Source: an uncultured Coriobacteriaceae bacterium
GTDB lineage: Bacteria; Actinomycetota; Coriobacteriia; Coriobacteriales; UMGS124
Direction: 5' to 3'
NCBI GenBank assembly: GCA_900539345.1
Contig: UQBS01000002.1
Span: forward strand, 15,723 to 79,722
Length of the DNA stretch: 64,000 nucleotides
The notes below the pieces were generated by a model. It worked only from the letters and a program-made list of their open reading frames with translations, was not told where the DNA came from and searched no databases. The first letter of the stretch is position 1. The number at the start of each line of letters is the position of its first letter. This document shows, one piece after another, positions 1 through 64,000 of this stretch. Both the position numbers and the translations under genes were made by a program.

Positions 1-20
1 TGCAGAAACTAGCAAAAAAC

Positions 21-95
21 TGGCTGGGATAGAGGGAGTCGAACCCCCATACCGGGAACCAAAAACCCGTGTCCTAACCATTGGACGATATCCCA
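21..95 (-). tRNA. tRNA-Gln (anticodon UUG)
   Basis: Reverse complement gives a 75-nt cloverleaf: acceptor TGGGATA/TATCCCA, discriminator G, CCA end, T-loop TTCGACT, anticodon loop TTTTGGT. U1:A72 is typical of bacterial tRNA-Gln. Confidence 0.85.
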
Positions 96-245
96 ATGCC
101 GTTTGCCTGGCGCAGTATGCCGTAAATCGACTACTGTGCTACGTGACCGAAAATTGTACCAGCCTTAACGGCAGCGTCAAGGAGCGCTTTTATAGTGGTC
201 CCAACTTTTACATGACCGCCGGCATTTACATGGTACGGAGCGAAC

Positions 246-656
246 GTGAGCATCGATTCAATGAGGCGAGTGCTAAGGGGCAAGGCACGCGTCGCATTCC
301 CCATTGCCTCTGTGCTGATAGCCATCCTCATCATAGCGAGTCCCTTCATGGGCGGCCCGCTTGCCTTTTTGCACGAGTTGGCGTTCGCGCGTTTCTGCAT
401 GTTCTGGTGCCTGGGAGTGTGCATCGTGCTCACCACGAGCGCCAGACCCCTTCGCCCGGCGGTGGTGGCGAGCATATCCACGGCAATATCCATCGTGGTG
501 TCGGTTGTGCTGTACTTCTTGTACGAGCGCGTGGCCGACATTGTCATTGGCATTGCGCCGTTCTTCTTTTCATGCCTGTCGGGCGCCATCCTGGGCGCCC
601 TTGCAGGCACGTGGCTCATTTATGCGTTGGTATACGCAGGAAACAACCGCAGTTAG
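246..656 (+). CDS. hypothetical small integral membrane protein (about 4 TM segments)
   Basis: Of four overlapping ORFs here, only this frame gives a plausible protein, with hydrophobic helices separated by short charged loops. No recognisable family. Confidence 0.4.
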   Translation: MSIDSMRRVLRGKARVAFPIASVLIAILIIASPFMGGPLAFLHELAFARFCMFWCLGVCIVLTTSARPLRPAVVASISTAISIVVSVVLYFLYERVADIVIGIAPFFFSCLSGAILGALAGTWLIYALVYAGNNRS

Positions 657-660
657 GGCG

Positions 661-1599
661 CTAGTTACTGCCGAGGGCGTCGCACAGGGCATCAACCACG
701 GCGATGGCGGCGTTCTGCACCATGCGCGAGGTGACGGAGCCGTCGTAACGGTTGAGGTCGGCAAGTTCCAGGCGGATGAGGCTGGGGCGCGCGGACTGGT
801 TGTCCAAGGCGGCGCGCAGCTTGCAACAGATGGGCGAGCCGTTCTGCACTACGATGTTAATCGCCCTTGCAGGCAGAACGTCGCCGGCCTCCAGGGGAGC
901 GGTGGCCAGAATCATCACGACGTCGCTGTTTTTGAGGTCGCGAAGCTCGCCATTGGTGAGTGCGTCGGAAAGGGTAATGTGGGCATCGCTCGTGGTGGCG
1001 TATGCCACGTTCCAGATGCGGCTTGCCACGTTGCGGGCAATGGGGTCCGTCGCGCCGATGAGGATGCGGTTGGACTCAAGGACCTCCACGGCACGGGCAA
1101 GGCCCATATGGCCGTTGACGAAGTCGGGGTTGACCGACTTGCCCTGCCACACGTGGTGCAGGCGCTCGATGGCGTCGAAGGTGTCCTGGAAGGCCATGCC
1201 GTCGGCGGTGAGGCCCATGTTGGCCTGGAACTCCTTCACGGCGGCTTCGGTGTGAGGGCCGTAGAAGCCGTCGACCGTGCCGCATGAGAAGCCGAGCACA
1301 TTGAGCGTCATCTGCAAGTGGCTCACGTCGGCACCGTGGAAGTAAGGAAGACGCAGGTAAAGCGTACGGTCGCCCATGTGATAGGTCTCGTCGACCAACA
1401 CGATCCAGGCAACCTCGTCAATCTCGTCGGACATGGGGAGACCGTGCTGGGCACGGAAGGAGCGCACGGCGGCGGCCGTCGTGGGGCCAAACGCCTGGGC
1501 GATGCGCTCGTCATCGGAGATGGAGGCCCCCAGGTTGATGAGCCTCTGCTGTACGTCCTCGACTGCCGCCCCGATGAGTCCCGGCTTGATTGCGTCCAT
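661..1599 (-). CDS. peptidoglycan-binding domain protein (two PG_binding_1-like repeats plus an uncharacterised C-terminal domain)
   Basis: Two N-terminal repeats of the type V..LQ..L..LG...DG.FGP.T..AV..FQ. The C-terminal ~170 aa have no recognisable motif. Confidence 0.7.
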   Translation of the reverse strand: MDAIKPGLIGAAVEDVQQRLINLGASISDDERIAQAFGPTTAAAVRSFRAQHGLPMSDEIDEVAWIVLVDETYHMGDRTLYLRLPYFHGADVSHLQMTLNVLGFSCGTVDGFYGPHTEAAVKEFQANMGLTADGMAFQDTFDAIERLHHVWQGKSVNPDFVNGHMGLARAVEVLESNRILIGATDPIARNVASRIWNVAYATTSDAHITLSDALTNGELRDLKNSDVVMILATAPLEAGDVLPARAINIVVQNGSPICCKLRAALDNQSARPSLIRLELADLNRYDGSVTSRMVQNAAIAVVDALCDALGSN

Positions 1600-1619
1600 T
1601 GCTGCCTCCCGGAGTCAGA

Positions 1620-2633
1620 TTAAACGATGCGCTCGATGAAGAAATCGGCCATGGAGAAAAGCAGGTTCTTGGCTGGCTGTGCAAGCTCCACGGGTGCGAG
1701 GGCTTCCTTGGCCTCGCGCACAAGCTTGAGCGACAGCTCGCGGGCATGCGCGATGGAACCTGCTTGCTCCATGAGCTCCACGGCGCGGGCCAGAAGCTCG
1801 GGGTCGGTGGTGTGTGCCGAAAGGATGCCGCGCAGCTCGTCGCTCACCTGGGGGTTTGCCAGGGCATGCACAACCATGAGGGTGCGCTTGCCCTCGGTGA
1901 TGTCACAGCGGAAGTCCTTGGCGACCGACTCCTTGTCACCTACGAGGTTGAGCAGGTCGTCTTGGAGCTGGAATGCCAGGCCCGTTGCCATGCCGAACGA
2001 GCGCAGTGCCTCGACCTGCTCGGTGGTGCCGCCGCCGATAATGGCGCCGCAGGCGAGCGGCACGGCGACGGAGTAATAGGCGGTCTTGTGAGAGGCCATG
2101 GTGAGGTAGTCGTCTTCGGAGATGTCCCAGCGGGCGTCGCGCGCCCAGCCGATGTCGAGTGCCTGACCCTCGATGGTGCGGGTGGTCATGCGCACGAGCT
2201 CGCCGAGCACGCGCACCTTGGTGGCGTCGTCGAGCCTGTCGTCCTGAAGAACGGTACCCGTGACCTGCGAAAGCGCAAGGTCGCCGGCGTTGATGGCCAG
2301 GCCAAGGCCCATCGTGAGATGCAGGCACGGCTCACCGCGGCGAAGTTCGCCCTCGTCGGCGATGTCGTCGTGGATGAGGGCTGCGGTGTGGAAATGCTCC
2401 ACAGAGGCCGCCGCACTCGAGGCAAGCTCAGCCGAACCACCTACCGCCATGCAGCCCAGGAAGCACACGACGGGACGGGTGCGCTTGCCACCGTTTGCCG
2501 AGTACTTGGCCAGGGGTGCGTACAGGTAAGCATCCATGTCGGGATGCGAACCGTTTTCCGCGTAGTAGGAGGCGATAAGCTCGTCTACCTTTGCGTAGTG
2601 GTCGTTGAGGAAGCTCATGAAGTCAGTTGCCAT
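1620..2633 (-). CDS. polyprenyl diphosphate synthase (trans-isoprenyl diphosphate synthase family)
   Basis: First and second Asp-rich motifs are present (LIHDDIADEGELRRG and FQLQDDLLN). Start moved to the ATG at 2633 because the track's 5' extension runs into tRNA-Leu. Confidence 0.85.
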   Translation of the reverse strand: MATDFMSFLNDHYAKVDELIASYYAENGSHPDMDAYLYAPLAKYSANGGKRTRPVVCFLGCMAVGGSAELASSAAASVEHFHTAALIHDDIADEGELRRGEPCLHLTMGLGLAINAGDLALSQVTGTVLQDDRLDDATKVRVLGELVRMTTRTIEGQALDIGWARDARWDISEDDYLTMASHKTAYYSVAVPLACGAIIGGGTTEQVEALRSFGMATGLAFQLQDDLLNLVGDKESVAKDFRCDITEGKRTLMVVHALANPQVSDELRGILSAHTTDPELLARAVELMEQAGSIAHARELSLKLVREAKEALAPVELAQPAKNLLFSMADFFIERIV

Positions 2634-2678
2634 CAAAACCGCATCTCTTAAAAAGGCCCGGTCGTATAAAAGAAAAGA

Positions 2679-2762
2679 TGGTAGGAGCGGCGGGACTCGA
2701 ACCCGCATGCCTCGCGGCGAGTGATTTTAAGTCACCTGCGTCTGCCATTCCGCCACGCTCCC
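2679..2762 (-). tRNA. tRNA-Leu (anticodon UAA), long variable arm
   Basis: 84-nt reverse complement GGGAGCGTGGCGGAATGGCAGA...GGTGACTTAAAATCACT...GCGGGTTCGAGTCCCGCCGCTCCTACCA. Anticodon loop is CTTAAAA. Confidence 0.9.
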
Positions 2763-2810
2763 AGCCAAAAGCACTTTAGCACAGCTTTGACGAGAAACGT
2801 GCCGCATGTG

Positions 2811-3815
2811 TCATCCGCGCATCATCTGCGGGTTCCACGCCAGGGGCGGCTGAACACCGACCGCCTGCGCATGCATGCATTCCACGACCCCGAACAGCGA
2901 GTTCGACTCGCTCGTGACAAAGCCCGGCCATCCGCCCGCCTCGACAAGCTCGTCGAGGATGAGGGCGCCGGCGTGGATGACGTGGGCGCGCTTGGGCTGC
3001 AGGCCCACGAGACCGCGGCGCTCGAGCGTGCTCATGTGCAGCAAGCGCTCTGTGAGGTCGTGCAGCGCATCGCGGTCTGTCTGGCGCAGGTGTACGAAGT
3101 CGCTGTCGTAGGGGTCAAGCTCGGCCAGTACCGCAACGAGCGTCGTGGCAGTACCGCCCACACAGGCAAGCGTCTCGGGTAGGTTGGTCTGCTGCACCAG
3201 ATGCGCTTCGAAGATGCCACGGGCAAAGTCGCGGGCGCGGCGCACGGCGACTGGGTCGCACGGCTCGTTGTCGGGGCAGGCAAGGAAGCGCTCGCAGACC
3301 CTGCGCGCGCCGATGTTGAGCGAGGCGGCTCCCAGCTGCACAAGGTGCCCCTGCGCGTCGCGGCTGCCGCTGGACAGTTCCGTGGAGCCGCCGCCGATGT
3401 CGCAGACCTCGACGGTCGTGCCCATGAAGTCACTGGTCACGCCGAGAAGTCCCAAGGCTGCCTCGTCAGCGCCTGCGATGACCTGGGGTTTGAGGCCGAG
3501 TTCTTCCAGGCGTGCCGTGAGGTCGCGCGAGTTGCTCGCGTCGCGGGCGGCGCTGGTGGCGGTGAGGCAGCTCACGAGGGAGAGCCCCTGTTCCTGGGCA
3601 AGCTCGCGGGCTTGGGCCAGGTAGTCGGCTATACAGTCCACGGTGCGCCCTATCGCCTGGGGCAGCAGCGAGCCGCTTGCGTCGACGCCCTCTCCCAGGT
3701 CGGTCACGCATGCTCGGCGCAAAAGGGCCCGGGTGCTGCCTGCCTCGTCGCGCGTGGCGCACAGCATGCAGGTGGATACGGTGCCTGCATCAAGTGCACA
3801 GTACAGGTTCGCCAT
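2811..3815 (-). CDS. Ppx/GppA family phosphatase (exopolyphosphatase / guanosine pentaphosphatase-like)
   Basis: ASKHA-fold motifs are present: N-terminal ALDAGT, phosphate-2 DIGGGSTEL, and later GGTATT. Confidence 0.8.
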   Translation of the reverse strand: MANLYCALDAGTVSTCMLCATRDEAGSTRALLRRACVTDLGEGVDASGSLLPQAIGRTVDCIADYLAQARELAQEQGLSLVSCLTATSAARDASNSRDLTARLEELGLKPQVIAGADEAALGLLGVTSDFMGTTVEVCDIGGGSTELSSGSRDAQGHLVQLGAASLNIGARRVCERFLACPDNEPCDPVAVRRARDFARGIFEAHLVQQTNLPETLACVGGTATTLVAVLAELDPYDSDFVHLRQTDRDALHDLTERLLHMSTLERRGLVGLQPKRAHVIHAGALILDELVEAGGWPGFVTSESNSLFGVVECMHAQAVGVQPPLAWNPQMMRG

Positions 3816-3842
3816 GGTGCAGCTCCTATTCGTTTGTGTGGT

Positions 3843-5072
3843 TTAGCCTTGGACGGGAAGCGCGCTCGTTACCTGGGTGCTGGTGCTCGTCTCGCTCAGG
3901 GTCGCCACAGACTCGTCGCTTTGCACGGCGGTGGTGGAGCCCGCCTCTCCGAAGACCTGATCGAGAATGTCGGTCACCCAGGTGGAGGAGTTCTCGCCGC
4001 TTCCGCGCTTGACCTCGGCGGGAATGGGCGTGTCAGCGGGGGTGTAGGGGGCGTTGTCCACTGTAATGGGTACCTCGTCGGGCATGACGAGGCCCCAGGT
4101 CTTGTGGGCCATGTCCTGCACGCCCTCGGCGGTCTGCAGCGAGCTCACACTCTTCTGCAGGGCGTCGACGCGGGCCTGGTTCTGGGCGAGCTCGTTGGTC
4201 AGGCGCTCGTTCTCGCGCATGGCGCTGTAGAGCTGCTGGGCAGGCGTGTAGAGCGTCACGCAGGTGACCACGACGCACGCCAGGCAGGTGAGGGTCATGG
4301 CAACACGGCGAATGAACTCCTCCGTGTCGCGCGGGGCCGCGATGATGCCGGACACGCGGATGGACCGTTTGGCTGCCTGCTTGTCGGGCGCGTTGGAGCC
4401 GCCCTGCTGGGCCGAGGCAGCCGCGGGGCGGGGCCTGGGGCGCGCGACGCCGGCCCTGCTTGCGGCGGGGCGTTCGCGTGCGGCTCGCTCAGCTGCCTCG
4501 ATGTACTGCTCTTCGGCGGGGAACTGCTCGGCGGCCTCTGAGGGCTCGGGCGTCTGCCGGGGTTTGGGCTCGGCGGCTTTCACTGTGCGGTTTGCCGCGC
4601 GCTGTGCGCGTTGGGCCTGGTTCGACACGGTGGGTCGCGCCTGCGCCTGATGGGCTCCGCCCACCACGACGTGCATCTGTGAGCGGATGTCAACGGTGCC
4701 GGGTATAGCGAGGGGCGGGGCGGCCTGCGGCGCGATGTCTTCCTGCTCGGGCTGCGCCGCCCTCTCGATTGTGGGAACAGGACGTTTGCCGAGCGATTTC
4801 GCCGCGCGCTTGGCCGACTTGGCGCTCGCGTAAGGAGAGGTGTCCACGTCCTGGGCAAAGCTCTCCTGATTGGTGAAGTCTACCGGGCCACGGCCAAAGC
4901 CCGGCTGAGGCACCTGCGTGGGGGCAGGTGCGGAGTAGGCGCCTTGGGTGCCTGCTGCCGGTTGCTTTGGGGGCATGGGTGCCATGCGTGGGTCTCCTCG
5001 GTCGGACGATGGTGCGGATGCAATCTTGGGGTTGTTCATCATAGCCATGATAGCGACCGTTTGCGGCTCCAT
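3843..5072 (-). CDS. septum formation initiator (FtsB/DivIC-like) protein with long disordered N-terminus
   Basis: Pro/Ala/Gln-rich N-terminal ~230 aa, a single TM (VAMTLTCLACVVVTCVTLY), then a coiled coil (LYSAMRENERLTNELAQNQARVDALQ) typical of FtsB/DivIC. Confidence 0.7.
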   Translation of the reverse strand: MEPQTVAIMAMMNNPKIASAPSSDRGDPRMAPMPPKQPAAGTQGAYSAPAPTQVPQPGFGRGPVDFTNQESFAQDVDTSPYASAKSAKRAAKSLGKRPVPTIERAAQPEQEDIAPQAAPPLAIPGTVDIRSQMHVVVGGAHQAQARPTVSNQAQRAQRAANRTVKAAEPKPRQTPEPSEAAEQFPAEEQYIEAAERAARERPAASRAGVARPRPRPAAASAQQGGSNAPDKQAAKRSIRVSGIIAAPRDTEEFIRRVAMTLTCLACVVVTCVTLYTPAQQLYSAMRENERLTNELAQNQARVDALQKSVSSLQTAEGVQDMAHKTWGLVMPDEVPITVDNAPYTPADTPIPAEVKRGSGENSSTWVTDILDQVFGEAGSTTAVQSDESVATLSETSTSTQVTSALPVQG

Positions 5073-5191
5073 CGCCGTGTGGTCTTAGTTTCCATCCATC
5101 TTCTGCGCAAGCGTTGCGCTAAAGTTTTACGCGCCTGTCAATTTGACATTTTCGGACGCGTCTGTGAGGCGGGTCCGTAGAAGGAGCTCAC

Positions 5192-6568
5192 ATGGGAGTC
5201 ACCGCTATTGTTTTGGCCGCAGGTGAGGGCACGCGCATGAAGTCGTCCCGCCCCAAGGTGGTCCACGAGGTTTTGGGCAAGTCCATGGTCCGGTGGGTCG
5301 TCGACGCTGCCCGCACTGCGGGTGTCGACCGCTGCGTCGTCGTGGTGGGCAACGGCGCCGAGCAGGTGGAGGCGCTCTTTGCCGGAGACGCCGACGTCGA
5401 GTGCGTGCTGCAGGAGCAGCGCCTGGGCACGGGCCACGCCGTTCGCGCCGCCCTTGAGAAGACGCAGGTGGAAGACGGCCAGGTCCTGGTGCTGTGCGGC
5501 GACACGCCCCTTCTGCGCACCGAGACCCTGAAGTCGCTCGTCGATGCCACCATGTCGCCCGCGCACGAGGCCGGCGCCCTCCTCACGATGACCTATGACG
5601 ACCCCACGGGCTATGGCCGCGTCATGGTGGCCGAGGACGGTTGCGCCACCGCCATCGTGGAGCAGAAGGACTGCACGGCCGAGCAGGCGCTTGTCAAGAC
5701 CTGCAACGCCGGCGTCTATTGCTTCGACGCAGAACTTCTGCGCGCTCATATCTCTGAGCTTACCTGCGAAAACGCACAGAATGAGTACTACCTCACCGAC
5801 ATGGTGGGTATCCTGCGTGCCCACGGCGCCGCCATGGCGGCCGTCGACTGCCCCGACGCGGTGGAGCTCATGGGCGTGAACTCGCGCATTCAGCTTGCCC
5901 AGGCGAGCCGCGCCATGCAGGAGCGCATCAACCTGACCCACATGGCTGCCGGCGTCACGATGCTCGACCCCACGCAGGTGTGGATCGGCCCCGACGTCAC
6001 GATTGGCCGCGACACCGAGATCCTGCCGGGCACGATGCTGTGGGGCGACACCCACATCGGTGAGAACTGCGTCGTCGGCCCCCAGACCCGCCTCACCGAC
6101 ACGCGCGTGGGTTCGGGCTGCGTCGTGGACGAGACCGTGGCCGTGCAGGCCGTGATTGACAACGACGTGGAGTGCGGCCCGCGCGCCTACCTGCGTCCCG
6201 GCGCCCATCTGTGCGACGGCTCCAAGGCGGGCACGCACGTGGAGATCAAGAAGTCCACGGTGGGCAAGGGTTCGAAGGTGCCGCACCTCTCCTACATCGG
6301 CGACTGTACCATCGGCGAGGGCGTCAACATCGGTGCGGGTACCATTACCTGCAACTATGACGGCAAGAACAAGAACGCCACCACTATCGGCGACGGCTCG
6401 TTCATCGGCTCGGACACCATGCTTGTGGCCCCCGTCAACATCGGCAGCCACTGCACGGTAGGCGCCGGCTCCACCATCACCCGCGACGTGCCCGACGGCG
6501 CCCTTGCGGTGGAGCGCTCCGAACAAACGGTGAAGCCTGGCTGGCGTCCTAAATGGGACCGCGCTTAG
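5192..6568 (+). CDS. glmU: bifunctional UDP-N-acetylglucosamine pyrophosphorylase / glucosamine-1-phosphate N-acetyltransferase
   Basis: N-terminal LAAGEGTRMKS nucleotidyltransferase motif, C-terminal left-handed beta-helix hexapeptide repeats, and an AGGAG RBS upstream. Confidence 0.95.
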   Translation: MGVTAIVLAAGEGTRMKSSRPKVVHEVLGKSMVRWVVDAARTAGVDRCVVVVGNGAEQVEALFAGDADVECVLQEQRLGTGHAVRAALEKTQVEDGQVLVLCGDTPLLRTETLKSLVDATMSPAHEAGALLTMTYDDPTGYGRVMVAEDGCATAIVEQKDCTAEQALVKTCNAGVYCFDAELLRAHISELTCENAQNEYYLTDMVGILRAHGAAMAAVDCPDAVELMGVNSRIQLAQASRAMQERINLTHMAAGVTMLDPTQVWIGPDVTIGRDTEILPGTMLWGDTHIGENCVVGPQTRLTDTRVGSGCVVDETVAVQAVIDNDVECGPRAYLRPGAHLCDGSKAGTHVEIKKSTVGKGSKVPHLSYIGDCTIGEGVNIGAGTITCNYDGKNKNATTIGDGSFIGSDTMLVAPVNIGSHCTVGAGSTITRDVPDGALAVERSEQTVKPGWRPKWDRA

Positions 6569-6655
6569 CGTATAAACTGGAGTATTGTTTGTACGATGCG
6601 TTTTTATATGCAACTGTAGGCTGGGCACACAACGTTTGAGAGGGGCACGGAACAG

Positions 6656-7633
6656 ATGAATCCCATCCAGAAGAGCATGAAGGTCTTCTCCGGCACGTCG
6701 AATAGGGCGTTCGCCGAGTCGGTGGCCGCAAAGCTCGGCACGACGCTGGGAGATCTGCAGATCGAGAAGTTCGCCAACGGCGAGATTTACACGCGTTTTG
6801 CTGAGAGCGTGCGCGGCTGCGATGTCTTCTTCATCCAGTCGGTCTCCGGTCCCCACCTCAACGACATGCTGATGGAGGTCCTGATCGCGGCCGACGCTGC
6901 CAAGCGTGCCTCCGCTCGTACCTTCACCGCCGTGCTTACCCACTACGCCTACGCTCGTCAGGACCGCAAGGCCCAGCCCCGCGAGCCCATCACGGCCCGC
7001 CTGGTCGCCGACCTCTACGAGGCCGCGGGCGTCAACCGCGTCATCACGGTCGACCTGCACCAGGGCCAGATCCAGGGTTACTTCGACGTCCCGGTGAACC
7101 ACCTCACCGCCATGCCCATCTTCGCCGAGTACTACACGGCCAAGGGCTTCGACATGAACAACACCGTCGTCGTTTCGCCCGACGTGGGTCGCGCCAAGGC
7201 CTCCAAGCGCCTGGCCGACATGCTTGGCTGCGACCTGGCCGTTGCCCACAAGAACCGCGCCGCCCACAACGAGGCCGAGGTCATGGGCATCCTGGGCAAC
7301 ATCCAGGGCAAGACCTGCATCATCAACGACGACATGATCGACACCGCCGGCACCCTGTGCGGCGCGGTGCGCGAGCTCAAGAACCTCGGCGCCGGCGACA
7401 TCTACGTGGGTGCCACGCACGGCCTGTTCTCCGGCCCCGCCTACGAGCGCCTGCTCGATCCGACCCTTCCCATCGTCGAGGTCGCTGTCACCGACGCTGT
7501 ACCCGTGCCCGTGGAGAAGCGCGGCGACCGCATCAAGGTCCTGTCGCTTGCCGACGAGTTCGCCAAGGCCATCCAGAACGTGTACGACGAGACGTCCGTC
7601 TCCAAGATGCTGGGTGTCAACCCCGAGTTCTAA
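6656..7633 (+). CDS. prs: ribose-phosphate pyrophosphokinase
   Basis: Typical Prs sequence (KVFSGTSN, FANGE, PYYAYARQDRK-like HYAYARQDRK, DDMIDTAGT). Lies in the conserved glmU-prs-pth order. Confidence 0.95.
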   Translation: MNPIQKSMKVFSGTSNRAFAESVAAKLGTTLGDLQIEKFANGEIYTRFAESVRGCDVFFIQSVSGPHLNDMLMEVLIAADAAKRASARTFTAVLTHYAYARQDRKAQPREPITARLVADLYEAAGVNRVITVDLHQGQIQGYFDVPVNHLTAMPIFAEYYTAKGFDMNNTVVVSPDVGRAKASKRLADMLGCDLAVAHKNRAAHNEAEVMGILGNIQGKTCIINDDMIDTAGTLCGAVRELKNLGAGDIYVGATHGLFSGPAYERLLDPTLPIVEVAVTDAVPVPVEKRGDRIKVLSLADEFAKAIQNVYDETSVSKMLGVNPEF

Positions 7634-7750
7634 TCCGATTGGGGCAGGCCAGGGCATGTGCCGTGGCTTGCCTTTGTTTTTCTGCAAGCAAGGTACAGTG
7701 CGAGTGGTCGAGCCAGGGTTGCCTGGCTCGATTTGTATAGGAGGGGTCAG

Positions 7751-8347
7751 ATGGCGGGCAAAACCGTCAAAGACGTGCCGGTTGGCATTGTGTGCGGCCT
7801 GGGAAACCCTGGCAGTGAGTATGAGCGCACGAGGCACAACGCCGGTTTCTTGGCAATCGACGTGCTGGCAAACGAGCTGGGCGCGCGCTACTGGAAAAAC
7901 AAGCCGGGCGCGGCCGTGTGCGAGGTGAGCGTTGCGGGCCGCAAGGTCGTGCTTGTGAAGCCCCAGTCGTACATGAACGTCTCGGGCGGTCCTCTCAAGA
8001 AGATTGCCGAGGAGTACCGCGTGCCTGCCGCCGGCATCCTGGTGATCCACGACGAGCTCGAGCTGCCTGCGGGTGCGGTGGCACTCAAGATGGGCGGTGG
8101 CCACGCCGGCCACAACGGCCTGCGCTCCATCGGTGAGAAGCTGGGAACCCCCGACTACCCGCGCGTACGCTGCGGCATCGGTCGCCCACCGGGAAAGATG
8201 GCCCCGGCCGACTACGTCCTCCAGCAGCTGCGCGGCCGCGACTGGGAGGAGTTCGAGGTCACGGCGGCCGATGCGGCTCTTGCGGCCCGTTTTGCCCTGG
8301 AGCAGGGTGTGGCTGCGGCACTTGCCAAGTACCCAGCCAAGAAGTAG
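7751..8347 (+). CDS. pth: peptidyl-tRNA hydrolase
   Basis: GLGNPG..Y..TRHNAGF motif. Start set at the ATG at 7751, which is preceded by AGGAGGGG. Confidence 0.9.
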   Translation: MAGKTVKDVPVGIVCGLGNPGSEYERTRHNAGFLAIDVLANELGARYWKNKPGAAVCEVSVAGRKVVLVKPQSYMNVSGGPLKKIAEEYRVPAAGILVIHDELELPAGAVALKMGGGHAGHNGLRSIGEKLGTPDYPRVRCGIGRPPGKMAPADYVLQQLRGRDWEEFEVTAADAALAARFALEQGVAAALAKYPAKK

Positions 8348-8478
8348 GGGACTGCGAGGCGCTGGGCGCCTCGGTGTGAGTTTTTCAATCAGCGGTTTTC
8401 TGTGGGTGACAGACGGAGCGCAGGGGTCGCATCATGGCGCATATAGGAGAGTCGAACAATGCTGACGGGGAGGGAACC

Positions 8479-9351
8479 GTGCATCGAATTCTAAAGAAGG
8501 AGCTTCTGGCGCAGGGCACGTGGCTCATGCGCGTGGAAGCGCCGGCCGTTGCCGCCAAGGCGCAAGCTGGTCAGTTCTTCCTGGTACGCGCACGTGAGGG
8601 AGCCGAGCGTGTACCGTTTACGTTCTGCGATTGGAACGCCCAAGAGGGTTGGATCGAGTTCGTGTTCCTCGTGGTGGGACGCACGACCGAGTTGCTTACC
8701 ACCTTCGAGGAGGGCCAGGAACTGCTCGACGTGACAGGTCCTTTGGGCAATCCCTCCAACATGGAGGGCGTCGCCGGGCAGCGTTGGGCTGTGGCCGGCG
8801 GCGGCGTGGGCCTGGCGGCGGCGTACCCCGTGGCACGCGCGCTGGCACAGGCCGGCGCCCAGGTGAGCGCCATCGTGGCTGCTCGTAGCCGTGACCTGCT
8901 TGTGCTTGAGGACAAGTTTCGCGCAATCGAGGGTGCTGATATTATCGTTGTGACCGACGACGGCTCCTACGGTGAGAAGGGTTTTGCCACCGGTCCCTTG
9001 GAGCGCCTGGCCAAGGCCGGCGAGATCGACCATGCCTTTGCGGTGGGCCCCGTTCCCATGATGGGCGCCTGCGTGAAGGCTGTGTCGGCCTATGACGTGC
9101 CCGTGACCGTCTCGCTCAACCCGGTCATGCTCGACGGTACAGGCATGTGCGGCGGTTGCCGCGTGGTGGTGGACGGCCAGGTTCGCTTTGCCTGCATCGA
9201 CGGCGTCGACTTCGACGGCGCCAAGGTTGACTGGGCCGACCTGCGCAGCCGCCTGCGCACGTTTGGCGCACAGGAGAAGGAATCGCTCGAGCTTGCCCAT
9301 GCCTGCCGCATGCAGGCGGCGGCCGATGCCCTGGAAGGAGCCGCACGATGA
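8479..9351 (+). CDS. FAD/NAD(P)-binding, [2Fe-2S] subunit of an NfnAB / sulfide dehydrogenase-type oxidoreductase (dihydroorotate dehydrogenase electron-transfer-subunit-like)
   Basis: Ferredoxin-NADP reductase-like fold with a C-terminal Cys cluster (CGGCRV...FACIDG). Overlaps the next gene by 4 nt. Start placed at the GTG at 8479 after GGGGAGGG, which aligns with the family's short N-terminus; the ATG at 8434 is possible. Confidence 0.75.
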   Translation: MHRILKKELLAQGTWLMRVEAPAVAAKAQAGQFFLVRAREGAERVPFTFCDWNAQEGWIEFVFLVVGRTTELLTTFEEGQELLDVTGPLGNPSNMEGVAGQRWAVAGGGVGLAAAYPVARALAQAGAQVSAIVAARSRDLLVLEDKFRAIEGADIIVVTDDGSYGEKGFATGPLERLAKAGEIDHAFAVGPVPMMGACVKAVSAYDVPVTVSLNPVMLDGTGMCGGCRVVVDGQVRFACIDGVDFDGAKVDWADLRSRLRTFGAQEKESLELAHACRMQAAADALEGAAR

Positions 9352-10808
9352 GCCAGCTGCAAGAGGGCGCCGCTGTGCCCGAGCGCTACAAGCCCAATGC
9401 GAAGGCGCCCCGCACGCCTGCTCGCGAGGTCGCCCCGCAGGAGCGTGTGCAGGGCTTTATGCCCGTTGACCTGGGCTATACCGACGACGACGCCGTGCTC
9501 GAGGCGAACCGCTGTCTGGATTGCGCCCGCCCTTTGTGCGTGCAGGGCTGCCCTGTGGGCGTCGACATCCCCCATTTTATCGAGGCCATCCGTGCCCGCG
9601 ACTGGGAGCGCGGCCTGGACATCGTGCGCCGCGACAACCTGCTGCCGAGCGTGTGCGGCCGTGTGTGCCCGCAGGAGACGCAGTGCGAAGGTGCCTGCGT
9701 GCTCGCCAAGCGCGGCAACCCCATCGCCATCGGCCAGCTCGAGCGCTTCCTGGGCGACAAGGCCGACGAGCTTGCGCGCGGGGCTGCGGCCGATTCTGGC
9801 GCGTCTGAGGCCAACGCTGCGGGCGCCGCGCCGCGTCGCGTCGCGGTTGTGGGCAGCGGTCCTGCCGGCATTACCTGCGCTTTTGAGCTTGCGCGTGCCG
9901 GCGTTGAGGTCACCATCTTCGACTCGCTGTTCCGTCTGGGCGGCGTGCTTGTGTACGGCATCCCGGAGTTCCGCCTTCCCAAGGCCGTCGTTGCCCGCGA
10001 GCTTGAGGCCCTGGAGGCGCTCGGTGTGCGCGTGGAGACCAACATGGTCGCCGGCCGTACCTTCACGGTCGACGAGCTGCTCGGCGAGCGCGGCTTCGAC
10101 GCCGTGTTCATCGGCGTGGGCGCCGGCCTTCCCAAGATGCTCGGCGTGCCTGGCGAGAACGCATGCGGCGTGATGTGCGCCAACGAGTACCTCACGCGCG
10201 TGAACCTCATGCGCGCCTATGACTTCCCGCAGGTAGATACTCCTGTGCGTCCTGGCAAGAACGTCGTCGTCTTCGGCGGCGGCAACGTCGCCATGGACGC
10301 GGCCCGCACGGCGCTTCGTCTGGGAGCCGAGACGGTCACGCTGTGCTACCGCCGTACCGAGGCCGAGATGCCCGCTCGCAGAGCCGAGATTGAGCATGCC
10401 AAGGCCGAGGGCGTGCGTCTCATGGAGCTCGTGGGTCCGCTTGGCTTCGAGGCTGACGAAGCCGGCAACGTGTGCGCCGCCCGCCTGCAGCGCATGGAGC
10501 TCGGCGAGCCTGACGAGGGTGGCCGTCGCCGCCCCGTGGCGCTTACGGGGCAGGACGCCATCGCGCAGATCCCCTGCGACCTGGCCATCACGGCCATCGG
10601 CACGAACGCCTGCCCGCTCGTGGGGGCCATGGCTCCCAGTGTCGCGCTCAACCGCTGGGGCTACATCGAGGCCGACGAGGACGGGCGCACCAGCCAGCCG
10701 GGCGTGTGGGCCGGCGGCGACATCGTGACCGGCGCGGCCACCGTCATCCTTGCGATGGGTGCGGGAAAGCGCAGTGCGCACAGCATTCTCGAGTCCTTTG
10801 AGGCCTAG
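9348..10808 (+). CDS. NADPH-dependent glutamate synthase small-subunit-like oxidoreductase (NfnB/SudA/GltD family)
   Basis: N-terminal Fe-S Cys motifs (CLDC..PLCVQGCPV, CGRVCP...C), two dinucleotide folds (VAVVGSGPAG, VVVFGGGNVAMD), and C-terminal GVWAGGD. Confidence 0.85.
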   Translation: MSQLQEGAAVPERYKPNAKAPRTPAREVAPQERVQGFMPVDLGYTDDDAVLEANRCLDCARPLCVQGCPVGVDIPHFIEAIRARDWERGLDIVRRDNLLPSVCGRVCPQETQCEGACVLAKRGNPIAIGQLERFLGDKADELARGAAADSGASEANAAGAAPRRVAVVGSGPAGITCAFELARAGVEVTIFDSLFRLGGVLVYGIPEFRLPKAVVARELEALEALGVRVETNMVAGRTFTVDELLGERGFDAVFIGVGAGLPKMLGVPGENACGVMCANEYLTRVNLMRAYDFPQVDTPVRPGKNVVVFGGGNVAMDAARTALRLGAETVTLCYRRTEAEMPARRAEIEHAKAEGVRLMELVGPLGFEADEAGNVCAARLQRMELGEPDEGGRRRPVALTGQDAIAQIPCDLAITAIGTNACPLVGAMAPSVALNRWGYIEADEDGRTSQPGVWAGGDIVTGAATVILAMGAGKRSAHSILESFEA

Positions 10809-10998
10809 TTTCTAAAACACAAAACACCTGGTAGAGTGCGGTCGCGTCGCGGTTAAGCTTTTTTGGGAGCAGCCCAGACAAGCTTTGCGGACGCGACCGT
10901 TTTTCGTCAAAAGCCGAGTCGCATCGCCGACGCAATCCGGCCCCGGCAGTCGTAGAATGGTATCCGACTGTCCGCAATGTAAGGGGAGGTTTTTAGCT

Positions 10999-12402
10999 GT
11001 GAACCGTACAACCGTCGCCAGCATCTTCGCTAACTCCGAAAGCCTTGGGGGAACCACGCTGACCGTGGCGGGATGGGCGCGCTCCATCCGTGACTCCAAG
11101 GCCGTGGGATTCATTGCCCTCAACGACGGCAGCTGCTTCAACAACCTTCAGGTCGTCCTGAGCCGCGATGTCCTGTCCAACTACGAAGAGATCGTCGCGC
11201 AGAACGTCGGCACCGCCTTCGTCGTGACCGGCGAGCTTGTGCTGACGCCCGGCGCCCAGCAGCCCTTCGAGCTCAAGGCGCTTACCATCGAGGTCGAGGG
11301 CCCCTCTGCTCCCGACTACCCGCTGCAGAAGAAGCGCCACACCGTCGAGTACCTGCGCACCATCCAGCATCTGCGTCCCCGCACCAACCTGTTCAGCGCC
11401 GTGTTCCGCGTGCGCTCTGTGGCCGCCTTCGCTATCCACTCCTTCTTCCAGGAGCGCGGCTTCGTCTATGTGAACACGCCCATCATCACCGCCAGCGACT
11501 GCGAGGGTGCCGGCGAGATGTTCCATGTGACCACGATCGACCCGGCCAACCCGCCGCTCGACGACCACGGCAACGTCGACTACAGCCAGGACTTCTTCGG
11601 CAAGGCCGCCAATCTCACGGTGTCGGGCCAGCTTCAGGCCGAGAACTTCGCCATGGCGTTCGGCGACGTCTACACCTTCGGCCCGACGTTCCGCGCCGAG
11701 AACTCCAACACGCAGCGCCATGCCGCCGAGTTCTGGATGGTGGAGCCCGAGATCGCCTTCGCCGACCTCGAGGACGACATGAACCTCGCCGAGGACATGC
11801 TCAAGTATGTCATCCGCTACGTCATGGATCACTGCCCCGACGAGCTCAACTTCTTCAACTCCTTCGTCGACAAGGGCCTCATCGAGCGCCTGGAGCACGT
11901 GGCTTCCAGCGATTTCGGTCGTATCAGCTACACCGACGCCGTCAAGGTCCTCGAAGAGGCTGTTGCCGGCGGTTATGAGTTTGAGTACCCGGTGTACTGG
12001 GGTTGCGACCTGGCCACCGAGCATGAGCGCTTCCTCACCGAGCAGCACTTCAAGCGCCCTGTTTTTGTGACCGACTACCCCGCCGAGATCAAGGCGTTCT
12101 ACATGCGCATGAACGACGACGGCAAGACCGTCGCGGCCACCGACTGCCTGGTGCCCGGCATCGGCGAGATCATCGGCGGCTCGCAGCGTGAGGAACGCCT
12201 CGACCTGCTCGAGAAGCGCATCGCCGACCTGGGCATGAACCCCGAGCAGTACAAGTACTACCTCGACCTGCGCCGTTATGGCAGCTGCAAGCATGCAGGC
12301 TTCGGCCTGGGCTTCGAGCGCCTGGTGATGTACCTCACGGGCGTGTCGAACATACGCGACGTGCTGCCGCACCCCCGCACCGTGGGCAACGCGGATTTCT
12401 AA
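10999..12402 (+). CDS. asnS: asparagine--tRNA ligase
   Basis: Class IIb aaRS: OB-fold N-terminus, motif 2 FRAE.S.T.RH..EF, motif 3 GFGLGFERL. Start moved to the GTG at 10999, downstream of AAGGGGAGG. Confidence 0.9.
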
Positions 12403-12545
12403 GGAACGAGCGCAAGACGCCGCACCGGCGTCACATGAGAGATTACGCGCGGGGCGTGCCACCGGGTGCGCCCCGCGGTATAGTCTTCTGCGTGCTTGGC
12501 CACGATAGCCCCTAACCTGTTTTTGCTTCGCCTTAAAGGAGTCTT

Positions 12546-13193
12546 ATGCGCATCATCGCAGGCAGTGCCCGCGGCAGGGAGATCTCGGCCCCCAAAGGGC
12601 TCGAGACGCGCCCTGTGACCGACATCATCCGTGAGTCGCTCTTCAACATCTGGCAGTTCGACGTGGAAGGGGCCGACTTCCTCGACCTCTTCAGCGGCAG
12701 CGGCTGCATGGGCCTGGAGGCCCTCTCCCGCGGCGCCAACCGTGCCGTGATGGTGGACGCAGGCTCCGACCAGGTGCGTGTCATCCGTGCCAACCTCAAG
12801 AAGACGGGCCTGGACAAGTGCCATGCCGAGGTCGTGCGCGACGACGTGTTCCGCGTCATCGGCCATTTGGGCCGCACGCACCAGACCTTCGACATCGTGT
12901 ACCTCGACCCGCCCTTCACGGTGGATGAGATCTTCATCCCTGTCATGGAGGCCCTGGCCGACGGCGCCCTGCTCGCCGAGGGCGGCACGGTCGCCATCCG
13001 CACACGCGACCGCAAGGAGATGCCCGACGACTTCGGCGTGCTGCACAAGGTGCGCCTGAAGCGCTACGGCAGCTCTACGGTGCACTTCTACGAGCGCGTG
13101 GAGGAGGACCGCCAGGACGAGCCTGAGACCGCATCTGAGGACGCTCAGGTTGACGGTGACCTCGCAGCACAGGAGCGCAGCCAGGATGCATAG
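12546..13193 (+). CDS. rsmD: 16S rRNA (guanine966-N2)-methyltransferase RsmD family, with acidic C-terminal tail
   Basis: MRIIAG..RG..L..P....TRP, DLF.GSG..G.EALSRGA and the DPPF motif. Confidence 0.85.
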   Translation: MRIIAGSARGREISAPKGLETRPVTDIIRESLFNIWQFDVEGADFLDLFSGSGCMGLEALSRGANRAVMVDAGSDQVRVIRANLKKTGLDKCHAEVVRDDVFRVIGHLGRTHQTFDIVYLDPPFTVDEIFIPVMEALADGALLAEGGTVAIRTRDRKEMPDDFGVLHKVRLKRYGSSTVHFYERVEEDRQDEPETASEDAQVDGDLAAQERSQDA

Positions 13194-13722
13194 GCAGATG
13201 CGTCGCATCAAGCAGCAGCTGAGCCATGAGGCGGCCGTGCAGGTCATGCGCGAGGCGACTTCGGGCGTGTTGGCACTTGAGGGTGACGACGGCTATCCGT
13301 ATGCCGTACCCATCAGCCATGTCTGGACTGACGAATGCCTGGGCGGCGAAGATGAGTCCATCGGCCGCATCTATTTTCACAGTGCTCGCGAGGGTTACAA
13401 GATCGACTCCATCATGGACAGCGAGAAGGCGTCGTTTGCCGTGGTGGTGCGCGACGAGATTGTGCCCGACGAGTACACCACGTACTTCAAGAGCGCCATT
13501 GCCACCGGGCGCGTGCACGTGCTTGAAGACGACGAGGAGCGCCTGCGCGGCCTTCGCGCCCTGGCTGAGAAGTACAACCCCGGCCAGCAGGAAAGCGCCG
13601 AGAAGGAGATCTCAGGGGCGATGAGCCATGTGGCCGTCATCGCCTTTGAAGTGGAGGAGCTCACCGGTAAGCAGGCACGCGAGCTTGCGATCCGCGAGGC
13701 CAAGGCTTCTGGGGTGGAGTAG
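13186..13722 (+). CDS. pyridoxamine 5'-phosphate oxidase family (flavin-binding split-barrel) protein
   Basis: Pattern typical of PNPOx-like proteins: a general stress / nitroimidazole-reductase-like N-terminus (GVLAL..DDGYPYAVP) and S.R..G...V. Start at the ATG overlapping the rsmD stop. Confidence 0.7.
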   Translation: MHRQMRRIKQQLSHEAAVQVMREATSGVLALEGDDGYPYAVPISHVWTDECLGGEDESIGRIYFHSAREGYKIDSIMDSEKASFAVVVRDEIVPDEYTTYFKSAIATGRVHVLEDDEERLRGLRALAEKYNPGQQESAEKEISGAMSHVAVIAFEVEELTGKQARELAIREAKASGVE

Positions 13723-13769
13723 GCCCAGGTTGCAAGTTGTGGTCAGTTCATGAAGCAAAGGTTGCTTCA

Positions 13770-13798
13770 TTGACCTGAAACACGCGATGCCCTATATT
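13770..13798 (+). promoter_or_regulatory. sigma-70-like promoter for the tRNA-Met gene
   Basis: TTGACC (13770-13775), 17-nt spacer, TATATT (13793-13798), about 30 nt upstream of the tRNA 5' end. Confidence 0.55.
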
Positions 13799-13826
13799 TA
13801 CTTCTTGCCGAAAGGCACTCTCCAAT

Positions 13827-13903
13827 TGCGGGATGGAGCAGTCTGGTAGCTCGCCGGGCTCATAACCCGGAGGTCGTCGGTTCAAATCCGGCTCCCGCGA
13901 CCA
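13827..13903 (+). tRNA. tRNA-Met (anticodon CAU), initiator-like
   Basis: 77 nt, very similar to E. coli tRNA-fMet as I recall it (GGAGCAG..TGGTAGCTCG.CGGGCTCATAACCCG.AGGTCGTCGGTTCAAATCCGGC). Has the three G-C pairs in the anticodon stem and a weak 1:72 pair (U1-G72). Confidence 0.9.
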
Positions 13904-13912
13904 AGAAATTTC

Positions 13913-13944
13913 AGCTCAGGGACGTAAGTTCCTGAGCTTTTTTC
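13913..13944 (+). terminator. intrinsic terminator after tRNA-Met
   Basis: Stem AGCTCAGG/CCTGAGCT followed by a T6 run. Confidence 0.8.
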
Positions 13945-13984
13945 GTTTATGGAGCAGTTCGCTGGTAACTATCAACTCAGCAAT

Positions 13985-14014
13985 CAAAAAAGAGGGCCCC
14001 TTGCGGGGCCCTCT
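13985..14014 (-). terminator. intrinsic terminator of the EF-G-like gene
   Basis: On the minus strand, AGAGGGCCCC-GCAA-GGGGCCCTCT followed by TTTTTT. Confidence 0.8.
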
Positions 14015-14049
14015 TGCGTGCGGGTGGTGATGTGCCGCGAGCTGCCTGA

Positions 14050-16116
14050 TTACCTGCCCTCGGAGCGGCTCTTCTGGTAAGCCTCGACGAGCTTGGCGGC
14101 GGTGTCGTAGGGCACCTGCTCGTAGCCCTCGAGCTCGTAGGAGAACTCGCCGGTGCCGCGGGACAGAGACCTCAGGCGCGTGGAGTAGTCGGTGATCTCG
14201 GCGAAGGGCACGGTGGCGATGACCACGGTGTTGCCACGGCCGTCGGAGTCCATGCCGGTGACGCGGCCGCGCGAGGCGGAGATGTCGCCGGTGACGGCGC
14301 CGGCGTAGGCGTCGGGCACGGTGATGGTCATGTTGGCCATGGGCTCGAGGATGACGGGGTCGGCGTGCTCGGCAGCGGCACGGAAGCCGATGCGGGCGGC
14401 CGTTTTGAACGCGATCTCGCTGGAGTCAACGGGGTGGTAGGAACCGTCGTAGCAGGCGACCTTGACGTCGACCATGGGATAGCCGGCCAGGACGCCCTCA
14501 GTGAGGGTCTCCTGGATGCCCTTGTCCACTGCAGGGATGTACTGGCGAGGAATCTTGCCGCCCACGATCTCGTCGAGGAACTCGTAGCCACCGCCGGGGT
14601 TGGGCTCAAGGCGCAGCCAGCAGTCGCCGAACTGGCCGGCGCCGCCCGTCTGCTTCTTGTGACGACCCTGGGCGCTGGCGGCCTTGCGGATGGTCTCGCG
14701 ATAGGGGATGCGCAGGGGCTCGAGGATGGCCTCGACGCCGGTGCGCTCGGCCAGGCGGTTCACCATGACGCTTACCTGGGCCTCGCCCACGGCGCTCACC
14801 ACGGTCTGGTGTGTTTCCTCGTTGCGCGTGACGCTGATGGTGGGGTCGGCATCGCAGGTCTTCTCGAGGAAGGCGCTGAGCTTGTCCTCCTCGTTGCGGT
14901 TCTTCGCGCGAATGGCCACCTGGTAGAGCGAGTTGGAGAAGCGGAAGGCCTGGGCCTCGACCTTGCCGGTGGCGCTCAGGGTGTCGCCCGTGTTGACCTC
15001 GAGCTTGGGCACCACGATGATGTCGCCGGCCAGGGCTTTCTTGACGTCGGTGGTCTCACGGCCGCACATGAGGTAGAGGTGACCCAGGCGCTCGGAGGAC
15101 TGGGTGCGCGCGCAGATGAGCTCCATGCCGGGCTCGAGCGTGCCGGCAAGCACCTTGAGGAAGGACAGACGGCCCGTCTGGGCGTCGTTCAGGGTCTTGA
15201 AGACGAAGGCGACGGGGCGCTCGTCGGCGGAGCTGATCTTGAGCATCGTGCCGTCGGTGAGGGGCATCTCGCCAAAGTCGGTGGGGGTGGGGAAGTAGGT
15301 CACGATGTCGTCGAGCAGGGCGTTGACGCCCTTCTCCTGCACGGCTGCGCCCACGTAGACGGGCACGAGCATGCGCTGGGCGATGGCGGTGCCCAGAAGG
15401 CCCTCGAGCTCCTCCTGGGTAAGGGCCTCGCCCTCGAGGTACTTCATCATGAGTTCCTCGTCGGCCTCAACGGCCAGGTCGCACAGGGCCTCGCGTGCGG
15501 AGGCGGCGGCGTCGGCGTACTCGGCGGGAATCTCGCCCACGATTTCCTTGCCCTCGGCATCGTAGGTGCGGGCCTGCATGTGGATGACGTCGATGAGGCC
15601 CTTGAAGTCGGGGCCGACACCCATGGGGATGCTGACGAGGCCCAGGTGGTTGCCGAAGCGATCCTGCAGGCCGGCCATGGTGAGGTCGAGGTCGGCGTTG
15701 TCCTTGTCGATGCGGTTGATGAAGACGGCGCGCGCGACGGGCTGCTCGTCGGTGGCGTACCACAGCTTCACAGTCGTGGGCTGGGGTCCCTCCACCGCGT
15801 CAACCACGAAAAGGGCCGTTTCGGCCACGGAGATGGCGGCGTAGGCGTCGCCGATGAAGTCAGGGTAGCACGGGGCGTCGAGAACGTTGATCTTGCAACC
15901 CTTGTGCTCCACGGGCGCGATGGAGGTGGAGATGGAGAAGTTGCGCTTGCTCTCTTCGGGGTCGAAGTCGAGCGTGGGCTTCGAGCCGGCGTGGCCTCCC
16001 AGGCGGGCGGTCTTGCCGGTGAGATGCAGCATGGCCTCGGCAAGCTTAGTCTTGCCGACGCCTCCCTGTCCCACAAGGACTACGTTGCGAACCTTATCGG
16101 TCTGAGGTGCAGCCAT
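14050..16116 (-). CDS. elongation factor G paralogue (EF-G-like translational GTPase)
   Basis: Full five-domain EF-G architecture by length and motifs (DAPCYPDF for G3, INRID for G4). The P-loop is divergent: GQGGVGKT instead of AHIDAGKT. Confidence 0.8.
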   Translation of the reverse strand: MAAPQTDKVRNVVLVGQGGVGKTKLAEAMLHLTGKTARLGGHAGSKPTLDFDPEESKRNFSISTSIAPVEHKGCKINVLDAPCYPDFIGDAYAAISVAETALFVVDAVEGPQPTTVKLWYATDEQPVARAVFINRIDKDNADLDLTMAGLQDRFGNHLGLVSIPMGVGPDFKGLIDVIHMQARTYDAEGKEIVGEIPAEYADAAASAREALCDLAVEADEELMMKYLEGEALTQEELEGLLGTAIAQRMLVPVYVGAAVQEKGVNALLDDIVTYFPTPTDFGEMPLTDGTMLKISSADERPVAFVFKTLNDAQTGRLSFLKVLAGTLEPGMELICARTQSSERLGHLYLMCGRETTDVKKALAGDIIVVPKLEVNTGDTLSATGKVEAQAFRFSNSLYQVAIRAKNRNEEDKLSAFLEKTCDADPTISVTRNEETHQTVVSAVGEAQVSVMVNRLAERTGVEAILEPLRIPYRETIRKAASAQGRHKKQTGGAGQFGDCWLRLEPNPGGGYEFLDEIVGGKIPRQYIPAVDKGIQETLTEGVLAGYPMVDVKVACYDGSYHPVDSSEIAFKTAARIGFRAAAEHADPVILEPMANMTITVPDAYAGAVTGDISASRGRVTGMDSDGRGNTVVIATVPFAEITDYSTRLRSLSRGTGEFSYELEGYEQVPYDTAAKLVEAYQKSRSEGR

Positions 16117-16338
16117 ACCAGTCTCCTAACCTCGACATTGACGACCCCCTGACTCAGGCTGCCGTTTGGCGGCGCGGCGGGGGGCATAGACACGAGCTTG
16201 AAACCGAACATGCGTGCATGTCAGATATCTTATTCACAATTCCTGCAAAAAACAATATACTGTCTCTTACGTCGCCGAAAGGCGGAGCAAAAGGTACCCT
16301 GCCGTGGATGGCGGGGTCACGGAGCAAAGGAGCGCATC

Positions 16339-16635
16339 ATGGGTCTCAAAGCTGCTGAACCGCTTCAAATCGCACCTGAGGAGCTCTCGTCCTACCTGAG
16401 CGCCAAGCATGCCGTGTACATGGACTACGCTGGTGCTTCCTACTACCTGACCGACGCCAACGAGAACTATTGGCGCGTTCAGGACACCGCCGCGCTCAAC
16501 GACAAAGGGCATTACACCGACGTGACGTCGCCCTTGGCCCGCGTCGAGGAGTTCCTCGCCGAGCCTGCCGTTGACGGCAAGTCCATCGCCGACATGGCAC
16601 CCGAGGCCACCTTCTACGCATCGGAGAAGAAGTAA
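16339..16635 (+). CDS. hypothetical protein (98 aa)
   Basis: ATG at 16339 preceded by AAAGGAGCG. Acidic soluble protein with no recognisable family. Confidence 0.5.
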   Translation: MGLKAAEPLQIAPEELSSYLSAKHAVYMDYAGASYYLTDANENYWRVQDTAALNDKGHYTDVTSPLARVEEFLAEPAVDGKSIADMAPEATFYASEKK

Positions 16636-16665
16636 GGGTTTCCGCCTGCAATACGCGTGTAAGAA

Positions 16666-16718
16666 GAAACCCCGCAGGTTTCAAGCCCTGAAGGAGGGCG
16701 AGGAACCTGCGGGGTTTC
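16666..16718. terminator. bidirectional hairpin between convergent genes
   Basis: 15-bp perfect arms GAAACCCCGCAGGTT / AACCTGCGGGGTTTC with a 23-nt loop. Confidence 0.6.
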
Positions 16719-16733
16719 GTGTGCTGAGGATGC

Positions 16734-17039
16734 TCATACGAGCCGAGCGTAGTCCTGCGTTTGGTGAAAGATGTGGGCGATAACGATTTTGTCGTTGGTG
16801 ACTTTGTACAAGGCTACGTAACGCTTGATGTGGATGGGGCGATATCCGAGTGCGGCGAGTTCGGGTAGATGCGACAGCGGATGCATGAGGGGCATCTCAC
16901 ATACCAGGGTTATCTGGTGGTCGAACTCGTTCATGAATTCGTTTGCGGCCGCAGGGCTGAGTAGGGTTGAGGCCAAATATGAGACCATGGACTCGTATTC
17001 GCGCTGCGCCTCACGGGTGATGACTGCCTTATAGGTCAT
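16734..17039 (-). CDS. type II toxin-antitoxin system RelE/ParE family toxin
   Basis: About 100 aa with a family-typical pattern (A..D...I..Y........A..F...........L...P..G.........R......Y...Y......I.I..I.H...D). Overlaps the upstream antitoxin gene by 11 nt. Confidence 0.75.
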   Translation of the reverse strand: MTYKAVITREAQREYESMVSYLASTLLSPAAANEFMNEFDHQITLVCEMPLMHPLSHLPELAALGYRPIHIKRYVALYKVTNDKIVIAHIFHQTQDYARLV

Positions 17040-17295
17040 AGCGCTGACGGATCGAGGCAGAGAAGGCCGAGAAGTCCGTGTAATCACCCGAGGCAATTTC
17101 GGTTTCGGCAAGCAACATGCGAGAGAGAAGTTTTGCCTTAGCGACTTCCTCGCGCTGCGCCTCGTATTCTTCGTTGCTCAGGCAATGCATCGCGCTGTAT
17201 CCATTGCGCGTCACTGTGACATCGTGCTCCCGTTCAACGAGAGAGGCAAACGCCGCGGTATCTTTCATATCTCGAACCGGTACACAAACAGGCAT
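17029..17295 (-). CDS. type II antitoxin (Phd/YefM-RelB-like)
   Basis: 88 aa. The N-terminus (PVRDMKDTAAFASLVEREHDVTVTRNGYSAMHCLSNEEYE) matches the Phd/YefM-type beta-alpha fold pattern. Sits immediately upstream of the toxin and overlaps it. Confidence 0.7.
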   Translation of the reverse strand: MPVCVPVRDMKDTAAFASLVEREHDVTVTRNGYSAMHCLSNEEYEAQREEVAKAKLLSRMLLAETEIASGDYTDFSAFSASIRQRYDL

Positions 17296-17419
17296 CAGGA
17301 CCCTCCTTCACCTAACTGTGGCCAAATTGTACCACGAACAGACACTAGCCTAAAAGAGCGATCCTGGAAGGTGCTTTGGCTCGGCGGGAGAGCTTTCGAA
17401 AGCTTGTGTCCGGGGTCCT

Positions 17420-17619
17420 TGATTCGCCACTTATACGAGAACGCTGAGGTCCTCTCCGTCACCGGTGAGGTCATCCCCCGTCTGTACGCATCCGGCAACA
17501 ACTCCGGCATCGGCGGCCCGGGCCTCTTCTACAACGGCGCCGGCGGAACCCTGGGCCCTGGCTTCACCTTTGCCTACATCGCAGGCATGAACGCCGCGCA
17601 GCTGACTCCCTGGGAGTAA
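17420..17619 (+). pseudogene. 3'-terminal remnant of an FAD-dependent (fumarate reductase/flavocytochrome c family) reductase gene
   Basis: The translation ...ENAEVLSVTGEVIPRLYASGNNSGIGGPGLFYNGAGGTLGPGFTFAYIAGMNAA matches only the last ~65 residues of this family (compare the C-terminus of the 20741-22552 product, [14 protein letters not shown]...GGNSF...FGRIAG). No upstream domains are present; the toxin-antitoxin pair lies where they should be. Confidence 0.65.
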
Positions 17620-17745
17620 GACAGGCTGTAAACCCCTCTTTGGGCGCTTCTCCTTCGGGAGGGGCGCCTTTTCTCGTTGTTGGATTGTTTCTGGTGTGTT
17701 AACCTGCTTAAATGCTCATCCGACGAGAAAAAGAGGGGGCTCGCT

Positions 17746-19257
17746 GTGGATATAAACGAATGGCTTGTCAAGGTGACAGGCGATATCGACGGCTTCATGT
17801 ACACCTACATCCTGTTGGCGCTGCTTGTGTTCACGGGTATCTGGTACACGATTCGTACCCGCGCGGTGCAGATTCGCTATATCAAGGACATGTTCACCCA
17901 GCTCACGGAGAAGAAGCACGTTGAGGGCGGGCACGCCATCTCGTCGTTCCAGGCGCTGATGGTGTCCACGGCGAGTCGCGTGGGCACGGGCAACATCGCC
18001 GGCGTCGCCACCGCCGTCGCCACCGGCGGCCCGGGCGCCGTCTTCTGGATGTGGGTCATGGCGCTCGTGGGCGCCGCCTCGGCCTTCATCGAGTCCACGC
18101 TTGCCCAGATCTTCAAGGTGAGGGGCAAGGACGGCGAGTTCCGCGGAGGCCCCGCCTACTATATCGAGCAGGGCCTGGGACATCGCTGGCTCGGCATCGT
18201 CTTTGCCGTGCTGCTCATCCTGTGCTTCGCGTTCGGCTTCAACGGCCTGCAGGCCTTCAATGCGGCCAGCTCGCTTGAGTACTATACGGGCAAGGGTGCT
18301 CTTGGCCACAAGGCCGCCATTGCCTGCGGCATCGTGCTTGCCGTTATGACGGCGTTCGTCATCTTCGGCGGTGCGCGTCGCATCAGCGTCATCACCTCGA
18401 TCATCGTGCCTGTCATGGCGCTCGTCTACATCGCCATCGCTATGTGGACCACGTTCTCCAACATCACCGACCTGCCTGCCGTCTTCGGCCTCATGTTCGC
18501 TTCGGCCTTCGACTGGCAGTCCATCTTCGGCGGATTCGCTGGTTCGGTGGTCATGCTGGGCATCAAGCGCGGCCTGTACTCCAACGAGGCCGGTATGGGC
18601 TCCGCGCCTAACGCCGCCGCCACCGCGAGCGTTTCCCACCCCGTGAAGCAGGGCCTCGTGCAGAGTCTGTCCGTCTACATCGACACGCTGGTCATCTGCA
18701 CCTGCTCGGCGATGATGGTCCTCGTGTTCTACGTGCAGAACCCGGCTGCCGCCGAGGGTCTCAACGGCATGCCCCTCGTGCAGATGGCCGTGAACAACGC
18801 GGTGGGCGAGTGGGGCATCCACGTCATCACGTTCGCCATCTTCGCGTTCGCCTTCTCGAGCCTCATCGGCAACTACTTCTACGCCGAGAGCAACCTGCGC
18901 TTCATCAAGGACGGTAGCCCCGTGCTGCTCACCGTGTTCCGCCTTGCCTGCATCGTCTTCATCTACCTCGGTGCTGTCAACAGCTTCGACCTTGCCTGGA
19001 ACCTGGCAGACATCTTCATGGGCTTCATGGCCATTATGAACCTCCTCGCCATTCTCCTGCTGGGCAAGTGGGCCATCCGCGCGCTTGACGACTACACGGC
19101 GCAGCGCAACGCCGGCAAGGACCCGGTGTTCGTGGCCGATTCCATCGAGGGTCTGCCCGCCACCCAGTGCTGGCACGTGGGAGAGGACGACCTCAAGGAC
19201 GTGGGCCCCGAGCCGGTGAAGGAGTTCTGGCGCGAGTCGATCGACCCGGAGCAGTAA
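17746..19257 (+). CDS. alanine/glycine:cation symporter (AGCS family)
   Basis: Family motifs: FQALMVSTASRVGTGNIAGVATA...GGPGAVFWMW, GLYSNEAGMGSAP. Start at the GTG at 17746 after AGAGGGGG. Confidence 0.9.
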   Translation: MDINEWLVKVTGDIDGFMYTYILLALLVFTGIWYTIRTRAVQIRYIKDMFTQLTEKKHVEGGHAISSFQALMVSTASRVGTGNIAGVATAVATGGPGAVFWMWVMALVGAASAFIESTLAQIFKVRGKDGEFRGGPAYYIEQGLGHRWLGIVFAVLLILCFAFGFNGLQAFNAASSLEYYTGKGALGHKAAIACGIVLAVMTAFVIFGGARRISVITSIIVPVMALVYIAIAMWTTFSNITDLPAVFGLMFASAFDWQSIFGGFAGSVVMLGIKRGLYSNEAGMGSAPNAAATASVSHPVKQGLVQSLSVYIDTLVICTCSAMMVLVFYVQNPAAAEGLNGMPLVQMAVNNAVGEWGIHVITFAIFAFAFSSLIGNYFYAESNLRFIKDGSPVLLTVFRLACIVFIYLGAVNSFDLAWNLADIFMGFMAIMNLLAILLLGKWAIRALDDYTAQRNAGKDPVFVADSIEGLPATQCWHVGEDDLKDVGPEPVKEFWRESIDPEQ

Positions 19258-19402
19258 GAGCGCCTGGCTGAGCCGCCCAACATACACGTGTTCCCTGTGC
19301 GGCACCCTTTGCGGGGTGCCGCTCTTTGTATACGGCCTGCTACCATAGGTGAAGCATGAGGACTTTGGAGGGCGCCCTATGCGGGCCCAGAGAGGATGTG
19401 CC

Positions 19403-20011
19403 ATGAGCGAGAAGAAGACGGTGGTCGTTGCCAGCAACAACGCCCACAAGATCGAGGAGATCCGCGCGATTCTGGGCGCGGTGCTGCCTGACGCCGAGTT
19501 CAAGGCGATGGGCGAGATCGGCGGGCTTCCCGAGCCTGAGGAGACGGGCACGACCTTCGAGGAGAACGCCTTCATCAAGGCGCAGACCATCCACGACCTC
19601 ACCGGCCTGCCCACGGTGGCCGACGACTCGGGCCTCGTGGTGGACGCCCTCGACGGGGCACCGGGCGTCTATTCGGCCCGCTATTGCGGTGTGCACGGGG
19701 ACGACGCCGCCAACAACGCGAAGCTGCTGCGCGAGATGGAGGGCGTGCCGCAGGAGAAGCGTACGGCCCGCTTCATGAGCTGCGTGGCCTATGTCGATGC
19801 CGACGTGCGTACCTGCGGCATCGGCTCGTGCGAGGGCACTGTGGGCTTCGAGGGCCGTGGTACCAACGGCTTCGGCTACGACCCGCTCTTCTGGCCTGAG
19901 GACACGCCCGGCAAGACCATGGCCGAGCTCACGCCCGAGGAGAAGAACGCCATCTCGCATCGCAAGCACGCCATCGAGGCGCTCGCCCAGGAGCTCGCGA
20001 AGCTCGGATAG
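19403..20011 (+). CDS. rdgB: non-canonical purine NTP pyrophosphatase (RdgB/HAM1 family)
   Basis: ASNN.HK..E, E.G.TF.ENA..KA, DDSGL.VDAL.G.PGVYSARY, FGYDP.F. Confidence 0.9.
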   Translation: MSEKKTVVVASNNAHKIEEIRAILGAVLPDAEFKAMGEIGGLPEPEETGTTFEENAFIKAQTIHDLTGLPTVADDSGLVVDALDGAPGVYSARYCGVHGDDAANNAKLLREMEGVPQEKRTARFMSCVAYVDADVRTCGIGSCEGTVGFEGRGTNGFGYDPLFWPEDTPGKTMAELTPEEKNAISHRKHAIEALAQELAKLG

Positions 20012-20026
20012 GCGCGCCTTATACGC

Positions 20027-20101
20027 AAAACGCAAACGTACGCGCGTTTTTTGAGGCTTTCCTGGGGAAACGCCGAAAAAAGCAGCGTACGTTTGCGTTT
20101 T
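20027..20101. terminator. mirror-image terminator region between convergent rdgB and dtd
   Basis: 17-bp perfect inverted repeat AAAACGCAAACGTACGC / GCGTACGTTTGCGTTTT. Each arm also forms a local AAAACGC/GCGTTTT hairpin next to a T (or A) run. Confidence 0.5.
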
Positions 20102-20151
20102 AATGCGAGAGAGGTCTGTATCGCGCGTTGTGCGGCGCTTCCGGCGACGGC

Positions 20152-20598
20152 CTACAGCTGGTCGGTGTCGAGCCAGATGGTGAAGGGGCCGGAGTTTACC
20201 AGGGAGACTTGCATGTCGGCGCCGAACTCGCCCGTTTGCACTTCGCCCATGTCGGTGCGTACCATCTCGCAAAAGCGCTCGTAGAGGGCGCGTGCGGTGT
20301 CGGGGGCGCCGGCGGAGGTGAACGAGGGGCGGTTGCCGTGCTTGCAGTCGGCGTAGAGCGTGAACTGGCTCACCACAAGCACCTGGCCGTCCACGTCGGT
20401 AAGCGAACGGTTTGTCTTGCCGGCCTCGTCCTCGAAGATGCGCAGCTTGCGAATCTTGTCCCAAAGCTTGCGCGCGACTGCCTCGTCGTCGGCGTGCCCC
20501 ACGCCGAGAAGGATGAGGTAGCCGCGCCCGATGCGGCCGACCGTTGCGCCCGCGATGTCGACCTGTGCCTGTTCCACGCGCTGGATGAGTGCTCGCAT
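20152..20598 (-). CDS. dtd: D-aminoacyl-tRNA deacylase
   Basis: MRALIQRV....V..., SQFTLYAD...G.RPSF, and the GPFT motif near the C-terminus. The track ORF's 5' extension overlaps the neighbouring gene and was trimmed to the ATG at 20598. Confidence 0.9.
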
Positions 20599-20740
20599 GT
20601 GCGTCCTTTCAAAGTCGTCGTTGCCGGCAGACATGATACCAACGCTCGACAAGAAGAGCCCTGCCTTCACAGGGAAGACGGGGCTCTTTGCGCATCGGGG
20701 GATGCGTGGAGGGGATTGTCGTGCGAGGGGGTGTCGTGCC

Positions 20741-22552
20741 TTACGCCAGGGCGTTGGCAGCGGCGGACTGGCCGGCGATGCGGCCAAAGACGATGATGTC
20801 GGTGAAGGAGTTGCCGCCCAGACGGTTGCCGCCTTGGACGCCGCCCGTGCACTCACCGGCAGCGTAGAGGTTGGCGATGGGGGTGCCGTCGTCCTTCGTC
20901 ACCTGAGCGTCGGTGTTGATGGCCAGGCCGCCCATGGTGTAGTGGATCGTGGGGATACGCTTGGAGGCGTAGAAGGGGCCGTCCTCGACCTTGTCGCCCA
21001 GGAGCTTCTTGCCGGGGTCGACCATGGTGTCCTCGCCGGCGTCGATGACCGCGTTGTAGCCGTCGATGGTCTCCTCGAGGGTGGCGGGGTCGAGCTCGAT
21101 CTGCTCGGCCAGGTCGGCGATGGTGTCGGCCTGGAAGCTGTGGCCGGTGGCCACGAGGTCGGCAATCTGGTCGAGACGGTCGTCGGTGATGTCGGTGGAG
21201 TCGACGATGAGCCACATCTCGTCGTTGGTCTGCTCAAGGATGGCGTTGGCGATCTCGTCGCGGCGGCCGTCCTCGGCGGTGAAGCGCTTGGCCTCGTCGT
21301 TCACCATGACGTAGTCCTCAACGCCCAGCCAGTTGCCCACGAAGGTGGCCACGCCGCCGTTCTGGGGGTCGCCGAGCGGGTGAATTTGCACGAGCTCCAT
21401 GTTCTTGAGACCGGCGCCGATCTCCTGAGCCATGGGGATGGCATCGCCGGTGGCGCTCACGTTGCAGGAAGAGGGCATGGTCTCGGTCACGCGGGTGTCG
21501 TACTGCATGGCGAGCTGGGGGTTGCGGGCATAGCCACCGGTGGCCATGACAACGGACTTAGCGGTGACGGTGACGGGGTTGCCGGAAGAGACGCGGGAGC
21601 CCGTGACGCCCGTGACGTTGCCGTCGGCGTCGGTGGAGATGGCCTCAACCTTTGCGTCGGTGTAGTACTTCACGCCCAGGCGAGTGGCGCAGTCCATGAG
21701 GCAGCTGACGTAATAGGCGCCGCCCTGCTGACCCATCTTCTGAACCTTGATGGAGTGGCCGCGCTGCCACTTGCCGCCGATGGCCGTGAAGACCTCGTCG
21801 TTGAAGACCAGACCGTGGGCCTCCATCCAGTGGATGCCGTCAAGGGCGTTGTCGGCCAGGATGCGCACGAGCTCGGGGTCGGCCTTCTCGTCGCCGCCCT
21901 CGTAGGTGTCCTCAAAGAACTTGTCGGCGGAATCTTCGATGCCCATGGGGTCCTGGCGGGCGGGGTCGGGGGAGTTAAAGGTGCCCTCGCCGCAGTTGGT
22001 GTTGCCGCCGTAGATGTCCATCTTGTCGAGCAGGATGACCTTGGCACCGGCCTCGGCAGCGGAGACGGCAGCGGCCATGCCGGCGCCGCCCGTACCCACG
22101 ACCACGACGTCGCACTCCTCCTCGATGGCGGGTGCGGGCTCAAGGCCGCTCTCGGCGTCCTCGAGGGCATCAACGTCAGCGCCGGCCTGCTCGTAGGCGT
22201 CGGCCAGAGCGGACTTGAAGCCGAAGGAGGTGAGGGTGGCGCCGGTCACGGAGTCGAGGTTGAGCGTCTGAGACTCAAGGGCGCGCTGCGTCAGGATCTC
22301 GATGGCGGCGTCGCCGATGTTCTTGGACTCGTTGGAGCGGGCGACGATGGCGGTGAGCTTGCCGTCCTTGAACGTGGCCTCAAGATCGATGTCGCCGTTG
22401 CGGCCGGTGCCGGTGGCGGCGTAGGTGCCGTCGGCGATGGAGGAAGCGGCCTCCTCTGCCTTGGCGAGCTGGACGCCGCCCATGGCTGCGACGGCGGCGA
22501 GGCCGGCGGCGCCGGCGACGAACTGACGACGGGTGGAAGTGGTGGTGAACAT
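20741..22552 (-). CDS. Tat-exported flavoprotein reductase (FMN_bind domain plus FAD-binding fumarate/urocanate reductase-like domain), substrate unknown
   Basis: Twin-arginine signal [22 protein letters not shown]-binding domain with a flavinylation-type motif [13 protein letters not shown] fold [15 protein letters not shown] and C-terminal [16 protein letters not shown]. Start at the ATG at 22552. Confidence 0.85.
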
Positions 22553-22939
22553 GTGGACCCCTTTCGACACTGACTTTGACGTGCATTGCCTGATGGATGT
22601 CGCTTTGCCCGGCGCTTGCGCCCTAGGTGTCTTGCATCCCGTGTCTTGCATCCGGGATGCGTGTGCCTCGAGTGCCGCGCTGTGCTTTGCTGACTCGTAC
22701 AATGCGCCGAAAACGCCGCCGCCGAAATTGCACGAACGGTGTGGTTGTTGGTTTTGCCCCTCGCACACCTTTGGTGTGAGTCTCATCATGCCTGATAGGT
22801 TGATGTGTCAAGCCAAAAGGCGGCGAAAAAGAAATCCGCCGCCCCCTCGCGGTGCGAAGGAGCGGCGGATGCGTGCAGGGGGTCGCGCAGGGCTCGAAAC
22901 GGGTCGCAAGACCCCGATACGTGTCGTATTTTCGGGTGC

Positions 22940-24370
22940 CTATTTTTGACTTTCGCCCATCTGTTCCATGAGCAGATCGAGCAACTCCTGCTTGGAATGG
23001 ACGCCCACTTTCGTGTACAGGTGGCGGGCGTGGCTGCGCACCGTGTTCTCCGAGATGCACAGGCTTTCGGCGATGTAGCCCTTCGAGCGGCCCTTGCAGA
23101 TGAGCTCCATGACCTCAAGCTCGCGGTCGGTGAGGCCGGAGTCGTGCCCGAGGCGCTTGCATGCGTTGCCGAGCGCGTCGAAAAGCGCCGGGGGCACGGG
23201 AGGCTTCTCGAGGTCGGCAAAGACGCGTCCAGCTGAGAAGTCGCGCTCGTCGAGCATGAAAATACTGGCCATGGCGAGCAGGTACACGATGACGGAGACG
23301 AGCGAGGTCATGGCAACGCTCGTGGTGAAGAGGCCTCCGATCGCGCGTCCCACGGGGAAGGGCAGACAGTACGCCGTCCAGCCCATGGCAAACACTGCCA
23401 GGGGGTTGATGGTGCTGCGGTGGGCCACATCGGCGAGGAACGCCCACAGCAGCATGACCACGAGCGTCTGTCCCACAGCCACAAAGACGAGCGCCCAGCC
23501 CGAGAAGGCGCGGCCGAAAAGGGGCAGTGCGAGCACGCCCGTTGCCGTGAACACAAGTGTGGCGCGCCACAAGTCGGAGAAGTGCAGCGAGCGGCGCTTG
23601 ACCAGGACAACCCAGATGATGCCTGCGGCAGTGGCGACCTCGAGCAGGTGGTGGACGAGTGAGAGTGCCGCCTTGGGGGCGGGGTCGGCTTCCACATGGA
23701 TGCCCTGCATGATGCCGATGACCAGCCCGTATGCGGCGATGCCGAAGAGGATTTTGATGTAGGGGCGCTGCCTGCGTGGGTCGACCAGCACTTCGACCGG
23801 CTTGGCCGGGGGTTGTGCCGCCATGGCGCGGTCGCACAGGATGAATGACGCGAACGGAAGAACTGCGCACACTGCGGCGGCCCACGCGTCGGGTATGAGG
23901 TCGATGGGAATCTTGACGAGGCTGCCTATGAGCATCGCCCCAAAGATGCAGGCAAGCGCGTCGCGTGTCTCAAGCGCCGCGTAGAAGAACGACCATTGCA
24001 TGTACGTCCAGCCCATGCCGATGCCGCAGAATACCGCCGCTGCCTGGAGTATCTGTTCGGCGGGGAGTCCTTGGGGCAAGGGGAGGACGAGTGCGAGGGT
24101 TCCCAGCGCCATGAGCGTGGCGAGGGGCCAGTGGATCCACGAGAGGGTCTTTGAAGTGGGCTTCGCCAGAAGGGCCCCTATCGTGAGGCCAGGCGTGAAG
24201 AGCGTGAGCGAGATGTAGATGGTGACGGTGAGCGTCATCTGGGGGTGTGCCGCGCTGGCGAGGTGACAGGCGTCCCAAATCCACACGTGGCCGCACAGGA
24301 TGCCGAAGTAGCACAGGCGCGGGTTGCGCAGCGTGTGGGGAAGAGCTTCGCGGTCTGGAATGAGCGACAT
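22940..24370 (-). CDS. membrane-bound LuxR-family transcriptional regulator (multi-TM N-terminal sensor plus C-terminal HTH)
   Basis: About 10 predicted TM helices followed by the LuxR/GerE HTH (LTDRELEVMELICKGRSKGYIAESLCISENTVRSHARHLYTKVGVHSKQEL). Confidence 0.85.
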   Translation of the reverse strand: MSLIPDREALPHTLRNPRLCYFGILCGHVWIWDACHLASAAHPQMTLTVTIYISLTLFTPGLTIGALLAKPTSKTLSWIHWPLATLMALGTLALVLPLPQGLPAEQILQAAAVFCGIGMGWTYMQWSFFYAALETRDALACIFGAMLIGSLVKIPIDLIPDAWAAAVCAVLPFASFILCDRAMAAQPPAKPVEVLVDPRRQRPYIKILFGIAAYGLVIGIMQGIHVEADPAPKAALSLVHHLLEVATAAGIIWVVLVKRRSLHFSDLWRATLVFTATGVLALPLFGRAFSGWALVFVAVGQTLVVMLLWAFLADVAHRSTINPLAVFAMGWTAYCLPFPVGRAIGGLFTTSVAMTSLVSVIVYLLAMASIFMLDERDFSAGRVFADLEKPPVPPALFDALGNACKRLGHDSGLTDRELEVMELICKGRSKGYIAESLCISENTVRSHARHLYTKVGVHSKQELLDLLMEQMGESQK

Positions 24371-24610
24371 AGCGTGCCCTCACTTGGGATTGGCGGTGTA
24401 TGGATGCAGGCAACATGCCATTCTACAACGCTTTTGTTCCAGGCCGATGATAGGTTCCGCGGGGTTGTGGTCATGCGTTTGGTTGTTTATGGGCCGCAGT
24501 GTTATCAATCGGTGGCAAAGTCACATTCTCATGCTCTGCGCGCCGTGGCGGTCGTACACTGTGCCTTGCAGGGGATGCAAGATTGGAACCTTACGAAAGG
24601 ATGTACGCCC

Positions 24611-24865
24611 ATGTGCACCAACGGCATCAACACCACCCAGTTTGAGCAGCTCATCGACCAGATCGATGACTACGTGGCCCTCCAGGTGCGCCACACCCAC
24701 AAGCTTGCCCATGCCGCCGACAACGCCGGCTACGAGAACTGCCACCTGAAGCTGCATGCCGCCTCCGACATGCTCGCCGAGGTGCGCAACCTGCTCGACG
24801 AGGCCAAGTTTGCGCTGGAGGATGACGTCAACTCCGTTTCTGCCGTTGACGTCCATGCAGTGTAA
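24611..24865 (+). CDS. hypothetical protein (84 aa, helical/acidic)
   Basis: ATG at 24611 after GAAAGGA. Divergent from the LuxR regulator gene. No recognisable family. Confidence 0.4.
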   Translation: MCTNGINTTQFEQLIDQIDDYVALQVRHTHKLAHAADNAGYENCHLKLHAASDMLAEVRNLLDEAKFALEDDVNSVSAVDVHAV

Positions 24866-24868
24866 GTA

Positions 24869-25104
24869 GCGGAACCTTATGCGCTGCGTTCCCGGGAGGC
24901 TAGAGTACTCCAGTACACGTCGCCTCCCGGCGCCTTGCGCATCAGAACCCGCGTTTTAGTGGGTGGCGGAACCGGATGCGCTGCGTTCCGCGGAGTCTCA
25001 TGTACGTCCAGTAGGCCAAAGGCCCGCACCGCGCACGTCGGCATCGCGCGCCCTGCGCATCAGAACCCGCGTTTTGGTGGGTGGCGGAACCGGATGCGCT
25101 GAGG
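24869..25104. repeat. family A nested-hairpin repeat array, locus 1 (about 2.3 units, inverted relative to loci 2 and 3)
   Basis: Contains GCGGAACC..ATGCGC, GCGCATCAGAACCCGCGTTTT and the 8-bp variable stem CGGGAGGC/GCCTCCCG. This is the reverse complement of the unit seen at 31740-32232 and 38347-38556. Confidence 0.85.
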
Positions 25105-25119
25105 TTTTGCTTGTGTATG

Positions 25120-25157
25120 AAAAAAGCCGTCCGGGCTGGTGCTCGGGCGGCTTTTTT
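25120..25157. terminator. bidirectional intrinsic terminator (3' of the VanZ gene)
   Basis: A-run, stem AGCCGTCCG/CGGGCGGCT, then a T6 run. Confidence 0.7.
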
Positions 25158-25162
25158 GTGGC

Positions 25163-25717
25163 TTATGCTGGGATTTTCTTTGCTTTGTGCCGGGTGGTCA
25201 GGGTGTGGACGAGCAGGGTGAGCGCGACTCCGGTGGCAGCGCCGCAGCAGTCAAGTAGGACGTCGCTCACCTGCCCCGAGCGCCCCTCGACGAAGAGCTG
25301 GATGGTCTCGTCGCAGCTTGGCACGCCCACGAGCAGCGCGGCGCACAGCACGACGGCACCCGTGCAATGAGGCGAGCGGTGGGGCGTGAACGCCTGCATG
25401 CCGATGAGTCCCAGCACGAGGTACTCGCTGAAATGGGCGCACTTGCGCACGATGTGGTCGGTCAGCCACTCATAGGGCAGCCCCACGCCGGCCAGGCAGC
25501 CCTGCAGGAACTCGAGCACGCCTCCACTGAGAGCGCCTGAGGTGCTGGCGGGCTCCAACGAGTTTCCCCAGATGAAGCACACCATGAGGCAAAACACGGC
25601 GATCCAAGGCCAGCGTAGGTGCCCCTTGAGACCACGGTTCGTTTCGAGCGTTCCCGTCGTGTTTTGCTTGTCTGTCACGTGCTTCCCCTTTGCCTTGCTG
25701 CGGTCACAATTCTCCAC
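25163..25717 (-). CDS. VanZ family membrane protein
   Basis: Four TM segments with the VanZ-like signature (D...RK.AHF.EY..LG) and C-terminal SD...D..GA..G. Confidence 0.75.
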   Translation of the reverse strand: MENCDRSKAKGKHVTDKQNTTGTLETNRGLKGHLRWPWIAVFCLMVCFIWGNSLEPASTSGALSGGVLEFLQGCLAGVGLPYEWLTDHIVRKCAHFSEYLVLGLIGMQAFTPHRSPHCTGAVVLCAALLVGVPSCDETIQLFVEGRSGQVSDVLLDCCGAATGVALTLLVHTLTTRHKAKKIPA

Positions 25718-25804
25718 TGTATCCCTGCGAGGCGCCGAACTCGTCGAGCGCGTGTGAATTTACCCTCTTGCAATTTCTTTACACGTGGGGTACCTTACGC
25801 CTTG

Positions 25805-25997
25805 CGTATCTGTTACGGGGCGGGGTGAGATTCCCCACCGGCGGTATGGGTCTGGCCGACCCGAGCCCGCGAGCCAGCAATAGCTGGCCGACCTGGTGAG
25901 ATTCCAGGGCCGACGGTATAGTCCGGATGATAGTAACACCTGGTCGTGCCACACATCGCTACCAGAGACCCGCTGCAGCCGTGCGCGGGTCTTTTTG
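25805..25997 (+). promoter_or_regulatory. FMN riboswitch (RFN element) with terminator expression platform
   Basis: Conserved RFN cores GGGGCGGGGTGAGATTCCCCACCGGCGGTA, AGCCCGCGAGC, GGTGAGATTCCAG, GCCGACGGTATAGTCCGGATGA. P1 is TGTTAC/GTAACA. Followed by hairpin AGACCCGC/GCGGGTCT plus T5 at 25966-25996. Confidence 0.9.
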
Positions 25998-26083
25998 TTT
26001 GTAGGAGGCCAGGGGGGCTTCCGGCAAAAAGTGCAGCCCGCGCCTTCACGCCCGCCCAAGGCGGGTAGAAAGGCTGGTGTACC

Positions 26084-26680
26084 ATGGCCGCATCTAACGC
26101 AAGCACCGAGAAGTCCGGAGTCAACAAGGCCAAGCGCAGCCACTGGAGCGTGCGCGAGCTCGTGACGCTTGCCATCTTCAGCGCACTGGGCATGGCTTTG
26201 TCGTTCATCCAGATCCCGATTTTCCCGCCTGCGCCCTACCTGCAGTATGACCCGAGCGGCATCGTCACGCTCACCGTCGCCCTCATGTACGGCCCTGCCG
26301 CCGGCATCATGGTGCAGCTCGTGAGCTGGATTCCCAAGCTCATCATGTCCCCGCTGGGTTCGCTGCTCACCTTTGTCGCCATGATCGGTGCCGTGCTCAT
26401 CGTGGGCCTCATCTACAAGAAGTTCCACAACCTGAAGGGCGCTATCGTGGCCATCGTCGTGGGCTCCGTGGTCTTCACTGCCATTGCCATCGCCATGAAC
26501 TTCGTCATCACCCCCATCTACACGCCTGGCGTTACCGTTGAGGCGGTCGCGAGCATGGTGGTGCCGATCCTTCTTCCCTTCAACATCATCAAGTGCGTCA
26601 TCAACGGCGTTGTCACTGGCCTTCTCTACAAGCCGGTTTCCAACCTTGTGAAGATGCGCGACAGCCGCGCCCACGCATAA
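26084..26680 (+). CDS. ribU: ECF transporter S component, riboflavin-specific by riboswitch context
   Basis: About 200 aa and 6 TM, typical of an ECF S-component, lying directly downstream of the FMN riboswitch. Confidence 0.8.
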   Translation: MAASNASTEKSGVNKAKRSHWSVRELVTLAIFSALGMALSFIQIPIFPPAPYLQYDPSGIVTLTVALMYGPAAGIMVQLVSWIPKLIMSPLGSLLTFVAMIGAVLIVGLIYKKFHNLKGAIVAIVVGSVVFTAIAIAMNFVITPIYTPGVTVEAVASMVVPILLPFNIIKCVINGVVTGLLYKPVSNLVKMRDSRAHA

Positions 26681-26867
26681 CGTAGAAATCCCTGCGTAGG
26701 GTACAACGAACGAATCCGAAGGGAGGTCGCCCGGGCACTGTTTCCGGCGGCCTCCCTTCGCGGGTGTACGCGAGTTTTGACATTGCGTCAGTTTTGGTAT
26801 CCGCGGGGCTCAACATGTGAGGGTCGCCGTGGCACAGCCAAGTTTTCCGCAAGAAAAAGGGGTATGA

Positions 26868-27713
26868 ATGCCGGCTCAGATAGACATTGCCGACGCGAGG
26901 TTTGCCTACGACGGCGAGCACGAGGTACTGCATGGTGTGAACCTGCAGATTGAAGAGGGGTCCTACGTTGTCATTCTCGGCCATAACGGCTCGGGCAAGT
27001 CGACGCTTGCGCGCACGATGAACGCACTTATCGTTCCCGACGAAGGCTCCGTGAGTGCATGCGGCCTGTCCAGCGCCGATCCCGACGAGCAGATCGAGAT
27101 TCGCCGTCATGTGGGCATGGTCTTTCAAAATCCGGACAACCAGATGGTCACGAGCATCGTGGCCGACGACGTCGCTTTTGGCCCGGAGAACCTCGGTATT
27201 CCTCAGCCTGAAATTGTCCGTCGTGTTGACGAGGCGCTCGAGGCCGTTGCCATGACTGAGTACGCCCAGGCCGACCCCACCGAGCTTTCCGGCGGTCAGA
27301 AGCAGCGCGTTTCCATCGCCGGCATGCTCGCCATGAACCCTGACGTGCTCGTGTTCGACGAGCCGTGCGCCATGCTCGACCCGCGTGGCCGCCGTGGCGT
27401 GCGCCGCGTCATGCGCAACCTCAACGAGCGCGGCATGACGATCGTGCACATCACGCACTTCATGGAAGACGCGCTCGACGCCGATGTGGTGCACGTGATG
27501 GACAAGGGCAACATCGTGCTTTCCGGCACGCCCGACGAGGTCTTCGCCCACGGCGACCTTCTCCGCAGCCTGGGTCTTGAGCAGCCGTTTGCCATGAAGC
27601 TGGCCCATGCCCTGCGTGCTCGCGGAATCGATGTGACCGACACTGCCCGCCTTCCCGAGCTTGAGGAGCAGATTTGCAAGCTCGCTGGGATTGATGCAGA
27701 GAAAGGCGAGTAG
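26868..27713 (+). CDS. ecfA1: energy-coupling factor transporter ATPase (EcfA1)
   Basis: Walker A GHNGSGKST, Q-loop, signature LSGGQKQRV, Walker B LVFDEP. Confidence 0.9.
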   Translation: MPAQIDIADARFAYDGEHEVLHGVNLQIEEGSYVVILGHNGSGKSTLARTMNALIVPDEGSVSACGLSSADPDEQIEIRRHVGMVFQNPDNQMVTSIVADDVAFGPENLGIPQPEIVRRVDEALEAVAMTEYAQADPTELSGGQKQRVSIAGMLAMNPDVLVFDEPCAMLDPRGRRGVRRVMRNLNERGMTIVHITHFMEDALDADVVHVMDKGNIVLSGTPDEVFAHGDLLRSLGLEQPFAMKLAHALRARGIDVTDTARLPELEEQICKLAGIDAEKGE

Positions 27714-27715
27714 TC

Positions 27716-28600
27716 ATGCCGCTTGTTTTTGACCACGTGACCTATCACTACGATACCGAGGTCGTGGGACCTGCCCTCGACGACGTGTCGCTTACCGTAA
27801 ACGACGGCGAGTTCGTCGCCTTCATCGGACACACGGGTTCGGGCAAGTCTACGCTGGCGGAGCACTGCAACGCCACCAAGCTGCCCTCATCGGGCACCGT
27901 GACGATGGACGGTCTCTCTACGGCCGACCGCAAGGCTCGCCGTGAGGTGCGCCGCCTGGTGGGCTTCGTCGCCCAGTACCCCGAGTACCAGCTCTTTGCC
28001 GAGACCGTGCGCGAGGACGTGGGCTTTGGCCCGCGCAACCTGGGCATGAACGAGGCCGAGGTGGATGAGGCCGTGCGCGGCGCCATCGCACTTGTGGGTC
28101 TGGATTACGACGCTGTGGCGGAGAAGTCGCCCTTCGACCTGTCGGGCGGTCAGAAGCGCCGCGTGGCGCTTGCCGGCATCATCGCCATGCACCCCAAGGT
28201 ACTCGTGCTTGACGAGCCCATGGTGGGCCTGGACCCCCGCGGCCGTCGCGAGGTGTTCGACATCGTGCGCTCCCTGCACAAGAGCGGCACCACGATCGTC
28301 ATGGTCTCGCACTCCATGGAAGACGTCGCCGAGGCGGCCCAGCGCATCGTGGTGCTCGATCACGGTCGCATCGTCGACGAAGGGGCGCCTGAGGTGGTCT
28401 TCTCCCATTCGGACCTGCTCCATCGCGTGGGCCTCGACGTGCCCCTGCCGGCGCGTGTTGCCAACGACCTGGGCAAGCGCGGCCTCGAGCTGGGATGCGA
28501 GCCCCTCACGCTCGACGCTCTCGCTGATGCCATTGCAGCTCGCCTGGGTGGCAAGGCCGCCGATGCGCAAGCCCGCAGCGTGAAGGGCGGTGAGCGCTAA
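27716..28600 (+). CDS. ecfA2: energy-coupling factor transporter ATPase (EcfA2)
   Basis: Walker A GHTGSGKST, signature LSGGQKRRV, Walker B LVLDEP. Confidence 0.9.
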   Translation: MPLVFDHVTYHYDTEVVGPALDDVSLTVNDGEFVAFIGHTGSGKSTLAEHCNATKLPSSGTVTMDGLSTADRKARREVRRLVGFVAQYPEYQLFAETVREDVGFGPRNLGMNEAEVDEAVRGAIALVGLDYDAVAEKSPFDLSGGQKRRVALAGIIAMHPKVLVLDEPMVGLDPRGRREVFDIVRSLHKSGTTIVMVSHSMEDVAEAAQRIVVLDHGRIVDEGAPEVVFSHSDLLHRVGLDVPLPARVANDLGKRGLELGCEPLTLDALADAIAARLGGKAADAQARSVKGGER

Positions 28601-29400
28601 TGAGTTCGTCCATTACCGTGGGTTCGTTCTACAACGTCAAGTCGCCCTTGCATGCGCTCGACCCGCGCGTAAAGATGGCCATCATGGTCGTCTTCATGGT
28701 GAGCGTGTTCTTGGCGCCGGCGCCTTGGGGCCTCATCCCTGTTGCCGTGATGCTCGTGCTTGCGACGGTCCTTTCCTGCGTGCCCCTGCGCATCGTTGGC
28801 AAGGCAATTAAGCCGCTGTGGTTCTTTGTCGTTTTCACGGCGCTGGTCAACATCTTCCTTGTGCGCGAGGGCAACGTGGTGGCGCACTTCCTGGGGTTCT
28901 CCATCACCGACCATGCGCTCGTCCAAAGCGTCTACATGGCGTTTCGCGTGTTTGCGCTCATGATGGCCGGCACCATTTTCTCGCTGGTGACTTCACCTAT
29001 CTCGATTACCGACGGTGCCGAGCGCCTGCTTGCGCCTCTTGCGCGTTTTGGGCTGCCCGTCCACGAGCTTGCCATGATGTACACCATCGCCATTCGTTTC
29101 ATGCCCACGCTTTTCGACGAGGTCCAGCACATCATGGCTGCGCAGGCTTCGCGCGGCGCCCGCTTTGATGAGGGCCGTCTTATCGACCGTGTCCGCTTCT
29201 TTGTTCCCATTCTGGTGCCGCTCTTTGCAAGTGCCCTGCGGCATGCCGAGGAACTTGCAAGTGCCATGGAGGCTCGCTGCTACGTGGGTGGCGAGGGCCG
29301 CACGCACTACCATGTGCTTGAGGTCCGCAAGGGCGACTGGGTGGCAATCGCCGTCGCCATTTTCTACCTTGCGAGTCTGGTGGTGCTGGCGTTTGTCTAA
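28600..29400 (+). CDS. ecfT: energy-coupling factor transporter transmembrane protein EcfT
   Basis: CbiQ/EcfT family: LHALDPR.K, and the coupling-helix Ala-Arg-Gly motifs (QASRGARF, ASAMEARC). Start overlaps the ecfA2 stop. Confidence 0.9.
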   Translation: MSSSITVGSFYNVKSPLHALDPRVKMAIMVVFMVSVFLAPAPWGLIPVAVMLVLATVLSCVPLRIVGKAIKPLWFFVVFTALVNIFLVREGNVVAHFLGFSITDHALVQSVYMAFRVFALMMAGTIFSLVTSPISITDGAERLLAPLARFGLPVHELAMMYTIAIRFMPTLFDEVQHIMAAQASRGARFDEGRLIDRVRFFVPILVPLFASALRHAEELASAMEARCYVGGEGRTHYHVLEVRKGDWVAIAVAIFYLASLVVLAFV

Positions 29401-29434
29401 CGCCTGCTTTTGTTCGAGGAGAGGGGAGCAGCCG

Positions 29435-29908
29435 ATGTCTGAGGCTGACCTTGCAGGCAGGCCCGTTGTGCGCTTGATGCGTGCTGATGACTATGACCAG
29501 GTCCACGCCCTGTGGGAGCATATTCACGGTTTTGCCCTGCGCTCGCTCGATGATTCGCGCGCCTATGTCGAGCGATTCTTGGAGCGCAACCCTCAAACGA
29601 GCTGTGTGGCCGAGCTTGACGGGCGCATTGTAGGATCCATCCTGTGCGGCCATGATGGCAGGCAGGGGAGCTTCTACCACGTGTGCGTTGCCCCTGAGTG
29701 CCGCAAACATGGTTTGGGCAAGCAGATGGTGCGCTTTTGCTTGCAGGCCTTGGCTGATGAACACATCAGCAAGGCGACGCTTGTGGCCTTCGACGACAAC
29801 GAGGTGGGCAACAAGTTCTGGAACGGCATTGGTTGGACAGCGCGCAAGGATTTCAACTCCTACGAGTTTGCCCTCAATGCGGAGAACATCACGCGCTATG
29901 TGCAGTAG
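29435..29908 (+). CDS. GNAT family N-acetyltransferase
   Basis: 157 aa with the acetyl-CoA binding motif V.PE.R..GLG..M. Start at the ATG at 29435 after GGAGAGGGGAG. Confidence 0.8.
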   Translation: MSEADLAGRPVVRLMRADDYDQVHALWEHIHGFALRSLDDSRAYVERFLERNPQTSCVAELDGRIVGSILCGHDGRQGSFYHVCVAPECRKHGLGKQMVRFCLQALADEHISKATLVAFDDNEVGNKFWNGIGWTARKDFNSYEFALNAENITRYVQ

Positions 29909-29952
29909 TGCCTGGTAGGCTCCGCAAAATAAAGAGTCGCCAGTTGTATCTG

Positions 29953-29988
29953 GAAGGCAGCCGGGAAAATCCGGGTGCCTTCTTTTTT
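29953..29988 (+). terminator. intrinsic terminator after the GNAT gene
   Basis: Stem GAAGGCAGCCGG/CCGGGTGCCTTC (one mismatch) followed by T6. Confidence 0.75.
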
Positions 29989-30069
29989 GGGTAATAATCC
30001 TACTAATAAAGTAGGATTGTGGAGAGAGAATGAAGAGTTTACCTTGGTGAAGAAAAGTGTCGATGTGTG

Positions 30070-30098
30070 TTGACTAGAAGTTAACCAAGGTATATTGT
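30070..30098 (+). promoter_or_regulatory. candidate sigma-70-like promoter facing the family B repeat array
   Basis: TTGACT (30070-30075) with TATATT at a 15-nt spacer or TATTGT at a 17-nt spacer. Lies in an AT-rich island between two convergent, terminated genes. Confidence 0.45.
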
Positions 30099-30146
30099 TT
30101 GCAGCGTCGAAAGGAGCAAACAAGGAGCTCCCAAGACATCCGCTTC

Positions 30147-30446
30147 GTCTCCCTCTCCTTGCCTCCCGGCTTTCCCAGCCGGGAGGCGTCCCAGAGAGAT
30201 GATGGCAAGCGACCTGGTCAGCCTCCCTCTCCTTGGCCCTGCGACCCTCCCCGGTCGCAGGGCCGTCCCAAAAGAGATTCTGACCATGCGTACCGAGTGT
30301 GCCTCCCTCTCCTTGGGAGCCCGCATCCCCATGTGGGCTCCCGTCCCATTGCCTCCCTCTCCTTGGGAGCCTGCACTCCCATGCAGGCTCCCGTCCCATT
30401 GCCTCCCTCTCCTTGGGCCCCGGTCGCATGGCTGGGGCCCGTCCCT
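30147..30446. repeat. family B array: five modules of [G(C/T)CTCCCTCTCCTTG] + [10-11-bp variable hairpin] + [CGTCCC]
   Basis: Modules start at 30147, 30221, 30301, 30351 and 30401. The last three are exactly 50 nt apart. Hairpin arms differ between units but stay complementary. Four of five loops contain TCCC. Confidence 0.9.
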
Positions 30447-30545
30447 GTTTGGGGGACAAAAAAGACCCCGCCGGCGTGAAGTTTGGCGAGGTCTCGTGGT
30501 TGTGGTTCTGTTCTGTCGCGTGTGAGGGCGGCTTCAGGCTTCGCT

Positions 30546-31652
30546 TTAGAGCAGCTTGCCTCCGTCGAGGTTCCTAAAGGTGCGAATCGCCCAGCGCCTG
30601 CGCTTTGTGTTAGGCGGGAACACGGCGTTCACAAGGGGCATGCCCACCTTGAATGCAAAGAAGACGACGAGGCGATGGCGCAGGTCTGCCAGGTTGTGGT
30701 GGGAGTCCTCGAGCATCTGTGCGAGCTTCTTGCGGTAGGGGCAGCGGCGGGCGTATTGCCACCAGGCTTCGGCGAAGTCCACTTTGGGATAGAGCCAGGG
30801 GCGGTTGTCGGGGCCCGCGTAGTGCACGATCTTTGGGGCACGACGGGCCTGTGCGTATGCGCCGCGCATCTCTGGGGGCGCGCAAGGAATGATGTGGCCG
30901 CAGCGCAGTCCCTGCCAGTCGAACAGGGTGTTCCATGCCATGTCGAGCCGTACGAAGTCGCCGCTTGCAAGGTAGTTGAGAACGTCCTGGTCGAGCCACT
31001 GCCAATGGCGCACGGTGGCCAGGGCGATGCATTTGCCGGTGGGGGCGCTGCGGCGGAACTCCGCCAGGTTGAGCACGAGCACGCCTGCCTGGAAGTAGGT
31101 ATACGGGTCCTCGAGACCTACGTCGTTCTTGAGATAGTCGTAAATGGCCTCGTCGTAGCCGCCTGCCATGCCGGCGGTGTCGGCATCGAGCGTGGCTGCA
31201 AGGAGATAGCCATTGAGGTCCACGTCGTAGAGCTTGGCGATGTCGTCGAGCACCACGAGGTCGCAGTCGATATAGGCAGCCTTGTCCACGCCGGGCAGAA
31301 GCTCGGGGGCGAGCAGGCGGTAATACGTCTCACAGGCAAAGTGGCCGTGGCAGGGGAGCGTGGCGTTTCCTGCAGCGGCCATGGCATCAAGGAAGCCCAC
31401 GCGTACGTTGGGTTTGCATGAGGCCTGCCAATGCAGGAGTTCCATGTTTGCGGGGGAGATGTCGCTTGTGAGCACAATGATGTCGTACTCACGCTGCGGG
31501 TCGGAGTTCTCAAGTATCGACTGCAGCGTGACCGACATGTACGGCACGAACTTCTCGTTGCAAGCGAGGAGCACGACCACATCGTTCATGGGTTGGCCGA
31601 GCTCGGCGGCATTCTTGCACAGGCCGATCGGCTGATTCGTCAAGGCATCCAT
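30546..31652 (-). CDS. glycosyltransferase family 8 (retaining, LPS glucosyl/galactosyltransferase-like)
   Basis: GT8 pattern: N-terminal VVLLACNEKFVPYMSVTLQSILENS, DxD (IDCDLVV), later HYAG..KPW. Start is uncertain (GTG 31709, ATG 31652 or ATG 31589); the 31709 extension is built from repeat-derived sequence. Confidence 0.8.
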   Translation of the reverse strand: MDALTNQPIGLCKNAAELGQPMNDVVVLLACNEKFVPYMSVTLQSILENSDPQREYDIIVLTSDISPANMELLHWQASCKPNVRVGFLDAMAAAGNATLPCHGHFACETYYRLLAPELLPGVDKAAYIDCDLVVLDDIAKLYDVDLNGYLLAATLDADTAGMAGGYDEAIYDYLKNDVGLEDPYTYFQAGVLVLNLAEFRRSAPTGKCIALATVRHWQWLDQDVLNYLASGDFVRLDMAWNTLFDWQGLRCGHIIPCAPPEMRGAYAQARRAPKIVHYAGPDNRPWLYPKVDFAEAWWQYARRCPYRKKLAQMLEDSHHNLADLRHRLVVFFAFKVGMPLVNAVFPPNTKRRRWAIRTFRNLDGGKLL

Positions 31653-31739
31653 AGGGGAATTGTACACGCCCACTGCACATTTCGCCAAGAGAACCCGCCT
31701 TCTGACCACAAACCCACTCCACCGGTCCTACGAGAACAC

Positions 31740-32232
31740 GACAGGCGAGGCCCCGCCCCACTAAAACGCGGGTTCTGATGCACAAGGCGCACGGGGCCGC
31801 TGTGCGCCTTGCGGGCCCTTGGCCTACTAGACGTACACCAAAGGTGCGCACCGCGCGTGAGGTCCCGCGGAACGCGGCGCATCAGGTTCCGCCCTTTAAA
31901 ACGCAGGTTCTGATGCGCAAGGCGCCGGGAGGCGATGTGTACTAGATGTACACCAAAGGTGCGCACCGCGCGTGAGCCTCCCGGCACGGAGTGCCCTTCG
32001 CGACGAGTCCCGTGGAGAACGCAGCGCATCAGGTTCCGCCCTTTAAAACGCAGGTTCTCACGCGCAAGGCGCACGAAGCCGATGTGTACTTGGAGTACAT
32101 GAGGCTTCGTGGAACGCGGCGCATCAGGTTCCGCCCGTACAAACGCGGGTTCTCGTCCGCAAGGCGCACGGGGCCGATGCGTACTAGATGTACGTGAGGT
32201 CCCGTGGAACGCGGCGGACGAGGTTCCGCAAC
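31740..32232. repeat. family A nested-hairpin repeat array, locus 2 (about 4.5 tandem units)
   Basis: Units are AAAACGC(R)GGTTCTGATGCGCAAGGCGC-[8 nt]-GATGYGTAC...GTACRTGA-[complementary 8 nt]-GGAACGCGGCGCATCAGGTTCCGCC. It fills the whole gap between the transglutaminase-like gene and the GT8 gene. Confidence 0.9.
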
Positions 32233-32235
32233 TCG

Positions 32236-33741
32236 TTAGCTGGCGCGGTAGCCGGTATCGAGGGTGTAGGAGAGTGAAGTCGCCGGCAGCAACCAGCCGT
32301 TGGACGAAAGCGAGGCGTCGATGAGGCACTGCCTGCCGTCGAGGCTCGTGAGGAACACAAGGCCGTGGTCGCCCCAGTTGCCGCTCTGGCGCAGCACCAG
32401 GCAGGGTTCGGCGATGGCGTCGGCGTAGCCGTAGTAGCGCATGATGTACTGGATGGCCGCCGCGAACTCGTAGCAGTTGGCCGTCATGTTGGTGAAGCAC
32501 TGCTTGGCGTAGGTGATGCGCCAGTCGCCCTCAACGTCCCAAGGACGCTGGTTCTGGTCGTTCTCGACGTAGTCAATCCATGAGATGTGCAGGTAGGTGT
32601 AGTAAGCGTTGTCACCGGCATCCAGGCCGTCCTGCGCCTGGCTGTCGCAGTAGTTCTTCACCAGCTGGTCGAGCTCGGCGTCGCCCGTGGTGAAGTAGCC
32701 GGTGGGCGACCAGGGGTCCTCGACGCCGCCCGAGTTGTAGGCTGCGTCCTTGTTGAAAGACGTGGTCGAGTAGCTCCACACGTCTCCCTGGGCGATGGTC
32801 GAGACATCATCCACGTCGTGGGGAGTCTGGTCGTGCGAGTCGGTTGCGGTCTGCTGTGTGGCAGACGTCGCATCGGTCGTGCCGGTGTCGGTGCTCGTGC
32901 CTGCAGCAGGAGTGTCGCTCGGTGTCGCGCCGGCGCTTGTGCCTGCGGACGTGGTGTCAGTCGTTGAGGAGGTGGCAGGGGCGCTGTCCTGCGAGCTTTC
33001 TGCTTGCACGTAGCCCTTATTGGCATTGCCGGCCACGCAACTGCCCACGAGGGCAATGATGACAAGCAGGGCCACGGCACCTACGGCTGCTACCGGGTAG
33101 ATGGGGTTTGACTGCATGAGCTCGACCATGCGCGCGAGTGGTTCAGGCAGCGCGGGGATCGCGGCTGATGCATCATGGGCTGCATGGGTGGCGACATACT
33201 CCTGGCTCGAGTGCGTGCGGGCGGTGCCATGCGCGTCTTGCGCGTATCGGGTGCCTTCGCGCTGTGATTGGCTGGAATGGTCGTCTGTAGCATACGCAGA
33301 ACGATAGCTGCCCTGACCATAGTCGTCGTAACGGGTGTCACGGCGGGCTTCATGGCCCTCTTGGGCATACCCGCCGCGCCAAGAGGCATCGCCTTGGTCA
33401 TATCCGGTTTGCTGGGCGTAATACGGCTGCTGGGCGTAGCGTGCGCTCGAGCTGGCTCGGTCCGTGCCGTACTCATGGCTCGTGGCACGCGCGCTGTAGC
33501 CGCCCTCGGCATACCTTGCATGGCTGTCGTCGGCATACTGGCGCTGCGTCTTGGGGCGACCAGACGGATAGCAGTCCTGCGTGTTGGGACTGTCGTAACG
33601 CTGGACACGAGGCTGCGTCGCTTCGCTGCGGTCATACCCGGCGCTATATGAATGGCCATAGTCGCGCGAGGAGGTGCGCCCGCCCTGTGTAGGGGAGGCG
33701 TGGCGGTTGGTGTTATCGCTGCGGTAACGCTCGTCTGCCAT
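32236..33741 (-). CDS. membrane-anchored protein with disordered cytoplasmic N-terminus and extracellular transglutaminase-like (Cys-His-Asp) domain
   Basis: N-terminal ~200 aa rich in Y/S/R/Q/D, a single TM (IYPVAAVGAVALLVIIALVGSCVAG), a Thr/Ser/Ala linker, and a C-terminal domain with candidate catalytic residues in NCYEFAAA, GDHGLVF and CLIDAS. Confidence 0.6.
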   Translation of the reverse strand: MADERYRSDNTNRHASPTQGGRTSSRDYGHSYSAGYDRSEATQPRVQRYDSPNTQDCYPSGRPKTQRQYADDSHARYAEGGYSARATSHEYGTDRASSSARYAQQPYYAQQTGYDQGDASWRGGYAQEGHEARRDTRYDDYGQGSYRSAYATDDHSSQSQREGTRYAQDAHGTARTHSSQEYVATHAAHDASAAIPALPEPLARMVELMQSNPIYPVAAVGAVALLVIIALVGSCVAGNANKGYVQAESSQDSAPATSSTTDTTSAGTSAGATPSDTPAAGTSTDTGTTDATSATQQTATDSHDQTPHDVDDVSTIAQGDVWSYSTTSFNKDAAYNSGGVEDPWSPTGYFTTGDAELDQLVKNYCDSQAQDGLDAGDNAYYTYLHISWIDYVENDQNQRPWDVEGDWRITYAKQCFTNMTANCYEFAAAIQYIMRYYGYADAIAEPCLVLRQSGNWGDHGLVFLTSLDGRQCLIDASLSSNGWLLPATSLSYTLDTGYRAS

Positions 33742-33757
33742 GAGGGCGGGTCACATC

Positions 33758-33922
33758 CTAGAACTGGTTGTAGATGAAGTCGGCACTGCCGCCGAAATCG
33801 GAGAAGGCTGAGAAGAGGAAGATGCCGAAAACAATGGCGCAAAAAGCGAGGGCCACCGCGATGCACGCAATGCCGTTGTGCTCGGCAAACCAGGTGCGTC
33901 CCGTCTCCTTGACCTTTGCCAT
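33758..33922 (-). CDS. dltX: DltX-like small membrane protein (D-alanylation accessory protein)
   Basis: 54 aa with one TM and an exact C-terminus ...GGSADFIYNQF-stop. This resembles the conserved C-terminal FxYxxF-type hexapeptide of DltX as I recall it (FIYNEF in Firmicutes). Lies 58 nt downstream of dltD. Confidence 0.6.
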   Translation of the reverse strand: MAKVKETGRTWFAEHNGIACIAVALAFCAIVFGIFLFSAFSDFGGSADFIYNQF

Positions 33923-33980
33923 GGTGAGGGGCTGCTTAGGCTCCTTCTCCTTGAAATGCTGGCCAGATTGCGTCGCCACG

Positions 33981-35177
33981 TTACTCGCCCTCCCCGTTTG
34001 CAAACTCATAGATGGCCTGGTTGAGGTCGACCCAACCCGTCCAGCCAAAGTGCACGATGTCGTAGAGCCAGTACGTCTCATACTCGCGGTCGGAGAAATC
34101 GCACACCTGGGCGCCCGCTTCCTCGCAAATCTGGCGCACGTGGCTGTAGCAGTTCTCACGCGTCTGCGCATCTATGCCGAGCAGGTCGTAATACGGGCCC
34201 ATCTCCGGGCAGATGACGACCATGACATCGATGCCGCACTCGTTTGCTACCTGCAGGAACGCTGCGAGGTCATCGTATTCAGGGGTGTCTGAGTACGTCT
34301 CGTTGGCACGGGAGCCCGCGGCTGCGTCGAGCACGGGGGCGAGTGCCTTGGAGTAGAAGCCGTCCTCAACGCCCCAGTCGTTGTTGGTCGAGCGGGTCTT
34401 GGCGTACTCAAGCGCCTCAGCGCGCATGGCGTCCCAATCGGGCGCCTGCTCGGCCTGGCCGTCGACGCGCTCGATGCCGCGGGCGCGCACGTCCTGCAGA
34501 TCGCGGCGCAGCGACAAGTCGTCGAACGCGGAGAACACGATGCGGTTGAGGCCGTCTTGCGGCAGCGACCCCGAGGCGGAGTCGAGCTTGGTCTCGTCGA
34601 TGCCCAGCTCGCCCAGACGCTGGCGTACATAGGCCTTGGTCTCGTCGCTGATGGCGTCGTTGTCGCAGAATGCCTGGTAAAGCGAGTAAGAGAAGCGTGT
34701 CTGGAACGTCGAGGCATCTTCGCCGCCGTCAACGAACCAGCCGGGGCTCACGATGAGCGCGCACTTCTGACGCGGCAGGCCCTCTTTTTGGGCAAGGGCG
34801 CCCAGGGCGATGGTCTGCCAAAGGCTCTGGTCGTACGCCTCGCCCACGAGCATGAGGTCGAGTCCGTAGTTCGTGGTTCCAAAGACCTGCGAGGCCACTT
34901 GAGGCACGATGCTAGACGGTGTGGAGAACTCCGAGGAGCCGAAGACGACAAGCGAGCGGTCGGTCATGCTGGCGCGCATAAAGTCGACGCTAGAAGATTT
35001 GGCCCCCGAGTACACGTAGCCGTAGTTGGCGTCCGCACTGGAGTCACCTTGTGCAGGCCAAGCGGTGAAGACGCATGCTGCGCCAACACCTGCCAGGGCC
35101 ACGCCGGCGCAGGCTGCAGCCAGGCGCAGACGCACCTGGCGGGGGTTCATGGGAGTTGGCTTCTTCGCGCGTGCCAC
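33981..35177 (-). CDS. dltD: D-alanyl-lipoteichoic acid biosynthesis protein DltD
   Basis: N-terminal TM anchor and an SGNH-like DltD pattern (VFGSSEF, later D..HFGW.GW). Position is after dltC. Confidence 0.8.
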   Translation of the reverse strand: MARAKKPTPMNPRQVRLRLAAACAGVALAGVGAACVFTAWPAQGDSSADANYGYVYSGAKSSSVDFMRASMTDRSLVVFGSSEFSTPSSIVPQVASQVFGTTNYGLDLMLVGEAYDQSLWQTIALGALAQKEGLPRQKCALIVSPGWFVDGGEDASTFQTRFSYSLYQAFCDNDAISDETKAYVRQRLGELGIDETKLDSASGSLPQDGLNRIVFSAFDDLSLRRDLQDVRARGIERVDGQAEQAPDWDAMRAEALEYAKTRSTNNDWGVEDGFYSKALAPVLDAAAGSRANETYSDTPEYDDLAAFLQVANECGIDVMVVICPEMGPYYDLLGIDAQTRENCYSHVRQICEEAGAQVCDFSDREYETYWLYDIVHFGWTGWVDLNQAIYEFANGEGE

Positions 35178-35210
35178 GTCGTGCCTTTCGAATGTGCCGA
35201 GGGCTTGGTC

Positions 35211-35459
35211 TTACATGCGCTCGCGGGTGCGGGCGACGATCTTGTTCAGGGTGTTCATTTCCTCGCGCTCCAGCTCAGTGGGGGCGATGGACGCGCCGAA
35301 GTTGGACTCGAGGGCCACGAGCAGCTCGATGGCGGTGAGGGAGTCGAGCACGTCCTCCTCGAAGAGGTCGATATCGGGCTCGTCGCGAATGTCGTCCTCG
35401 CCGGTGATGTCGGCCACGAGGTCGCAAATCTGGTCGAAGAGGTTCTCAGGTGCGCTCAT
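35211..35459 (-). CDS. dltC: D-alanyl carrier protein
   Basis: 82 aa with the phosphopantetheine attachment motif LDSL (EEDVLDSLTAIELL). Confidence 0.9.
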   Translation of the reverse strand: MSAPENLFDQICDLVADITGEDDIRDEPDIDLFEEDVLDSLTAIELLVALESNFGASIAPTELEREEMNTLNKIVARTRERM

Positions 35460-35477
35460 GTTGGGTTCCTTTCGTTG

Positions 35478-36674
35478 TTATGCATTGATGGGGTGCAGTA
35501 CCTGACCGCTGAAAAGGGCAAAGCCGAAGAACACGCAAACCATGGTGACGGCCCACGAGACGATGCGGAACCATCCTTCCTTGCGATGCTTCTTGTAGAA
35601 CTTGCTTTTCTTCTGGAAGGTCTCGCAGCTAGCAAGAAGCACGCCGTGGTACACGCCGTATATCAGGTAGTCCACCGTGAGGCCGTGCCACATGCCCATG
35701 AGGACGAAGTTGATCATGAAGGCGACGCAGGCGCAGGTGAGCGTGGAGGAGAAGAGCTTGCGCTTGAGGGCGAACTGCGTGAAGCGCATGAACACGAAGT
35801 CGCGCAGCCAGCTGGAAAGGCTGATGTGCCAGCGGTTCCAGAAGTCCTTGATGTCGGTGGCGCAGAAGGGTGCGCGGAAGTTGCGCGGCACGTCCACACC
35901 CAGCGCGTAGCCCACGCCCATTGCCATGTGCGAGTAACCTGCGAAATCGAAGAACAGGTACAGGCCGTAGGCAAAGGCGTACACGAGCTGAGTTGCCGCG
36001 AAGGCGCCGCCCGTGGAGGTTCCGATGGCGGCCGGTCCGAACCACATGAGCCACTGTGCGAGCGGGGCAATCACGAACTTATAGAGTGCGCCCACAACGA
36101 ACCAGCCGGCGCCGCGCAGCAAAAGCTCTAGGTAGGCGTCGCGGCCGAGCGTGTCGGTCATGTTTGCCTCGAAGGGGCGGCTACGAAGGATGGGGCCAGA
36201 GGTAAACGTGGGGAAAAACGACAGGAAGTACAGGTAATGCCAGGTCTTTACCTCGCAGATGAGCCCGTCGCGAATCTCGATGAGCATCTGCACGGCCTTG
36301 AAGGTGATGTAGGAGATGCCCAGAAAGCCCAGGAAGTTGGGCTCGAACACCACGCCCACCTTGTAGACGGCCAAAGGTGCGATTTGCACGGCCAGGGCCA
36401 CGCGGTACAGCGCCACCGCGCGAGGCGAGACCTCACGGCCTTCGCCGGGGTTGAAGAGCTTACACACCCACCGGGCAAGTGCGATGGATCCCGCCAGGTA
36501 GCAGACGAAGAAGACAAGCGACGGCAGCGCCTTGCTGTAAAGCAGGGCAAGCATCGCAAGCGACGCCACGCAGCCCCAGGGGGCGATGGGCTTCTCCCGC
36601 ACGCCGAGCACAACGGCCACGGCCACGATGGGGATGAGCAGTATGAAGAATGCCGGGTCGAGGTAGAAGCTCAT
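35478..36674 (-). CDS. dltB: D-alanyl transfer protein DltB (MBOAT family)
   Basis: Multi-TM MBOAT with the conserved FW.RWHISLS.W.RD..F motif (catalytic His). Confidence 0.9.
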   Translation of the reverse strand: MSFYLDPAFFILLIPIVAVAVVLGVREKPIAPWGCVASLAMLALLYSKALPSLVFFVCYLAGSIALARWVCKLFNPGEGREVSPRAVALYRVALAVQIAPLAVYKVGVVFEPNFLGFLGISYITFKAVQMLIEIRDGLICEVKTWHYLYFLSFFPTFTSGPILRSRPFEANMTDTLGRDAYLELLLRGAGWFVVGALYKFVIAPLAQWLMWFGPAAIGTSTGGAFAATQLVYAFAYGLYLFFDFAGYSHMAMGVGYALGVDVPRNFRAPFCATDIKDFWNRWHISLSSWLRDFVFMRFTQFALKRKLFSSTLTCACVAFMINFVLMGMWHGLTVDYLIYGVYHGVLLASCETFQKKSKFYKKHRKEGWFRIVSWAVTMVCVFFGFALFSGQVLHPINA

Positions 36675-36689
36675 GCCTGCTGGCCTGTC

Positions 36690-38297
36690 TTACAGCTCGA
36701 ACATGGCGGCGAGCGCCTTGCGGTCGGCCTTGCCGTTGGAGTTCAGCGGCATGGAGTCGATGTACTTGAAGGAGCTCGGTACCATGTAGGTGGGGAGAGC
36801 CTGCTTGAGCTGGGCCTTGATCTTCTTGGTGAGGGCAAAGCCGCGCGGGGCTTCCAGGTCGGAGGGCACGACGATGGCCGTGAGGTGGGCGATGGAGCCA
36901 CCCTTGCGCACGGGCAGCACGCATGCCATGCGCACCTCGGGCACAGCCACGAGGCACGACTCGATGTCGCCCAGCTCGATGCGGTAGCCGTGGAGCTTCA
37001 CCTGCAGGTCGAGCCTGCCGTGGTAGTAGATGATACCGGAGGGGTCGCGAGTGACCTCGTCGCCCGTGCGGTACGACTTGCGGCCCTGCGCCAGCACCTC
37101 AGGGCAGGAGTGGAAGGCGGCCTCGGTGATGTCGGGGCGCTTCCAGTAGCCGCGGGCCACGGTGTTGCCCACGATGTACATCTCGCCGGGAGTGCCGTCG
37201 GACACCTGTTCGAGCGTGGCGGGGTCCACCACATAGAGGTCGGTGCCGGGCTTGGAGAAGCCGATGGGCAGGGCCTTGTCGGCGCTCAGCATCTCATCGG
37301 TGATGCGGCACAGCGTCACCAGGTCGGTGGACTCGGTGGGGCCGTAGCCGTTGTAGACCTCGACGCGACCGTTGAAACGCTCGCGCACGGCGCGCACGGT
37401 CTCAGGGCGCAGCGTCTCGCCGGCCAGGAGCATGCGGCGCAGGCGCGGCATGAGGGTATCGCCGAAGGATGGATCGGCCAGGCACTGCTCGACAAAGGAA
37501 GGCGTGGAGACCCAGTCCGTGGCGCCCGAACGGCCAAGCGCCTCGAACGTGGCGGCCAGGCTTGCGTCGGCGGCCGCCTCGTTGGCGAAGCACGTGTCGC
37601 CGCGGGTAAGGCCGCAGCACATGTCGGTGATGCTCACGTCGAAGGAGAACGGGGTGCGGTTGAACCACACGCGTCCGCCGAAGTCGGGGTCCTGACCCTC
37701 CGAGAGAGGTTCGTCGAAGGCGTAGTCGCTCGTCATCCAGTCATAGAAGCCGTCGACGCACTCAGTGGTGACCTCAACGCCCTTGGGCGTGCCGGTGCTG
37801 CCCGAGGTGAAGAGGATGTAGTAGGTGTCCTCGGCGCCCAGGCCTTCCAGGGCGTGGGCCTGCTCGGCGCTGAAAGGCTGGGCGCATGCGGCCGCGAGCT
37901 CCTCGGGGCCGATGCAAGGAGCACCCATCTCGGGGGCGTTTGCCTGGGTGAACGTGCCAATGGTGTCAAGCACGGCAGTGGGTGCGACCTGGGAGGCGAT
38001 GTTTGCCACGCGCTCAGCGGGGTAGACCGTGTCGACAGGCGCATAGGCATGGCCCGATTTCACGCAAGCCAGGAAGCTCACGAGCATAAGGGGCGACTTG
38101 TGGCCGTACACCACAAGCGGGGCCTTTGCGGGAATGTCGGGGTGGCCGGCGATCCAGCAGGCAAGGGCATCTGAGGCGCGGCGCAGCTGCGAGAACGTGA
38201 TGCGCTCGCCGTCGCTGTTGACGAAGGCGACGCGGTTCGGCACGAGGTCGGCCTGGGCGTCTACGGCTTTGACAAAGGCGCTAGCGATCACAGTCAA
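36690..38297 (-). CDS. dltA: D-alanine--D-alanyl carrier protein ligase
   Basis: Adenylation-domain motifs: YILFTSGSTGTPKGV, GYGPTE, YRTGD, GRLDLQVKLHGYRIELGDIE. The track start is the TTG at 38297; the GTG at 38291 has better SD spacing (AGGGAG + 8 nt). Confidence 0.9.
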   Translation of the reverse strand: MTVIASAFVKAVDAQADLVPNRVAFVNSDGERITFSQLRRASDALACWIAGHPDIPAKAPLVVYGHKSPLMLVSFLACVKSGHAYAPVDTVYPAERVANIASQVAPTAVLDTIGTFTQANAPEMGAPCIGPEELAAACAQPFSAEQAHALEGLGAEDTYYILFTSGSTGTPKGVEVTTECVDGFYDWMTSDYAFDEPLSEGQDPDFGGRVWFNRTPFSFDVSITDMCCGLTRGDTCFANEAAADASLAATFEALGRSGATDWVSTPSFVEQCLADPSFGDTLMPRLRRMLLAGETLRPETVRAVRERFNGRVEVYNGYGPTESTDLVTLCRITDEMLSADKALPIGFSKPGTDLYVVDPATLEQVSDGTPGEMYIVGNTVARGYWKRPDITEAAFHSCPEVLAQGRKSYRTGDEVTRDPSGIIYYHGRLDLQVKLHGYRIELGDIESCLVAVPEVRMACVLPVRKGGSIAHLTAIVVPSDLEAPRGFALTKKIKAQLKQALPTYMVPSSFKYIDSMPLNSNGKADRKALAAMFEL

Positions 38298-38346
38298 GTC
38301 TCCCTACTCAGCATTCAGTACCAAATCAAAAGCGGCCCGAGCGCAA

Positions 38347-38556
38347 CGTGGCACATCAGGTTCCGCCTCCCACCAAAAAGCGGGTTCTGATGCGCAAGGC
38401 GCGCAGGGCCGACGTGTACTGGGGTACTCTAGGTCCTGCGGAACGCGGCGCATCAGGTTCCGCCCATACACACGCAGGTTCTGGCCTGCAAGGCGTCGGG
38501 AGGCGATGCGTACTAGATGTACGTGAGCCTCCCGAGAACGCAGCAGGCCAGGTTCT
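38347..38556. repeat. family A nested-hairpin repeat array, locus 3 (about 2.2 units)
   Basis: Same unit and orientation as locus 2. Variable stems are GCAGGGCC/GGTCCTGC and TCGGGAGGC/GCCTCCCGA. Occupies most of the 269-nt gap upstream of dltA. Confidence 0.9.
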
Positions 38557-38566
38557 GCATCACACC

Positions 38567-38794
38567 CTAGTTGTTGTTGATAACGGGAAGGTCGTCGCCG
38601 TAGCAGTTATCCTGCTCGCCCTCGCCTGCGTTGTTGTCCGAGGAAGCGGGCTGCGAGGCAGCGGGCGTGGCGCTCTGCACCGTGGTGCCCTGCTGCTCCT
38701 GCTCGCCGCAACCGGTGAGTGCGAGGGCACCGGCGGCCAGAAGGGCGGCACCGGCAAGCACGACGATGTTCTTGAGAGAGTTGGTGCGGGTCAT
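38567..38794 (-). CDS. small acidic lipoprotein (75 aa)
   Basis: Signal peptide with lipobox LALTGC; GGAGG RBS before the ATG at 38794. The mature part is low-complexity, Q/E/S/N-rich. Confidence 0.6.
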   Translation of the reverse strand: MTRTNSLKNIVVLAGAALLAAGALALTGCGEQEQQGTTVQSATPAASQPASSDNNAGEGEQDNCYGDDLPVINNN

Positions 38795-39122
38795 GTATAC
38801 CTCCAGGGGGAGTGTCGGTAAGAATAGCCAAACATGCAACGCTACATGGTAGCCCATGCGACGGCCCGCCGACTGCACGCGTCGGCCCGCAACAAACTTA
38901 ACAGCTATATTAAATAGGGGGAGGCGCGGGATTTGAATGCGAGTGCCGCCAACAGGTCTTCCCTGAATAATTAATCCCACTTATTCAAACCAATATTTCC
39001 ATTCAAGTTTGAGTTTATGCCGTCGAACCGAAACGATAAGGAAATCTCCACATCCCCGTGTTGAAACACAAATCGCGGGTTTACCATCTGCGCGTTCGAT
39101 ATCGCCTTGAGGAAAAGGAACC

Positions 39123-39734
39123 ATGGACGACCAGACGATGGGGCACGACCCAGCCGCGCAGGCGCAGACGCTCATTATGCGCCAGGATGTATCCGAGCGC
39201 GCCAGGACTATGCTCAAGCGTCTTTTGGCTGCCCATGAAGTGTGGTTCGACGTGGAGCGCGATCGCACGGTCGCCGGTCGCGTCTTCCCCGGGGTTGCGG
39301 AGTACCACGAGCAGGGTGAGCGCTATGTGCTCACCAAGAGGGCCAAGCTCTGGGAGGTTGCCAGCAACGAATACGTTTTCTTCGACACCGTCGGGTTTCT
39401 CGAAGAAGGCGCATTCGAGGAGATGGTCTCCTTCATGAAGCAAAAGGCGCTCCCCGAGATGGTGCATCCGCATCCCGACCACATGTTCTCCAACCTCTCC
39501 CTGGTGCTCATCGCAGACTCGGTTGCCCCCGAGGTCGCGAAGGCCGTGCGTCGCACGCGCTTCCGCAAGAACTACAAGTGGGGCATCTGGGGCTGGAGTG
39601 ACCTGCGGGTCGCCGTGGTGGACCTGGGGGAAGGCGAGTTCGGACGCGTGATGACAAACGCCGCAGGCAAGATCATCAAGAAGAACCTTGAGGCAAACCT
39701 GGCGCCTGCGGCACGGGAAAAGAAGGAGGACTGA
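39123..39734 (+). CDS. hypothetical protein (203 aa), likely co-transcribed with cstA
   Basis: Clean ORF with GAGGAAAAGGAA before the ATG. Ends 5 nt before the cstA start. No recognisable family. Confidence 0.55.
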   Translation: MDDQTMGHDPAAQAQTLIMRQDVSERARTMLKRLLAAHEVWFDVERDRTVAGRVFPGVAEYHEQGERYVLTKRAKLWEVASNEYVFFDTVGFLEEGAFEEMVSFMKQKALPEMVHPHPDHMFSNLSLVLIADSVAPEVAKAVRRTRFRKNYKWGIWGWSDLRVAVVDLGEGEFGRVMTNAAGKIIKKNLEANLAPAAREKKED

Positions 39735-39739
39735 AGAGA

Positions 39740-41509
39740 ATGAACGCGACACTCGTTCTTCTCGCCGCGATCGTCGTCCTCGTCGTGGGCTATGTCGCCT
39801 ACGGCGGATGGCTCGCGAAGCAGTGGGGTCTCGACGACAGCAACGTCACCCCTGCGCATGCTCTTGAGGACGGCACCGACTACGTGCCCGCCAAGCCCTA
39901 CGTGGTGCTCGGCCACCACTTCTCGTCCATTGCCGGCGCCGGTCCCGTCAACGGCCCCATCCAGGCTGCCATCTTCGGCTGGGTGCCGGTGCTCCTGTGG
40001 ATTCTCATCGGCGGCATCTTCTTCGGCGCCATGCACGACTTCGGCGCCCTGTTTGCCTCGCTTCGCCACAAGGGCCAGACGATGGCCCAGGTCGTGGCGG
40101 CCAACATCGATGACGGGGCCAAGAAGCTCTTCATCGTCTTCGCGTACCTCACGCTGATTCTCGTTGTGGCTGCCTTCGCCTCCATCGTGGCCTCCACCTT
40201 TGCCGTGACGGCCGACGCCAACGGCGTGATCGACATGTCCGAGGGCTCCACGAACCTGGCCAACGCCCGCACCGCCATGATCTCGGTGCTCTTCATCATC
40301 TTCGCCATCGCTTGGGGCGCCCTCACCCGCGGCCGCAACCTGCCTGGTCCCGTGAACATCGTGGGCGCCATCGCCCTCATCGTGGTCATCGTCGTCCTCG
40401 GCTATAACATGCCGTTCATCCAGCTCGACGCCACTACTTGGATGTGGCTCGTGGGTGCCTACATCCTCATCGCCTCGGTTGCCCCGGTTTGGATCCTGCT
40501 CCAGCCTCGCGACTATCTGTCGAGCTACCTGCTCTACGGTATGATTGCCCTGGCCCTCGTGGGCGTCATCGGCGCCGGCATCACGGGCAACCTGGGCGAC
40601 TCCGCCTCCATCCCGGCTTTCACTGCCTTCAACGTCGACGCTTCGGTGAAGGGCGCCAGCAAGGTTGCCACCTCCGGCTTCCTGTTCCCGGCCCTGTTTA
40701 TCACCATCGCCTGCGGCGCCATTTCCGGCTTCCACTCGCTGGTCGCCTCCGGCACTACCTCCAAGCAGCTCGACCGTGAGACCCAGGCAAAGCCGATCGC
40801 CTACGGCGGCATGCTCCTCGAGTGCCTCGTGGCCGTCATCTCCCTGTGCGCCGTCGCCTTCGTGTTCAACGGCTACATGGACGGCACCTACGCTTCCCCC
40901 ACGGCGGTCTTCGCCGGCGGCCTGTCCAAGATGCTCGCCTGCGTCTTCGGCGCGGGTGCCGAGTCCATCGCGTACTCGCTGCTCATTCTGGCCGTGTCGG
41001 TGTTCTGCCTCACCTCGCTCGACACCGCCACCCGCCTTGCCCGTTACATGTTCCAGGAGTTCTTCATCCCCGTGGGCAAGACCGTCGACGACGTCACCGG
41101 CTTCAAGAAGGTCCTCGTGAACCCCTGGGTCGGCACCATCATCACCGTCCTTGCCGGCGTGCTTCTGGGCCTGCACGGCTACACGCTCATCTGGCCGCTC
41201 TTCGGCGCCGCCAACCAGCTGCTCGCCGCGCTCGGCCTGCTCGCCGTGGCTGCCTTCCTGGGCAACATTGGCAAGAACAACAAGATGTTCTACATCCCCA
41301 TGCTGTTCATGCTCATCGTCACGCTGTCCTCGCTGTGCCTGACCATCCAGGCCAAGGCCGCCATCATCTTCGGCGGCGGCCTCACCGAGGCCAACACGGC
41401 TGCGACGCTCATGCAGTTCATCCTCGGCATCATCCTGGTCGTCCTCGCCATCATTCTGGCAGTCAAGGGCTGCAAGACCATCTTTGGCAAGAAGAAGGCC
41501 GTCGCTTAA
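39740..41509 (+). CDS. cstA: carbon starvation protein A (peptide/pyruvate transporter family)
   Basis: CstA N-terminal signature (DG.DYVP....V..GHHF.SIAGAGP..GP..AA.FGW.P..LWI..G..F.GA.HDF) and about 16 TM segments. Confidence 0.9.
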   Translation: MNATLVLLAAIVVLVVGYVAYGGWLAKQWGLDDSNVTPAHALEDGTDYVPAKPYVVLGHHFSSIAGAGPVNGPIQAAIFGWVPVLLWILIGGIFFGAMHDFGALFASLRHKGQTMAQVVAANIDDGAKKLFIVFAYLTLILVVAAFASIVASTFAVTADANGVIDMSEGSTNLANARTAMISVLFIIFAIAWGALTRGRNLPGPVNIVGAIALIVVIVVLGYNMPFIQLDATTWMWLVGAYILIASVAPVWILLQPRDYLSSYLLYGMIALALVGVIGAGITGNLGDSASIPAFTAFNVDASVKGASKVATSGFLFPALFITIACGAISGFHSLVASGTTSKQLDRETQAKPIAYGGMLLECLVAVISLCAVAFVFNGYMDGTYASPTAVFAGGLSKMLACVFGAGAESIAYSLLILAVSVFCLTSLDTATRLARYMFQEFFIPVGKTVDDVTGFKKVLVNPWVGTIITVLAGVLLGLHGYTLIWPLFGAANQLLAALGLLAVAAFLGNIGKNNKMFYIPMLFMLIVTLSSLCLTIQAKAAIIFGGGLTEANTAATLMQFILGIILVVLAIILAVKGCKTIFGKKKAVA

Positions 41510-41539
41510 GGCGCACCCATATTGCCAAGTGCTTCCCAG

Positions 41540-41574
41540 GCCGTCGTCCGCATTGTGCGGGCGGCGGCTTTTTT
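41540..41574 (+). terminator. intrinsic terminator after cstA
   Basis: 12-bp stem GCCGTCGTCCGC/GCGGGCGGCGGC (with G-U pairs) followed by T6. Confidence 0.8.
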
Positions 41575-41615
41575 CATGGCGCAAGGGAGCATGCGGCGGT
41601 CTGCGTGGTCGCCGC

Positions 41616-41752
41616 CAGCCTTCCCAGATGAGCATGCAAGAACACCCCGCCCGGCCTTTCCTGATGGGCACGAATATGTGCATCCGGCCTCCCTAGATGA
41701 GCCTGTGTGGGTGTACTTGGCCTCTCCCGATGGGCCCACATGAAGTGCCTCG
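41616..41752. repeat. four degenerate tandem repeats (33-36-nt period) in the gdhA upstream region
   Basis: GCCTTCCCAGATGAGC (41618), GCCTTTCCTGATGGGC (41654), GCCTCCCTAGATGAGC (41687), GCCTCTCCCGATGGGC (41720). Confidence 0.7.
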
Positions 41753-41878
41753 GGGCCGTTAACACAGCGCCATCCAATCAGAAATCAAGCTGCAACACCT
41801 CATCTGCCTGGTATGGAGAAGTGTCAATAGACTATTTCCTCACTGTTAAATCAGCCTTGTGAGCCTGTTTCCCAATAG

Positions 41879-43378
<1,500 letters not shown>

Positions 43379-43404
43379 TCTTCTTGTATCGTTTTGTGTG
43401 ACAA

Positions 43405-43444
43405 GGCGGTCCTGCAACCAATTTGGCTGCGGGACCGCTTTTTT
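43405..43444 (+). terminator. intrinsic terminator after gdhA
   Basis: Stem GCGGTCCTGC/GCGGGACCGC followed by T6. Confidence 0.75.
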
Positions 43445-43612
43445 GTTGTGCGTGATGCGAAGCGGCTGTATGTGGGGTAGCCTAAGCGCCTGAACGGATC
43501 GAAGGGAAAGGATGGCCATGTCAACCTCAGGCATAGAGCGTCATGCCGAGGACTTCTTCGCGTATGCGCATGAAGTCATCGACGCAGGCAGGCGCGTCTT
43601 GAGGCTGGTTTT

Positions 43613-44104
43613 GTGCAGCATGGAAGCACCTCGACGCTGCTGCACTCGCTTGCCGTTGCTGCCCGCGCCGACACCATGGCGCGTGTCTTTGGGTGCACTG
43701 AGCATCTGCTTGAGATTCGTCGCGCGGCGCTCTTGCATGACTACTACCTTTATGACTGGCATGTGCGTGGCGACAGCAGCGCCGGGCATGCCACCCATCA
43801 TGCGGCCCGTGCGCTGGCGAACGCGCTTGAGGACTATCCCGACCTCACCGAGCGCGAATGCGACGCAATCCGTTGCCACATGTTCCCGATCAACCCCACA
43901 CCCCCGCGATATAGCGTGGGATGGTTTGTGACCTGCGCCGACAAGGTGTGCGCCTCGCACGAGACGTTCATGCGTTCGGAGCTGGCGTATCCCATGCTGC
44001 GTCGGCTTGCCGCTCTCTACATGCCCGATGTCGACTTGGGCGTGACACCTGCTGGTCTCGTCGTTGTGCCTGCGCAGCACCTCGTTCGCGAGGGGGTGCG
44101 GTAG
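43613..44104 (+). CDS. HD-domain phosphohydrolase; possibly frameshifted, with N-terminal codons in another frame from 43512
   Basis: QHGSTS..HSL.VA, LLHDYYLYDWH and HMFP motifs. See the frameshift finding for the T4 run at 43609-43612. Confidence 0.7.
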   Translation: MQHGSTSTLLHSLAVAARADTMARVFGCTEHLLEIRRAALLHDYYLYDWHVRGDSSAGHATHHAARALANALEDYPDLTERECDAIRCHMFPINPTPPRYSVGWFVTCADKVCASHETFMRSELAYPMLRRLAALYMPDVDLGVTPAGLVVVPAQHLVREGVR

Positions 44105-44105
44105 C

Positions 44106-45083
44106 TTGGATCAGCTTGCGGGCTTTGATTTCGCTTTGGTGTATTGGGTCGCCCGGATGGTGGCGTCCTTCTTCGCCTATTCGTTTGCAGGTTGGCTCTT
44201 CGAGGTCATCATCTCGCTTTTCCAGCACCATCGTTTTGTCGACCGAGGGTTCTCGTTTGGCCCGGTGTGTCCCATCTACGGCGTCGGCGCGCTTCTGGCG
44301 GTGCTGTTTCTCTCGCACCTGACCGACCCCCTCGTTCAGTTTGTGGTGGGGTTCTTTGCCGCGGGTGTCCTTGAGTTTTCGACCTCTTGGGTGATGGAGC
44401 GCATGTTCCATGCGCGTTGGTGGGACTACTCCAACATCCCGCTTAACATCAACGGCCGCATCTGCGTGCCTGGGCTGCTTCTGTTCAGCACACTCATGCT
44501 GTGCGTGAACTTCTTTGCCCAGCCCGCCCTGGAGGGCCTGTTCGACCTTGTGCCCGCGCAGGCGCTCGTGATGGCGACGACCGCCGCGTCTGTCGTGTTT
44601 GCTGTTGACCTCACGGCCAGCTTTATCCATATGCGGGGCATGCTCGAGAAGGTACGTGGCATTCAGGGCGTTGTTTCTGATCTTTCGGAGCGGGCGCATG
44701 ATGCCCTCGACACGCTTGTTGATTTCAAAGACGGTCTGATGGAAAACATCAAGTCAATCGCGGACCCTGTCGTGCGTGAGGAGCTGCAGCTCAAGCTGAG
44801 GGGCGCCTGGCGCGACACGTGGTCGGGCTACGAGCGCAAGTCCATGCGCGACCCGCGCTTCAGGTTCACCCAGTACGGTGAGACGTTTGAGATGCTGCGC
44901 CGTGTGCGCCCCTGGATAAAGAAGAAGGCGGCAGACATGTCCGACTCGCTGACGGCCGTGACCTCGAAGGTTGACGGCCGAGGGGACACGGCGCCCGCGG
45001 AAGATGAAGAGCCGTCCGCGGCACGGAACCAAGGACAGGCATGCCCTGCGGAACCAAGCAAGCATGCAGGTGATGTACACTAA
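44106..45083 (+). CDS. multi-TM membrane protein (resembles the 'putative ABC-transporter type IV' / DUF1113-type family) with a soluble C-terminal tail
   Basis: FFAYSFAGWLFEV, GPVCPIYGVGA, and RWWDYS motifs as I recall for that family. Start is uncertain (TTG at 44106 or ATG at 44157). Confidence 0.55.
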   Translation: MDQLAGFDFALVYWVARMVASFFAYSFAGWLFEVIISLFQHHRFVDRGFSFGPVCPIYGVGALLAVLFLSHLTDPLVQFVVGFFAAGVLEFSTSWVMERMFHARWWDYSNIPLNINGRICVPGLLLFSTLMLCVNFFAQPALEGLFDLVPAQALVMATTAASVVFAVDLTASFIHMRGMLEKVRGIQGVVSDLSERAHDALDTLVDFKDGLMENIKSIADPVVREELQLKLRGAWRDTWSGYERKSMRDPRFRFTQYGETFEMLRRVRPWIKKKAADMSDSLTAVTSKVDGRGDTAPAEDEEPSAARNQGQACPAEPSKHAGDVH

Positions 45084-45174
45084 GAGCAGTTGTTAGGGCG
45101 AAGTGATGTGCCCGGAGAAGACAGCGCGCTTGAGGCTGCGACGGGGCACATCGCGTAGAGCGAAGGAGATGCTC

Positions 45175-46266
45175 ATGGGTAGGTCGGCAGGCGGCGGGGG
45201 AGGCGGCGGTTTTTCTGGTGGCGGCTTCTCCAGCGGAGGATTCTCCGGGGGCGGTTTGTCCTCGGGTGGCTTTTCGGGCGGACATCACAGCGGCGGCAGG
45301 AGCTCGTCTCCGAGCGGCGGTTCCTCCTTTGGTGGGGGCCCGCACCATAGCTTCGGACCTTCGTTTTTCCCCTCCTTTGTGGTCGTGAACAACAACTCGC
45401 ACAACAGGGGCACCGGCTCCGGTGGCTCCGGCGGGTCGGGCGGCGGCTCGGACAATTCGGGATGCGGTGGCATCGGCTGCGGCATCATCATCGCGCTTTT
45501 TGCCCTCATCCTGCTCGTTTCCGTGTTCTCCGCCTGCATGGACAGCTATGACACGGGTGACAGCTACTCCTCGAGCGTGGCGGCTTCCACGGTGGAACGC
45601 GAGGCCCTGCCTGCCTCTGCCGTCAATGAGACCGCGTACTACACCGACGCCGACGGCGACTGGATCCACAACGCCTCGCAGCTGGAGAGCGGTCTGCGCC
45701 ACTTCTACAAGAAGACCGGCGTGCAGCCCTACGTCTACATCCTGCCCAACGGCACCACGACGTCCACTTCGGACCTGCAGTCGCGCGCCGAGAAGCTCTA
45801 CGGCGAGCTGTTCACCGACGACGCGCACTTCATCCTCGTCTTCTGCGACGACGGCGAGGGCGGCTACAACTGCGGCTATGCCGTGGGCTCGCAGGCAAAG
45901 ACCATCATGGACAGCGAGGCCATCTCCATCCTGGCCGACTACCTCGACCGCTACTACAGCGACTTCTCGCTTTCCGAGGAGGAGATCTTCTCCAAGGCCT
46001 TCTCGGATGCGGCCGACCGCATCATGACGGTCACCGGCTCCACCGCGCGCACCACCACCAAGGTGCTCGGCGGCGTGGCTGTGGTGGCGCTCATCGCGGG
46101 CACCGTCATCATCGTGGTGAAGAAGCGCGACGAGCAGAAGAAGGCCGAGGCCAAGCGCACGCAGGACATCCTCAACACCCCGCTCGAGAAGTTCGGTTCC
46201 GACGAGGTGGAGGAGCTTGCCAAGAAGTATCAGACCGACGAGGAGAAATCGTCGAAGTCCTCATAG
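45175..46266 (+). CDS. membrane protein with Gly-rich N-terminus and TPM-like extracytoplasmic domain
   Basis: (GGFSGG)n N-terminus, a TM, a domain resembling TPM/phosphatase-like repeats (L...L..FYKKTGVQPYVYIL...AEKLY..LF.D..HFILVF), a second TM, and a charged tail. AAGGAG is 6 nt before the ATG at 45175. Confidence 0.55.
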   Translation: MGRSAGGGGGGGFSGGGFSSGGFSGGGLSSGGFSGGHHSGGRSSSPSGGSSFGGGPHHSFGPSFFPSFVVVNNNSHNRGTGSGGSGGSGGGSDNSGCGGIGCGIIIALFALILLVSVFSACMDSYDTGDSYSSSVAASTVEREALPASAVNETAYYTDADGDWIHNASQLESGLRHFYKKTGVQPYVYILPNGTTTSTSDLQSRAEKLYGELFTDDAHFILVFCDDGEGGYNCGYAVGSQAKTIMDSEAISILADYLDRYYSDFSLSEEEIFSKAFSDAADRIMTVTGSTARTTTKVLGGVAVVALIAGTVIIVVKKRDEQKKAEAKRTQDILNTPLEKFGSDEVEELAKKYQTDEEKSSKSS

Positions 46267-46337
46267 GTGGTCATTAAGCTGGGTAAACTAGAGGGTGCCC
46301 CCGCGCAAAGGCGCGGGCAACGTGCCTTCTTTCAAAG

Positions 46338-47033
46338 ATGGGAGCAACAATGGGCATTCTCGACCGTTTCACCGACATCATCAAGGCCAACATCAACGAC
46401 CTTCTCGATAAGGCCGAGGATCCGGCAAAGATGATCGATCAGTACATGCGCGAGCTCACCGACAACCTTGCCGACGTCAAGAAGGAAACCGCCGCCGTCA
46501 TGGCTGAAGAGGCTCGCGTCGCTCGCGAGGTCAAGGCCAACGAGGTCGAGGTCGCCAAGTACGACGACCTGGCCCGCCGCGCCCTGGCCGCCGGCAACGA
46601 GGGCGACGCCCGCGTGTTCCTCGCCAAGAAGCAGGAAGTCGCGAGCAAGGGCGAGTCTCTGAAGGTCACCTACGAAGCCGCTCAGGCAAACGCCCAGAAG
46701 ATGCGTCAGATGCACGACAAGCTCGTCGACGACATCAGCACGCTCAACAGCCGTCGCGAGGCCATCAAGGCAAAGTCTGCCGTTGCCAAGACGCAGGCCA
46801 AGGTCAACCAGTTCTCCAGCGCTTCCGACAAGGCCGAGGGCGCCATGGCTGCCTTTGCCCGCATGGAGGCCAAGGCCGACCAGATGCTCGACCAAGCCAA
46901 CGCCGAGGCCGAGCTCAACGCCGCCGGCACCACCGATCGCGCCGCCGACCTCGCCGCCCAGTACGCCGCCACCGGCAACTCTGCAGCAGTGGACGACGAG
47001 CTTGAGAGGTTGAAGAAGGACATGGGACTCTAG
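46338..47033 (+). CDS. pspA: PspA/IM30 family protein
   Basis: MGILDRFTDIIKANINDLLDKAEDPAKMIDQYMRE... is a canonical PspA/IM30 N-terminus and coiled coil. Confidence 0.9.
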   Translation: MGATMGILDRFTDIIKANINDLLDKAEDPAKMIDQYMRELTDNLADVKKETAAVMAEEARVAREVKANEVEVAKYDDLARRALAAGNEGDARVFLAKKQEVASKGESLKVTYEAAQANAQKMRQMHDKLVDDISTLNSRREAIKAKSAVAKTQAKVNQFSSASDKAEGAMAAFARMEAKADQMLDQANAEAELNAAGTTDRAADLAAQYAATGNSAAVDDELERLKKDMGL

Positions 47034-47054
47034 TCGTCCCAGTGGCTCCCGGAG

Positions 47055-47158
47055 GGTTCCAGACTCCCCTCCGGGCTCAGACAGTCCTCGCTAAGAAAAA
47101 GGGCCCGCAAGGGCCCTTTTTCTTGCTGCGGAACTCGCGCGGAGAGGAGTCTGGAACC
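47055..47158. repeat. family C long palindromic element, copy 1 (contains the pspA terminator hairpin)
   Basis: Outer arms GGTTCCAGACTCCCCTCCG / CGGAGAGGAGTCTGGAACC. Core is AAGAAAAAGGGCCC-GCAA-GGGCCCTTTTTCTT. Confidence 0.8.
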
Positions 47159-47322
47159 CCTTGCGCGACTGTGACGTTCTCGCTGGCGCGCTTTTTGGGG
47201 AGGTTTGTTTGGCCCCAGAGTGGATGAAGCGGTGGTTGTCTTCTGCTCTGGCCCAGTCGATTGCCTTCCTGCGCGATAGCCCGCTCTTAGATGGCTTTTC
47301 GAGGCAACCATAAACTCCCGTG

Positions 47323-47428
47323 GGGTCCCGGGATTCCCTCCGGCGCAGTTCCGCAGCAAGAGAAAGGGTCTGCAAGGGCCCTTTCTCGCAGCGAGGACTG
47401 TTTGAGCACGGAGGGAATCTTGGGACCC
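47323..47428. repeat. family C long palindromic element, copy 2 (core inverted relative to copy 1)
   Basis: Outer arms GGGTCCCGGGATTCCCTCCG / CGGAGGGAATCTTGGGACCC. Core GTTCCGCAGCAAGAGAAAGGG..GCAAGGGCCCTTTCTCGCAGCGAGGACTGT matches the reverse complement of copy 1's core. Confidence 0.8.
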
Positions 47429-47516
47429 GTGTGCGACGGGCTGGTGGATGGTGCCCGCCTGTTTGAGCACGGAGGGAATCCTGGGACCCGTGTGCGACGG
47501 GTTAGTGGATGGTGCC
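47399..47516. repeat. 61-nt tandem duplication spanning the 3' end of trmO
   Basis: 47399-47455 and 47460-47516 differ at three positions. Copy 2 carries the trmO stop (TTA on the plus strand) where copy 1 has CTG. Confidence 0.85.
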
Positions 47517-48275
47517 GGTTTCCCGGAGGCGTTGCATCTCCTCGGGGGTCAGCTCTACCACGCGGGTCACGCTGAGCTGGGCGCCTTCCACTTCGAAGTG
47601 GATGTCGTAGTTCTCAAGCGTCACCCAGAAGTCGCGGCCTTGGGAGGTCACGCGGGCGTGGGCGGGGCGGGGGTCTTGGGCGAGCACTTGGAAGGCGCCT
47701 TCGTGCAGGTGGGCCGGCAGCTGGGCGAGCAGCTCGGGCGCGAAGCCCACCTCGAGCTCGTGCCATTCGTCGGCTTCGACCCAGCCGTGGCCGGCTTCGG
47801 GCTTGGAATCGGAAAAGGGCAGGTAGGGCTTGATGTCGTAGATAGGCGAGCCGTCCATCATGTCGGCGCCGATTACGTGTAGGGCTGGCCCCCGGCTTCC
47901 GTCGGGATATTCCTCGTCGAGCTCCACACGTGCCAGCTTGACGCACGATAAGGCCAGGTCGTTGGGGCGAAAGCTCGAGCGCGTGGCGAATACGCCCATG
48001 CGGCGCGTGCCTCCCAGACGAGGGGGGCGCACGGTGGGGGTCCACTTGCCGCCGCGATGGTTCTGCGAGAAATCCCAGATGAGCCAGATATAGTCGAACG
48101 TCTCAAGGCCGCGCACGGCATCGGCGTCGCGGAACTCCGGCTCGAAGTACACGACGCCCTCCAGCGCGTCGACAAGCCCGGGCTGGCGCGGCACGCCGAA
48201 CTTCACAGGGTAGGGCGTCTTGATATGGGCGACGGGGCGGATGACGTGCGCGCCGTCGAGTGCTTCGTCTTGCAT
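47502..48275 (-). CDS. trmO: tRNA (N6-threonylcarbamoyladenosine37-N6)-methyltransferase TrmO (TsaA/YaeB family)
   Basis: YaeB motifs: [12 protein letters not shown], the [11 protein letters not shown] motif, R.SFRPN. Start trimmed to the ATG at 48275. Confidence 0.85.
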
Positions 48276-48637
48276 GTGGCTCCAAATGTGTGTCGCGGTG
48301 GGTGCGGTGCGGCCATGGCGGCCGGTGGGCAGAATTGGCGTGCATATGCGCCGGCGGAATGTACATCCCGCGTGCTGGTGCATGCGACGAGATGTTGCTT
48401 CGGCGTGCCTCGTGTGCTGGCGCATGTGGCGGGGCGTCATTTCAGCGCGTCTCGTGTGCTGGCGTATGCGTTTCGCCTGGCATTGTAGGGGTTGCGCGTG
48501 TCGTTTGTGCCCTTAGGTGTGCGAATACGGCGCTTACCTGCAAAGAAGATTCTATCTGTAATATATCCTGCATAAAATACGAAACAAATATTCGGTTTAA
48601 GAGTGCGCATCAGCGCCCCGTATGCGAGGAGGCACCC

Positions 48638-50005
48638 GTGCCCGGTATCAGCATCCAGGAAATCGGCGAGACCCTCAACATGGTCGCGTCGCAGAACCTC
48701 GACGTTCGCACCATCACCATGGGCATCAATACCATGAGCTGCGCCGATGAGGACATCGACGTTATGGCTCGCAAGGTCTATGAGCGCCTTACGCACGCCG
48801 CTGAGCGTCTTGTGCCGGTGGCAAACCAGCTCGAGCGCGAGTACGGCATCCCGATCGTTAACAAGCGCATCTCCGTCACCCCCATGGCGCAGCTTGCTGC
48901 GGCCACCCGTGCCAGGAACCTCGCGCCGCTTGCCCAGGCTATGGACCGTGCGGCCGAGGCCGTGGGCGTCGACTTCGTGGGTGGTTTTAGCGCGCTGGTG
49001 CAGAAGGGCATCGGCGACGCCGACATGCGCCTTATCGACTCCATCCCCGAGGCGCTTGCCTCCACCAAACATGTGTGCTCTTCGGTCAATGTGGCGAGCC
49101 TGCGCGCCGGCATCAACATGGACGCCGTGCTCAAGATGGCCCAGACCGTGAAGGACGCCGCCGAGGCTACCGTGGACGACCATTGCTACGGCGCCGCCAA
49201 GATCGTCGTCTTCTCCAACATGGTGGAAGATTCTCCCTTCATGGCCGGTGCGGTGCATGGTTCGGGCGAGGGCGACGTGGTCATCAACGTGGGCGTCTCC
49301 GGCCCCGGCGTCATGGCCGCCGCCCTCAAGCAGCTCCCCAAGACGGCCGACATGCAGACCGTCGCCGAGAAGATCAAGGCCACCTCGTTCAAGATCACGC
49401 GCGTCGGCGAGCTCATGGCCCGCGAGGCTTCCCGCAGGCTCGGTGTGCAGATGGGCATCGTCGACCTCTCACTTGCCCCCACGCCTGCCGTGGGCGACTC
49501 GGTCGCCGACATCCTGGAGATTATCGGCGTGGGTACCTGCGGCGGCCCTGGCACCACGGCCGCGCTTGCCATGCTCAACGACTCGGTGAAGAAGGGCGGC
49601 GTCATGGCCACCTCCTCCATCGGCGGCCTGTCGGGCGCGTTCATTCCCGTTTCCGAAGATGCCGGCATGATTCATGCCGTTGAGTGCGGCGCCCTCAGCC
49701 TTGAGAAGCTCGAGGCCATGACCTGCGTGTGCTCGGTGGGCATCGACATGGTGGCCGTGCCCGGCGACACGAATGTGGAGACCATCGCCGGCCTCATTGC
49801 CGACGAGATGGCCATCGGCGTCATCAACAACAAGACGACCGCCGTGCGCGTCATTCCCGCCGTGGGCAAGAAGGTAGGCGAGACGCTGGAGTTCGGCGGC
49901 CTTTTTGGCAGGGCTCCGGTGCAGGCCATCAACCAGAACGCCGGTTATGTGTTCGCACACCGCGGCGGTCGCATGCCCGCTCCCTTGAACTCGCTCAAGA
50001 ACTAG
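48638..50005 (+). CDS. PFL-like UPF0210 (DUF711) family protein
   Basis: The N-terminus ...[30 protein letters not shown] and overall length match the UPF0210 family. GTG at 48638 follows GAGGAGG. Confidence 0.8.
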
Positions 50006-50020
50006 GCACACACCGCAGAC

Positions 50021-51649
50021 ATGGCAGATATTAGAGTTCGCGGCATAGGCAGACGCAAGCTTAAGCCCAAGACGCTGCTCGGCGTGCTCATCTTGGCGAC
50101 GCTTGTGCTGTTTGCCTGGGTGCGCCGGGACGACATCACGCTTGTGCTTGACGCCCTCTTGCAGGGGGCGCGGGCCGCGCTCGTCGTGGGCGCCCTCTTT
50201 GAGCTGGGGCGCGTGTGCTTCCATGCGCTTGCCTATACCCGCTCGTTCAAGGTGATCGGCGCCGACGTGCCTCTTTCGCAGACGGTGCCCGCCTGGTTCA
50301 AGGCCGTCTTCATGAACACGGTGGTGCCCTCGGGCGGTGCGAGCGGCCTTGCGTGCATCATCGACGTCGCCCGCAAGCGAGGTGTGGCGGTGGGCTCGGC
50401 CACCACGGCAACCCTGTTCACGCAAACGTGCTTCTACCTGGCAATGTTTCTTGCCATCTTGCTGGGCTTTTGGATTATGGGCAAGGCCGGTACGCTCACA
50501 GGGCGCGATGTGGCGGTGGGCTCGATTGTGGGCTGCGCCGCCCTGGCGTTCGTGGCGCTGCTCGTGTTGGGCCACCTCGCCCCCGGCAAGCTCCAGCGTG
50601 CGCTGCGTGCCGTGGAGCGACTCGGCGTGCGCATCTGCCGGGCGATTCCCTTCATCAAGAAGGAGCCGGCTCCCTGGGCCGATAACCTCGTACGTTCGTT
50701 CAGCGCTGCGGCGACGTCGCTTGTGCGCAACCCCAAACGGTCGTTCACCGTGTATCTTTCCATGGTGGTCGCCATGGCGTTCGACGCGCTGTCGTTCATC
50801 GCGTGCGGTTATGCGTTCGACGTCGTCGCGCTCGATGCGCTCTTCGGGGCCTATGTCACGGCGCTGGTGTTCAACAGCTTCAACGTGACGCCGGGCGGCG
50901 CCGGTGTGGTTGAGGGCCTTGCGGCCGCGGTGCTGGCAGGCTACGGCTACCCGCTTTCGCAGGCGCTTTCCGTGGTGCTGTGCTATCGCGCGTTCATGTA
51001 TTGGATCCCGCTGCTGGTAGGCGGTGTCATGATGCGTGCTTCGCGCGGTTTCAAGGGCGAGCGGACAAGCGAGGGCGGCGCCTCTGCGGACCAGGTCTCG
51101 GACCTCGACGGCGCCTATGCGTGCGCCGCGGCGGGTGTCAATCCGGCGGCCGATTTCGACGGGCATAATGCCGAGGAGGGCAAGCTTGGCCTGCTCACAC
51201 GCTTCCGTCGCTTTGCGCACACCGAACCTGGTGCGAGCCGCCTCATCTGCTCGACGCTCATGGTGGCGGCTGCCGTCACGGCTATTGCCAGCAGCTTTAT
51301 GCCCGCCGACCCGGTCCTTGCGCAGGTCGTTTCGAACCTGGTGCTTGGTTGGGAGCCCATGGACGCTCGTTGGATGGTGGTTGCTGCCGCAATCGTGCTC
51401 CTGTGCCTGCCAGGCATCTTCCTGCGCGACGCGGCCAACTGGCTCGTGAGCATCGCGGCACTCGTGGGGCTGGGCTTTACCTGCGCCCTTGCGGCTCACG
51501 GCGCTTCCACGGTGGTGCTGTGCCTGGCGAGCCTGGCTGCGCTTGTCATCTGCAACCAGTCCTTCGCGCACCATCCCTACCAACTCTTCTTCCTGCGCCT
51601 GGGCGACAGGTTGGGCCTGCGGGGCCGGCGCGGCAAGGCAGGGGAATAG
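50021..51649 (+). CDS. lysylphosphatidylglycerol-synthase-TM-region / flippase-like (UPF0104) membrane protein with extra C-terminal TM segments
   Basis: Multi-TM protein with an N-terminal basic stretch and a pattern similar to the MprF flippase-domain family (F......PGGAG..E). Confidence 0.6.
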   Translation: MADIRVRGIGRRKLKPKTLLGVLILATLVLFAWVRRDDITLVLDALLQGARAALVVGALFELGRVCFHALAYTRSFKVIGADVPLSQTVPAWFKAVFMNTVVPSGGASGLACIIDVARKRGVAVGSATTATLFTQTCFYLAMFLAILLGFWIMGKAGTLTGRDVAVGSIVGCAALAFVALLVLGHLAPGKLQRALRAVERLGVRICRAIPFIKKEPAPWADNLVRSFSAAATSLVRNPKRSFTVYLSMVVAMAFDALSFIACGYAFDVVALDALFGAYVTALVFNSFNVTPGGAGVVEGLAAAVLAGYGYPLSQALSVVLCYRAFMYWIPLLVGGVMMRASRGFKGERTSEGGASADQVSDLDGAYACAAAGVNPAADFDGHNAEEGKLGLLTRFRRFAHTEPGASRLICSTLMVAAAVTAIASSFMPADPVLAQVVSNLVLGWEPMDARWMVVAAAIVLLCLPGIFLRDAANWLVSIAALVGLGFTCALAAHGASTVVLCLASLAALVICNQSFAHHPYQLFFLRLGDRLGLRGRRGKAGE

Positions 51650-51888
51650 CGGGTACGGGCATCTGGTATTTCGACAAGCTGATGTAATCAGAACGCGGCC
51701 GCCTGTTTTCATTTCGGGACGGCCGCGAAGCTGGTGGCGAACAATGGAAGATGTATATGTCTACCGCGACAATAGGATGAGGGGCAGCGCTTCCTTACGA
51801 ATGATTGCACGATAATGGACGTATCGTGTGCATGTTGGTGCGGGAAGTCACATCGTTTCTTGTTAGTGTATAGTTTCTTTCCCGTTGC

Positions 51889-51964
51889 GGGCGATTGGCG
51901 CAGCGGCTAGCGCAGGTGCCTTACACGCACAAGGTCGGGGGTTCGAATCCCTCATCGCCCACCA
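51889..51964 (+). tRNA. tRNA-Val (anticodon UAC)
   Basis: 76 nt: GGGCGAT...GGTGCCTTACACGCAC...GGGGGTTCGAATCCCTCATCGCCCACCA. Confidence 0.9.
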
Positions 51965-51974
51965 TAAAACCCAC

Positions 51975-52050
51975 GGGGGTGTAGCTCAGTTGGGAGAGCA
52001 CTTGACTGGCAGTCAAGGGGTCAGGGGTTCGAATCCCCTCATCTCCACCA
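51975..52050 (+). tRNA. tRNA-Ala (anticodon GGC)
   Basis: 76 nt: GGGGGTGTAGCTCAGTTGGGAGAGCA... with the G3:U70 identity pair and anticodon loop CTGGCAG. Confidence 0.9.
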
Positions 52051-52062
52051 CGTGAATCCTGA

Positions 52063-52094
52063 AGCCCGAGGCCATGCGGTCTCGGGCTTTTTTT
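52063..52094 (+). terminator. intrinsic terminator after the tRNA pair
   Basis: AGCCCGAG/CTCGGGCT stem followed by T7. Confidence 0.8.
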
Positions 52095-52212
52095 GTTTAC
52101 GCTACAAGGCAAGCAAGATGCCATCCGTGGTATCCTGCCATCTCACAGGGGGAACTATTCGCCGCGGTGCCCCTGTGGCGCCGCTTTCGCTTTCAAGGAG
52201 AGTGGCTAGAAC

Positions 52213-52632
52213 ATGCATGAGATGGCTCTTGTCCGCAACGTGGTGGACATTGTGGTTGAGCAGGCTGAGAAGTCCGGTGCTGCCGAGGTGAAGACCGTCT
52301 ACCTCACCATCGGTCAGGGTCGCGACGTCGTCGTTGAGTATCTCGACGGTCTGTTCCAGTTCCTGGCGCGTGGCACGGTGGCCGAGCACGCCGAACTTGT
52401 GGTGCAGACCACGCCCATGACGGTGAAGTGCAACCAGTGCGGCTTCATCTTCCCCATCAACGTCTTCAAGCAGGAGACTTGGATGTGCCCCTCCTGCAAG
52501 GCTGAGAAGGACTACAAGCTCAATTCGGGCATGGAGTTCATGATCAACCGCATCGAGGTTGTGGGCCACAAGCCGGCCGAGGATGCCGCGCAGCAAGAAG
52601 CCGCTTCCGAGCAGGAAACTGCTGCTGAGTAA
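52213..52632 (+). CDS. hypA: hydrogenase nickel incorporation protein HypA (with acidic C-terminal extension)
   Basis: N-terminal MHE nickel site and a zinc site CNQCG...CPSC. Confidence 0.85.
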   Translation: MHEMALVRNVVDIVVEQAEKSGAAEVKTVYLTIGQGRDVVVEYLDGLFQFLARGTVAEHAELVVQTTPMTVKCNQCGFIFPINVFKQETWMCPSCKAEKDYKLNSGMEFMINRIEVVGHKPAEDAAQQEAASEQETAAE

Positions 52633-52766
52633 GGATGTCACGACCTGCGTGAATGTCGCGGTTGCACGGGAGATATAGCCCGGTGCGAGCGGTCGCGGTT
52701 GAGTGGGCATGTGCGCATGGCGCTGTAAGTGCTTACGGGTGCCCACCGACAAGACACTGATTAGGC

Positions 52767-52805
52767 AAAAGCCCGTCTGTCTCGCGCGAGACAGACGGGC
52801 TTTTT
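52767..52805. terminator. bidirectional intrinsic terminator between hypA and addA
   Basis: A4, 14-bp stem GCCCGTCTGTCTCG/CGAGACAGACGGGC, T5. Confidence 0.85.
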
Positions 52806-52840
52806 GGTGCTTGAGGCAGGATGGCTGGTGTCGCCTCGCG

Positions 52841-55800
52841 CTACAGCCTTGCGTAGCGCGAGCGGATGAGTTCGTGCAGGGCCTGCTTGTTGGCATGGGT
52901 GAAGTGGTAGCGCACCTCCTGCGGCTTGCCGGGACGTGCGGGGTCGGGCTGCTCTACGCGCACGAAGGCAAGCTCGACCTCGTCGAAACCCTGGGTGAGC
53001 GCGACATAGGCGTAGCAGCGAGCCTGCAGGTCGTGCTTGGCGCGCAGGTCGTCGGCCGTCTCGGCTGCGCTGCCGCCTGTCTTGTAGTCCACGATGAAGG
53101 CACGGCGAGGCTCGTCCTGCTGCGTCGGGGCGTCGTGGCACAGCAGGTCCATGGCACCTTCGAGGTGAATGGGCTCGCCTTGGGTGCCCTGCAGCGCCAC
53201 GTAGAAGGGCGCCTCGGGCACGAGTACGCCAAACGTTGCTGCCTGTGCGGCCGCGTCGCTTGCCATCCAATGAGCGCAGGCACCCTTGAGCGCGCTCAGC
53301 TCTTCCGCGGGCGCGCCCCAGGTTGCCAGGCAGGCGCGCAGGCGCTCGTCGGCGGGCATGGTAAGTGCCGTGTCGCCGGCGCCTTGGCCCTTGCGCCATG
53401 CGAGGTCTTCGGCCATGAGTTGGCAGGCCTGGTGCAGGGCGCTGCCGAAGGCGGTGGCGCTTGCGTGGTGGGGCCGTGCCGGCACGACTGTCGGTTCCTC
53501 GTCGGTTTCCACGGGCTGCGTCTCGGCCTTGTCTTCTTGCTCGGCCTCGGCGTCGTGCGCGGCGATGCTGCTGTAGGAGAACGTCGCGGCCCGTGCGGGG
53601 TTGTAGGGCAGGCGCATGGGTTCCAAATCGCTCAGGTACTCGCCGCACCCCGGTGCTTCGGGGACGGTGCAGGTCGTAGGCGCATTGTCGCAGGCCTCCC
53701 CCTGCGTCTGGGCCCCGTCTGCCTCTTGCCCCTCGACGACGACGTTGCCGTCGAGGTCGAGCACGAGCTTGGCGTATTCCACAATGGCGGGAGTCGTGCC
53801 TGCGTAGTCGATACCTTCCGACGCGCTTCGCCAGGGGCCGTCTTGGCCGAACAGGCTGCACCGCAGGTCGTTGATGCAGTCGTCTTTTTCCATCTGCTTG
53901 GAGCTGTCGGCGTAGTTCACGGCGATGACGAGGGCCTCGCGCGGGCGGGTTGCGCCTACGTAGAACTTGCGGCGCTGCTCAGCGAGCTCCTCGGCGTCGT
54001 GGTATGCCTTGAGCGACGTGCTCATGCCGCCCGCGGTGATGTCTTCGTCGTCGAGCGCCAGGGGCTCTTCGAGCACACCTGCCTCAGCGAGCCCCTTGAC
54101 CATGGTCTTGCTCAGTTCGGGCGCATCGTCCTTCTCGGTCTCAGGCCTTGAGTTCCTCGGCTTCAGCGAGAGGTACAGGTGCCCGTTGACGCATTCGAGG
54201 GTGAGCGGGCTTGGGTGGCCGCCGTTTGAGCCGTTGAAGTCGGCGAGGGCCACGATGGGGTACTCGAGTCCCTTCGAGCTGTGGATGGTGAGGATGCGCA
54301 CGGCGTCCTGCTCATCGGTGTTGAGCGAGCCGGGGCGCTCGGTGATGCCCCCGTCGATCATCTGGGAGTAGATGTTGCTGACCTGCACAGGTCCTGCCAG
54401 GGGGTTGTCGTGCTCGATGCTCTCCACCATGCGCAGGGCCTTGAAGAAGTTGGCCGCCTGGGCCATGCCCTGCGGGCCCTGTTCTTGCAGGCGAGGCAGG
54501 TAGCCCGACTCGATGGCGATCTCGTTGAGGCAGCTGCTCATCTGGGAGGCGCTGACCCTGCGTGCCGCATGCGCAAAGACACGCGCGGCAAGCTGAATGC
54601 GCGGCGGCAGAGCGGTGCTTTGCGAATTCGTCCGCTGTTCGTCGAGGCAGGCGAGCATGCCGTGCCAGAAGCTGCGCCTCTTGCCCTCGGGGGAGGTTGC
54701 AAGCGCCAGGAGCTCGTCGCATCCCAGCCCAAAGACCTCGCTTGTGAGCGCGATGTCCAGGGCGGCGTTGTCCAGCGGGTTTGCCAGAGCGGCGCACAGA
54801 GAGGCGACCGTGCGTGCCTCGGCTGTGTCTTTGAATCCCGAACCGCCCGTGATGGTGCAGGGGGCGCCGTGCCGGCGCAGGGCCTGGGCATAGACCTCGG
54901 CGTTTGTCATGCGCCCGAGCAGAATGACCATGTCGGCCCAGCGGCAGTTTGCCGAGCCGGTCTCATGGAGGGCGCAGAAACGTTTGGCGATGGCCTGCGC
55001 CTCGTAGGCGATGCGGTCGTCGGTTTTGGCGTTTTTAGCTGCTCTGCTGCTGTTTGACGCTGTCGCGAAAATCTCGATGCGGGGCACCTCGGGGAACGCG
55101 TTGCGGGGGTTTTCTGCATGCTTCTCGTCGAAGCCGAGCTTGATGAACTCGTTGTCGCCAAACACACGCTCCTGGCTGAAGACCTTGTTGACGAAGCGGA
55201 TGATGTCGCCATGCGAGCGGAAGTTGCGGTCGAGCTCGCATGCGAGGCCGCCGACACCCTCCAGCTCCCGCATGTGCCGCTTGTGCGCGAGGTAGGTACT
55301 CACGTCGGCCCCGCGGAAGCGGTAGATGCTCTGCTGGGTGTCGCCCACGGTGCAGAGGCGACGGTCGCCGTCGGTGAGATGCGAGATGAGGGCGATTTGC
55401 AGCTCGCTTGTGTCCTGGAACTCGTCGACCATGATGAGGCGGAAACGGTTGCGATAGCGGGCCTCCACCTCGGGCAGATTCTCAAATGCGTCGAGCGTCT
55501 TGGTGATGAGGTCGTCCTGGTCGAGCACGCCCATGGCGGACTTATGCTGCTCGTAGAGGCGCTGCACCTCGCACGCAAGCGTGTAGAGGCCTTCGCGCGC
55601 GGGCGCTGCCAGGCCCATCTCGCATTCTGCGAGGAGTCGGAGAAGGGACTGGCGGAACACATATCCGGCGAGCTTGAAGCCGACCGCCGTTGTTGAGGGA
55701 AAGGGGTTGTCGAAGATGTACCCGTAGACCTCGGCATACGAGGGGTCGTCTTGGCAGCGGAGCCTGTCGAACGTGCGGATGCCGTACGGGCCCTCCACCA

Positions 55801-56476
55801 TGTCGCGCACGGCGGGGGTGAATTTGTTTGTCGGCTTGCCGTTTTTGTCTATGCCGCCTCGCGCCGCAGTGTCGATGTCGATGATTGCCTCGTACATCTC
55901 CTGTGCGATGTCGCGAGCGGGCATGATGGGGGCCATGACGACCGAGCTGAGCCCGCCTCGCACGTTTGCGGCCTTCCCGAGCAGGTCAAACACCATCTTG
56001 CGGGTCTCGTCGTTGTCATATTCGTCGAGGAACGCGTCAAACCCGCCGTCGGAGTTCCTGACGGCCTCGTCGAGACAGGCTGTGAGCAGCCTGTTCTTGT
56101 CCACGTCGCCTATAAGGCCGAACGCCGGGTCCAGGCCGAGTTCAAGGGCGTTTTCATGCAGGATGCGCGAACACATGCCGTGGATGGTGGAAATCCAACA
56201 TGCGTCGACCTTGAGCGCCTGCTCGGGCATGCGCTCCTGACGCAGCTTGTTGCGCACGCGTGCCTTGATCTCGGCCGCGGCCGCCTCGGTGAAGGTGATG
56301 GCAAGCACCTGGTCGATGTCGGTGACGCCGGAGAGCTCGGGATTGAGCAGGGCATAGGCGATGCGCTGCGTGAGCATGAACGTCTTGCCCGATCCGGCGC
56401 CGGCGCTTACGAGCAAGGGGCCGTTCACATGTTCGACGCAGGCACGCTGCTGGGGGGTGAGGGTGCTCAGGTCCAT
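52841..56476 (-). CDS. addA: ATP-dependent helicase/nuclease subunit A (AddA/RexA type: UvrD-like helicase plus C-terminal PD-(D/E)XK nuclease)
   Basis: Walker A AGAGSGKT, helicase motifs (DEFQDTS, TIHSSKGLEY), and the C-terminal nuclease motif IVDYKTG. Confidence 0.85.
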   Translation of the reverse strand: MDLSTLTPQQRACVEHVNGPLLVSAGAGSGKTFMLTQRIAYALLNPELSGVTDIDQVLAITFTEAAAAEIKARVRNKLRQERMPEQALKVDACWISTIHGMCSRILHENALELGLDPAFGLIGDVDKNRLLTACLDEAVRNSDGGFDAFLDEYDNDETRKMVFDLLGKAANVRGGLSSVVMAPIMPARDIAQEMYEAIIDIDTAARGGIDKNGKPTNKFTPAVRDMVEGPYGIRTFDRLRCQDDPSYAEVYGYIFDNPFPSTTAVGFKLAGYVFRQSLLRLLAECEMGLAAPAREGLYTLACEVQRLYEQHKSAMGVLDQDDLITKTLDAFENLPEVEARYRNRFRLIMVDEFQDTSELQIALISHLTDGDRRLCTVGDTQQSIYRFRGADVSTYLAHKRHMRELEGVGGLACELDRNFRSHGDIIRFVNKVFSQERVFGDNEFIKLGFDEKHAENPRNAFPEVPRIEIFATASNSSRAAKNAKTDDRIAYEAQAIAKRFCALHETGSANCRWADMVILLGRMTNAEVYAQALRRHGAPCTITGGSGFKDTAEARTVASLCAALANPLDNAALDIALTSEVFGLGCDELLALATSPEGKRRSFWHGMLACLDEQRTNSQSTALPPRIQLAARVFAHAARRVSASQMSSCLNEIAIESGYLPRLQEQGPQGMAQAANFFKALRMVESIEHDNPLAGPVQVSNIYSQMIDGGITERPGSLNTDEQDAVRILTIHSSKGLEYPIVALADFNGSNGGHPSPLTLECVNGHLYLSLKPRNSRPETEKDDAPELSKTMVKGLAEAGVLEEPLALDDEDITAGGMSTSLKAYHDAEELAEQRRKFYVGATRPREALVIAVNYADSSKQMEKDDCINDLRCSLFGQDGPWRSASEGIDYAGTTPAIVEYAKLVLDLDGNVVVEGQEADGAQTQGEACDNAPTTCTVPEAPGCGEYLSDLEPMRLPYNPARAATFSYSSIAAHDAEAEQEDKAETQPVETDEEPTVVPARPHHASATAFGSALHQACQLMAEDLAWRKGQGAGDTALTMPADERLRACLATWGAPAEELSALKGACAHWMASDAAAQAATFGVLVPEAPFYVALQGTQGEPIHLEGAMDLLCHDAPTQQDEPRRAFIVDYKTGGSAAETADDLRAKHDLQARCYAYVALTQGFDEVELAFVRVEQPDPARPGKPQEVRYHFTHANKQALHELIRSRYARL

Positions 56477-56478
56477 GG

Positions 56479-59400
56479 TTACTTTGCCTCCCTAGGGCAG
56501 CTGCCGGCAAGCGGGCAGTAGCTGCATGAATCCTTCTCAAAGCGCGGGCGCGCCACAACGCGTCCCTCGCGAAGCTCGGCGATTGCCTCGGCTGCGGCCT
56601 GCTCGACGCGTGCCATCACGAGCTCGACACCCGGCGTTCCGTCAATCCCCTCAAAAGGGACGCAGTATTTGCGCTGCAGGTAGAAGCCGCGTTCCTCGGG
56701 AACGAGCCCGGAGTGGGCCATGTTGAGGAAGCCGGCGCACTCGGGTTTCTTGTATGAGACGTACAGGCCTCCCGCCAAGTTGCGCTCGGGCATGAGTTGC
56801 TGGACGGCGGCCATGTACATGATGATCTGCGAGTGTTGGGGCAGCGGGTCGAGCGTGGAGAGGTCATCGGTCTTTTTGGGCTGCACGGGCTTGTGTCCTT
56901 TGTGCAGGCTTCCCTTGTAGTCTACGACGAGGACGGAGTCGGTCTGCGGGTTGAGGTCGATGCGGTCGATGATGCCGGAAATGCGCACGCCGCCGAAGGT
57001 GACGGTGCCGCTCTCCCCGCCGAACTTCCACTCGTTGTAGGTCGGCACGAACCCTTCTGGCATGAACTGCTCGCGCTCAAGGCACCTGACCAGCCTGTAG
57101 CGGTAATCGCGCAGACGCGCCTTTTCCAGCTCCGTGATGGGGATGAGGGGGCGCTCAGCCTGGGGCTGTGCGTCGCAGGCATATTGGAAGCTCTCGTCGA
57201 AGACGTCCGCCCATACCTCGCGCGGCGTGTCGGCCGTGATGCGCGTGATGCCCGTGCGCTGCCCCAGCAGGTCGTGGAAGCGCTCGAGCACCAAGTGGCA
57301 GAACGTGCCGCGCGAGCGGGGGTCGCCGAAGGGGACATCGAGGTCGTCGGAAGGAAGCTTGCGTTCGTGGAGCCAGCGTAGGGGGCAGTTGATGAGAGCC
57401 TCCAGGCTGCTGGGCGACCAGAGCGTGTCGGGGTTGGCAAACGAGGCGCCCAGTGCCGGGTCGGCAAGCTCAAAGGCGGCAGGGTCGCACCGCACGAGGG
57501 CGGGGGCATACGTCACAGGGCTTGCAAGCTGGGCGAACGTTTCCTCGCCCATGCCCATGGCGTTGATGTCGCCCGAGATGGGCAGGCCCGTGGTGCGGTC
57601 GAGGCCGTCGATGTCGGACGGGTCGTCGCGATAGCAGTCCACAAGCTCCTCAAGCAGGGCGCAGGGTCGCAGGGGTTTTGCTTCCTCATCGGCCAAGACG
57701 CGCTCCACCACCATGACGTCGTGTGCGGCTTCAAGGCACGAGCGGAAGGTGCGGCGCAGCTGCGCAACCTGACCGGGACCGGCCGCGATGCCGAGGGCCT
57801 GCCAGAGGCTCATCTTTGCGTCGACGCGTTCCCGCAGGGGGTAGACGTCTGCCGTGAGGTCGCACAGGATGACGGCACGCGCTTCCAGGGCGTCTGTCTC
57901 GCTGGGCTTGACGACGCGCACGGCGTTGGGGTTCGCCTGCAGCACGCGGGCTTGCTTTTGTGCGCCGATATCGCTTGTGGGCACGTTGACCCAGCCCATG
58001 GGGACCGAGGTGCAATCGAGCAGCCAAGCGAGGTCGTCGGCGCTGGGGGCAGATCCCATGAGCGCCCGCCATGTCTCGACGCCGCGGACGAGGGTCTTGG
58101 CACAGGCTCGCTCGAACTGGTCTTGGGGAGAAAGGGGCTGGGGAAGACGGGTCTCGAGCAGGGCGAGGACCGAGTCGAGGTCCTTTGGGGTTGCCATGCC
58201 CTCTGTGTCCGCCGCCGCTCCATGGGGATCTGCCGGGGTTGTCGCAGCCGATGCCGTTCCATCGGGGTCCGCCGGGGTTGCCTCATCCTGGCCGTTTTGG
58301 TCCTGCACAGTCAGTTGAGCACGAAGCGCCTGGGCAAAGTCGTGCGCGCTTGTCATGCGCAGGCCGCGCCAGTCGCGGTCGAGCTTGAGGGCCTCTGCCA
58401 GGGGGATGTGCATATACGGGTTGCGTGCCAGGTCGCTTACTTGTGCACGAAGGTCGGGCGCAGGCTCGTCGGTGCGTGTCTTCTCGGCTTCCAGCAGGCG
58501 CATCCAAGCCAGGACGAAGGCGCTCGCATGGCTGAGCGCGAGTTTCTCGGCACCGCACACTGCCAGGGCGATGCCGCGCGGGGCGTGCTCGGAGAGGGGG
58601 CCGCCCAGGGCGCGTGCCGTTTCGAGTGGGTCGTGGGCAACGACGACGATGTCGCGGGCGGCGATTCCGTCGATGTGCACGAGCTGGCCGATTTGACGTG
58701 CGAGCAGCTCGCCTTCGGCATAGCGTCCAGCGGGCAGGCATGCGCGCAGGGCGCCCGTGGCGGTGACATGTGTGGGATCACCCTCACTGAACAGGGTGTT
58801 TGTCAGTTGGATGAGCTCGGGGGAGCGCGCCGAATCGAGCGAGGCCCCTGCTGACGCCAGGAGGTCTGCCCCTGCCCTGAAAGTGACCTCGACGCCCGCC
58901 TCGGTTGCCAGGCCCTCAATCTGCTTGGCGACGTGGCGCTCTGCCTCAAACGCCGCGTTGTCTTCAAGGCATCCCACAAGCGTGACGCCTGCGTGCGTGC
59001 ATGCCTCGCCAACCAGCGCGAGCGCGGCGCCCTCAAGGTTCCAGCAGCCGTCGATCACGAGGTGCGGCCAGCCGGCCTCGGGCGTGCATGCGGCCAGTTT
59101 GCGCATGGCGCTTCCGGGCTCTATCAGTCCATGCGACTGGGCGAGCGCGAAGTAGGCCTTGGCTGCCTGCAGGAGCTCGAGTTGGGCAGGCGTGAGCTGG
59201 GTGTCTGCAGGTGCCGGCATGCCTTGCGCGCATGCGTTCTCGAATGCATCCAGCCCGGCGCCTACGCGCACGATACTGGCGAGGCTGCTTACCATGCCGG
59301 TCGAGCGCAGGGAGGAAGACGACCAATCTCCCTGCTCAAGTGTCTTCTTTACCAAAAGGCGGCGCTGTAGGTTGCCGATTGGCGCTCGTCCATCGCCGTA

Positions 59401-59628
59401 GAGGGCCCAGCGCCCGCCTGCCCAGGTGTCGAGCGTGGCTACCTCCACGCCTGCGAGTTCCTTGCCTGCATCTGCCAGGTGCTGTTTGACAGCCAGGGCG
59501 ATGTTGCGGGAGGGCACGATCCATGCAACGCGCCTGCCCTGCCGCAGCATCTTCTGCACGACGGCATATGCGCACGCCGAGCGCTCATAGCGGTCGTGCG
59601 CACTGACAATCTCGAGTCTTCCTGGCAT
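56479..59628 (-). CDS. addB: helicase-exonuclease subunit B (AddB/RexB type with an Fe-S-stapled nuclease domain)
   Basis: C-terminal VVDYKGS nuclease motif and a CxxCx5C cluster (CSYCPLAGSC), plus an upstream Cys (LINCPLRW). Adjacent to addA. Confidence 0.75.
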   Translation of the reverse strand: MPGRLEIVSAHDRYERSACAYAVVQKMLRQGRRVAWIVPSRNIALAVKQHLADAGKELAGVEVATLDTWAGGRWALYGDGRAPIGNLQRRLLVKKTLEQGDWSSSSLRSTGMVSSLASIVRVGAGLDAFENACAQGMPAPADTQLTPAQLELLQAAKAYFALAQSHGLIEPGSAMRKLAACTPEAGWPHLVIDGCWNLEGAALALVGEACTHAGVTLVGCLEDNAAFEAERHVAKQIEGLATEAGVEVTFRAGADLLASAGASLDSARSPELIQLTNTLFSEGDPTHVTATGALRACLPAGRYAEGELLARQIGQLVHIDGIAARDIVVVAHDPLETARALGGPLSEHAPRGIALAVCGAEKLALSHASAFVLAWMRLLEAEKTRTDEPAPDLRAQVSDLARNPYMHIPLAEALKLDRDWRGLRMTSAHDFAQALRAQLTVQDQNGQDEATPADPDGTASAATTPADPHGAAADTEGMATPKDLDSVLALLETRLPQPLSPQDQFERACAKTLVRGVETWRALMGSAPSADDLAWLLDCTSVPMGWVNVPTSDIGAQKQARVLQANPNAVRVVKPSETDALEARAVILCDLTADVYPLRERVDAKMSLWQALGIAAGPGQVAQLRRTFRSCLEAAHDVMVVERVLADEEAKPLRPCALLEELVDCYRDDPSDIDGLDRTTGLPISGDINAMGMGEETFAQLASPVTYAPALVRCDPAAFELADPALGASFANPDTLWSPSSLEALINCPLRWLHERKLPSDDLDVPFGDPRSRGTFCHLVLERFHDLLGQRTGITRITADTPREVWADVFDESFQYACDAQPQAERPLIPITELEKARLRDYRYRLVRCLEREQFMPEGFVPTYNEWKFGGESGTVTFGGVRISGIIDRIDLNPQTDSVLVVDYKGSLHKGHKPVQPKKTDDLSTLDPLPQHSQIIMYMAAVQQLMPERNLAGGLYVSYKKPECAGFLNMAHSGLVPEERGFYLQRKYCVPFEGIDGTPGVELVMARVEQAAAEAIAELREGRVVARPRFEKDSCSYCPLAGSCPREAK

Positions 59629-59798
59629 GGGTTGCTCCCTTCCCTGGATACAGTCGAGGCCAGTATCTCACGCGGGCCGGACACAAATTCCCCGCATCGG
59701 TGGCTTGTTGCACAAAGCGACATAAAGAAAAGGGGGCCGCGCGGCCTGCACTTCTGTGCTGTCGCGTGGCCCCCTTAGACGCAAGTCTTTATGTCAGG

Positions 59799-60683
59799 CT
59801 ATTTGCCTGCGGTCTCGCTTTCAGGCTGTGCTTGGTTGCCCTTTTGCGCGCGCGGGCGATGGCGCTTGGGGTTCTTGGCGCGCAGTTCAGCCTTGCGGGC
59901 GAGGTTGGCGCGGCGGTTGAGCAGGTTGCGCACGGTGTCTTCCATGCCCAGGGGGATGTAGGACATGGACTCGAGGTCCTCGGGCAGGTACTCGGCAAGC
60001 GAGAGGGGTGCGATCTGTTCGACCTTCTCGGGCGCGGGGCCGGGTTTGGCGATGATGGCGTGCACGGTGGCGCCCATTTGGCACAGGCGCTCCTCGAACT
60101 CGGTGGAAACGTTGGCCTGGGGCCAGCTGGGCTCGTTCAAGAGGTCGTTGGTGCAGGCAAGGGGCTCGTATCCCGCAATCTGGTATTGCGTGAGCGAGAA
60201 CTTGAAGAGCGGCTCGGAGTCGGTCTTTTGGCACACCACGCCGTCGGGGGCCAGGATGGAGCGGTAGCCCATGAGGCGCTTGGCGTGGGAGAGCCTGCGC
60301 ACGGCTGCCTTGCTCTGCGGGAACGGAGCCGAGAAGTTGAGGTGGATGCGCGCCAGTTCGCCGGGGGCGAAGAAGCGGCACACGTCGTCCTGGGTGTCGA
60401 GGACGAACACAGCGTTGTACACACCCTCCTCGATGGCACGCTGCGCGGCGAGCACCACGCAGACCTCCTCCACATCGACGCCCACGAAGAGCACGTCGGG
60501 CTCGGCCTTGGCGCTCTCGATGGCGAAGCCGCCTTTGCCGCAACCCAGGTCAAGACGGACCTCGCGGGCACGGGGCAGCAGCATCTCGGCCCAGTGGCCG
60601 GCACGCTCCTCGGGATCGTCGACGATGGCGTCGGCAAAGAGACGCCTGCGTTCGTCGAGGTTCTTGGGTTTGCGTGCGCGCAT
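59799..60683 (-). CDS. trmB: tRNA (guanine46-N7)-methyltransferase with basic C-terminal extension
   Basis: LDLGCGKGGF SAM motif, F.DPW.K-like region (NFSAPFPQSK), and TD core. Confidence 0.8.
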   Translation of the reverse strand: MRARKPKNLDERRRLFADAIVDDPEERAGHWAEMLLPRAREVRLDLGCGKGGFAIESAKAEPDVLFVGVDVEEVCVVLAAQRAIEEGVYNAVFVLDTQDDVCRFFAPGELARIHLNFSAPFPQSKAAVRRLSHAKRLMGYRSILAPDGVVCQKTDSEPLFKFSLTQYQIAGYEPLACTNDLLNEPSWPQANVSTEFEERLCQMGATVHAIIAKPGPAPEKVEQIAPLSLAEYLPEDLESMSYIPLGMEDTVRNLLNRRANLARKAELRAKNPKRHRPRAQKGNQAQPESETAGK

Positions 60684-60791
60684 GGGCTTGCCTTTCGTTG
60701 GGTTTCGAGACGATGTGGCAGAATACCACGCCTATCTCGTGCGCCTGTGCTATAAATGCGTGCATAAGACAAACCCCATTGTGCAGAGAGA

Positions 60792-61442
60792 GTGCCCATG
60801 CCAGGTAAGCCCCAGGAAAAGCATGCCATCGACGAGCCGTTTTCTATGAGTGACCTGGGACGCGTCACCCTCAAGAAGGCATGGGGGCATTTCTGCACCA
60901 TCACCCACCACAAATTGCTCGTGATGCGCTACTGCTTTCGCGTGGGCCTGTACCGCCAGGGCCTCGCACACGACCTGTCCAAGTACTCGCCCTGCGAGTT
61001 CATGGTCGGCGTGCGCTACTACCAGGGATTTCGTAGCCCTAACTCTGCCGAGCGCGCTGTAAAGGGGTACTCCGAGGCTTGGATGCACCACAAGGGGCGC
61101 AACCGCCATCACTGGGAGTACTGGGTGGACATCAAGGGCAACGGTGACCCCACGATGGAAGGCAAGCCCATGCCCACGCGCTATGTGGTCGAGATGTTCT
61201 GCGACCGCATCGCCGCGAGCCGCGTGTACAAGAAGGATGCCTACACTGACCGCAGCCCCCTGGAGTATTACGAGCTCGAGCATTCTGCACCTGTTGAGCT
61301 GCCCATTCATCCGATGACCGAAGCCCTGCTCAAGCGCCTGCTGGTGATGCTTGCCGAGCAAGGAGAAGAGGCGGCGTTTGCTCACGTGAAGCGCGAGATC
61401 GTGCGCAAGCGCTACGTCGAGGGCCCCGGCTGCAGGTTTTAG
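60792..61442 (+). CDS. conserved hypothetical His-rich helical protein (resembles a DUF5662-type family, from memory)
   Basis: HHKLLVMRYC....GL..QGLAHDLSKYSP.EF, W..HKGRNRHHWEYW. No catalytic assignment is possible. Start is uncertain. Confidence 0.5.
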   Translation: MPMPGKPQEKHAIDEPFSMSDLGRVTLKKAWGHFCTITHHKLLVMRYCFRVGLYRQGLAHDLSKYSPCEFMVGVRYYQGFRSPNSAERAVKGYSEAWMHHKGRNRHHWEYWVDIKGNGDPTMEGKPMPTRYVVEMFCDRIAASRVYKKDAYTDRSPLEYYELEHSAPVELPIHPMTEALLKRLLVMLAEQGEEAAFAHVKREIVRKRYVEGPGCRF

Positions 61443-61498
61443 CCCGACGGCGGGCCCCGGTGCAGCTGTTTTCGGCCGCGGACGGCCAGGCGCACATC

Positions 61499-61537
61499 AT
61501 TTAACATACATTTCAATGGTTCAAATGTATGTTAAAT
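61499..61537. repeat. 15-bp perfect inverted repeat in an AT-rich island
   Basis: ATTTAACATACATTT-N9-AAATGTATGTTAAAT, plus a third half-site AAATGTATGTTA at 61575-61586. Confidence 0.8.
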
Positions 61538-61626
61538 CATTAAAACACCAGTTGGCTGGTTTTTAGAAATTCTGAAATGTATGTTATTTGGTAGAGAAGC
61601 TTCGCGAGTCGGCTTTCCCGCCCACG

Positions 61627-61660
61627 AAAAAGGCCGACATCCGCAACTGGATGCCGGCCT
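61627..61660 (-). terminator. intrinsic terminator of the DUF3800-like gene
   Basis: On the minus strand, AGGCCGGCAT...ATGTCGGCCT hairpin followed by T5. Confidence 0.65.
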
Positions 61661-61684
61661 TTGTTGGTCTGTGGGGGTTGCTTG

Positions 61685-63808
61685 TTACTCGGATTGCGCC
61701 TGTGCGTCGGAGTCGGGTGTCTTGCGCGTGCGTGTGCGGCGTGCGCGCGGCTTGGCAGGCGCAGGGTTGTCTGAGCCGACATCCTGAGTGACAGATACGG
61801 CCTCGGCAATTGCAGTCTCAGCCGATGCAGGGGCTTGCGAGGTCTCGGTCTTAACCTCGGCGGGAGCTTCCTTTGCCTTGGAGCGTGAGCGTGTCCTGGT
61901 GCGCTTGGGCTTGGGGGCGGTGTCGGCCTTGCTCGTAGGGGCGCTATCCGAAACGGGAGCGGGCTGATGGTCGGCCGCAATGTCGTTCTGCGGCTTGATT
62001 GCAGGGGTGCGCGCGGCGGCATGGGCAGGCTCATCTGTGCGCTTCGGTACATCTGAACTGGCAGTATCAATCGGCGTGGCCTCGGTCCTGTCCTTGGTCA
62101 CATCGCCCTTTTGGTCGTCGGCGGACCGCTCTTGCTTGGACTTCGCGGGGCCATGCGCAGTTTTCTTGGCGGCCTTCTGACGGCGTTCCCGCGCCGTGAT
62201 AACGACAGGCTCTGCCGCGGGTTCCGTGCTGGGAGTGGCGGAGAAGGAGACGGGGGCATCGACAGTAGACTTCCCGTCACTGGGTATGACCTCGCTACCA
62301 GTAGCGGGAAAATCGGCACGTCCTTCTTGGGCGCTTGTCTCTGCCAGGGAAGTCGTCTTTTGGACGTCCTCCTTGGTTGCTTGTGCTTGCTTGTCGCCCT
62401 GTGTGTTTGCCTGGTTCTTGGGCTTGCGGCTCCTACGGCGAGACTTGGGAGAAGTCTTGGAGTCCGAGGAATCCTTTTCATCCGTCTGGTCGACAGGGGA
62501 GGCACCTGCAATCGCAGGTAAAGAATCTTTCTCGGCAGCCTCATTGGAGGAGTTTGCTTTCTCCGCCGCGGTCGTATTGCTTGTCTCAGAAGCCGCTGTG
62601 CTGGCCTCGGCCGTGGTGCTTGCCTCTTGCTTCTGTTCGCTCTCAGTCGATGTATCTATCGGTGTCGCGCCTGCGACATCAGCCACTTGCGTTGCATCCG
62701 TCGCGTTCTTCGTGTCGTCCGTTTGTACTGCATCTGCCAGGTTTTCTGCCTGAGTTTTTTCCGGCGCACTCTCCTTGGCATCGGCTGCCTTGCGTGCGGC
62801 GCGGGAGCGGCGCCTGCGGGCAGAGCGCGACAGCGCACGTGGCTGCTCGGTGTTGTCGCTCGCGGTTTCTTCGATGTCAGCGGCGGGGCCGTCCGCCTCG
62901 GCGTTCGCATCGGGCGCGTCGTCTGCCGTGCCATCGTCGGCCACATCCAGCCCCGCGCCATCCGCAGCAAGAGACTCGACATCTACCATCTTGTCTGCCT
63001 GGGTCTCACCGTTCGAGCCAAACGCGCCCGCAACCTCCTCCATGCCCGTCGGCATCATGCGGAAGGCGCTTGCGATGTTGTTGGCTGCGTTGTATTCGAC
63101 GTGGGCGCGCAGGTCGTTTGCGATCTGGGCCATCTGGTTTGCCAGCTCGGGCAGGCCGAACGAAAAGCCCAGGTGGATGATACCGTCGGCGTACCCCTTG
63201 CGCAAAAACTCGTTGCAGGGCGAGTCGGAAAGCGACAGCGCGGTGCGGTAGATGTTGCTGAACAGGTCGGCCACCTGCACGCCGGCAGAGTACTTGGAGT
63301 CCATATAGCGAATCTGCAGGTCGCTTATGAGCGGCTCTTCGCGGTGCATGAGGACGTTGCCGATGCTTTCGCACACCATGTCCTCGAAGCTTTCGCGAAT
63401 GCCGCCGCGCATGTCGAGCGACAGGCGATAGGCGCCGCCCCGGGGCAGCTCGTCGCGCTCCAGGTAATAGGCCATGGCCTGGGCAATCATCGAGTCGTAG
63501 AGCAGCTCTTTGTCAAGCTTGCGCTCGCAGGCGTTCGCCGCTGCCGGGTCGATGGTGAGCAGGTAGATCTCGAGGTCGTTGTGCTCGAGGATCGTTTTTG
63601 CCAGGGCGAGCTTCTGGGCGGTTTTCATCTGCGAGGCCTTAATCTCGGCCTGTGTGGTCTTGTTGCGTGCGATGCAGCCTTCGAGTTTTGCCAGGTCGTT
63701 GACGAGCACCATCGCCATGGTAAAGACCTCGTCGCCGAAGCCCAGCGTGCCCGACTCGTCCAGGTACAGGCGCAGCTGCGCCGCCGAAGTGGCGGGGAAG
63801 AACATCAT
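61685..63808 (-). CDS. DUF3800-like N-terminal domain protein with a ~400-aa low-complexity C-terminal tail
   Basis: N-terminus LYLDESGTLGF...F.MA.V resembles the DUF3800 signature (DESG). Residues after about 330 are A/T/E/K/S/P-rich with no TM. Start trimmed to the ATG at 63808. Confidence 0.6.
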   Translation of the reverse strand: MMFFPATSAAQLRLYLDESGTLGFGDEVFTMAMVLVNDLAKLEGCIARNKTTQAEIKASQMKTAQKLALAKTILEHNDLEIYLLTIDPAAANACERKLDKELLYDSMIAQAMAYYLERDELPRGGAYRLSLDMRGGIRESFEDMVCESIGNVLMHREEPLISDLQIRYMDSKYSAGVQVADLFSNIYRTALSLSDSPCNEFLRKGYADGIIHLGFSFGLPELANQMAQIANDLRAHVEYNAANNIASAFRMMPTGMEEVAGAFGSNGETQADKMVDVESLAADGAGLDVADDGTADDAPDANAEADGPAADIEETASDNTEQPRALSRSARRRRSRAARKAADAKESAPEKTQAENLADAVQTDDTKNATDATQVADVAGATPIDTSTESEQKQEASTTAEASTAASETSNTTAAEKANSSNEAAEKDSLPAIAGASPVDQTDEKDSSDSKTSPKSRRRSRKPKNQANTQGDKQAQATKEDVQKTTSLAETSAQEGRADFPATGSEVIPSDGKSTVDAPVSFSATPSTEPAAEPVVITARERRQKAAKKTAHGPAKSKQERSADDQKGDVTKDRTEATPIDTASSDVPKRTDEPAHAAARTPAIKPQNDIAADHQPAPVSDSAPTSKADTAPKPKRTRTRSRSKAKEAPAEVKTETSQAPASAETAIAEAVSVTQDVGSDNPAPAKPRARRTRTRKTPDSDAQAQSE

Positions 63809-64000
63809 GATATGCCTTTCTGCGTACAGCCTCGCAGGTAAACGGTGGCAACGCAGCATCCGAACCGCCATGGTGTCGGGAGCCTTGCCTGGTCGGGGCG
63901 TCGAGCCCGGCGGCCATCCGTGCGAGGGCGGATGCGGGAAACTATAGCACGCCGCTTTCGAATCTGCGTGTCGCTCAAGCGCAGTCACACTGTGCGGCAG

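Follow-up and report, generated by a model that had tools for sequence, protein, structure and literature searches.

What occupies the gap between two convergent genes of a gut Coriobacteriaceae bacterium, where five pyrimidine tracts, each followed by a hairpin, stand in a row behind a promoter-like site? Coriobacteriia (Collinsella and relatives) are an abundant lineage of the human gut. To our knowledge, they lack the classical sRNA chaperones of Proteobacteria, and almost nothing is known about their RNA regulators. We analyzed the gap within a 64,000-nucleotide stretch of one contig (hereafter the window), starting from a first-pass annotation that had proposed a multi-module anti-Shine-Dalgarno RNA. 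We conclude that a non-coding RNA gene of gut Coriobacteriaceae, not described before, probably lies in the gap; the array is strongly supported as a candidate lineage-specific regulatory RNA.

Architecture of the array

The array is flanked by a GNAT acetyltransferase gene (29435-29908, + strand) and a GT8 glycosyltransferase gene (30546-31709, - strand), both of which converge on the gap (Table 1). Its five modules (30146-30445) each consist of CTCCCTCTCCTTG, a perfect or near-perfect inverted repeat of 10-12 bp, and CGTCCC. All sequence statements of the first-pass annotation about this arrangement checked out: the hairpin arms it had listed are inverted repeats, and four of the five loops are C-rich (TTCCC, CTCCCC, CCCC and CTCCCA, followed by GCAT in the last module). 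There are three UCCC-type elements per module. The core 13-mer CTCCCTCTCCTTG is exact in all five copies (30149, 30223, 30303, 30353, and 30403; spacing 74, 80, 50, and 50 nt) and has no exact copy outside the array in the 64-kb window. When up to two mismatches were allowed, seven matches were found against 1.76 expected, a number reached by none of 100 shuffles. A covariance model of the module scored the five copies at 54 to 69 bits (E about 1e-12 to 1e-15) and detected no significant copy in the rest of the window, the sole other match (33938-33976) reaching 10.8 bits (E about 1). A separate repeat family in the window is truly dispersed.

Table 1. Coordinates of the features in and around the array (positions in the window; predicted features included).
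Feature	Position	Strand	Description
GNAT purine-rich ribosome-binding site CGAGGAGAGGGGAGCAGC	29414-29431	+	start codon 29435; candidate target
ECF-GNAT operon intrinsic terminator	29953-29990	+	GAAGGCAGCCGG-GAAAAT-CCGGGTGCCTTC then TTTTTT; fold -23 kcal/mol, z -3.9
Palindrome AATCCTAC-N7-GTAGGATT	29997-30019		upstream of promoter
Upstream promoter motif AGGATTGTG-N11-GAAGAGTT	30013-30040	+	invariant columns in 10-promoter alignment
Sigma-70-type promoter	30070-30098	+	-35 TTGACT, 17-nt spacer, -10 TATTGT
5' leader	30106-30137	+	conserved GUC-AAGGAG-C, small hairpin GGAGC/GCUCC
Module 1 (long-linker, "closed")	30146-30192	+	CCTCCCGGCT/AGCCGGGAGG, loop TTCCC, CGTCCC; 63.2 bits
Module 2 (long-linker)	30220-30269	+	GCCCTGCGACC/GGTCGCAGGGC, loop CTCCCC; 54 bits
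Module 3 (short, 50-nt, "open")	30300-30347	+	hairpin with G·U pair, loop CCCC; 65.9 bits
Module 4 (short)	30350-30397	+	68.7 bits; 90% identical to module 3
Module 5 (terminal)	30400-30445	+	GGCCCCGGTC/GGCTGGGGCC, two G·U pairs, loop GCAT; 57.7 bits
3' tail GUCCC-UGUUUG-GGGGAC	30441-30457	+	small hairpin in fold; possible 3' end region
GT8 gene terminator hairpin	30463-30495		strong on - strand, weak on + strand

The modules differ in how freely they are predicted to expose the tract. The linker of module 1, AGAGAGATGA, base-pairs with a portion of the tract, an outer helix (TGGTCAG/CTGACCA) surrounds module 2, and the tract of module 3 has a predicted unpaired probability of 0.78. Module 4 is a window-specific duplicate of module 3 that carries a compensatory C-G to U-A change and is missing in the closest relatives (L047, L075, and L102). 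The predicted mean unpaired probability of the tract was 0.72 for short modules versus 0.51 for long-linker modules. Long linkers show complementarity to the tract of the module they belong to (mean z -1.9 over 18 distinct modules), and partial sequestering of the tract is predicted for about half of the modules. The region as a whole folds with z -9.2 on the + strand and z -8.0 on the minus strand.

Both ends of the presumptive transcript carry conserved elements. The invariant columns of the 5' leader in the promoter alignment are G-T-C, AAGGA, C, A, and C; the leader folds at -10.7 kcal/mol (z -3.4), and its stem is altered to AGGAGCU/AGCUCCU in locus L037. (C/T)TCC(C)-(T)GTTT invariably comes after the terminal module, and the pattern YCC-(U)GUUU-GGG is retained at the end of every array. 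Neither scanning nor folding gave a canonical + strand intrinsic terminator directly 3' of the last module: the terminal hairpin is trailed by CGUCCCUGUUU, with no U-run, and the downstream hairpin is weak on this strand. A terminator scan of positions 29500-31000, which demands perfect stems, returned none; despite this, the GNAT and GT8 terminators were both recovered by folding. The GT8 terminator reaches -26.6 kcal/mol on the - strand (61-nt fold, small tail hairpin included; UUUUUU after it; z -4.5) and -17.8 kcal/mol on the + strand (z -1.2), where it may double as a stop for the array transcript. On the folding model, the ECF-GNAT terminator shields the array from upstream transcription. 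A plasmid megablast with positions 29000-31500 gave no match.

The array belongs to a small, clade-restricted family

The first-pass annotation had staked its proposal on conservation in related Coriobacteriia, and this was borne out: about ten related Coriobacteriales genomes carry arrays, with module counts of 2, 4, 5, 6, and 9. Locus 1 is syntenic (FMN riboswitch, ECF transporter, GNAT gene, array), and locus 2 is a two-module array after a NUDIX gene. Rather than being unique to the gap in the window, the element forms a small family that has a second locus per genome and whose arrays differ in module number. Every array has one orientation and is preceded by the same promoter and AGGATTGTG...GAAGAGTT motif. 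A DNA-pattern scan yielded 54 modules in the window plus 11 loci, none of them outside arrays, and a 12th locus (L251), reached via protein synteny, added five more modules in a same-orientation array. Across a scan of 185,579 genomes, there were one or two loci per genome. The module count differs between close relatives (4, 5, or 6 at 90-95% flank identity), and short modules keep a regular pitch of 47-52 nt. The homologues were gathered with an exact-match pattern and the invariance of the tract is therefore partly ascertainment; this is offset by L251, which came via protein, and by about 20 modules outside the search pattern that still keep the core.

GNAT homologues at 70-77% identity are found in different genomic surroundings, for instance beside rimP-nusA-infB, and have no array, which indicates that the family is clade-restricted. 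When metagenomes were scanned with the pattern CCTCCCTCTCCN{35,65}CCTCCCTCTCC, the matches listed comprised CT-rich low-complexity DNA and unrelated REP-like palindromes and no family members; the same pattern gave 18 matches in viral contigs, all unrelated. Many metagenome-assembled contigs break inside arrays, and array-bearing contigs turn up under other taxa, both of which matter for annotation.

A conserved promoter with a family-specific upstream motif

The promoter-like site that had been noted in an AT-rich island, pointing into the array, was confirmed as TTGACT-N17-TATTGT by a consensus scan, in which it matched at 9 of 12 positions and shuffled sequence gave an expectation of 0.2 sites. 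The island has 43% G+C against 60-67% in the flanks, and transcription is predicted to start near 30104-30106. An alignment of 10 loci of both types shows no variation in the -35 TTGAC, the -10 TA..T or the upstream elements AGGATTGTG and GAAGAGTT, either between locus types or among species with flanks that share 79-95% identity with the window. The array thus has the promoter of its own that is generally expected of a stand-alone sRNA, and the suggestion that it forms an independent + strand transcription unit holds as a prediction, the promoter being conserved at all homologous loci.

Each of the 11 array promoters has the upstream AGGATTGTG...GAAGAGTT motif, which the 243 other fetched loci all lack; exact AGGATTGTG occurs a single time in the window. 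Next to it, the arms of the AATCCTAC-N7-GTAGGATT palindrome are kept without covariation in all seven aligned locus-1 promoters, and locus 2 has the right half alone. From its sequence, this palindrome is probably a transcription-factor operator. Judged by eye, the half-site spacing of the upstream motif fits neither a Rex nor a CRP/FNR box.

Covariation points to a structured, non-coding RNA of the + strand

The claim that structure is kept while sequence is not withstood quantitative analysis. Standard pairs fill 97.1% of hairpin pair cells, and changes on both sides were seen in 9 of 11 pairs (98 cells). The covariation score was 0.663, compared with 0.170 for shuffles (0 of 500 reached the observed value) and 0.04-0.16 for slid controls. 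RNAalifold, run on an unfitted MAFFT alignment, agreed, recovering the same hairpin with double changes in 8 of 9 pairs. The stems vary freely, and the CUCCCUCUCC core is invariant or shows C-to-U changes only.

Read on the + strand, the inner ten pairs comprise 380 Watson-Crick pairs, 22 G·U pairs, and 2 A·C pairs, and 34 of the 40 distinct modules have a closing U·G pair. Read as minus-strand RNA, the 22 G·U positions would be A·C mismatches, and standard pairing of the inner stem would drop from 98.3% to 93.4%. The excess of G·U on the + strand (22 versus 2 A·C) indicates that the functional molecule is the + strand RNA, rather than DNA or the minus strand.

The array is non-coding. None of the three ORFs overlapping it gave a significant Pfam match. 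The repeats recur every 50, 74, or 80 nt, none of which is divisible by 3, and any reading frame is shifted when a module is added or lost. A protein-coding gene was rejected on these grounds.

Proposed function and candidate target

We give about an even chance to the proposal that this is a stand-alone regulatory RNA gene specifying a multi-seed anti-Shine-Dalgarno sRNA, which would occlude the ribosome-binding sites of mRNAs. The RNA would be driven by the conserved sigma-70-type promoter with its family-specific upstream control motif, and would run on the + strand from 30104 to about 30460-30510 (roughly 350-400 nt), as judged from the promoter and the putative 3' end. Each module has an invariant pyrimidine tract, predicted to be mostly single-stranded, (G)CCUCCCUCUCCUU(G), which includes the anti-Shine-Dalgarno-like cores CCUCC and CUCCUU. 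Behind it stands a stable hairpin whose sequence drifts and whose pairing is kept, usually with UCCC in the loop and another UCCC behind. In this model, seeding would be redundant: the tracts, with the UCCC loops in a secondary role, would pair with purine-rich Shine-Dalgarno regions of mRNAs and so block translation initiation, and the hairpins would be spacers and nuclease-resistant scaffolds. In long-linker modules, a purine run (AGAGAG or AGGGAG) may fold back on its own tract and render it "closed", and the 50-nt modules would leave the tract free, or "open".

One possible target lies next to the array. The ribosome-binding site of the GNAT gene is the top tract-complementary site in 128 kb (the window, both strands) at -26.5 kcal/mol, a match noticed post hoc that leads the next site, at -24.5 kcal/mol, by 2 kcal/mol only. 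It is kept in loci L033, L075, L102, and L103, and its core GAGAGGGGA also in L100 and L251. We regard this site as a target of the array RNA only as a lead. Among strong tract-complementary sites in the window, 10 of 107 were at ribosome-binding sites versus a 13% background, that is, without enrichment; energy-only scanning is not discriminating in a genome of 62% G+C. The conserved core of 10-13 nt, in up to nine copies at a 50-nt pitch, is more than the 5-8 nt that Shine-Dalgarno pairing needs, and a protein-binding platform would fit this excess of core length and copy number equally.

The design lends itself to direct testing, with an anti-Shine-Dalgarno-like invariant seed repeated 2-9 times, covarying hairpins, and a dedicated promoter.

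Alternative explanations

That platform could take the form of a sponge or scaffold RNA, whose repeated single-stranded CU tracts and UCCC loops would be high-affinity sites that titrate a pyrimidine-binding protein, as CsrB and RsmZ titrate CsrA; candidate partners would be a KH-domain protein (KhpA/KhpB), Rho, S1, or a cold-shock-domain protein. The multivalency of 2-9 modules, with the regular pitch of the short ones, speaks for such a role, as do the conserved core longer than pairing requires, the three UCCC-type elements per module, the copy number that varies among close relatives as expected for site dosage, and predicted pairing sites without general enrichment at ribosome-binding sites. 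However, the two loci share no consistently linked protein gene (GNAT at locus 1, NUDIX at locus 2), and all known RNAs of such motif logic, namely cuckoo/alpha-r14, RsaE, 6C, and sX13, act by base pairing (PMC4615179, PMC6486639, PMC3771888, PMC4409812). We consider this role unlikely, and the same holds for its broader form, a multivalent pyrimidine-tract sponge in place of a conventional mRNA-specific sRNA, the first in Actinomycetota, that titrates a global C/U-binding protein (such as a KhpA/B-type protein, Rho, or S1) or competes with ribosomes. The protein-titrating version would be a pyrimidine counterpart of CsrB/CsrA; the ribosome-competing version would cover strong Shine-Dalgarno sites en masse and act as a global, dose-dependent translation brake. 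In either version, the capacity could be set by the "closed" and "open" modules together with the evolvable copy number. If true, either would represent a new regulatory class.

A purely local role, in which the RNA is for example a stable insulator or decoy between the convergent genes, or its transcription or hairpins do no more than stop read-through, interfere with the GT8 transcript, or protect 3' ends, would suit the position of locus 1 beside a bidirectional terminator and the very stable hairpins (region z -9.2). It is improbable in our judgment, since it leaves unexplained the invariant single-stranded tract, the dedicated conserved promoter with its upstream control motif, and the second locus, where the same promoter and tract stand in a different gene context. 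A DNA-level repeat with no RNA function, whether REP/BIME- or MITE-like palindromes or protein-binding DNA sites, is largely refuted and carries very little weight with us. REP clusters typically take the form of tandem GC-rich palindromes in gaps between convergent genes, the module number varies, many metagenome contigs break in the arrays, and the window carries the dispersed repeat family mentioned above; yet whole-genome scans gave one or two loci per genome, 64 kb held no other significant copy, the modules all face one way behind a conserved promoter, and the strong prevalence of G·U over A·C would not arise from DNA cruciforms or double-strand binding sites. The first-pass annotation had named a REP/MITE identity as one outcome that would overturn its proposal, and the few loci per genome and single orientation are not the behavior of such elements. 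It had also raised as an alternative a minus-strand transcript with five AAGGAGAGGGAGG "super-SD" sites; such an RNA would have GGGA loops as well and could be a sponge for 30S subunits or a CsrA-like protein. This strand folds stably too (z -8.0), and GGGA loops resemble CsrA sites, as is well established; but the mismatches described above, the conserved -35/-10 hexamers that point in the + direction, and the position of the array just past the strong GT8 terminator with no promoter in between all disfavor it, to the point that we find it scarcely credible.

Comparison with known systems

The first-pass annotation had not recognized a known element, and a search of the region against all 4,227 Rfam families at E up to 10 gave weak look-alikes only (mraW, 23 bits; sX13, 20 bits; suhB, 13 bits); seven homologous loci had no match at the gathering threshold. 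Several other kinds of element were rejected. A REP/BIME or MITE identity conflicts with one or two loci per genome, a single orientation, and an own conserved promoter; a CRISPR array has identical repeats with unique, non-palindromic spacers, but the "spacers" of this array are perfect palindromes and covary, and cas-like domains were absent from the six flanking ORFs scanned (27716-33741). Collinsella-1 (RF01700) gave no cmscan match, and its published Stockholm sequences are without CU tract or module. CsrB/RsmY/RsmZ likewise repeat a short motif, single-stranded or in a loop, many times along hairpin scaffolds, and their repeat number varies too; a CsrB/Rsm-type CsrA sponge nevertheless needs GGA motifs on the transcribed strand, whereas the GGGA of the array is on the minus strand only.

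C-rich seeds directed against Shine-Dalgarno regions recur in several known sRNAs. RsaE/RoxS of Firmicutes uses several unpaired C-rich UCCC/CCCC motifs to pair with the G-rich Shine-Dalgarno regions of many mRNAs (PMC4409812). At about 100 nt, it is one RNA of fixed form without a long CU tract, unlike the 300-nt tandem array in another phylum, and was set aside because RF01820 gave no match at E up to 10 and the architecture differs. The actinobacterial 6C RNA, known from high-G+C Gram-positive bacteria, is chaperone-independent and binds mRNAs by C-rich loops (PMC6486639), but has two hairpins in a fixed architecture, whereas the main conserved element of the array lies outside the hairpins; RF01066 gave no match at E up to 10, and 6C needs C-rich loops of at least 6 nt where the array loops hold 3-4 C. 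In Xanthomonas, sX13 targets G-rich mRNA sites with C-rich loop motifs on stem-loops (PMC3771888), of which it has a fixed three; RF02232, the second-best weak Rfam match at 20.4 bits against a gathering threshold of 50, is not homologous.

The nearest likeness is to the cuckoo/alpha-r14 RNAs of Alphaproteobacteria (CcsR1-4, NfeR1, SmelC397, and others), in which modular adjacent hairpins carry redundant CU-rich anti-Shine-Dalgarno seeds that occlude ribosome-binding sites (PMC4615179, PMC10746234). Shared traits are the chain of hairpins, one identical ultraconserved CU-rich motif per module, variable stems that compensate, and a variable number of modules. The array has the ultraconserved CU motif and the compensating stems, which supports a likeness to cuckoo RNAs in mode of action and not that it belongs to the group; membership was rejected, suhB/mmgR (RF00519, CL00108) scoring 13.2 bits against a gathering threshold of 41 with E = 8.4. 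The cuckoo motif CCUCCUCCC sits in the hairpin loop, whereas CCUCCCUCUCCUU of the array sits in the spacer 5' of the hairpin, with UCCC alone in the loops; cuckoo RNAs have 2-4 hairpins against 2-9 modules here, and their hosts are Alphaproteobacteria rather than Actinomycetota of the order Coriobacteriales. On the anti-Shine-Dalgarno reading, the solution used by RsaE, 6C, sX13, and cuckoo RNAs, a C-rich seed set against the Shine-Dalgarno sequence, would reach a new phylum-level context in a new architecture: a seed in the spacer, a tandem array, and an evolvable copy number.

Architecture of the array and its flanks

Five tandem modules, each consisting of a pyrimidine tract, a hairpin and CGTCCC, occupy the intergenic gap as the first-pass annotation had described. 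The 13-mer CTCCCTCTCCTTG recurs exactly in every module, at spacings of 74, 80, 50 and 50 nt and with no further exact copy within the 64-kb window; allowing up to two mismatches gave 7 matches in the window against 1.76 expected, and no shuffle attained 7. Each tract is followed by an inverted repeat of 10-12 bp, whose arms agree in all modules with those listed earlier, and then by CGTCCC. The GNAT acetyltransferase gene directly 5' of the array closes an operon that has an FMN riboswitch at its head and encodes an ECF riboflavin-type transporter (S component, two ATPases and EcfT/CbiQ), an arrangement common to four of the homologous loci we fetched (L020, L033, L037 and L251). Module 4 of the window is absent from the closest relatives and arose recently by duplication of module 3. 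A protein-coding array was rejected, as the periods are not multiples of three and module gain or loss shifts every frame; the ORFs overlapping the array have no Pfam domain.

Features of the array region and other elements of the window (L-numbers denote fetched homologous loci)
Feature	Position	Strand	Remark
Second repeat family, three clusters	24866-25101, 31754-32230, 38366-38559	both	intergenic, tandem
FMN riboswitch	25807-25942	+	110 bits
GNAT ribosome-binding site			CGAGGAGAGGGGAGC, 4 nt before AUG; predicted pairing with tract
GNAT acetyltransferase	start codon 29435, stop 29908	+	upstream flank
GNAT intrinsic terminator	29953-29990		good
AATCCTAC-N7-GTAGGATT	29997-30019		perfect palindrome; also L020, L033, L037, L075, L100, L102, L103, L251
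TTGACT-N17-TATTGT	30070-30098	+	promoter-like site
Array	30146-30445	+	five modules
CTCCCTCTCCTTG	30149, 30223, 30303, 30353, 30403	+	exact copies
GT8 intrinsic terminator	~30463-30495	-	
GT8 glycosyltransferase	30546-31709	-	downstream flank, convergent
286-aa ORF	31640-32500	-	probably spurious
CAAGGAGAAGGAG	33895-33953	-	purine-rich
Extra covariance-model match	33938-33976		E ~1

A consensus scan reported the same promoter-like site that the first-pass annotation had noticed (0.2 sites expected in shuffles), in a 43% G+C island flanked by DNA of 60-67% G+C. The upstream 170 nt were aligned for ten arrays, drawn from both the main syntenic site (locus 1) and a second, two-module site (locus 2). 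Invariant columns comprised AGGATTGTG, GAAGAGTT, TTGAC in the -35 element, TA..T in the -10 element (locus 1 reads TATTGT; locus 2 reads TATCTT or TAATCT) and GUC-AAGGA-C just 3' of the predicted start. The pair AGGATTGTG-N8-12-GAAGAGTT was present in 11/11 array promoters and 0/243 other fetched loci, and AGGATTGTG has this one exact copy only in the window. At locus 1, the palindrome AATCCTAC-N7-GTAGGATT lies ~50-70 nt 5' of the -35 hexamer; locus 2 has its right half-site only. Because the arms are conserved without covariation (the spacer varies), the palindrome is probably an operator for a regulator protein. Since at each of the two loci the neighbouring genes either carry a terminator or converge, the array is, judged from its sequence, a stand-alone transcription unit, as had been proposed, and its promoter is conserved.

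Distribution of the array family

Scanning one genome per species (185,579 species) with the pattern CTCCCTCTCCTTG-N20-34-CGTCCC yielded 108 loci. The interval had no hairpin in 97 of them, which we therefore consider chance matches; the other 11 had hairpins with stems of 9-11 bp and all came from Coriobacteriales or Coriobacteriaceae gut genomes. Two array contigs filed under Acutalibacteraceae and Alistipes (Alistipes onderdonkii) are probably misbinned, given their Coriobacteriales synteny and GNAT proteins 81-82% identical. A module covariance model recovered 54 modules in the window and these 11 loci, every one inside an array and uniformly oriented within it; in the window outside the array it found no significant copy and a single extra match. 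Module number varies from two at the second locus (L039, L051 and L053) through four (L075, L102), five (the window, L100) and six (L033, L103) to nine (L037), with at least six in L020, whose contig ends inside the array. Synteny holds throughout at the main locus (FMN riboswitch, ECF genes, GNAT and finally the array), the second locus follows a NUDIX gene, and three genomes carry both.

Across the array-bearing clade, flanking DNA shares 79-95% identity with the window. More distant GNAT homologues (70-77% identity) stand in other neighbourhoods and lack arrays, so the family is confined to one clade. A metagenome scan gave no further family members among the matches listed. As homologues were gathered by an exact-match pattern, the search itself accounts for part of the tract's invariance; this concern is eased by ~20 modules outside the search pattern that still keep the core, and by L251, which was reached via an 84% identical GNAT protein, not the DNA pattern, and has at least five modules with an identical tract. 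Contigs of L020 (end), L047 (start) and L251 (end) begin or stop inside arrays, which shows that assemblies break at the tandem modules; the fetched stretch of L102 ends just 3' of its array.

Other repeats were met along the way. Tandem REP-like palindromes on environmental metagenome contigs (L176 1480-1760, minus strand; L182 1-130; L139 1220-1340) were rejected as family members, for there CCTCCCTCTCC forms one arm of a stem whose other arm is GGAGAGGGG; they are a different element sharing an 11-mer by chance or convergence. The window also holds a second, unrelated repeat family with units of ~95-147 nt (CCGCCC..TTAAAACGCAGGTTCTGATGCGCAAGGCGC..GGGAGGCGATGTGTACT) in both orientations, which has no Rfam match at gathering threshold and resembles dispersed elements of the REP or MITE kind. 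The 286-aa ORF overlapping one of its clusters has no Pfam match.

Hairpin covariation and functional strand

When 52 modules (41 distinct) were re-aligned to the covariance model, 97.1% of the pair cells were standard pairs and 9/11 pairs had changed on both sides (98 cells), although cell counts overstate independent events because the modules are mutual paralogues or orthologues. The covariation score was 0.663 versus 0.170 in shuffles (attained by 0/500), and control scores, obtained after sliding the 3' partners along by 1-3 columns, were 0.04-0.16. Because this alignment was model-fitted, we ran RNAalifold on a plain MAFFT alignment, which predicted the identical hairpin with double changes in 8/9 pairs. 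Within the window itself, a C-G pair is replaced by U-A, and a G·U pair by G-C, between modules 3 and 4. The earlier impression that structure is kept while sequence is not is thus borne out.

The inner ten pairs comprised 380 Watson-Crick, 22 G·U and 2 A·C pairs, and of 40 distinct modules 34 had U·G as the closing pair; on the opposite strand, G·U pairs would become A·C mismatches. We regard this strand test as decisive: by its pairing pattern, the element is an RNA with the plus strand functional. A DNA palindrome or double-strand protein site is disfavored, as neither would give such asymmetry, and a REP or MITE acting at the DNA level, further contradicted by copy number and single orientation, is very unlikely. 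The first-pass annotation's alternative, a minus-strand 'super-SD' transcript, fares worst together with a CsrA-like reading of that strand: it is contradicted by the asymmetry of the wobble pairs, by the direction of the promoter and by the GT8 terminator, and we give it almost no credence.

Module anatomy and predicted folding

In each module the tract, (G)CCUCCCUCUCCUU(G), precedes a stem of 10-12 bp that is rich in G+C; the loop measures 4-15 nt, with UCCC in most modules, and CG-UCCC lies 3' of the stem. The stems change freely, whereas substitutions in the 10-nt core CUCCCUCUCC, where there are any, are all C-to-U. Short modules (47-52 nt) are directly consecutive, and their tracts have a mean predicted unpaired probability of 0.72. 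Long-linker modules (66-80 nt; mean 0.51) are followed by a purine run (such as AGAGAG, AAAGAGA, AGGGAG or AAGGGGA) and then unique sequence, and in the folding model these linkers can pair back onto the tract and the sequence 5' of it (duplex energy, mean z -1.9 versus shuffled linkers; negative in 18/18 distinct modules). The whole-region fold has a z of -9.2 versus shuffles. After the last hairpin the sequence is always (C/T)TCC(C)-(U)GUUU-GGG, not a U-run, and the hairpin after the array is a strong terminator for the minus strand only.

Proposed mechanism and candidate targets

We are highly confident in predicting, from sequence, a conserved, promoter-driven, structured non-coding RNA gene on the plus strand. 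Its tract contains CCUCC and CUCCUU, the core of the 16S rRNA anti-Shine-Dalgarno (anti-SD) end, and AAGGAGAGGGAGG, which complements the tract perfectly, amounts to an extended Shine-Dalgarno sequence. The tracts may serve as multiple seeds of an sRNA that would pair with G-rich ribosome-binding regions and block translation, a reading suggested by the motif logic shared among cuckoo/alpha-r14, RsaE/RoxS, 6C and sX13. Such anti-SD pairing appears the best-supported explanation, and we give it an even chance of being right. We also considered a protein sponge, in which the array RNA titrates a factor binding C/U-rich RNA; multivalency, regular pitch, a long conserved core and evolvable copy number would fit, but we think it unlikely. 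A purely local or structural role, which leaves the invariant tract, the dedicated promoter and the second locus unexplained, seems quite improbable.

Under anti-SD pairing, the strongest tract-complementary site on either strand of the window is the GNAT ribosome-binding site (-26.5 kcal/mol; runner-up -24.5 kcal/mol); the four closest genomes conserve this site (-26.4 to -28.7 kcal/mol), and its core GAGAGGGGA is kept in L100 and L251. Given the small margin and its post hoc notice, the GNAT leader is a candidate target: a lead, not a result. Strong tract-complementary sites as a whole were not enriched at ribosome-binding sites (10/107 versus 13% background in this G+C-rich window).

Elsewhere, CAAGGAGAAGGAG, one mismatch from the tract's perfect complement, lies 19 nt 5' of an AUG-GCA-AAG-GUC-AAG-GAG-ACG-GGA start. 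L047 conserves this stretch, which could be a second target site, though poorly placed as a Shine-Dalgarno sequence. In L248, L250 and L253, GNAT homologues of 70-77% identity are encoded divergently beside rimP-nusA-ylxR-infB, and some sources name close homologues 'RimI-like'. Neighborhood and naming hint that the acetyltransferase is translation-related, which, if true, would link it thematically to an anti-SD RNA.

Comparison with known RNA families

The Rfam comparison suggested in the first pass returned no matching family, either in the region at E up to 10 or in seven homologous loci at gathering threshold. The weak matches, mraW (23 bits; gathering score 50 bits), sX13 (20; 50) and suhB/mmgR (13; 41), are C-rich-loop look-alikes. 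Collinsella-1 (RF01700), the only published Collinsella-specific sRNA motif, is unrelated in sequence. Our literature searches found no description of the array element; a published catalogue of thousands of human-microbiome candidate RNAs (PMC8040213) may list this region. The initial observation is confirmed and extended.

Cuckoo/alpha-r14 sRNAs have 2-4 hairpins with CCUCCUCCC in every loop, and the three redundant anti-SD seeds of NfeR1 block ribosome-binding sites (PMC4615179, PMC10746234). RsaE/RoxS (PMC4409812), 6C (PMC6486639) and sX13 (PMC3771888) pair with G-rich ribosome-binding regions via a CU-rich motif. What the array has in common with all of these is a CU-rich motif that stays constant while the hairpins carrying it vary with compensating changes. 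By this analogy, the element would work like an anti-SD or C-rich-seed sRNA outside all described families; it departs from them in placing its seed in the spacer, not the loop, in having up to nine modules in tandem, and in having two module forms, 'open' and 'closed'.

Follow-up and report, generated by a model that had tools for sequence, protein, structure and literature searches.

The intergenic hairpin repeats studied here, family A, form an apparently undescribed family of REP/BIME/BOX/SPRITE-like elements. Judging from sequence comparisons, family A is probably a lineage-specific, non-coding interspersed repeat of uncultured human-gut Coriobacteriaceae that spread as selfish DNA and was kept as a terminator-like, or 3'-end-protecting, stem-loop. 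The repeat would have spread as a selfish element and would persist only where it is harmless or useful, namely at gene ends, where its stem-loop may act as a terminator or protect the 3' end of the transcript. Such a scheme of selfish spread followed by usefulness has already been proposed for REP/BIME, BOX and, especially, pneumococcal SPRITE elements.

The window is the whole stretch of DNA that was analysed, 64 kb in length. In it, the 16-mer GCGCATCAGGTTCCGC occurs 15 times with at most 3 mismatches, versus 1.85 occurrences expected (none of 100 shuffles reaches 15), and a two-arm pattern is observed 6 times versus 0 expected. Together, nhmmer and a covariance model delimit exactly 8 full units, to which 3 solo 3'-arm relics must be added: the preliminary description, made from the letters of the window, had fairly put the count at about nine copies. 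Array 1 (24869-25099, minus strand) and array 3 (38333-38558, plus strand) contain two full units each, at 24869-25079 and 38370-38558, and array 2 (31732-32229, plus strand) contains four, at 31758-32229.

Array 2 is the one from which the repeat was originally described, and the sequence at 31740-32232 agrees with that description: the repeat is real and non-random. Its "about 4.5 units" are indeed in tandem, although the count is four head-to-tail units, of 135, 147, 95 and 95 nt, preceded by a degenerate relic. This relic, at the distal (5') end of the array (31732-31756, plus strand), is a decayed solo 3' arm, gagaacacgacaggcgaggccccgc, whose orthologue in locus L069 still reads GAGAACACGGCAGACGAGGTTCCG. 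Unit 2a (31758-31892, plus strand, 135 nt) is a long variant that the covariance model matches partially, at 41 bits; it consists of the 10-nt linker CCCACTAAAAC and a hairpin with the insertions GGGCC-TT-GGCC and GGTGCGCACC. Unit 2b (31893-32039, plus strand, 147 nt, 34 bits) is a second long variant, in which the GGTGCGCACC module is joined by an extra CACGGAGTGCCCTTCGCGACGAGTCCCGTG module; the long variant with a GGTGCGCACC palindrome noticed at the outset is thus present in both units. Unit 2c (32040-32134, plus strand, 91.7 bits) has the canonical length of 95 nt, and is a chimera that combines the 5' arm allele CACGC with the 3' arm allele GCATC. The stop-proximal unit 2d (32135-32229, plus strand, 95 nt, 106.6 bits) is canonical, carries the outer-stem allele CGTCC/GGACG, and folds at -58.2 kcal/mol. 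It is followed, at 32230-32238 on the minus strand, by a spacer of 6 nt (aactcg) and the TAA stop codon of a gene of 501 amino acids (32236-33741, minus strand). Tandem Repeats Finder scores only the last 2.2 units of the array because of the insertions in units 2a and 2b.

The gap between the two flanking genes had been described as wholly filled by the array, but is not quite so: about 23 nt lie between the relic and the start of the longest GT8 open reading frame, and another 6 nt between the last unit and the stop codon. The GT8 assignment is confirmed (E = 1.6e-34), while the gene that had been called transglutaminase-like encodes the 501-aa protein, which is without a Pfam match, so that this label is unconfirmed. 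An open reading frame of 286 amino acids (31640-32500, minus strand) reads through the array, but a coding repeat is rejected because unit lengths of 95, 135 and 147 nt break the frame and because GC content by codon position gives no support to coding.

Array 1 lies on the other strand. Its stop-proximal unit 1b (24869-24962, minus strand, 94 nt, 100.3 bits) is 3 nt from the stop codon (24863-24865) of a plus-strand gene that ends at 24865. Unit 1a (24963-25079, minus strand, 59.5 bits) is a medium variant of about 114 nt with a CGCGGTGCGGGCCTTTGGCC insertion, and the relic at the distal end (25084-25099, minus strand) is the solo 3' arm GCGCATCCGGTTCCGC. This relic sits right behind the VanZ gene's own terminator. 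Array 3 begins, at its distal end, with the relic gcggcccgagcgcaacgtgGCACATCAGGTTCCGC (38333-38366, plus strand), followed by unit 3a (38370-38463, plus strand, 94 nt, 99.4 bits) and the stop-proximal unit 3b (38464-38558, plus strand, 95 nt, 105 bits), which has the outer-stem allele GGCCT/AGGCC and folds at -59.4 kcal/mol. A spacer of 8 nt (atcacacc) and the TAG stop codon of a 137-aa gene (38567-38980, minus strand) occupy positions 38559-38569 of the minus strand.

A unit is composed of a 10- or 13-nt linker rich in A, C and T (CCNNNNAAAM), followed by an imperfect palindrome of about 85 nt. The palindrome has an outer stem of 15 bp with GGTTC in both arms, a 3-bp clamp, GCG/CGC, between invariant AAG and GAA loops, and an inner part in which a hypervariable stem of 9 bp is topped by an apical hairpin with a GTAC core; unit variants of 114 to 167 nt arise from optional insertion modules. 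Writing X for the 3' arm and Y for the 5' arm, the architecture of an array is X-(linker-Y-inner-X)n: it is polar, starts with a decayed solo X, and comprises 1 to 6 head-to-tail units. The three-tier nested hairpin reported earlier is reproduced by folding single units, at -37 to -59 kcal/mol with z-scores from -3 to -7.7. All the middle-stem variants quoted then are found in the sequence, and the outer stem has compensatory variants of its own that had been overlooked, GATGC/GCATC, CGTCC/GGACG and GGCCT/AGGCC. The G-T pairs that had been seen on the unit strand are also there: the outer stem has two invariant G.T pairs and one T.T mismatch. Pairing across unit junctions, also suggested, is possible in principle, but the arms on either side of a linker carry matching alleles in only 7 of 83 cases, versus 63 of 83 for the two arms of a unit. 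The unit hairpin is thus the conserved fold, and the cross-linker hairpin (X-linker-Y) is rejected in that role.

The hairpin structure is under selection. Over the 34 proposed pairs of 135 distinct short units, 96.7% of the cells are paired, a proportion that falls to 30-48% when the partner is slid. Double, compensatory changes affect 17 of the 34 pairs, in 664 cells, and the covariation score is 0.392 versus 0.164 in shuffles, a value reached by 0 of 500 of them. The compensatory changes that had been read from a few copies hold, in other words, once many copies are aligned. The outer stem has at least 12 alleles and the middle stem at least 25, found in many combinations.

A scan of the sequence collection yielded at least 109 blocks of eight kb with the family, from 10 Coriobacteriales/Coriobacteriaceae assemblies among the matches listed. 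The query contained GGTTC, and part of the invariance of this motif is consequently imposed by the search pattern. Applied to the collected loci, nhmmer finds at least 291 matches in at least 146 arrays, of which 144 of 146 have a uniform head-to-tail orientation; the genome-wide family that had been predicted from the window is borne out by these copies in related Coriobacteriaceae metagenome-assembled genomes (MAGs). The genes that flank the arrays are diverse housekeeping genes, including GT8, DltA-like and VanZ genes. Many copies lie at contig ends in the MAG assemblies, which the repeat family fragments. IMG/VR holds 0 matches to the family, and a phage origin is rejected on this count.

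Comparisons between related loci reveal how arrays change. Loci L111 and L012 differ by exactly one linker-Y-inner-X unit behind the solo X, loci L092 and L082 differ by two units, and the dlt locus has, in five species, a conserved relic followed by 2 to 4 differing units. Recombination between the repeated X arms adds whole units to arrays or removes them, and half-units recombine at the apical loop to give chimeras, such as unit 2c of the window and L046:2983-3076. The unit next to the stop codon remains canonical, whereas those farther off diverge, the array ending in a relic without a hairpin: the canonical short type accounts for 82% of stop-proximal units and for 43%, 23% and 17% of the units at ranks 2 to 4, and the median nhmmer score by rank from the stop goes from 78.9 to 69.7 to 57.5. 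This polarity may be due to selection acting on the first hairpin, or to arrays growing at their gene-proximal end. The solo X relic is near-universal. It is not a target-site duplication of the neighbouring unit, being more degenerate and having a different allele in 25 of 32 single-unit arrays. Neighbouring units do not significantly avoid identical outer-stem alleles (17 of 108 observed versus 22.6 expected, p = 0.09).

The placement of the arrays is strict. For 100 of 108 arrays, the conserved 3' arm comes right up against a gene encoded on the other strand, whose stop codon is at a median distance of 7 nt; the exact spacing ranges from 1 to 12 nt, with a peak at 6 nt (29 of 86 arrays). 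Since the last X is a few nucleotides away from this stop codon, the transcript of the gene would read: stop codon, short purine-rich spacer, long GC-rich hairpin, and three to five U. The linkers of 212 of 227 units have a run of at least three A, that is, a U3-5 run right behind the stem on the mRNA strand; it adjoins the stem directly in about half of the linkers, because those end in A. The complementary hairpins, on the mRNA strand, fold at -41 to -53 kcal/mol. On the gene strand, the arrangement in these 100 of 108 arrays resembles an intrinsic terminator in both position and strand. Compared to ordinary terminators, however, the U-run is just 3 to 5 nt long, the stem is far longer, and on the mRNA strand a 3x3 internal loop interrupts it close to the base; a scan of positions 31500-32500 with a strict terminator consensus, which demands 5 or more T in 8 and a loop of 3 to 8, finds none. 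In about half of the cases, the genes on both sides of an array are co-directional and the next start is some 90 nt away, a setting in which efficient termination would need a new promoter. At one locus at least, L077, the gene has retained a canonical terminator of its own, located downstream of the element. The hairpin starts within the ribosome footprint of the stop codon, and might thus also affect translation termination. The repeats are probably tolerated at gene ends, or have been co-opted there as terminators or stabilisers of 3' ends. The spacing of 6 nt, however, is so sharp that targeted insertion seems to fit it better than selection alone.

Within the window, the orientation of arrays follows the gene and not the direction of replication. 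The GC skew of the plus strand is positive from 1 to 36 kb and from 44 to 64 kb, and slightly negative in the 36-48 kb intervals that overlap array 3; the array at 24.9 kb and those at 31.9 and 38.4 kb have opposite orientations, each antisense to the gene it abuts. Set against these orientations, the skew rules out the replication strand as what sets orientation in this window.

The terminator-like placement on one strand conflicts with the wobble-pair evidence for the other. A strand-specific fold antisense to the flanking gene had been proposed in the preliminary description, and the wobble pairs do favour that strand, but they do not establish an antisense RNA as the active form, and the placement of the arrays is terminator-like. 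If the unit strand were nonetheless the functional form, it could be a structured RNA, an array of stable rods parted by A-rich linkers and complementary to the neighbouring gene at its 3' end, or a single-stranded DNA recognised strand-specifically by a mobilising enzyme, as RAYT recognises REP hairpins, or TnpA the ends of IS200/IS605. We find this unlikely. Canonical units fold 4 to 11 kcal/mol better on the unit strand in four of five cases, but the fold of the whole array is equal on both strands (-255.4 versus -256.5 kcal/mol). The outer stem has, on the unit strand, invariant G.U, U.U and G.U positions, which put GGTTC in direct orientation in both arms; the internal loops AAG, GAA and GA/A are invariant and purine-rich on this strand, which the covariance model scores at 34 to 107 bits versus 16 to 24 for the other. 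The wobble counts, which are phylogenetically non-independent, are 100 G.U, 35 G-C and 0 A.C for the column pair 46-62, and, among hypervariable-stem arm pairs with one non-Watson-Crick position, 19 G.U versus 4 A.C; almost all wobbles of this stem are C-to-T changes on the unit strand, and the G.U variants recur at several loci while the A.C variants are singletons. However, no promoter is evident on the unit strand in or beside the units, and the 5' flanks of arrays are unrelated native sequence. The single-stranded DNA variant has further difficulties: orientation tracks the abutting gene and not the strand of replication, which speaks against a bias purely of the lagging strand, as in IS200/IS605, no transposase was found in the window, RAYT included, and a crude screen for HUH motifs in 612 proteins from 0.8 Mb of loci yields 0 candidates.

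Family A could also be an ordinary MITE, with arms as terminal inverted repeats, a duplicated TA or YTA target, such as those of TAA and TAG stops, and an IS630- or IS5-like transposase acting in trans; arrays would then come from repeated insertion into the duplicated TA and from unequal crossing-over. Target-site duplications together with terminal inverted repeats had been named in advance as the marks of such an element. The arms do behave as imperfect terminal inverted repeats of about 25 nt, but neither a clean target duplication nor a parent insertion sequence was found. Linkers contain TA in 74% of cases and CTA or TTA in 68%, at a fixed 5-7 nt from the hairpin, and linkers of 13 nt, such as AACTCACTA+AAAC, coincide with the typical terminal flank through the stop-codon triplet. 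The five truly relic-less arrays (L007, L021, L023, L045 and L070) have YTA on both sides in 5 of 5 cases, with the same triplet in 4 of 5. Orthologous sites exist both filled and empty, but no pair displays a clean simple duplication: the empty sites are ghosts with remnants, or too diverged. Moreover, an element that targets TA is expected in both orientations and at TAs outside stop codons, yet 93% of the arrays have one orientation, at stops. Stop-codon usage beside arrays does not differ significantly from the background, which has 47% TAG, 40% TAA and 13% TGA: TGA makes up 6% next to arrays versus 13% (p = 0.12), and an enrichment in TAG and TAA, as a sign of TA targeting, is not significant (p = 0.12 and 0.27). 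The 0.87 Mb of loci contain no autonomous element, every 5' arm having a 3' arm within 160 nt, bar two false positives in coding sequences. A MITE does not require inner-stem variation with complementarity kept, nor does it account for the solo X relic, which the selfish, terminator-like reading does not account for either. On balance, a MITE of the usual kind strikes us as an improbable identity for the family. We would give still less credit to a scheme in which arrays are built by an unrecognised process of orientation-specific insertion just 3' of stop codons, acting on the antisense strand through a single-stranded intermediate, new units being added on the stop side while old ones decay to a solo 3' arm. 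In such a scheme, wobble pairing and the invariant GGTTC, AAG and GAA would mark an RNA or single-stranded DNA intermediate, recognised by a machinery that would be neither RAYT nor a classical MITE transposase. On the gene strand, each unit extends from a stop-like TAG or TAA to the end of the U-run. This is the exact layout of a terminated 3' UTR, and it would also be compatible with units being copied from the 3' ends of transcripts. Least credible of all, and very improbable in our opinion, is a double-stranded array of phased direct GGTTC sites bound by a nucleoid-associated or regulatory protein. The motif is (near-)invariant in both arms, an invariance partly imposed by the collecting pattern, where a perfect palindrome would have GAACC in one of them; its spacing is regular in short units, with sites 21 and 74 bp apart and a period of 95 bp, or about 9 helical turns. 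However, units of 114, 126, 135, 147 and 166 nt break helical phasing, and strong compensatory evolution of stems is unexpected for a duplex binding site.

Returning to the reading of family A as a selfish repeat kept at gene ends, its closest likenesses are with known intergenic repeats. REP and BIME elements, described in Enterobacteria and Pseudomonas and associated with RAYT transposases, are abundant extragenic palindromes found at gene 3' ends, in arrays. Their imperfect hairpin is recognised strand-specifically; they stabilise upstream mRNA and attenuate transcription, and disturb translation termination within about 15 nt of a stop. Family A shares with them the clustering of palindromes in arrays at gene 3' ends. 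However, REPs are 20-40 nt long, carry GTAG on the 5' side, and their orientation alternates from one to the next in a BIME, whereas the units of family A, of 94-167 nt, have CCNNNNAAAM before the hairpin, without GTAG, and are arranged head-to-tail rather than alternating in the 144 of 146 arrays; no RAYT was found in the window or among the 612 proteins of 0.8 Mb. MITEs of the Correia, ERIC and RUP types are long imperfect palindromes of about 100-150 nt that duplicate a TA target and whose transcripts fold, affecting mRNA processing or termination. They occur in both orientations, mostly as single copies with conserved ends, some with a known parent insertion sequence; here, in contrast, orientation is fixed, arrays are tandem and polar, and neither a clear-cut target duplication nor a parent element was found.

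The streptococcal BOX elements, boxA-boxB(n)-boxC, are likewise modular and intergenic, with a tandem module, a strain-variable copy number and a stable RNA fold. Their terminal modules A and C are distinct and pair together, whereas each unit of family A is a self-contained hairpin and the array is bounded by a solo 3' arm and a stop codon. Pneumococcal SPRITE is an interspersed terminator-like repeat, enriched at the 3' ends of coding sequences, that mirrors coding orientation and has been proposed to be co-opted as a terminator; modular tandem arrays are documented for boxB (PMC3049150). Like SPRITE, family A is non-coding and interspersed, and has a long stem followed by a U-rich tract near the 3' ends of coding sequences. 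The two differ in host phylum and are unrelated in sequence: SPRITE forms a duplex of 18 bp that runs into a long U-rich tail, and head-to-tail arrays are not reported for it, whereas family A has a three-tier stem of about 34 bp with a U-run of 3-5 nt, polar arrays with a terminal relic, and hypervariable complementary stems. Family A is thus of the SPRITE or BOX type in kind, being multi-copy, non-coding, intergenic, stably folded, located at the 3' ends of coding sequences and variable in length, but not by homology.

The preliminary description assigned the repeat to no known REP, BIME or MITE family, and the array regions match no Rfam family at the gathering threshold: with permissive filters, the best scores are 14.7-17.4 bits versus gathering scores of 44-91, and a known Rfam RNA family is rejected. 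Literature searches on Coriobacteriaceae or Collinsella repeats, and on intergenic or REP-type hairpins near stop codons, brought up nothing relevant to the family. Three other classes of repeats were discarded. CRISPR arrays do not fit hundreds of loci with no unique spacers, in which units abut via conserved 10- or 13-nt linkers. The arms GCRGGTTCT and AGGTTCYGC leave the integron attC motifs RYYYAAC and GTTRRRY unmatched on either strand, and no cassette open reading frames lie between units. ToxI-like repeats of type III toxin-antitoxin systems do not fit more than 140 arrays flanked by diverse housekeeping genes.

Family A shapes the 3' ends of many genes in common uncultured gut Actinobacteria, and needs to be annotated lest it be mistaken for sRNAs, CRISPR-like arrays or assembly artefacts. 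Because the number and content of units differ between close relatives, it can serve as a marker for strain typing. It is also a good system in which to study site choice by REP-like elements, and to ask whether selection keeps such elements as terminators or only tolerates them; its value lies in the strict placement, at about 6 nt and in a single orientation, in the polarity of arrays, and in the conflict between the strands favoured by placement and by wobble pairs. Finally, the family helps to spot mis-binned contigs: copies are carried by two bins labelled Alistipes and Acutalibacteraceae.

Family A is present in the window (63% G+C) as three tandem arrays. Array 2 lies between a GT8 glycosyltransferase gene (longest ORF, 30546-31709, minus strand), whose preliminary identification is borne out by its Pfam match (E = 1.6e-34), and a gene for a 501-aa protein (32236-33741, minus strand). 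The label 'transglutaminase-like' given to the latter is not confirmed: no Pfam family is matched at E <= 0.001, and only noise at E <= 1. The approximately 4.5 units first reported there are resolved, by an HMM built from short copies and by a covariance model, into four full units on the plus strand, of 135 nt (31758-31892), 147 nt (31893-32039), 95 nt (32040-32134) and 95 nt (32135-32229), preceded by a decayed 3'-arm fragment (31732-31756, plus strand). Six nucleotides (aactcg) separate the last unit from the stop codon of the 501-aa gene. Array 1 (24869-25099, minus strand) consists of two units and a solo 3' arm, array 3 (38333-38558, plus strand) of a relic and two units, and the covariance model, with filters off, finds no further copies in the 64-kb window. 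This repetition far exceeds chance: in the window, a family A 16-mer has 15 occurrences (1.85 expected) and the two-arm pattern has 6 (0 expected). Tandem Repeats Finder picks up no more than the last 2.2 units of array 2, because the first two units carry insertions.

We call S the strand on which the unit was first described, and C its complement. The canonical unit is 95 nt long. Read on S, it begins with a G-poor linker, CCNNNNAAA(A/C). In the outer stem, GCRGG-U-UCUNNNNNGC pairs with GCNNNNNAGG-U-UCYGC (15 pairs, two invariant G.U pairs and one U.U mismatch), so that each arm contains GGUUC. Inside it come an AAG loop that never varies, a GCG/CGC clamp bearing an R bulge and, on the 3' side, an invariant GAA, then a hypervariable stem of 9 bp, an internal loop (GA/A) and, at the apex, a 7-bp hairpin with a GUAC core. 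The folding energy of a single unit is between -37 and -59 kcal/mol on S and between -41 and -53 kcal/mol on C (z-scores of -3 to -7.7). Long units (114-115, 125-127, 134-135, 144-147 and 165-167 nt) carry recurrent insertion modules within or beside the apical region, including GGGCC-TTT-GGCC, a GGTGCGCACC palindrome and a CACGGAG...CCCGTG module. Linker length is bimodal: 10 nt, or 13 nt when an extra NNC is added to the 10-nt form. The 13-nt linker (AACTCACTA+AAAC, for example) is the same as the typical terminal flank, stop-codon triplet included.

Distinct short units, 135 in all, were aligned with MAFFT without fitting to any structure and scored against the fold of one unit. Standard pairs fill 96.7% of the cells, against 83.7% in shuffles and 30-48% when partners are slid; 664 cells are double changes, against 254 in shuffles; and the covariation score is 0.392, against 0.164, a value of 0.392 being reached by none of 500 shuffles. 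Pairs changed on both sides number 17 of 34, against 16.1 in shuffles (96 of 500 reach 17) and 3-6 with slid partners. The compensatory changes noticed in a few stems are thus real, and wider than was noticed, with the caveat that the search pattern accounts for part of the conservation of the arms (GGTTCT, GCARGGCG and GGTTCYGC). The five variable bases of the outer stem have at least 12 complementary alleles (among them GATGC, CGTCC, GGCCT, CACGC, GGCGC and CGGCC), which combine freely with at least 25 alleles of the middle stem. A minority of units are chimeric, their halves carrying different alleles, for example the third full unit of array 2 and L046:2983-3076 among the sampled loci, which suggests that recombination takes place at the apical loop. 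Since arm alleles match within the unit in 63 of 83 cases and across the linker in 7 of 83, the unit hairpin is the maintained fold. Cross-unit pairings do occur in whole-array folding (-255.4 and -256.5 kcal/mol on the two strands, equally stable), but the pairing proposed across unit junctions does not stand as a maintained fold.

Searching one genome per GTDB species with the two-arm pattern yields at least 109 eight-kb blocks, from 10 assemblies among the matches listed. Eight of these 10 come from human gut and bear the label uncultured Coriobacteriales or Coriobacteriaceae; the other two, CAVEWV01 and CAVJGP01, are 'cleanbin' assemblies labelled Acutalibacteraceae bacterium and Alistipes onderdonkii (loci including L005, L008, L016 and L031). 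Their contigs carry family A together with orthologues of window genes at 70-99% identity, and are probably mis-binned or mislabelled. IMG/VR viral contigs give no matches. An nhmmer search of 0.87 Mb of sampled loci detects 291 copies. They form 146 arrays, each with 1-6 units, and in 144 of these all units point the same way. At the two mixed ones, L024:2198-2735 and L017:7164-7402, two opposed arrays meet, with convergent gene ends on either side. The 501-aa gene with the same array recurs in several gut metagenome assemblies (GCA_052302115.1 and others), on contigs where a dltABCD-like operon precedes it.

The arrays are placed at gene ends. Genes were predicted from codon-position GC by a simple caller, with the window as a check. 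On their S-3' side, 108 arrays have a gene no more than 400 nt away; in 100 of them it lies on the opposite strand, and the median distance of its stop codon is 7 nt. Counted exactly, from the final base of the 3' arm, the gap to the stop codon is most often 6 nt (29 of 86 distinct junctions) and otherwise spread over 1-12 nt. Relative to the abutting gene, the far-side neighbour is co-directional at 50 arrays, convergent at 16 and not determined at 34. On the gene strand, every unit starts with a short spacer rich in G, A and T, continues as a long GC-rich hairpin and ends in a U-run: the linker A-run is at least 3 nt long in 212 of 227 units, most commonly 4 nt, and the U-run directly adjoins the stem in about half of the units. 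All three window arrays are antisense to the abutting gene, the one at 24.9 kb being opposite to those at 31.9 and 38.4 kb, while plus-strand GC skew is positive over 1-36 kb and 44-64 kb and slightly negative in the 36-48 kb windows, which overlap array 3. In the window, orientation thus follows the gene and not the replication fork. At about 336 distinct gene ends of the sampled loci (L005-L113), the same crude caller counts 47% TAG, 40% TAA and 13% TGA, an unusually low share of TGA for a high-GC bacterium (63% G+C).

Writing X for the 3' arm and Y for the 5' arm, arrays have the form X-(linker-Y-inner-X)n: 66 of them read XYX, XYXYX, XYXYXYX or XYXYXYXYX, and most others are close variants. 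The solo X, at the end distal from the stop codon, is often degenerate, and its allele differs from that of the adjacent unit in 25 of 32 single-unit arrays, which rules out a duplication by the neighbouring unit; homology upstream of it ends at variable points. It is therefore the relic of an older unit. Arrays are also polar: from rank 1, next to the stop codon, to rank 4, the share of the canonical short type is 82%, 43%, 23% and 17%, and the median nhmmer score 78.9, 69.7, 57.5 and 61.3. Comparison of related loci catches units coming and going: L111 exceeds L012, which keeps only a solo X, by exactly one linker-Y-inner-X unit; L092 has two units more than its orthologue L082; and L093 is empty where L065 carries two units. 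At the dlt locus of five species, the relic is common to all, each has 2-4 different units, and changes in the proximal unit go together with changes in the stop codon and spacer. Window 17587-17645 is orthologous to L077:6309-6401, which holds a relic and one unit; in the window copy, only a short linker/5'-arm-like remnant (CCCAAAGAGGGGTT) stands between the stop codon and the gene's own canonical terminator, which makes it a ghost, or near-empty, site of the family.

The family, its fold and covariation, its placement, polarity and turnover are established by these comparisons. We read family A, with somewhat more confidence than doubt, as a selfish non-autonomous structured repeat that survives only at gene 3' ends, in the orientation giving the transcript a terminator-like or 3'-protecting hairpin, and whose arrays grow and shrink by recombination between X arms. 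The selfish spread, the termination or stabilisation by the predicted C-strand hairpin, and the reason for the polarity are what we infer. Several facts count against this reading: a strict terminator consensus scan of 31500-32500 gives no match, the U-runs are short, the genes on both sides of many arrays run in the same direction with about 90 nt to the next start, and some genes keep their own terminator downstream of the array. In the window, a canonical, bidirectional-looking terminator (AAAAAAGCCGCCCGAGCACCAGCCCGGACGGCTTTTTTT, minus strand, 25125-25165) follows the VanZ gene and stands right beside array 1, at its distal end, so arrays and ordinary terminators do occur together.

Placement argues for action on C, the mRNA strand of the gene, but several structural details argue for S. 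It is on S that the invariant positions read G.U, U.U and G.U; column pair 46-62 is G.U in 100 units, G-C in 35 and A.C in none; and S is the strand on which the conserved internal loops are rich in purines. Among arm pairs of the hypervariable stem with a single non-Watson-Crick position, G.U outnumbers A.C by 19 to 4, counts that are non-independent, six falling in one column; nearly all these changes are C-to-T on S, and G.U variants are found again at several loci while A.C variants are singletons. The plus-strand G-T pairs of the preliminary description agree with this. An element recognised as S-strand RNA or single-stranded DNA is nevertheless an unlikely account. The simplest reconciliation would be that propagation selects the single-stranded S form, and that persistence at a locus depends on C-strand action in mRNA. 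We are equally doubtful of a MITE duplicating a TA/YTA target: YTA flanks all five truly relic-less arrays and TA lies within 74% of linkers, but neither a clean target duplication nor a parent insertion sequence was found, and the orientation bias would require strong selection. No transposase is found in the window, nor any HUH protein in a crude screen of the sampled loci, which is weak negative evidence. That the arrays are phased GGTTC sites for a binding protein seems very improbable.

REPs contain GTAG, alternate in orientation and are about one-third the size of a family A unit; family A units are three times as large, lack GTAG and run head-to-tail. In function, the closest analogue is the pneumococcal SPRITE, an interspersed repeat that resembles a terminator and is concentrated at CDS 3' ends; in architecture, the closest are BIME-2 arrays of REPs and BOX, with its tandem, strain-variable boxB modules (PMC3049150). 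Family A has no sequence similarity to SPRITE, BOX or REP/BIME, and lacks the A/C-type terminal modules of BOX. Differing in sequence, size, GTAG, orientation and terminal modules, it belongs to none of them and is a new family of the same kind. Searches of Rfam, and of the literature on Coriobacteriaceae/Collinsella repeats and on intergenic or REP-type hairpins near stop codons, give no earlier description, in keeping with the initial failure to assign a known family. Its oddities worth following up are the 6-nt stop-codon spacing in one orientation, the polar arrays with a relic at the end, and the discordant signals of the two strands.

The window also holds two tandem repeats unrelated to family A, at 30300-30417 (50-nt unit, 2.4 copies, 92% identity) and 47398-47516 (61-nt unit, 2.0 copies, 94% identity), and an FMN riboswitch (25807-25942, plus strand, 109.9 bits) upstream of a gene for the S-component of an ECF riboflavin-type transporter (26069-26680).

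Follow-up and report, generated by a model that had tools for sequence, protein, structure and literature searches.

The window, meaning the whole 64-kb stretch of Coriobacteriaceae DNA that was analysed, carries a dlt operon on its minus strand, in which dltA (36690–38297, TTG start), encoding a D-alanine–carrier protein ligase with AMP-binding domains, is followed by dltB (35478–36674), encoding an MBOAT protein, dltC (35211–35459), encoding the D-alanyl carrier protein, and dltD (33981–35177), encoding an SGNH-type transferase. DltB, DltC and DltD all score above their NCBIfam equivalog cutoffs (428 bits with TIGR04091, cutoff 375; 74.3 bits with NF003464, cutoff 68; and 251.7 bits with TIGR04092, cutoff 150, alongside a PF04914 match at 1.6e-78). 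DltA scores just under both of the NCBIfam DltA cutoffs (452 bits with NF003417 against 476, and 445 against 560). Coriobacteriia DltA, like the small protein described below, thus seems to lie at the edge of current models. When aligned with the Listeria proteins, DltD retains the GSSE and DxxH catalytic motifs, and DltB the histidines of WNRWH and MWHG. DltB, at 398 aa, is colinear with Listeria DltB to its end, terminates in ...FSGQVLHPINA, and has no fused C-terminal hexapeptide; the pathway therefore needs a separate shuttle, and the only candidate is a small dltX-like ORF that lies directly 3′ of dltD on the same strand (33758–33979 in the favoured gene model). Rfam gave no match within 33000–39200, TRF detected no tandem array ahead of dltA, and promoter and terminator scans of the dlt region performed no better than on shuffled sequence.

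Beginning 16 nt past the dltX stop is orf501 (32236–33741, minus strand), the gene for a 501-aa membrane protein, which is probably co-transcribed with dltX, the gap between them containing no detected terminator-like site. In its product, which has no match in Pfam, NCBIfam or the PDB, a disordered N-terminus rich in Tyr, Gln and Arg is followed by a single transmembrane (TM) segment and, after a linker rich in Ser and Thr, by a C-terminal domain of ~170 aa that is conserved downstream of dltX in 17 related loci (L001–L017). Judging from the string NCYEFAAAIQY...GDHGLV...LIDAS, this domain may be of a Cys-His-Asp, transglutaminase- or papain-like type; a single-sequence AF2 prediction gave a pLDDT of 35. 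At the other end of the operon, upstream of it, a small lipoprotein gene (MTRTNSLKNIVVLAGAALLAAGALALTGC..., 38567–38797, minus strand) is syntenic in L001–L008, and its product has a weak NCBIfam match to the “lipo-invert C-terminal anchoring domain” (E = 3.6e-5, below cutoff).

The window also contains a dispersed intergenic repeat with the core GCGCATCAGGTTCCGCC, present in nine copies at ≤3 mismatches where 0.73 would be expected, and located at 24868–25099 (minus strand), 31877–32135 (plus strand) and 38345–38566 (plus strand). The units form clusters of two to three at spacings of ~95–147 nt, and the single cluster examined (38280–38600) has 16-nt inverted-repeat arms interleaved with them. 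Two of the clusters flank dltABCDX-orf501, one in the dltA leader and the other just past orf501. The element looks REP- or MITE-like, and has no Rfam match.

A small gene directly 3′ of dltD

A first-pass annotation, made from the sequence of the window, had described a 54-codon minus-strand ORF hidden inside a longer one, and its translation proved identical to the peptide then reported (MAKVKETGRTWFAEHNGIACIAVALAFCAIVFGIFLFSAFSDFGGSADFIYNQF-stop; 33758–33922). The enclosing ATG-to-stop ORF (33758–34171, 137 aa) is spurious in part, its upstream portion overlapping dltD in another frame, and the window as a whole, at 63% G+C, is rich in long non-coding ORFs; these are the circumstances in which a small reading frame might itself be no more than a by-product of high G+C. 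For the dltX-like ORF, that explanation can be given almost no weight. In comparisons with close relatives the 54-codon core has a pN/pS of ~0.03–0.08 (against locus L005, for example, there are 17 synonymous and five non-synonymous differences) and is under strong purifying selection, its GC3 of 0.80 is of coding type and resembles that of the neighbouring genes, and the ORF is kept across three Coriobacteriia families to ~20% identity, with its motif residues invariant. The post-dltD conservation, the invariant motif residues and the pN/pS effectively refute a spurious origin. An opposite-strand ORF at 33774–34292 was rejected as a high-GC artefact, given the selection acting in the minus-strand frame.

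The ending of the ORF is also distinctive. In a six-frame translation of 38 related loci and the window (~0.5 Mb), the pattern F-x-Y-x-x-F-stop occurred 36 times, one per locus and each time directly 3′ of dltD, and it was found nowhere else in that sequence. The expectation that such a small gene would be missed by gene callers turned out to be wrong: NCBI, ENA and Logan carry it, unnamed, as a “hypothetical protein” of 54, 73 or 83 aa (e.g. MCI5449887.1). Clusters of the 54-aa protein at 90% identity also include an unrelated 381-aa Paracoccus RND adaptor and a 535-aa rRNA methyltransferase, long members that look like a clustering artefact of the collection.

The three annotated lengths correspond to three possible starts. 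Probably the gene begins at the GTG at 33979, 1 nt past the TAA stop of dltD, giving 73 codons and a TAG stop (33758–33979) and a product translationally coupled to dltD. This GTG is preceded, 9 nt upstream and within the end of dltD, by the Shine-Dalgarno-like GGGGAGGG (33988–33995, minus strand), and in most related loci a start preceded by a Shine-Dalgarno sequence overlaps the dltD stop or sits within a few nt of it. Loci L006–L008 have an ATG at the equivalent position and retain the frame of the extension despite length changes of 19, 28 and 21 codons, and in the window the 19-codon extension from the GTG to the internal ATG has a pN/pS of 0.26–0.39 and a GC3 of 0.79. It is on this ribosome-binding site, the abutment of start and stop across loci, the kept frame, and the substitution pattern and GC3 of the extension that the coupled 73-aa model is favoured, and 73-aa gene calls for the protein exist in public databases. 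A 54-aa form starting at ATG 33922 is possible, since this internal Met is a conserved residue, and the 60-aa proteins of other lineages begin at the position aligned with it; the AF2 helices also begin at this Met, and no Shine-Dalgarno sequence lies before it. The extent proposed in the first-pass annotation thus stands as the conserved core of the gene, with the start likelier at GTG 33979 than at ATG 33922. The 83-aa start, ATG 34009, was rejected, as it has no Shine-Dalgarno sequence and would overlap dltD by 29 nt.

Protein anatomy and gene order in Coriobacteriia

The predicted product is a membrane microprotein. Hydropathy and AF2 agree on one TM helix, at residues 35–59 of the 73-aa form (33803–33877, minus strand), and the reading frame ends in FIYNQF-stop, the hexapeptide being encoded at 33761–33778 (minus strand) with its Tyr at position 70 of the 73-aa form and 51 of the 54-aa form; both features had been claimed at first reading and are borne out. 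There is a single strong hydrophobic segment (best 19-mer, Kyte-Doolittle 2.95), with six Lys/Arg in the tail N-terminal to it and none in the C-terminal tail. The AF2 model of the 73-aa form, built from a 32-sequence alignment (mean pLDDT 75.7), has residues 1–19 disordered, a juxtamembrane helix at 20–33, the TM helix at 35–59, and a short C-terminal helix that carries the motif; block-mean pLDDT is 87–96 over residues 31–60. On these predictions the protein is bitopic, with its N-terminus in the cytoplasm and its C-terminus outside.

Sixty family members were examined. The window and related loci supplied 33 of them, and a profile search across 1.84 billion representatives the other 27; predicted lengths are 51–108 aa, and the N-terminal tail is often long and variable. 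Counting back from the C-terminus, F-6, Y-4 and F-1 are invariant in 60/60, and in a 20-sequence alignment whose members are ~20–66% identical to the window protein, no residue other than these three and the initiator Met is invariant. Position -5 is Ile, Val or Leu, while -3 and -2 vary, the latter being Gln in 45 of the 60 members and Glu in none; the replacement of Glu by Gln noted earlier for FIYNQF is therefore the commonest state of the family. None of the 60 has an indel in the last 16 positions, and the C-tail, at 14–19 aa, never contains Lys or Arg (0 in 60/60), with a mean of six such residues in the N-tail.

The genomic setting is equally constant. A scan for DltD, taking one genome per species, yielded 38 Coriobacteriia loci from the Coriobacteriaceae, Eggerthellaceae and Atopobiaceae, including Gordonibacter, Eggerthella, Paraeggerthella, Olsenella and Parafannyhessea. 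A homologous small ORF lies directly 3′ of dltD, on the same strand, in all 36 loci with sequence past dltD, and in 35 of these it reads through to F-x-Y-x-x-F-stop, the remaining one (L033) ending at a contig edge inside the ORF. The order dltA-B-C-D-X, with the small gene last, had been proposed for the window, where it holds, and is that of most loci surveyed, X always following dltD. Two of the 38 loci, L007 and L008, are labelled Alistipes onderdonkii and Acutalibacteraceae, yet carry a Coriobacteriaceae-type dlt operon, with a DltD ~77% identical to that of the window and with the lipoprotein gene and an orf501 homologue included; these contigs are probably mis-binned.

A canonical dltX elsewhere had been named as a finding that would speak against the assignment, and none was found in the window or the 38 loci. 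In the window, the 269 nt preceding dltA contain no dltX-like ORF, nor is there another elsewhere in the 64 kb; among the Coriobacteriia loci, no F-x-Y-x-x-F-stop ORF lies upstream of dltA, with the exception of L021 (4729–9097), from an Eggerthellaceae MAG, in which the order is dltB-dltD-X-dltA-dltC, so that X follows dltD and at the same time immediately precedes dltA. Such an arrangement could plausibly represent an intermediate in a permutation linking the gene order of Firmicutes with that of Coriobacteriia.

The constant link across loci is dltD-X. L009 and L013 are without an adjacent dltA, and two further loci, L018 (1360–4098) and L033 (4394–7248), consist of dltB-dltD-X: dltC is missing between dltB and dltD, and the contig carries neither dltA nor dltC. 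The MAG to which L009 belongs (RUG033) has L033 as a second module, and in L018 the genes that come next encode choline-binding-repeat proteins. One might suppose from this that the conserved unit is dltB-(dltC)-dltD-X, that the L018 and L033 modules are paralogous MBOAT-SGNH-shuttle systems using another acyl donor or serving another target polymer, and that orf501 supplies a possible further lineage-specific component, although as a whole this reading is doubtful.

Relationship to Firmicutes DltX

DltX of Bacillota (PF12459, formerly DUF3687; “teichoic acid D-Ala incorporation-associated protein DltX” at NCBI) is likewise a microprotein of the dlt operon, and has been studied in B. thuringiensis, S. 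aureus, S. thermophilus and L. plantarum. Its gene position upstream of dltA and its topology have been described for Firmicutes (PMC5541007), and the FXYXXF motif has been defined as an acyl shuttle, together with the mechanism of a pathway that uses one (PMC12148441). The background given in the first-pass annotation, namely an FxYxxF motif whose Tyr shuttles the acyl group between DltB and DltD and a gene placed before dltA, agrees with both sources and with the Listeria and S. aureus loci, where copies annotated as DltX are located just upstream of dltA. The Firmicutes sequences used for comparison were those of B. thuringiensis (PMC5541007) and of Listeria, Niallia and S. aureus, the last three from chromosome-like records in a plasmid collection.

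Curated models do not recognise the Coriobacteriia protein. Neither the 54- nor the 73-aa form of the window protein has a Pfam (including PF12459) or NCBIfam match at E ≤ 1, and PF12459 matches two of 20 relatives, with a best E-value of 0.058. The first-pass annotation had named the lack of a significant hit to the DltX family model as evidence against its own reading, and taken literally this outcome goes against it; we judge the failure to be a sensitivity limit, not a refutation, because these models serve a family of roughly 48 aa.

Comparison of profiles is more sensitive to the question of kinship, and an alignment to Firmicutes DltX, suggested at first reading, gave a colinear match. 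With hhalign, the Coriobacteriia and Firmicutes profiles align over 40–48 colinear columns with a probability of 89.5% (P = 2e-6, score 31.3), where 100 column shuffles scored 8.8 ± 2.2 (maximum 14.6) and a reversed profile 9.6. The aligned columns cover an H-P/N juxtamembrane position and an aromatic-G/S-F helix end. When the hexapeptide was removed from both profiles, the score fell to 18.5 (P = 0.0012, probability 19.5%), a value reached by two of 100 segment-preserving shuffles; the signal is thus specific, but comes mostly from the hexapeptide. Searches with HMMs were concordant in both directions: when 8073 six-frame ORFs were ranked with a Firmicutes DltX HMM, the post-dltD ORFs took the first 18 places, with the window ORF at E = 0.0054, and a Coriobacteriia HMM placed the DltX of Listeria (E = 1.5e-5), Niallia and S. 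aureus at ranks 1–3 of 204 ORFs. Chance TM matches, such as that to PsbJ (16.5 bits), reach a similar bit score.

Wider searches provided no bridge between the two groups. The profile search of 1.84 billion representatives returned the same subfamily only, with no FIYNEF-type DltX, and B. thuringiensis DltX used as a query retrieved only proteins of the B. cereus group. In viral contigs, a scan for FIYNEF-stop picked up 13 matches, all by chance and none in a dlt locus, and the PDB holds no DltX chain, the best matches there being chance TM matches to PsbJ and TRPC channels. At the level of single residues, a TM Leu that is invariant in Firmicutes DltX (L23 of B. thuringiensis; PMC5541007) corresponds, in both the hhalign and HMM alignments, to Cys in the window protein and to a variable column in the Coriobacteriia family.

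These results leave some room for the protein being a functional analogue of DltX in place of a homologue, its F-x-Y-x-x-F having been gained independently through convergence or capture from the tail of an MBOAT-fused protein. The failure of the curated models, the missing bridge in the library-wide search, the weakness of similarity outside the hexapeptide and a gene position unlike that of Firmicutes would all fit such an origin, and there is a precedent in the “DltX” of Gram-negative bacteria, which has the same topology without sequence similarity to the Firmicutes protein (PMC5541007). An independent gain is nevertheless unlikely, as the similarity is colinear over the full 40–48 columns, including the juxtamembrane and helix-end positions, and the motif-free score exceeds 98 of 100 segment-preserving shuffles. 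The L021 order, in which X stands directly before dltA, also argues against it, and makes the relocation explicable by a simple operon permutation. Homology to Firmicutes DltX is accordingly regarded as probable on the profile comparisons, and functional equivalence to DltX is the firmer of the two claims.

Set beside its Bacillota counterpart, the Coriobacteriia protein shares a basic cytoplasmic N-tail, one TM helix, a short extracytoplasmic tail with the exact ending F-I/V-Y-x-x-F in which the Tyr is invariant, and the company of a DltB without a fused motif and an SGNH DltD. It differs in that its gene follows dltD, to which it is probably coupled, in place of preceding dltA; in falling below the PF12459 and NCBIfam thresholds; in never having Glu at -2 and not conserving the TM Leu; in a linker from helix end to motif that is one residue longer in the alignments; and in its predicted length (51–108 aa), with an N-tail that is frequently long and variable. 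A second likeness is to the MBOAT-fused shuttles of PatA in Gram-negative peptidoglycan O-acetylation and of other MBOAT-SGNH pairs, which share the FXYXXF hexapeptide and, presumably, the acyl-Tyr chemistry that links MBOAT and SGNH transferase (PMC12148441). In the PatA type, however, acyl-CoA is the donor and the MBOAT itself bears the motif, on two additional TM helices (PMC12148441), whereas in the window DltA/DltC form the donor system, and the motif is absent from the end of DltB and belongs to a separate microprotein. The Gram-negative “DltX” of Dickeya and Pectobacterium is also a small dlt-operon protein of divergent sequence, reported to have a Firmicutes-like topology and a gene upstream of dltA (PMC5541007).

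Proposed role and significance

Taken together, the architecture, the invariant motif, the position in the operon, the unfused DltB and the profile–profile similarity support the assignment made at first reading, and the ORF is very probably the DltX of this Coriobacteriaceae dlt operon, a divergent and relocated member of a Coriobacteriia-wide subfamily. In the mechanism that would follow, translation of dltX from GTG 33979 would be coupled to the dltD stop and yield a 73-aa protein with a disordered N-terminal tail. DltA would load D-alanine onto DltC, from which the MBOAT DltB would pass it across the membrane to the Tyr of FIYNQF on the extracytoplasmic side; the motif would then swing towards DltD, an SGNH protein, to meet its active-site Ser, and DltD would hand the D-Ala to an envelope polymer. 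The analysis shows that the gene is real and conserved, and shows its position, architecture, invariant motif residues and resemblance to DltX at the profile level; the acyl-Tyr chemistry, the contacts with DltB and DltD, and the true start codon are what we infer.

The acyl-carrier role is predicted from sequence, and the tight coupling of dltD and X could signal a DltD-specific partner. The protein might then be a small membrane component of the dlt locus that serves another purpose, for example as a regulator or in the assembly or stability of DltD, and its F-x-Y-x-x-F would carry no acyl group. Such a role is highly unlikely: besides the initiator Met, the residues held invariant in the 60 members are exactly the three of the motif at the extreme C-terminus, DltB has no motif of its own, the loci offer no other shuttle candidate, and the known pathway requires one (PMC12148441). 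A shuttle of the DltX kind remains the preferred reading of the gene.

Among the papers searched, none connected Coriobacteriia or Actinobacteria with DltX or D-alanylation, and none offered experimental evidence of translation or D-alanylation for any of the Coriobacteriia; an earlier mention may nevertheless exist. Judged by the curated models, the dlt operons of Coriobacteriia appear to be without DltX, their essential fifth component. This concerns the Collinsella-like Coriobacteriaceae, Eggerthella, Gordonibacter, Olsenella and relatives, which are common bacteria of the human gut or mouth. On the assignment favoured here the apparent gap would be closed, DltX being encoded at another position in the operon and belonging to a subfamily outside the reach of Pfam and NCBIfam, which is also why the proteins have been deposited as “hypothetical”; the 60 sequences assembled could seed a better HMM. 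Understanding of the mechanism itself is unchanged, and the value of the finding lies mainly in annotation and in the motif positions that are truly constrained. In Coriobacteriia only the F, Y and F of the motif are fixed, and the Glu of FIYNEF would be dispensable. The tyrosine acyl-shuttle model would thereby be extended to the Actinomycetota.
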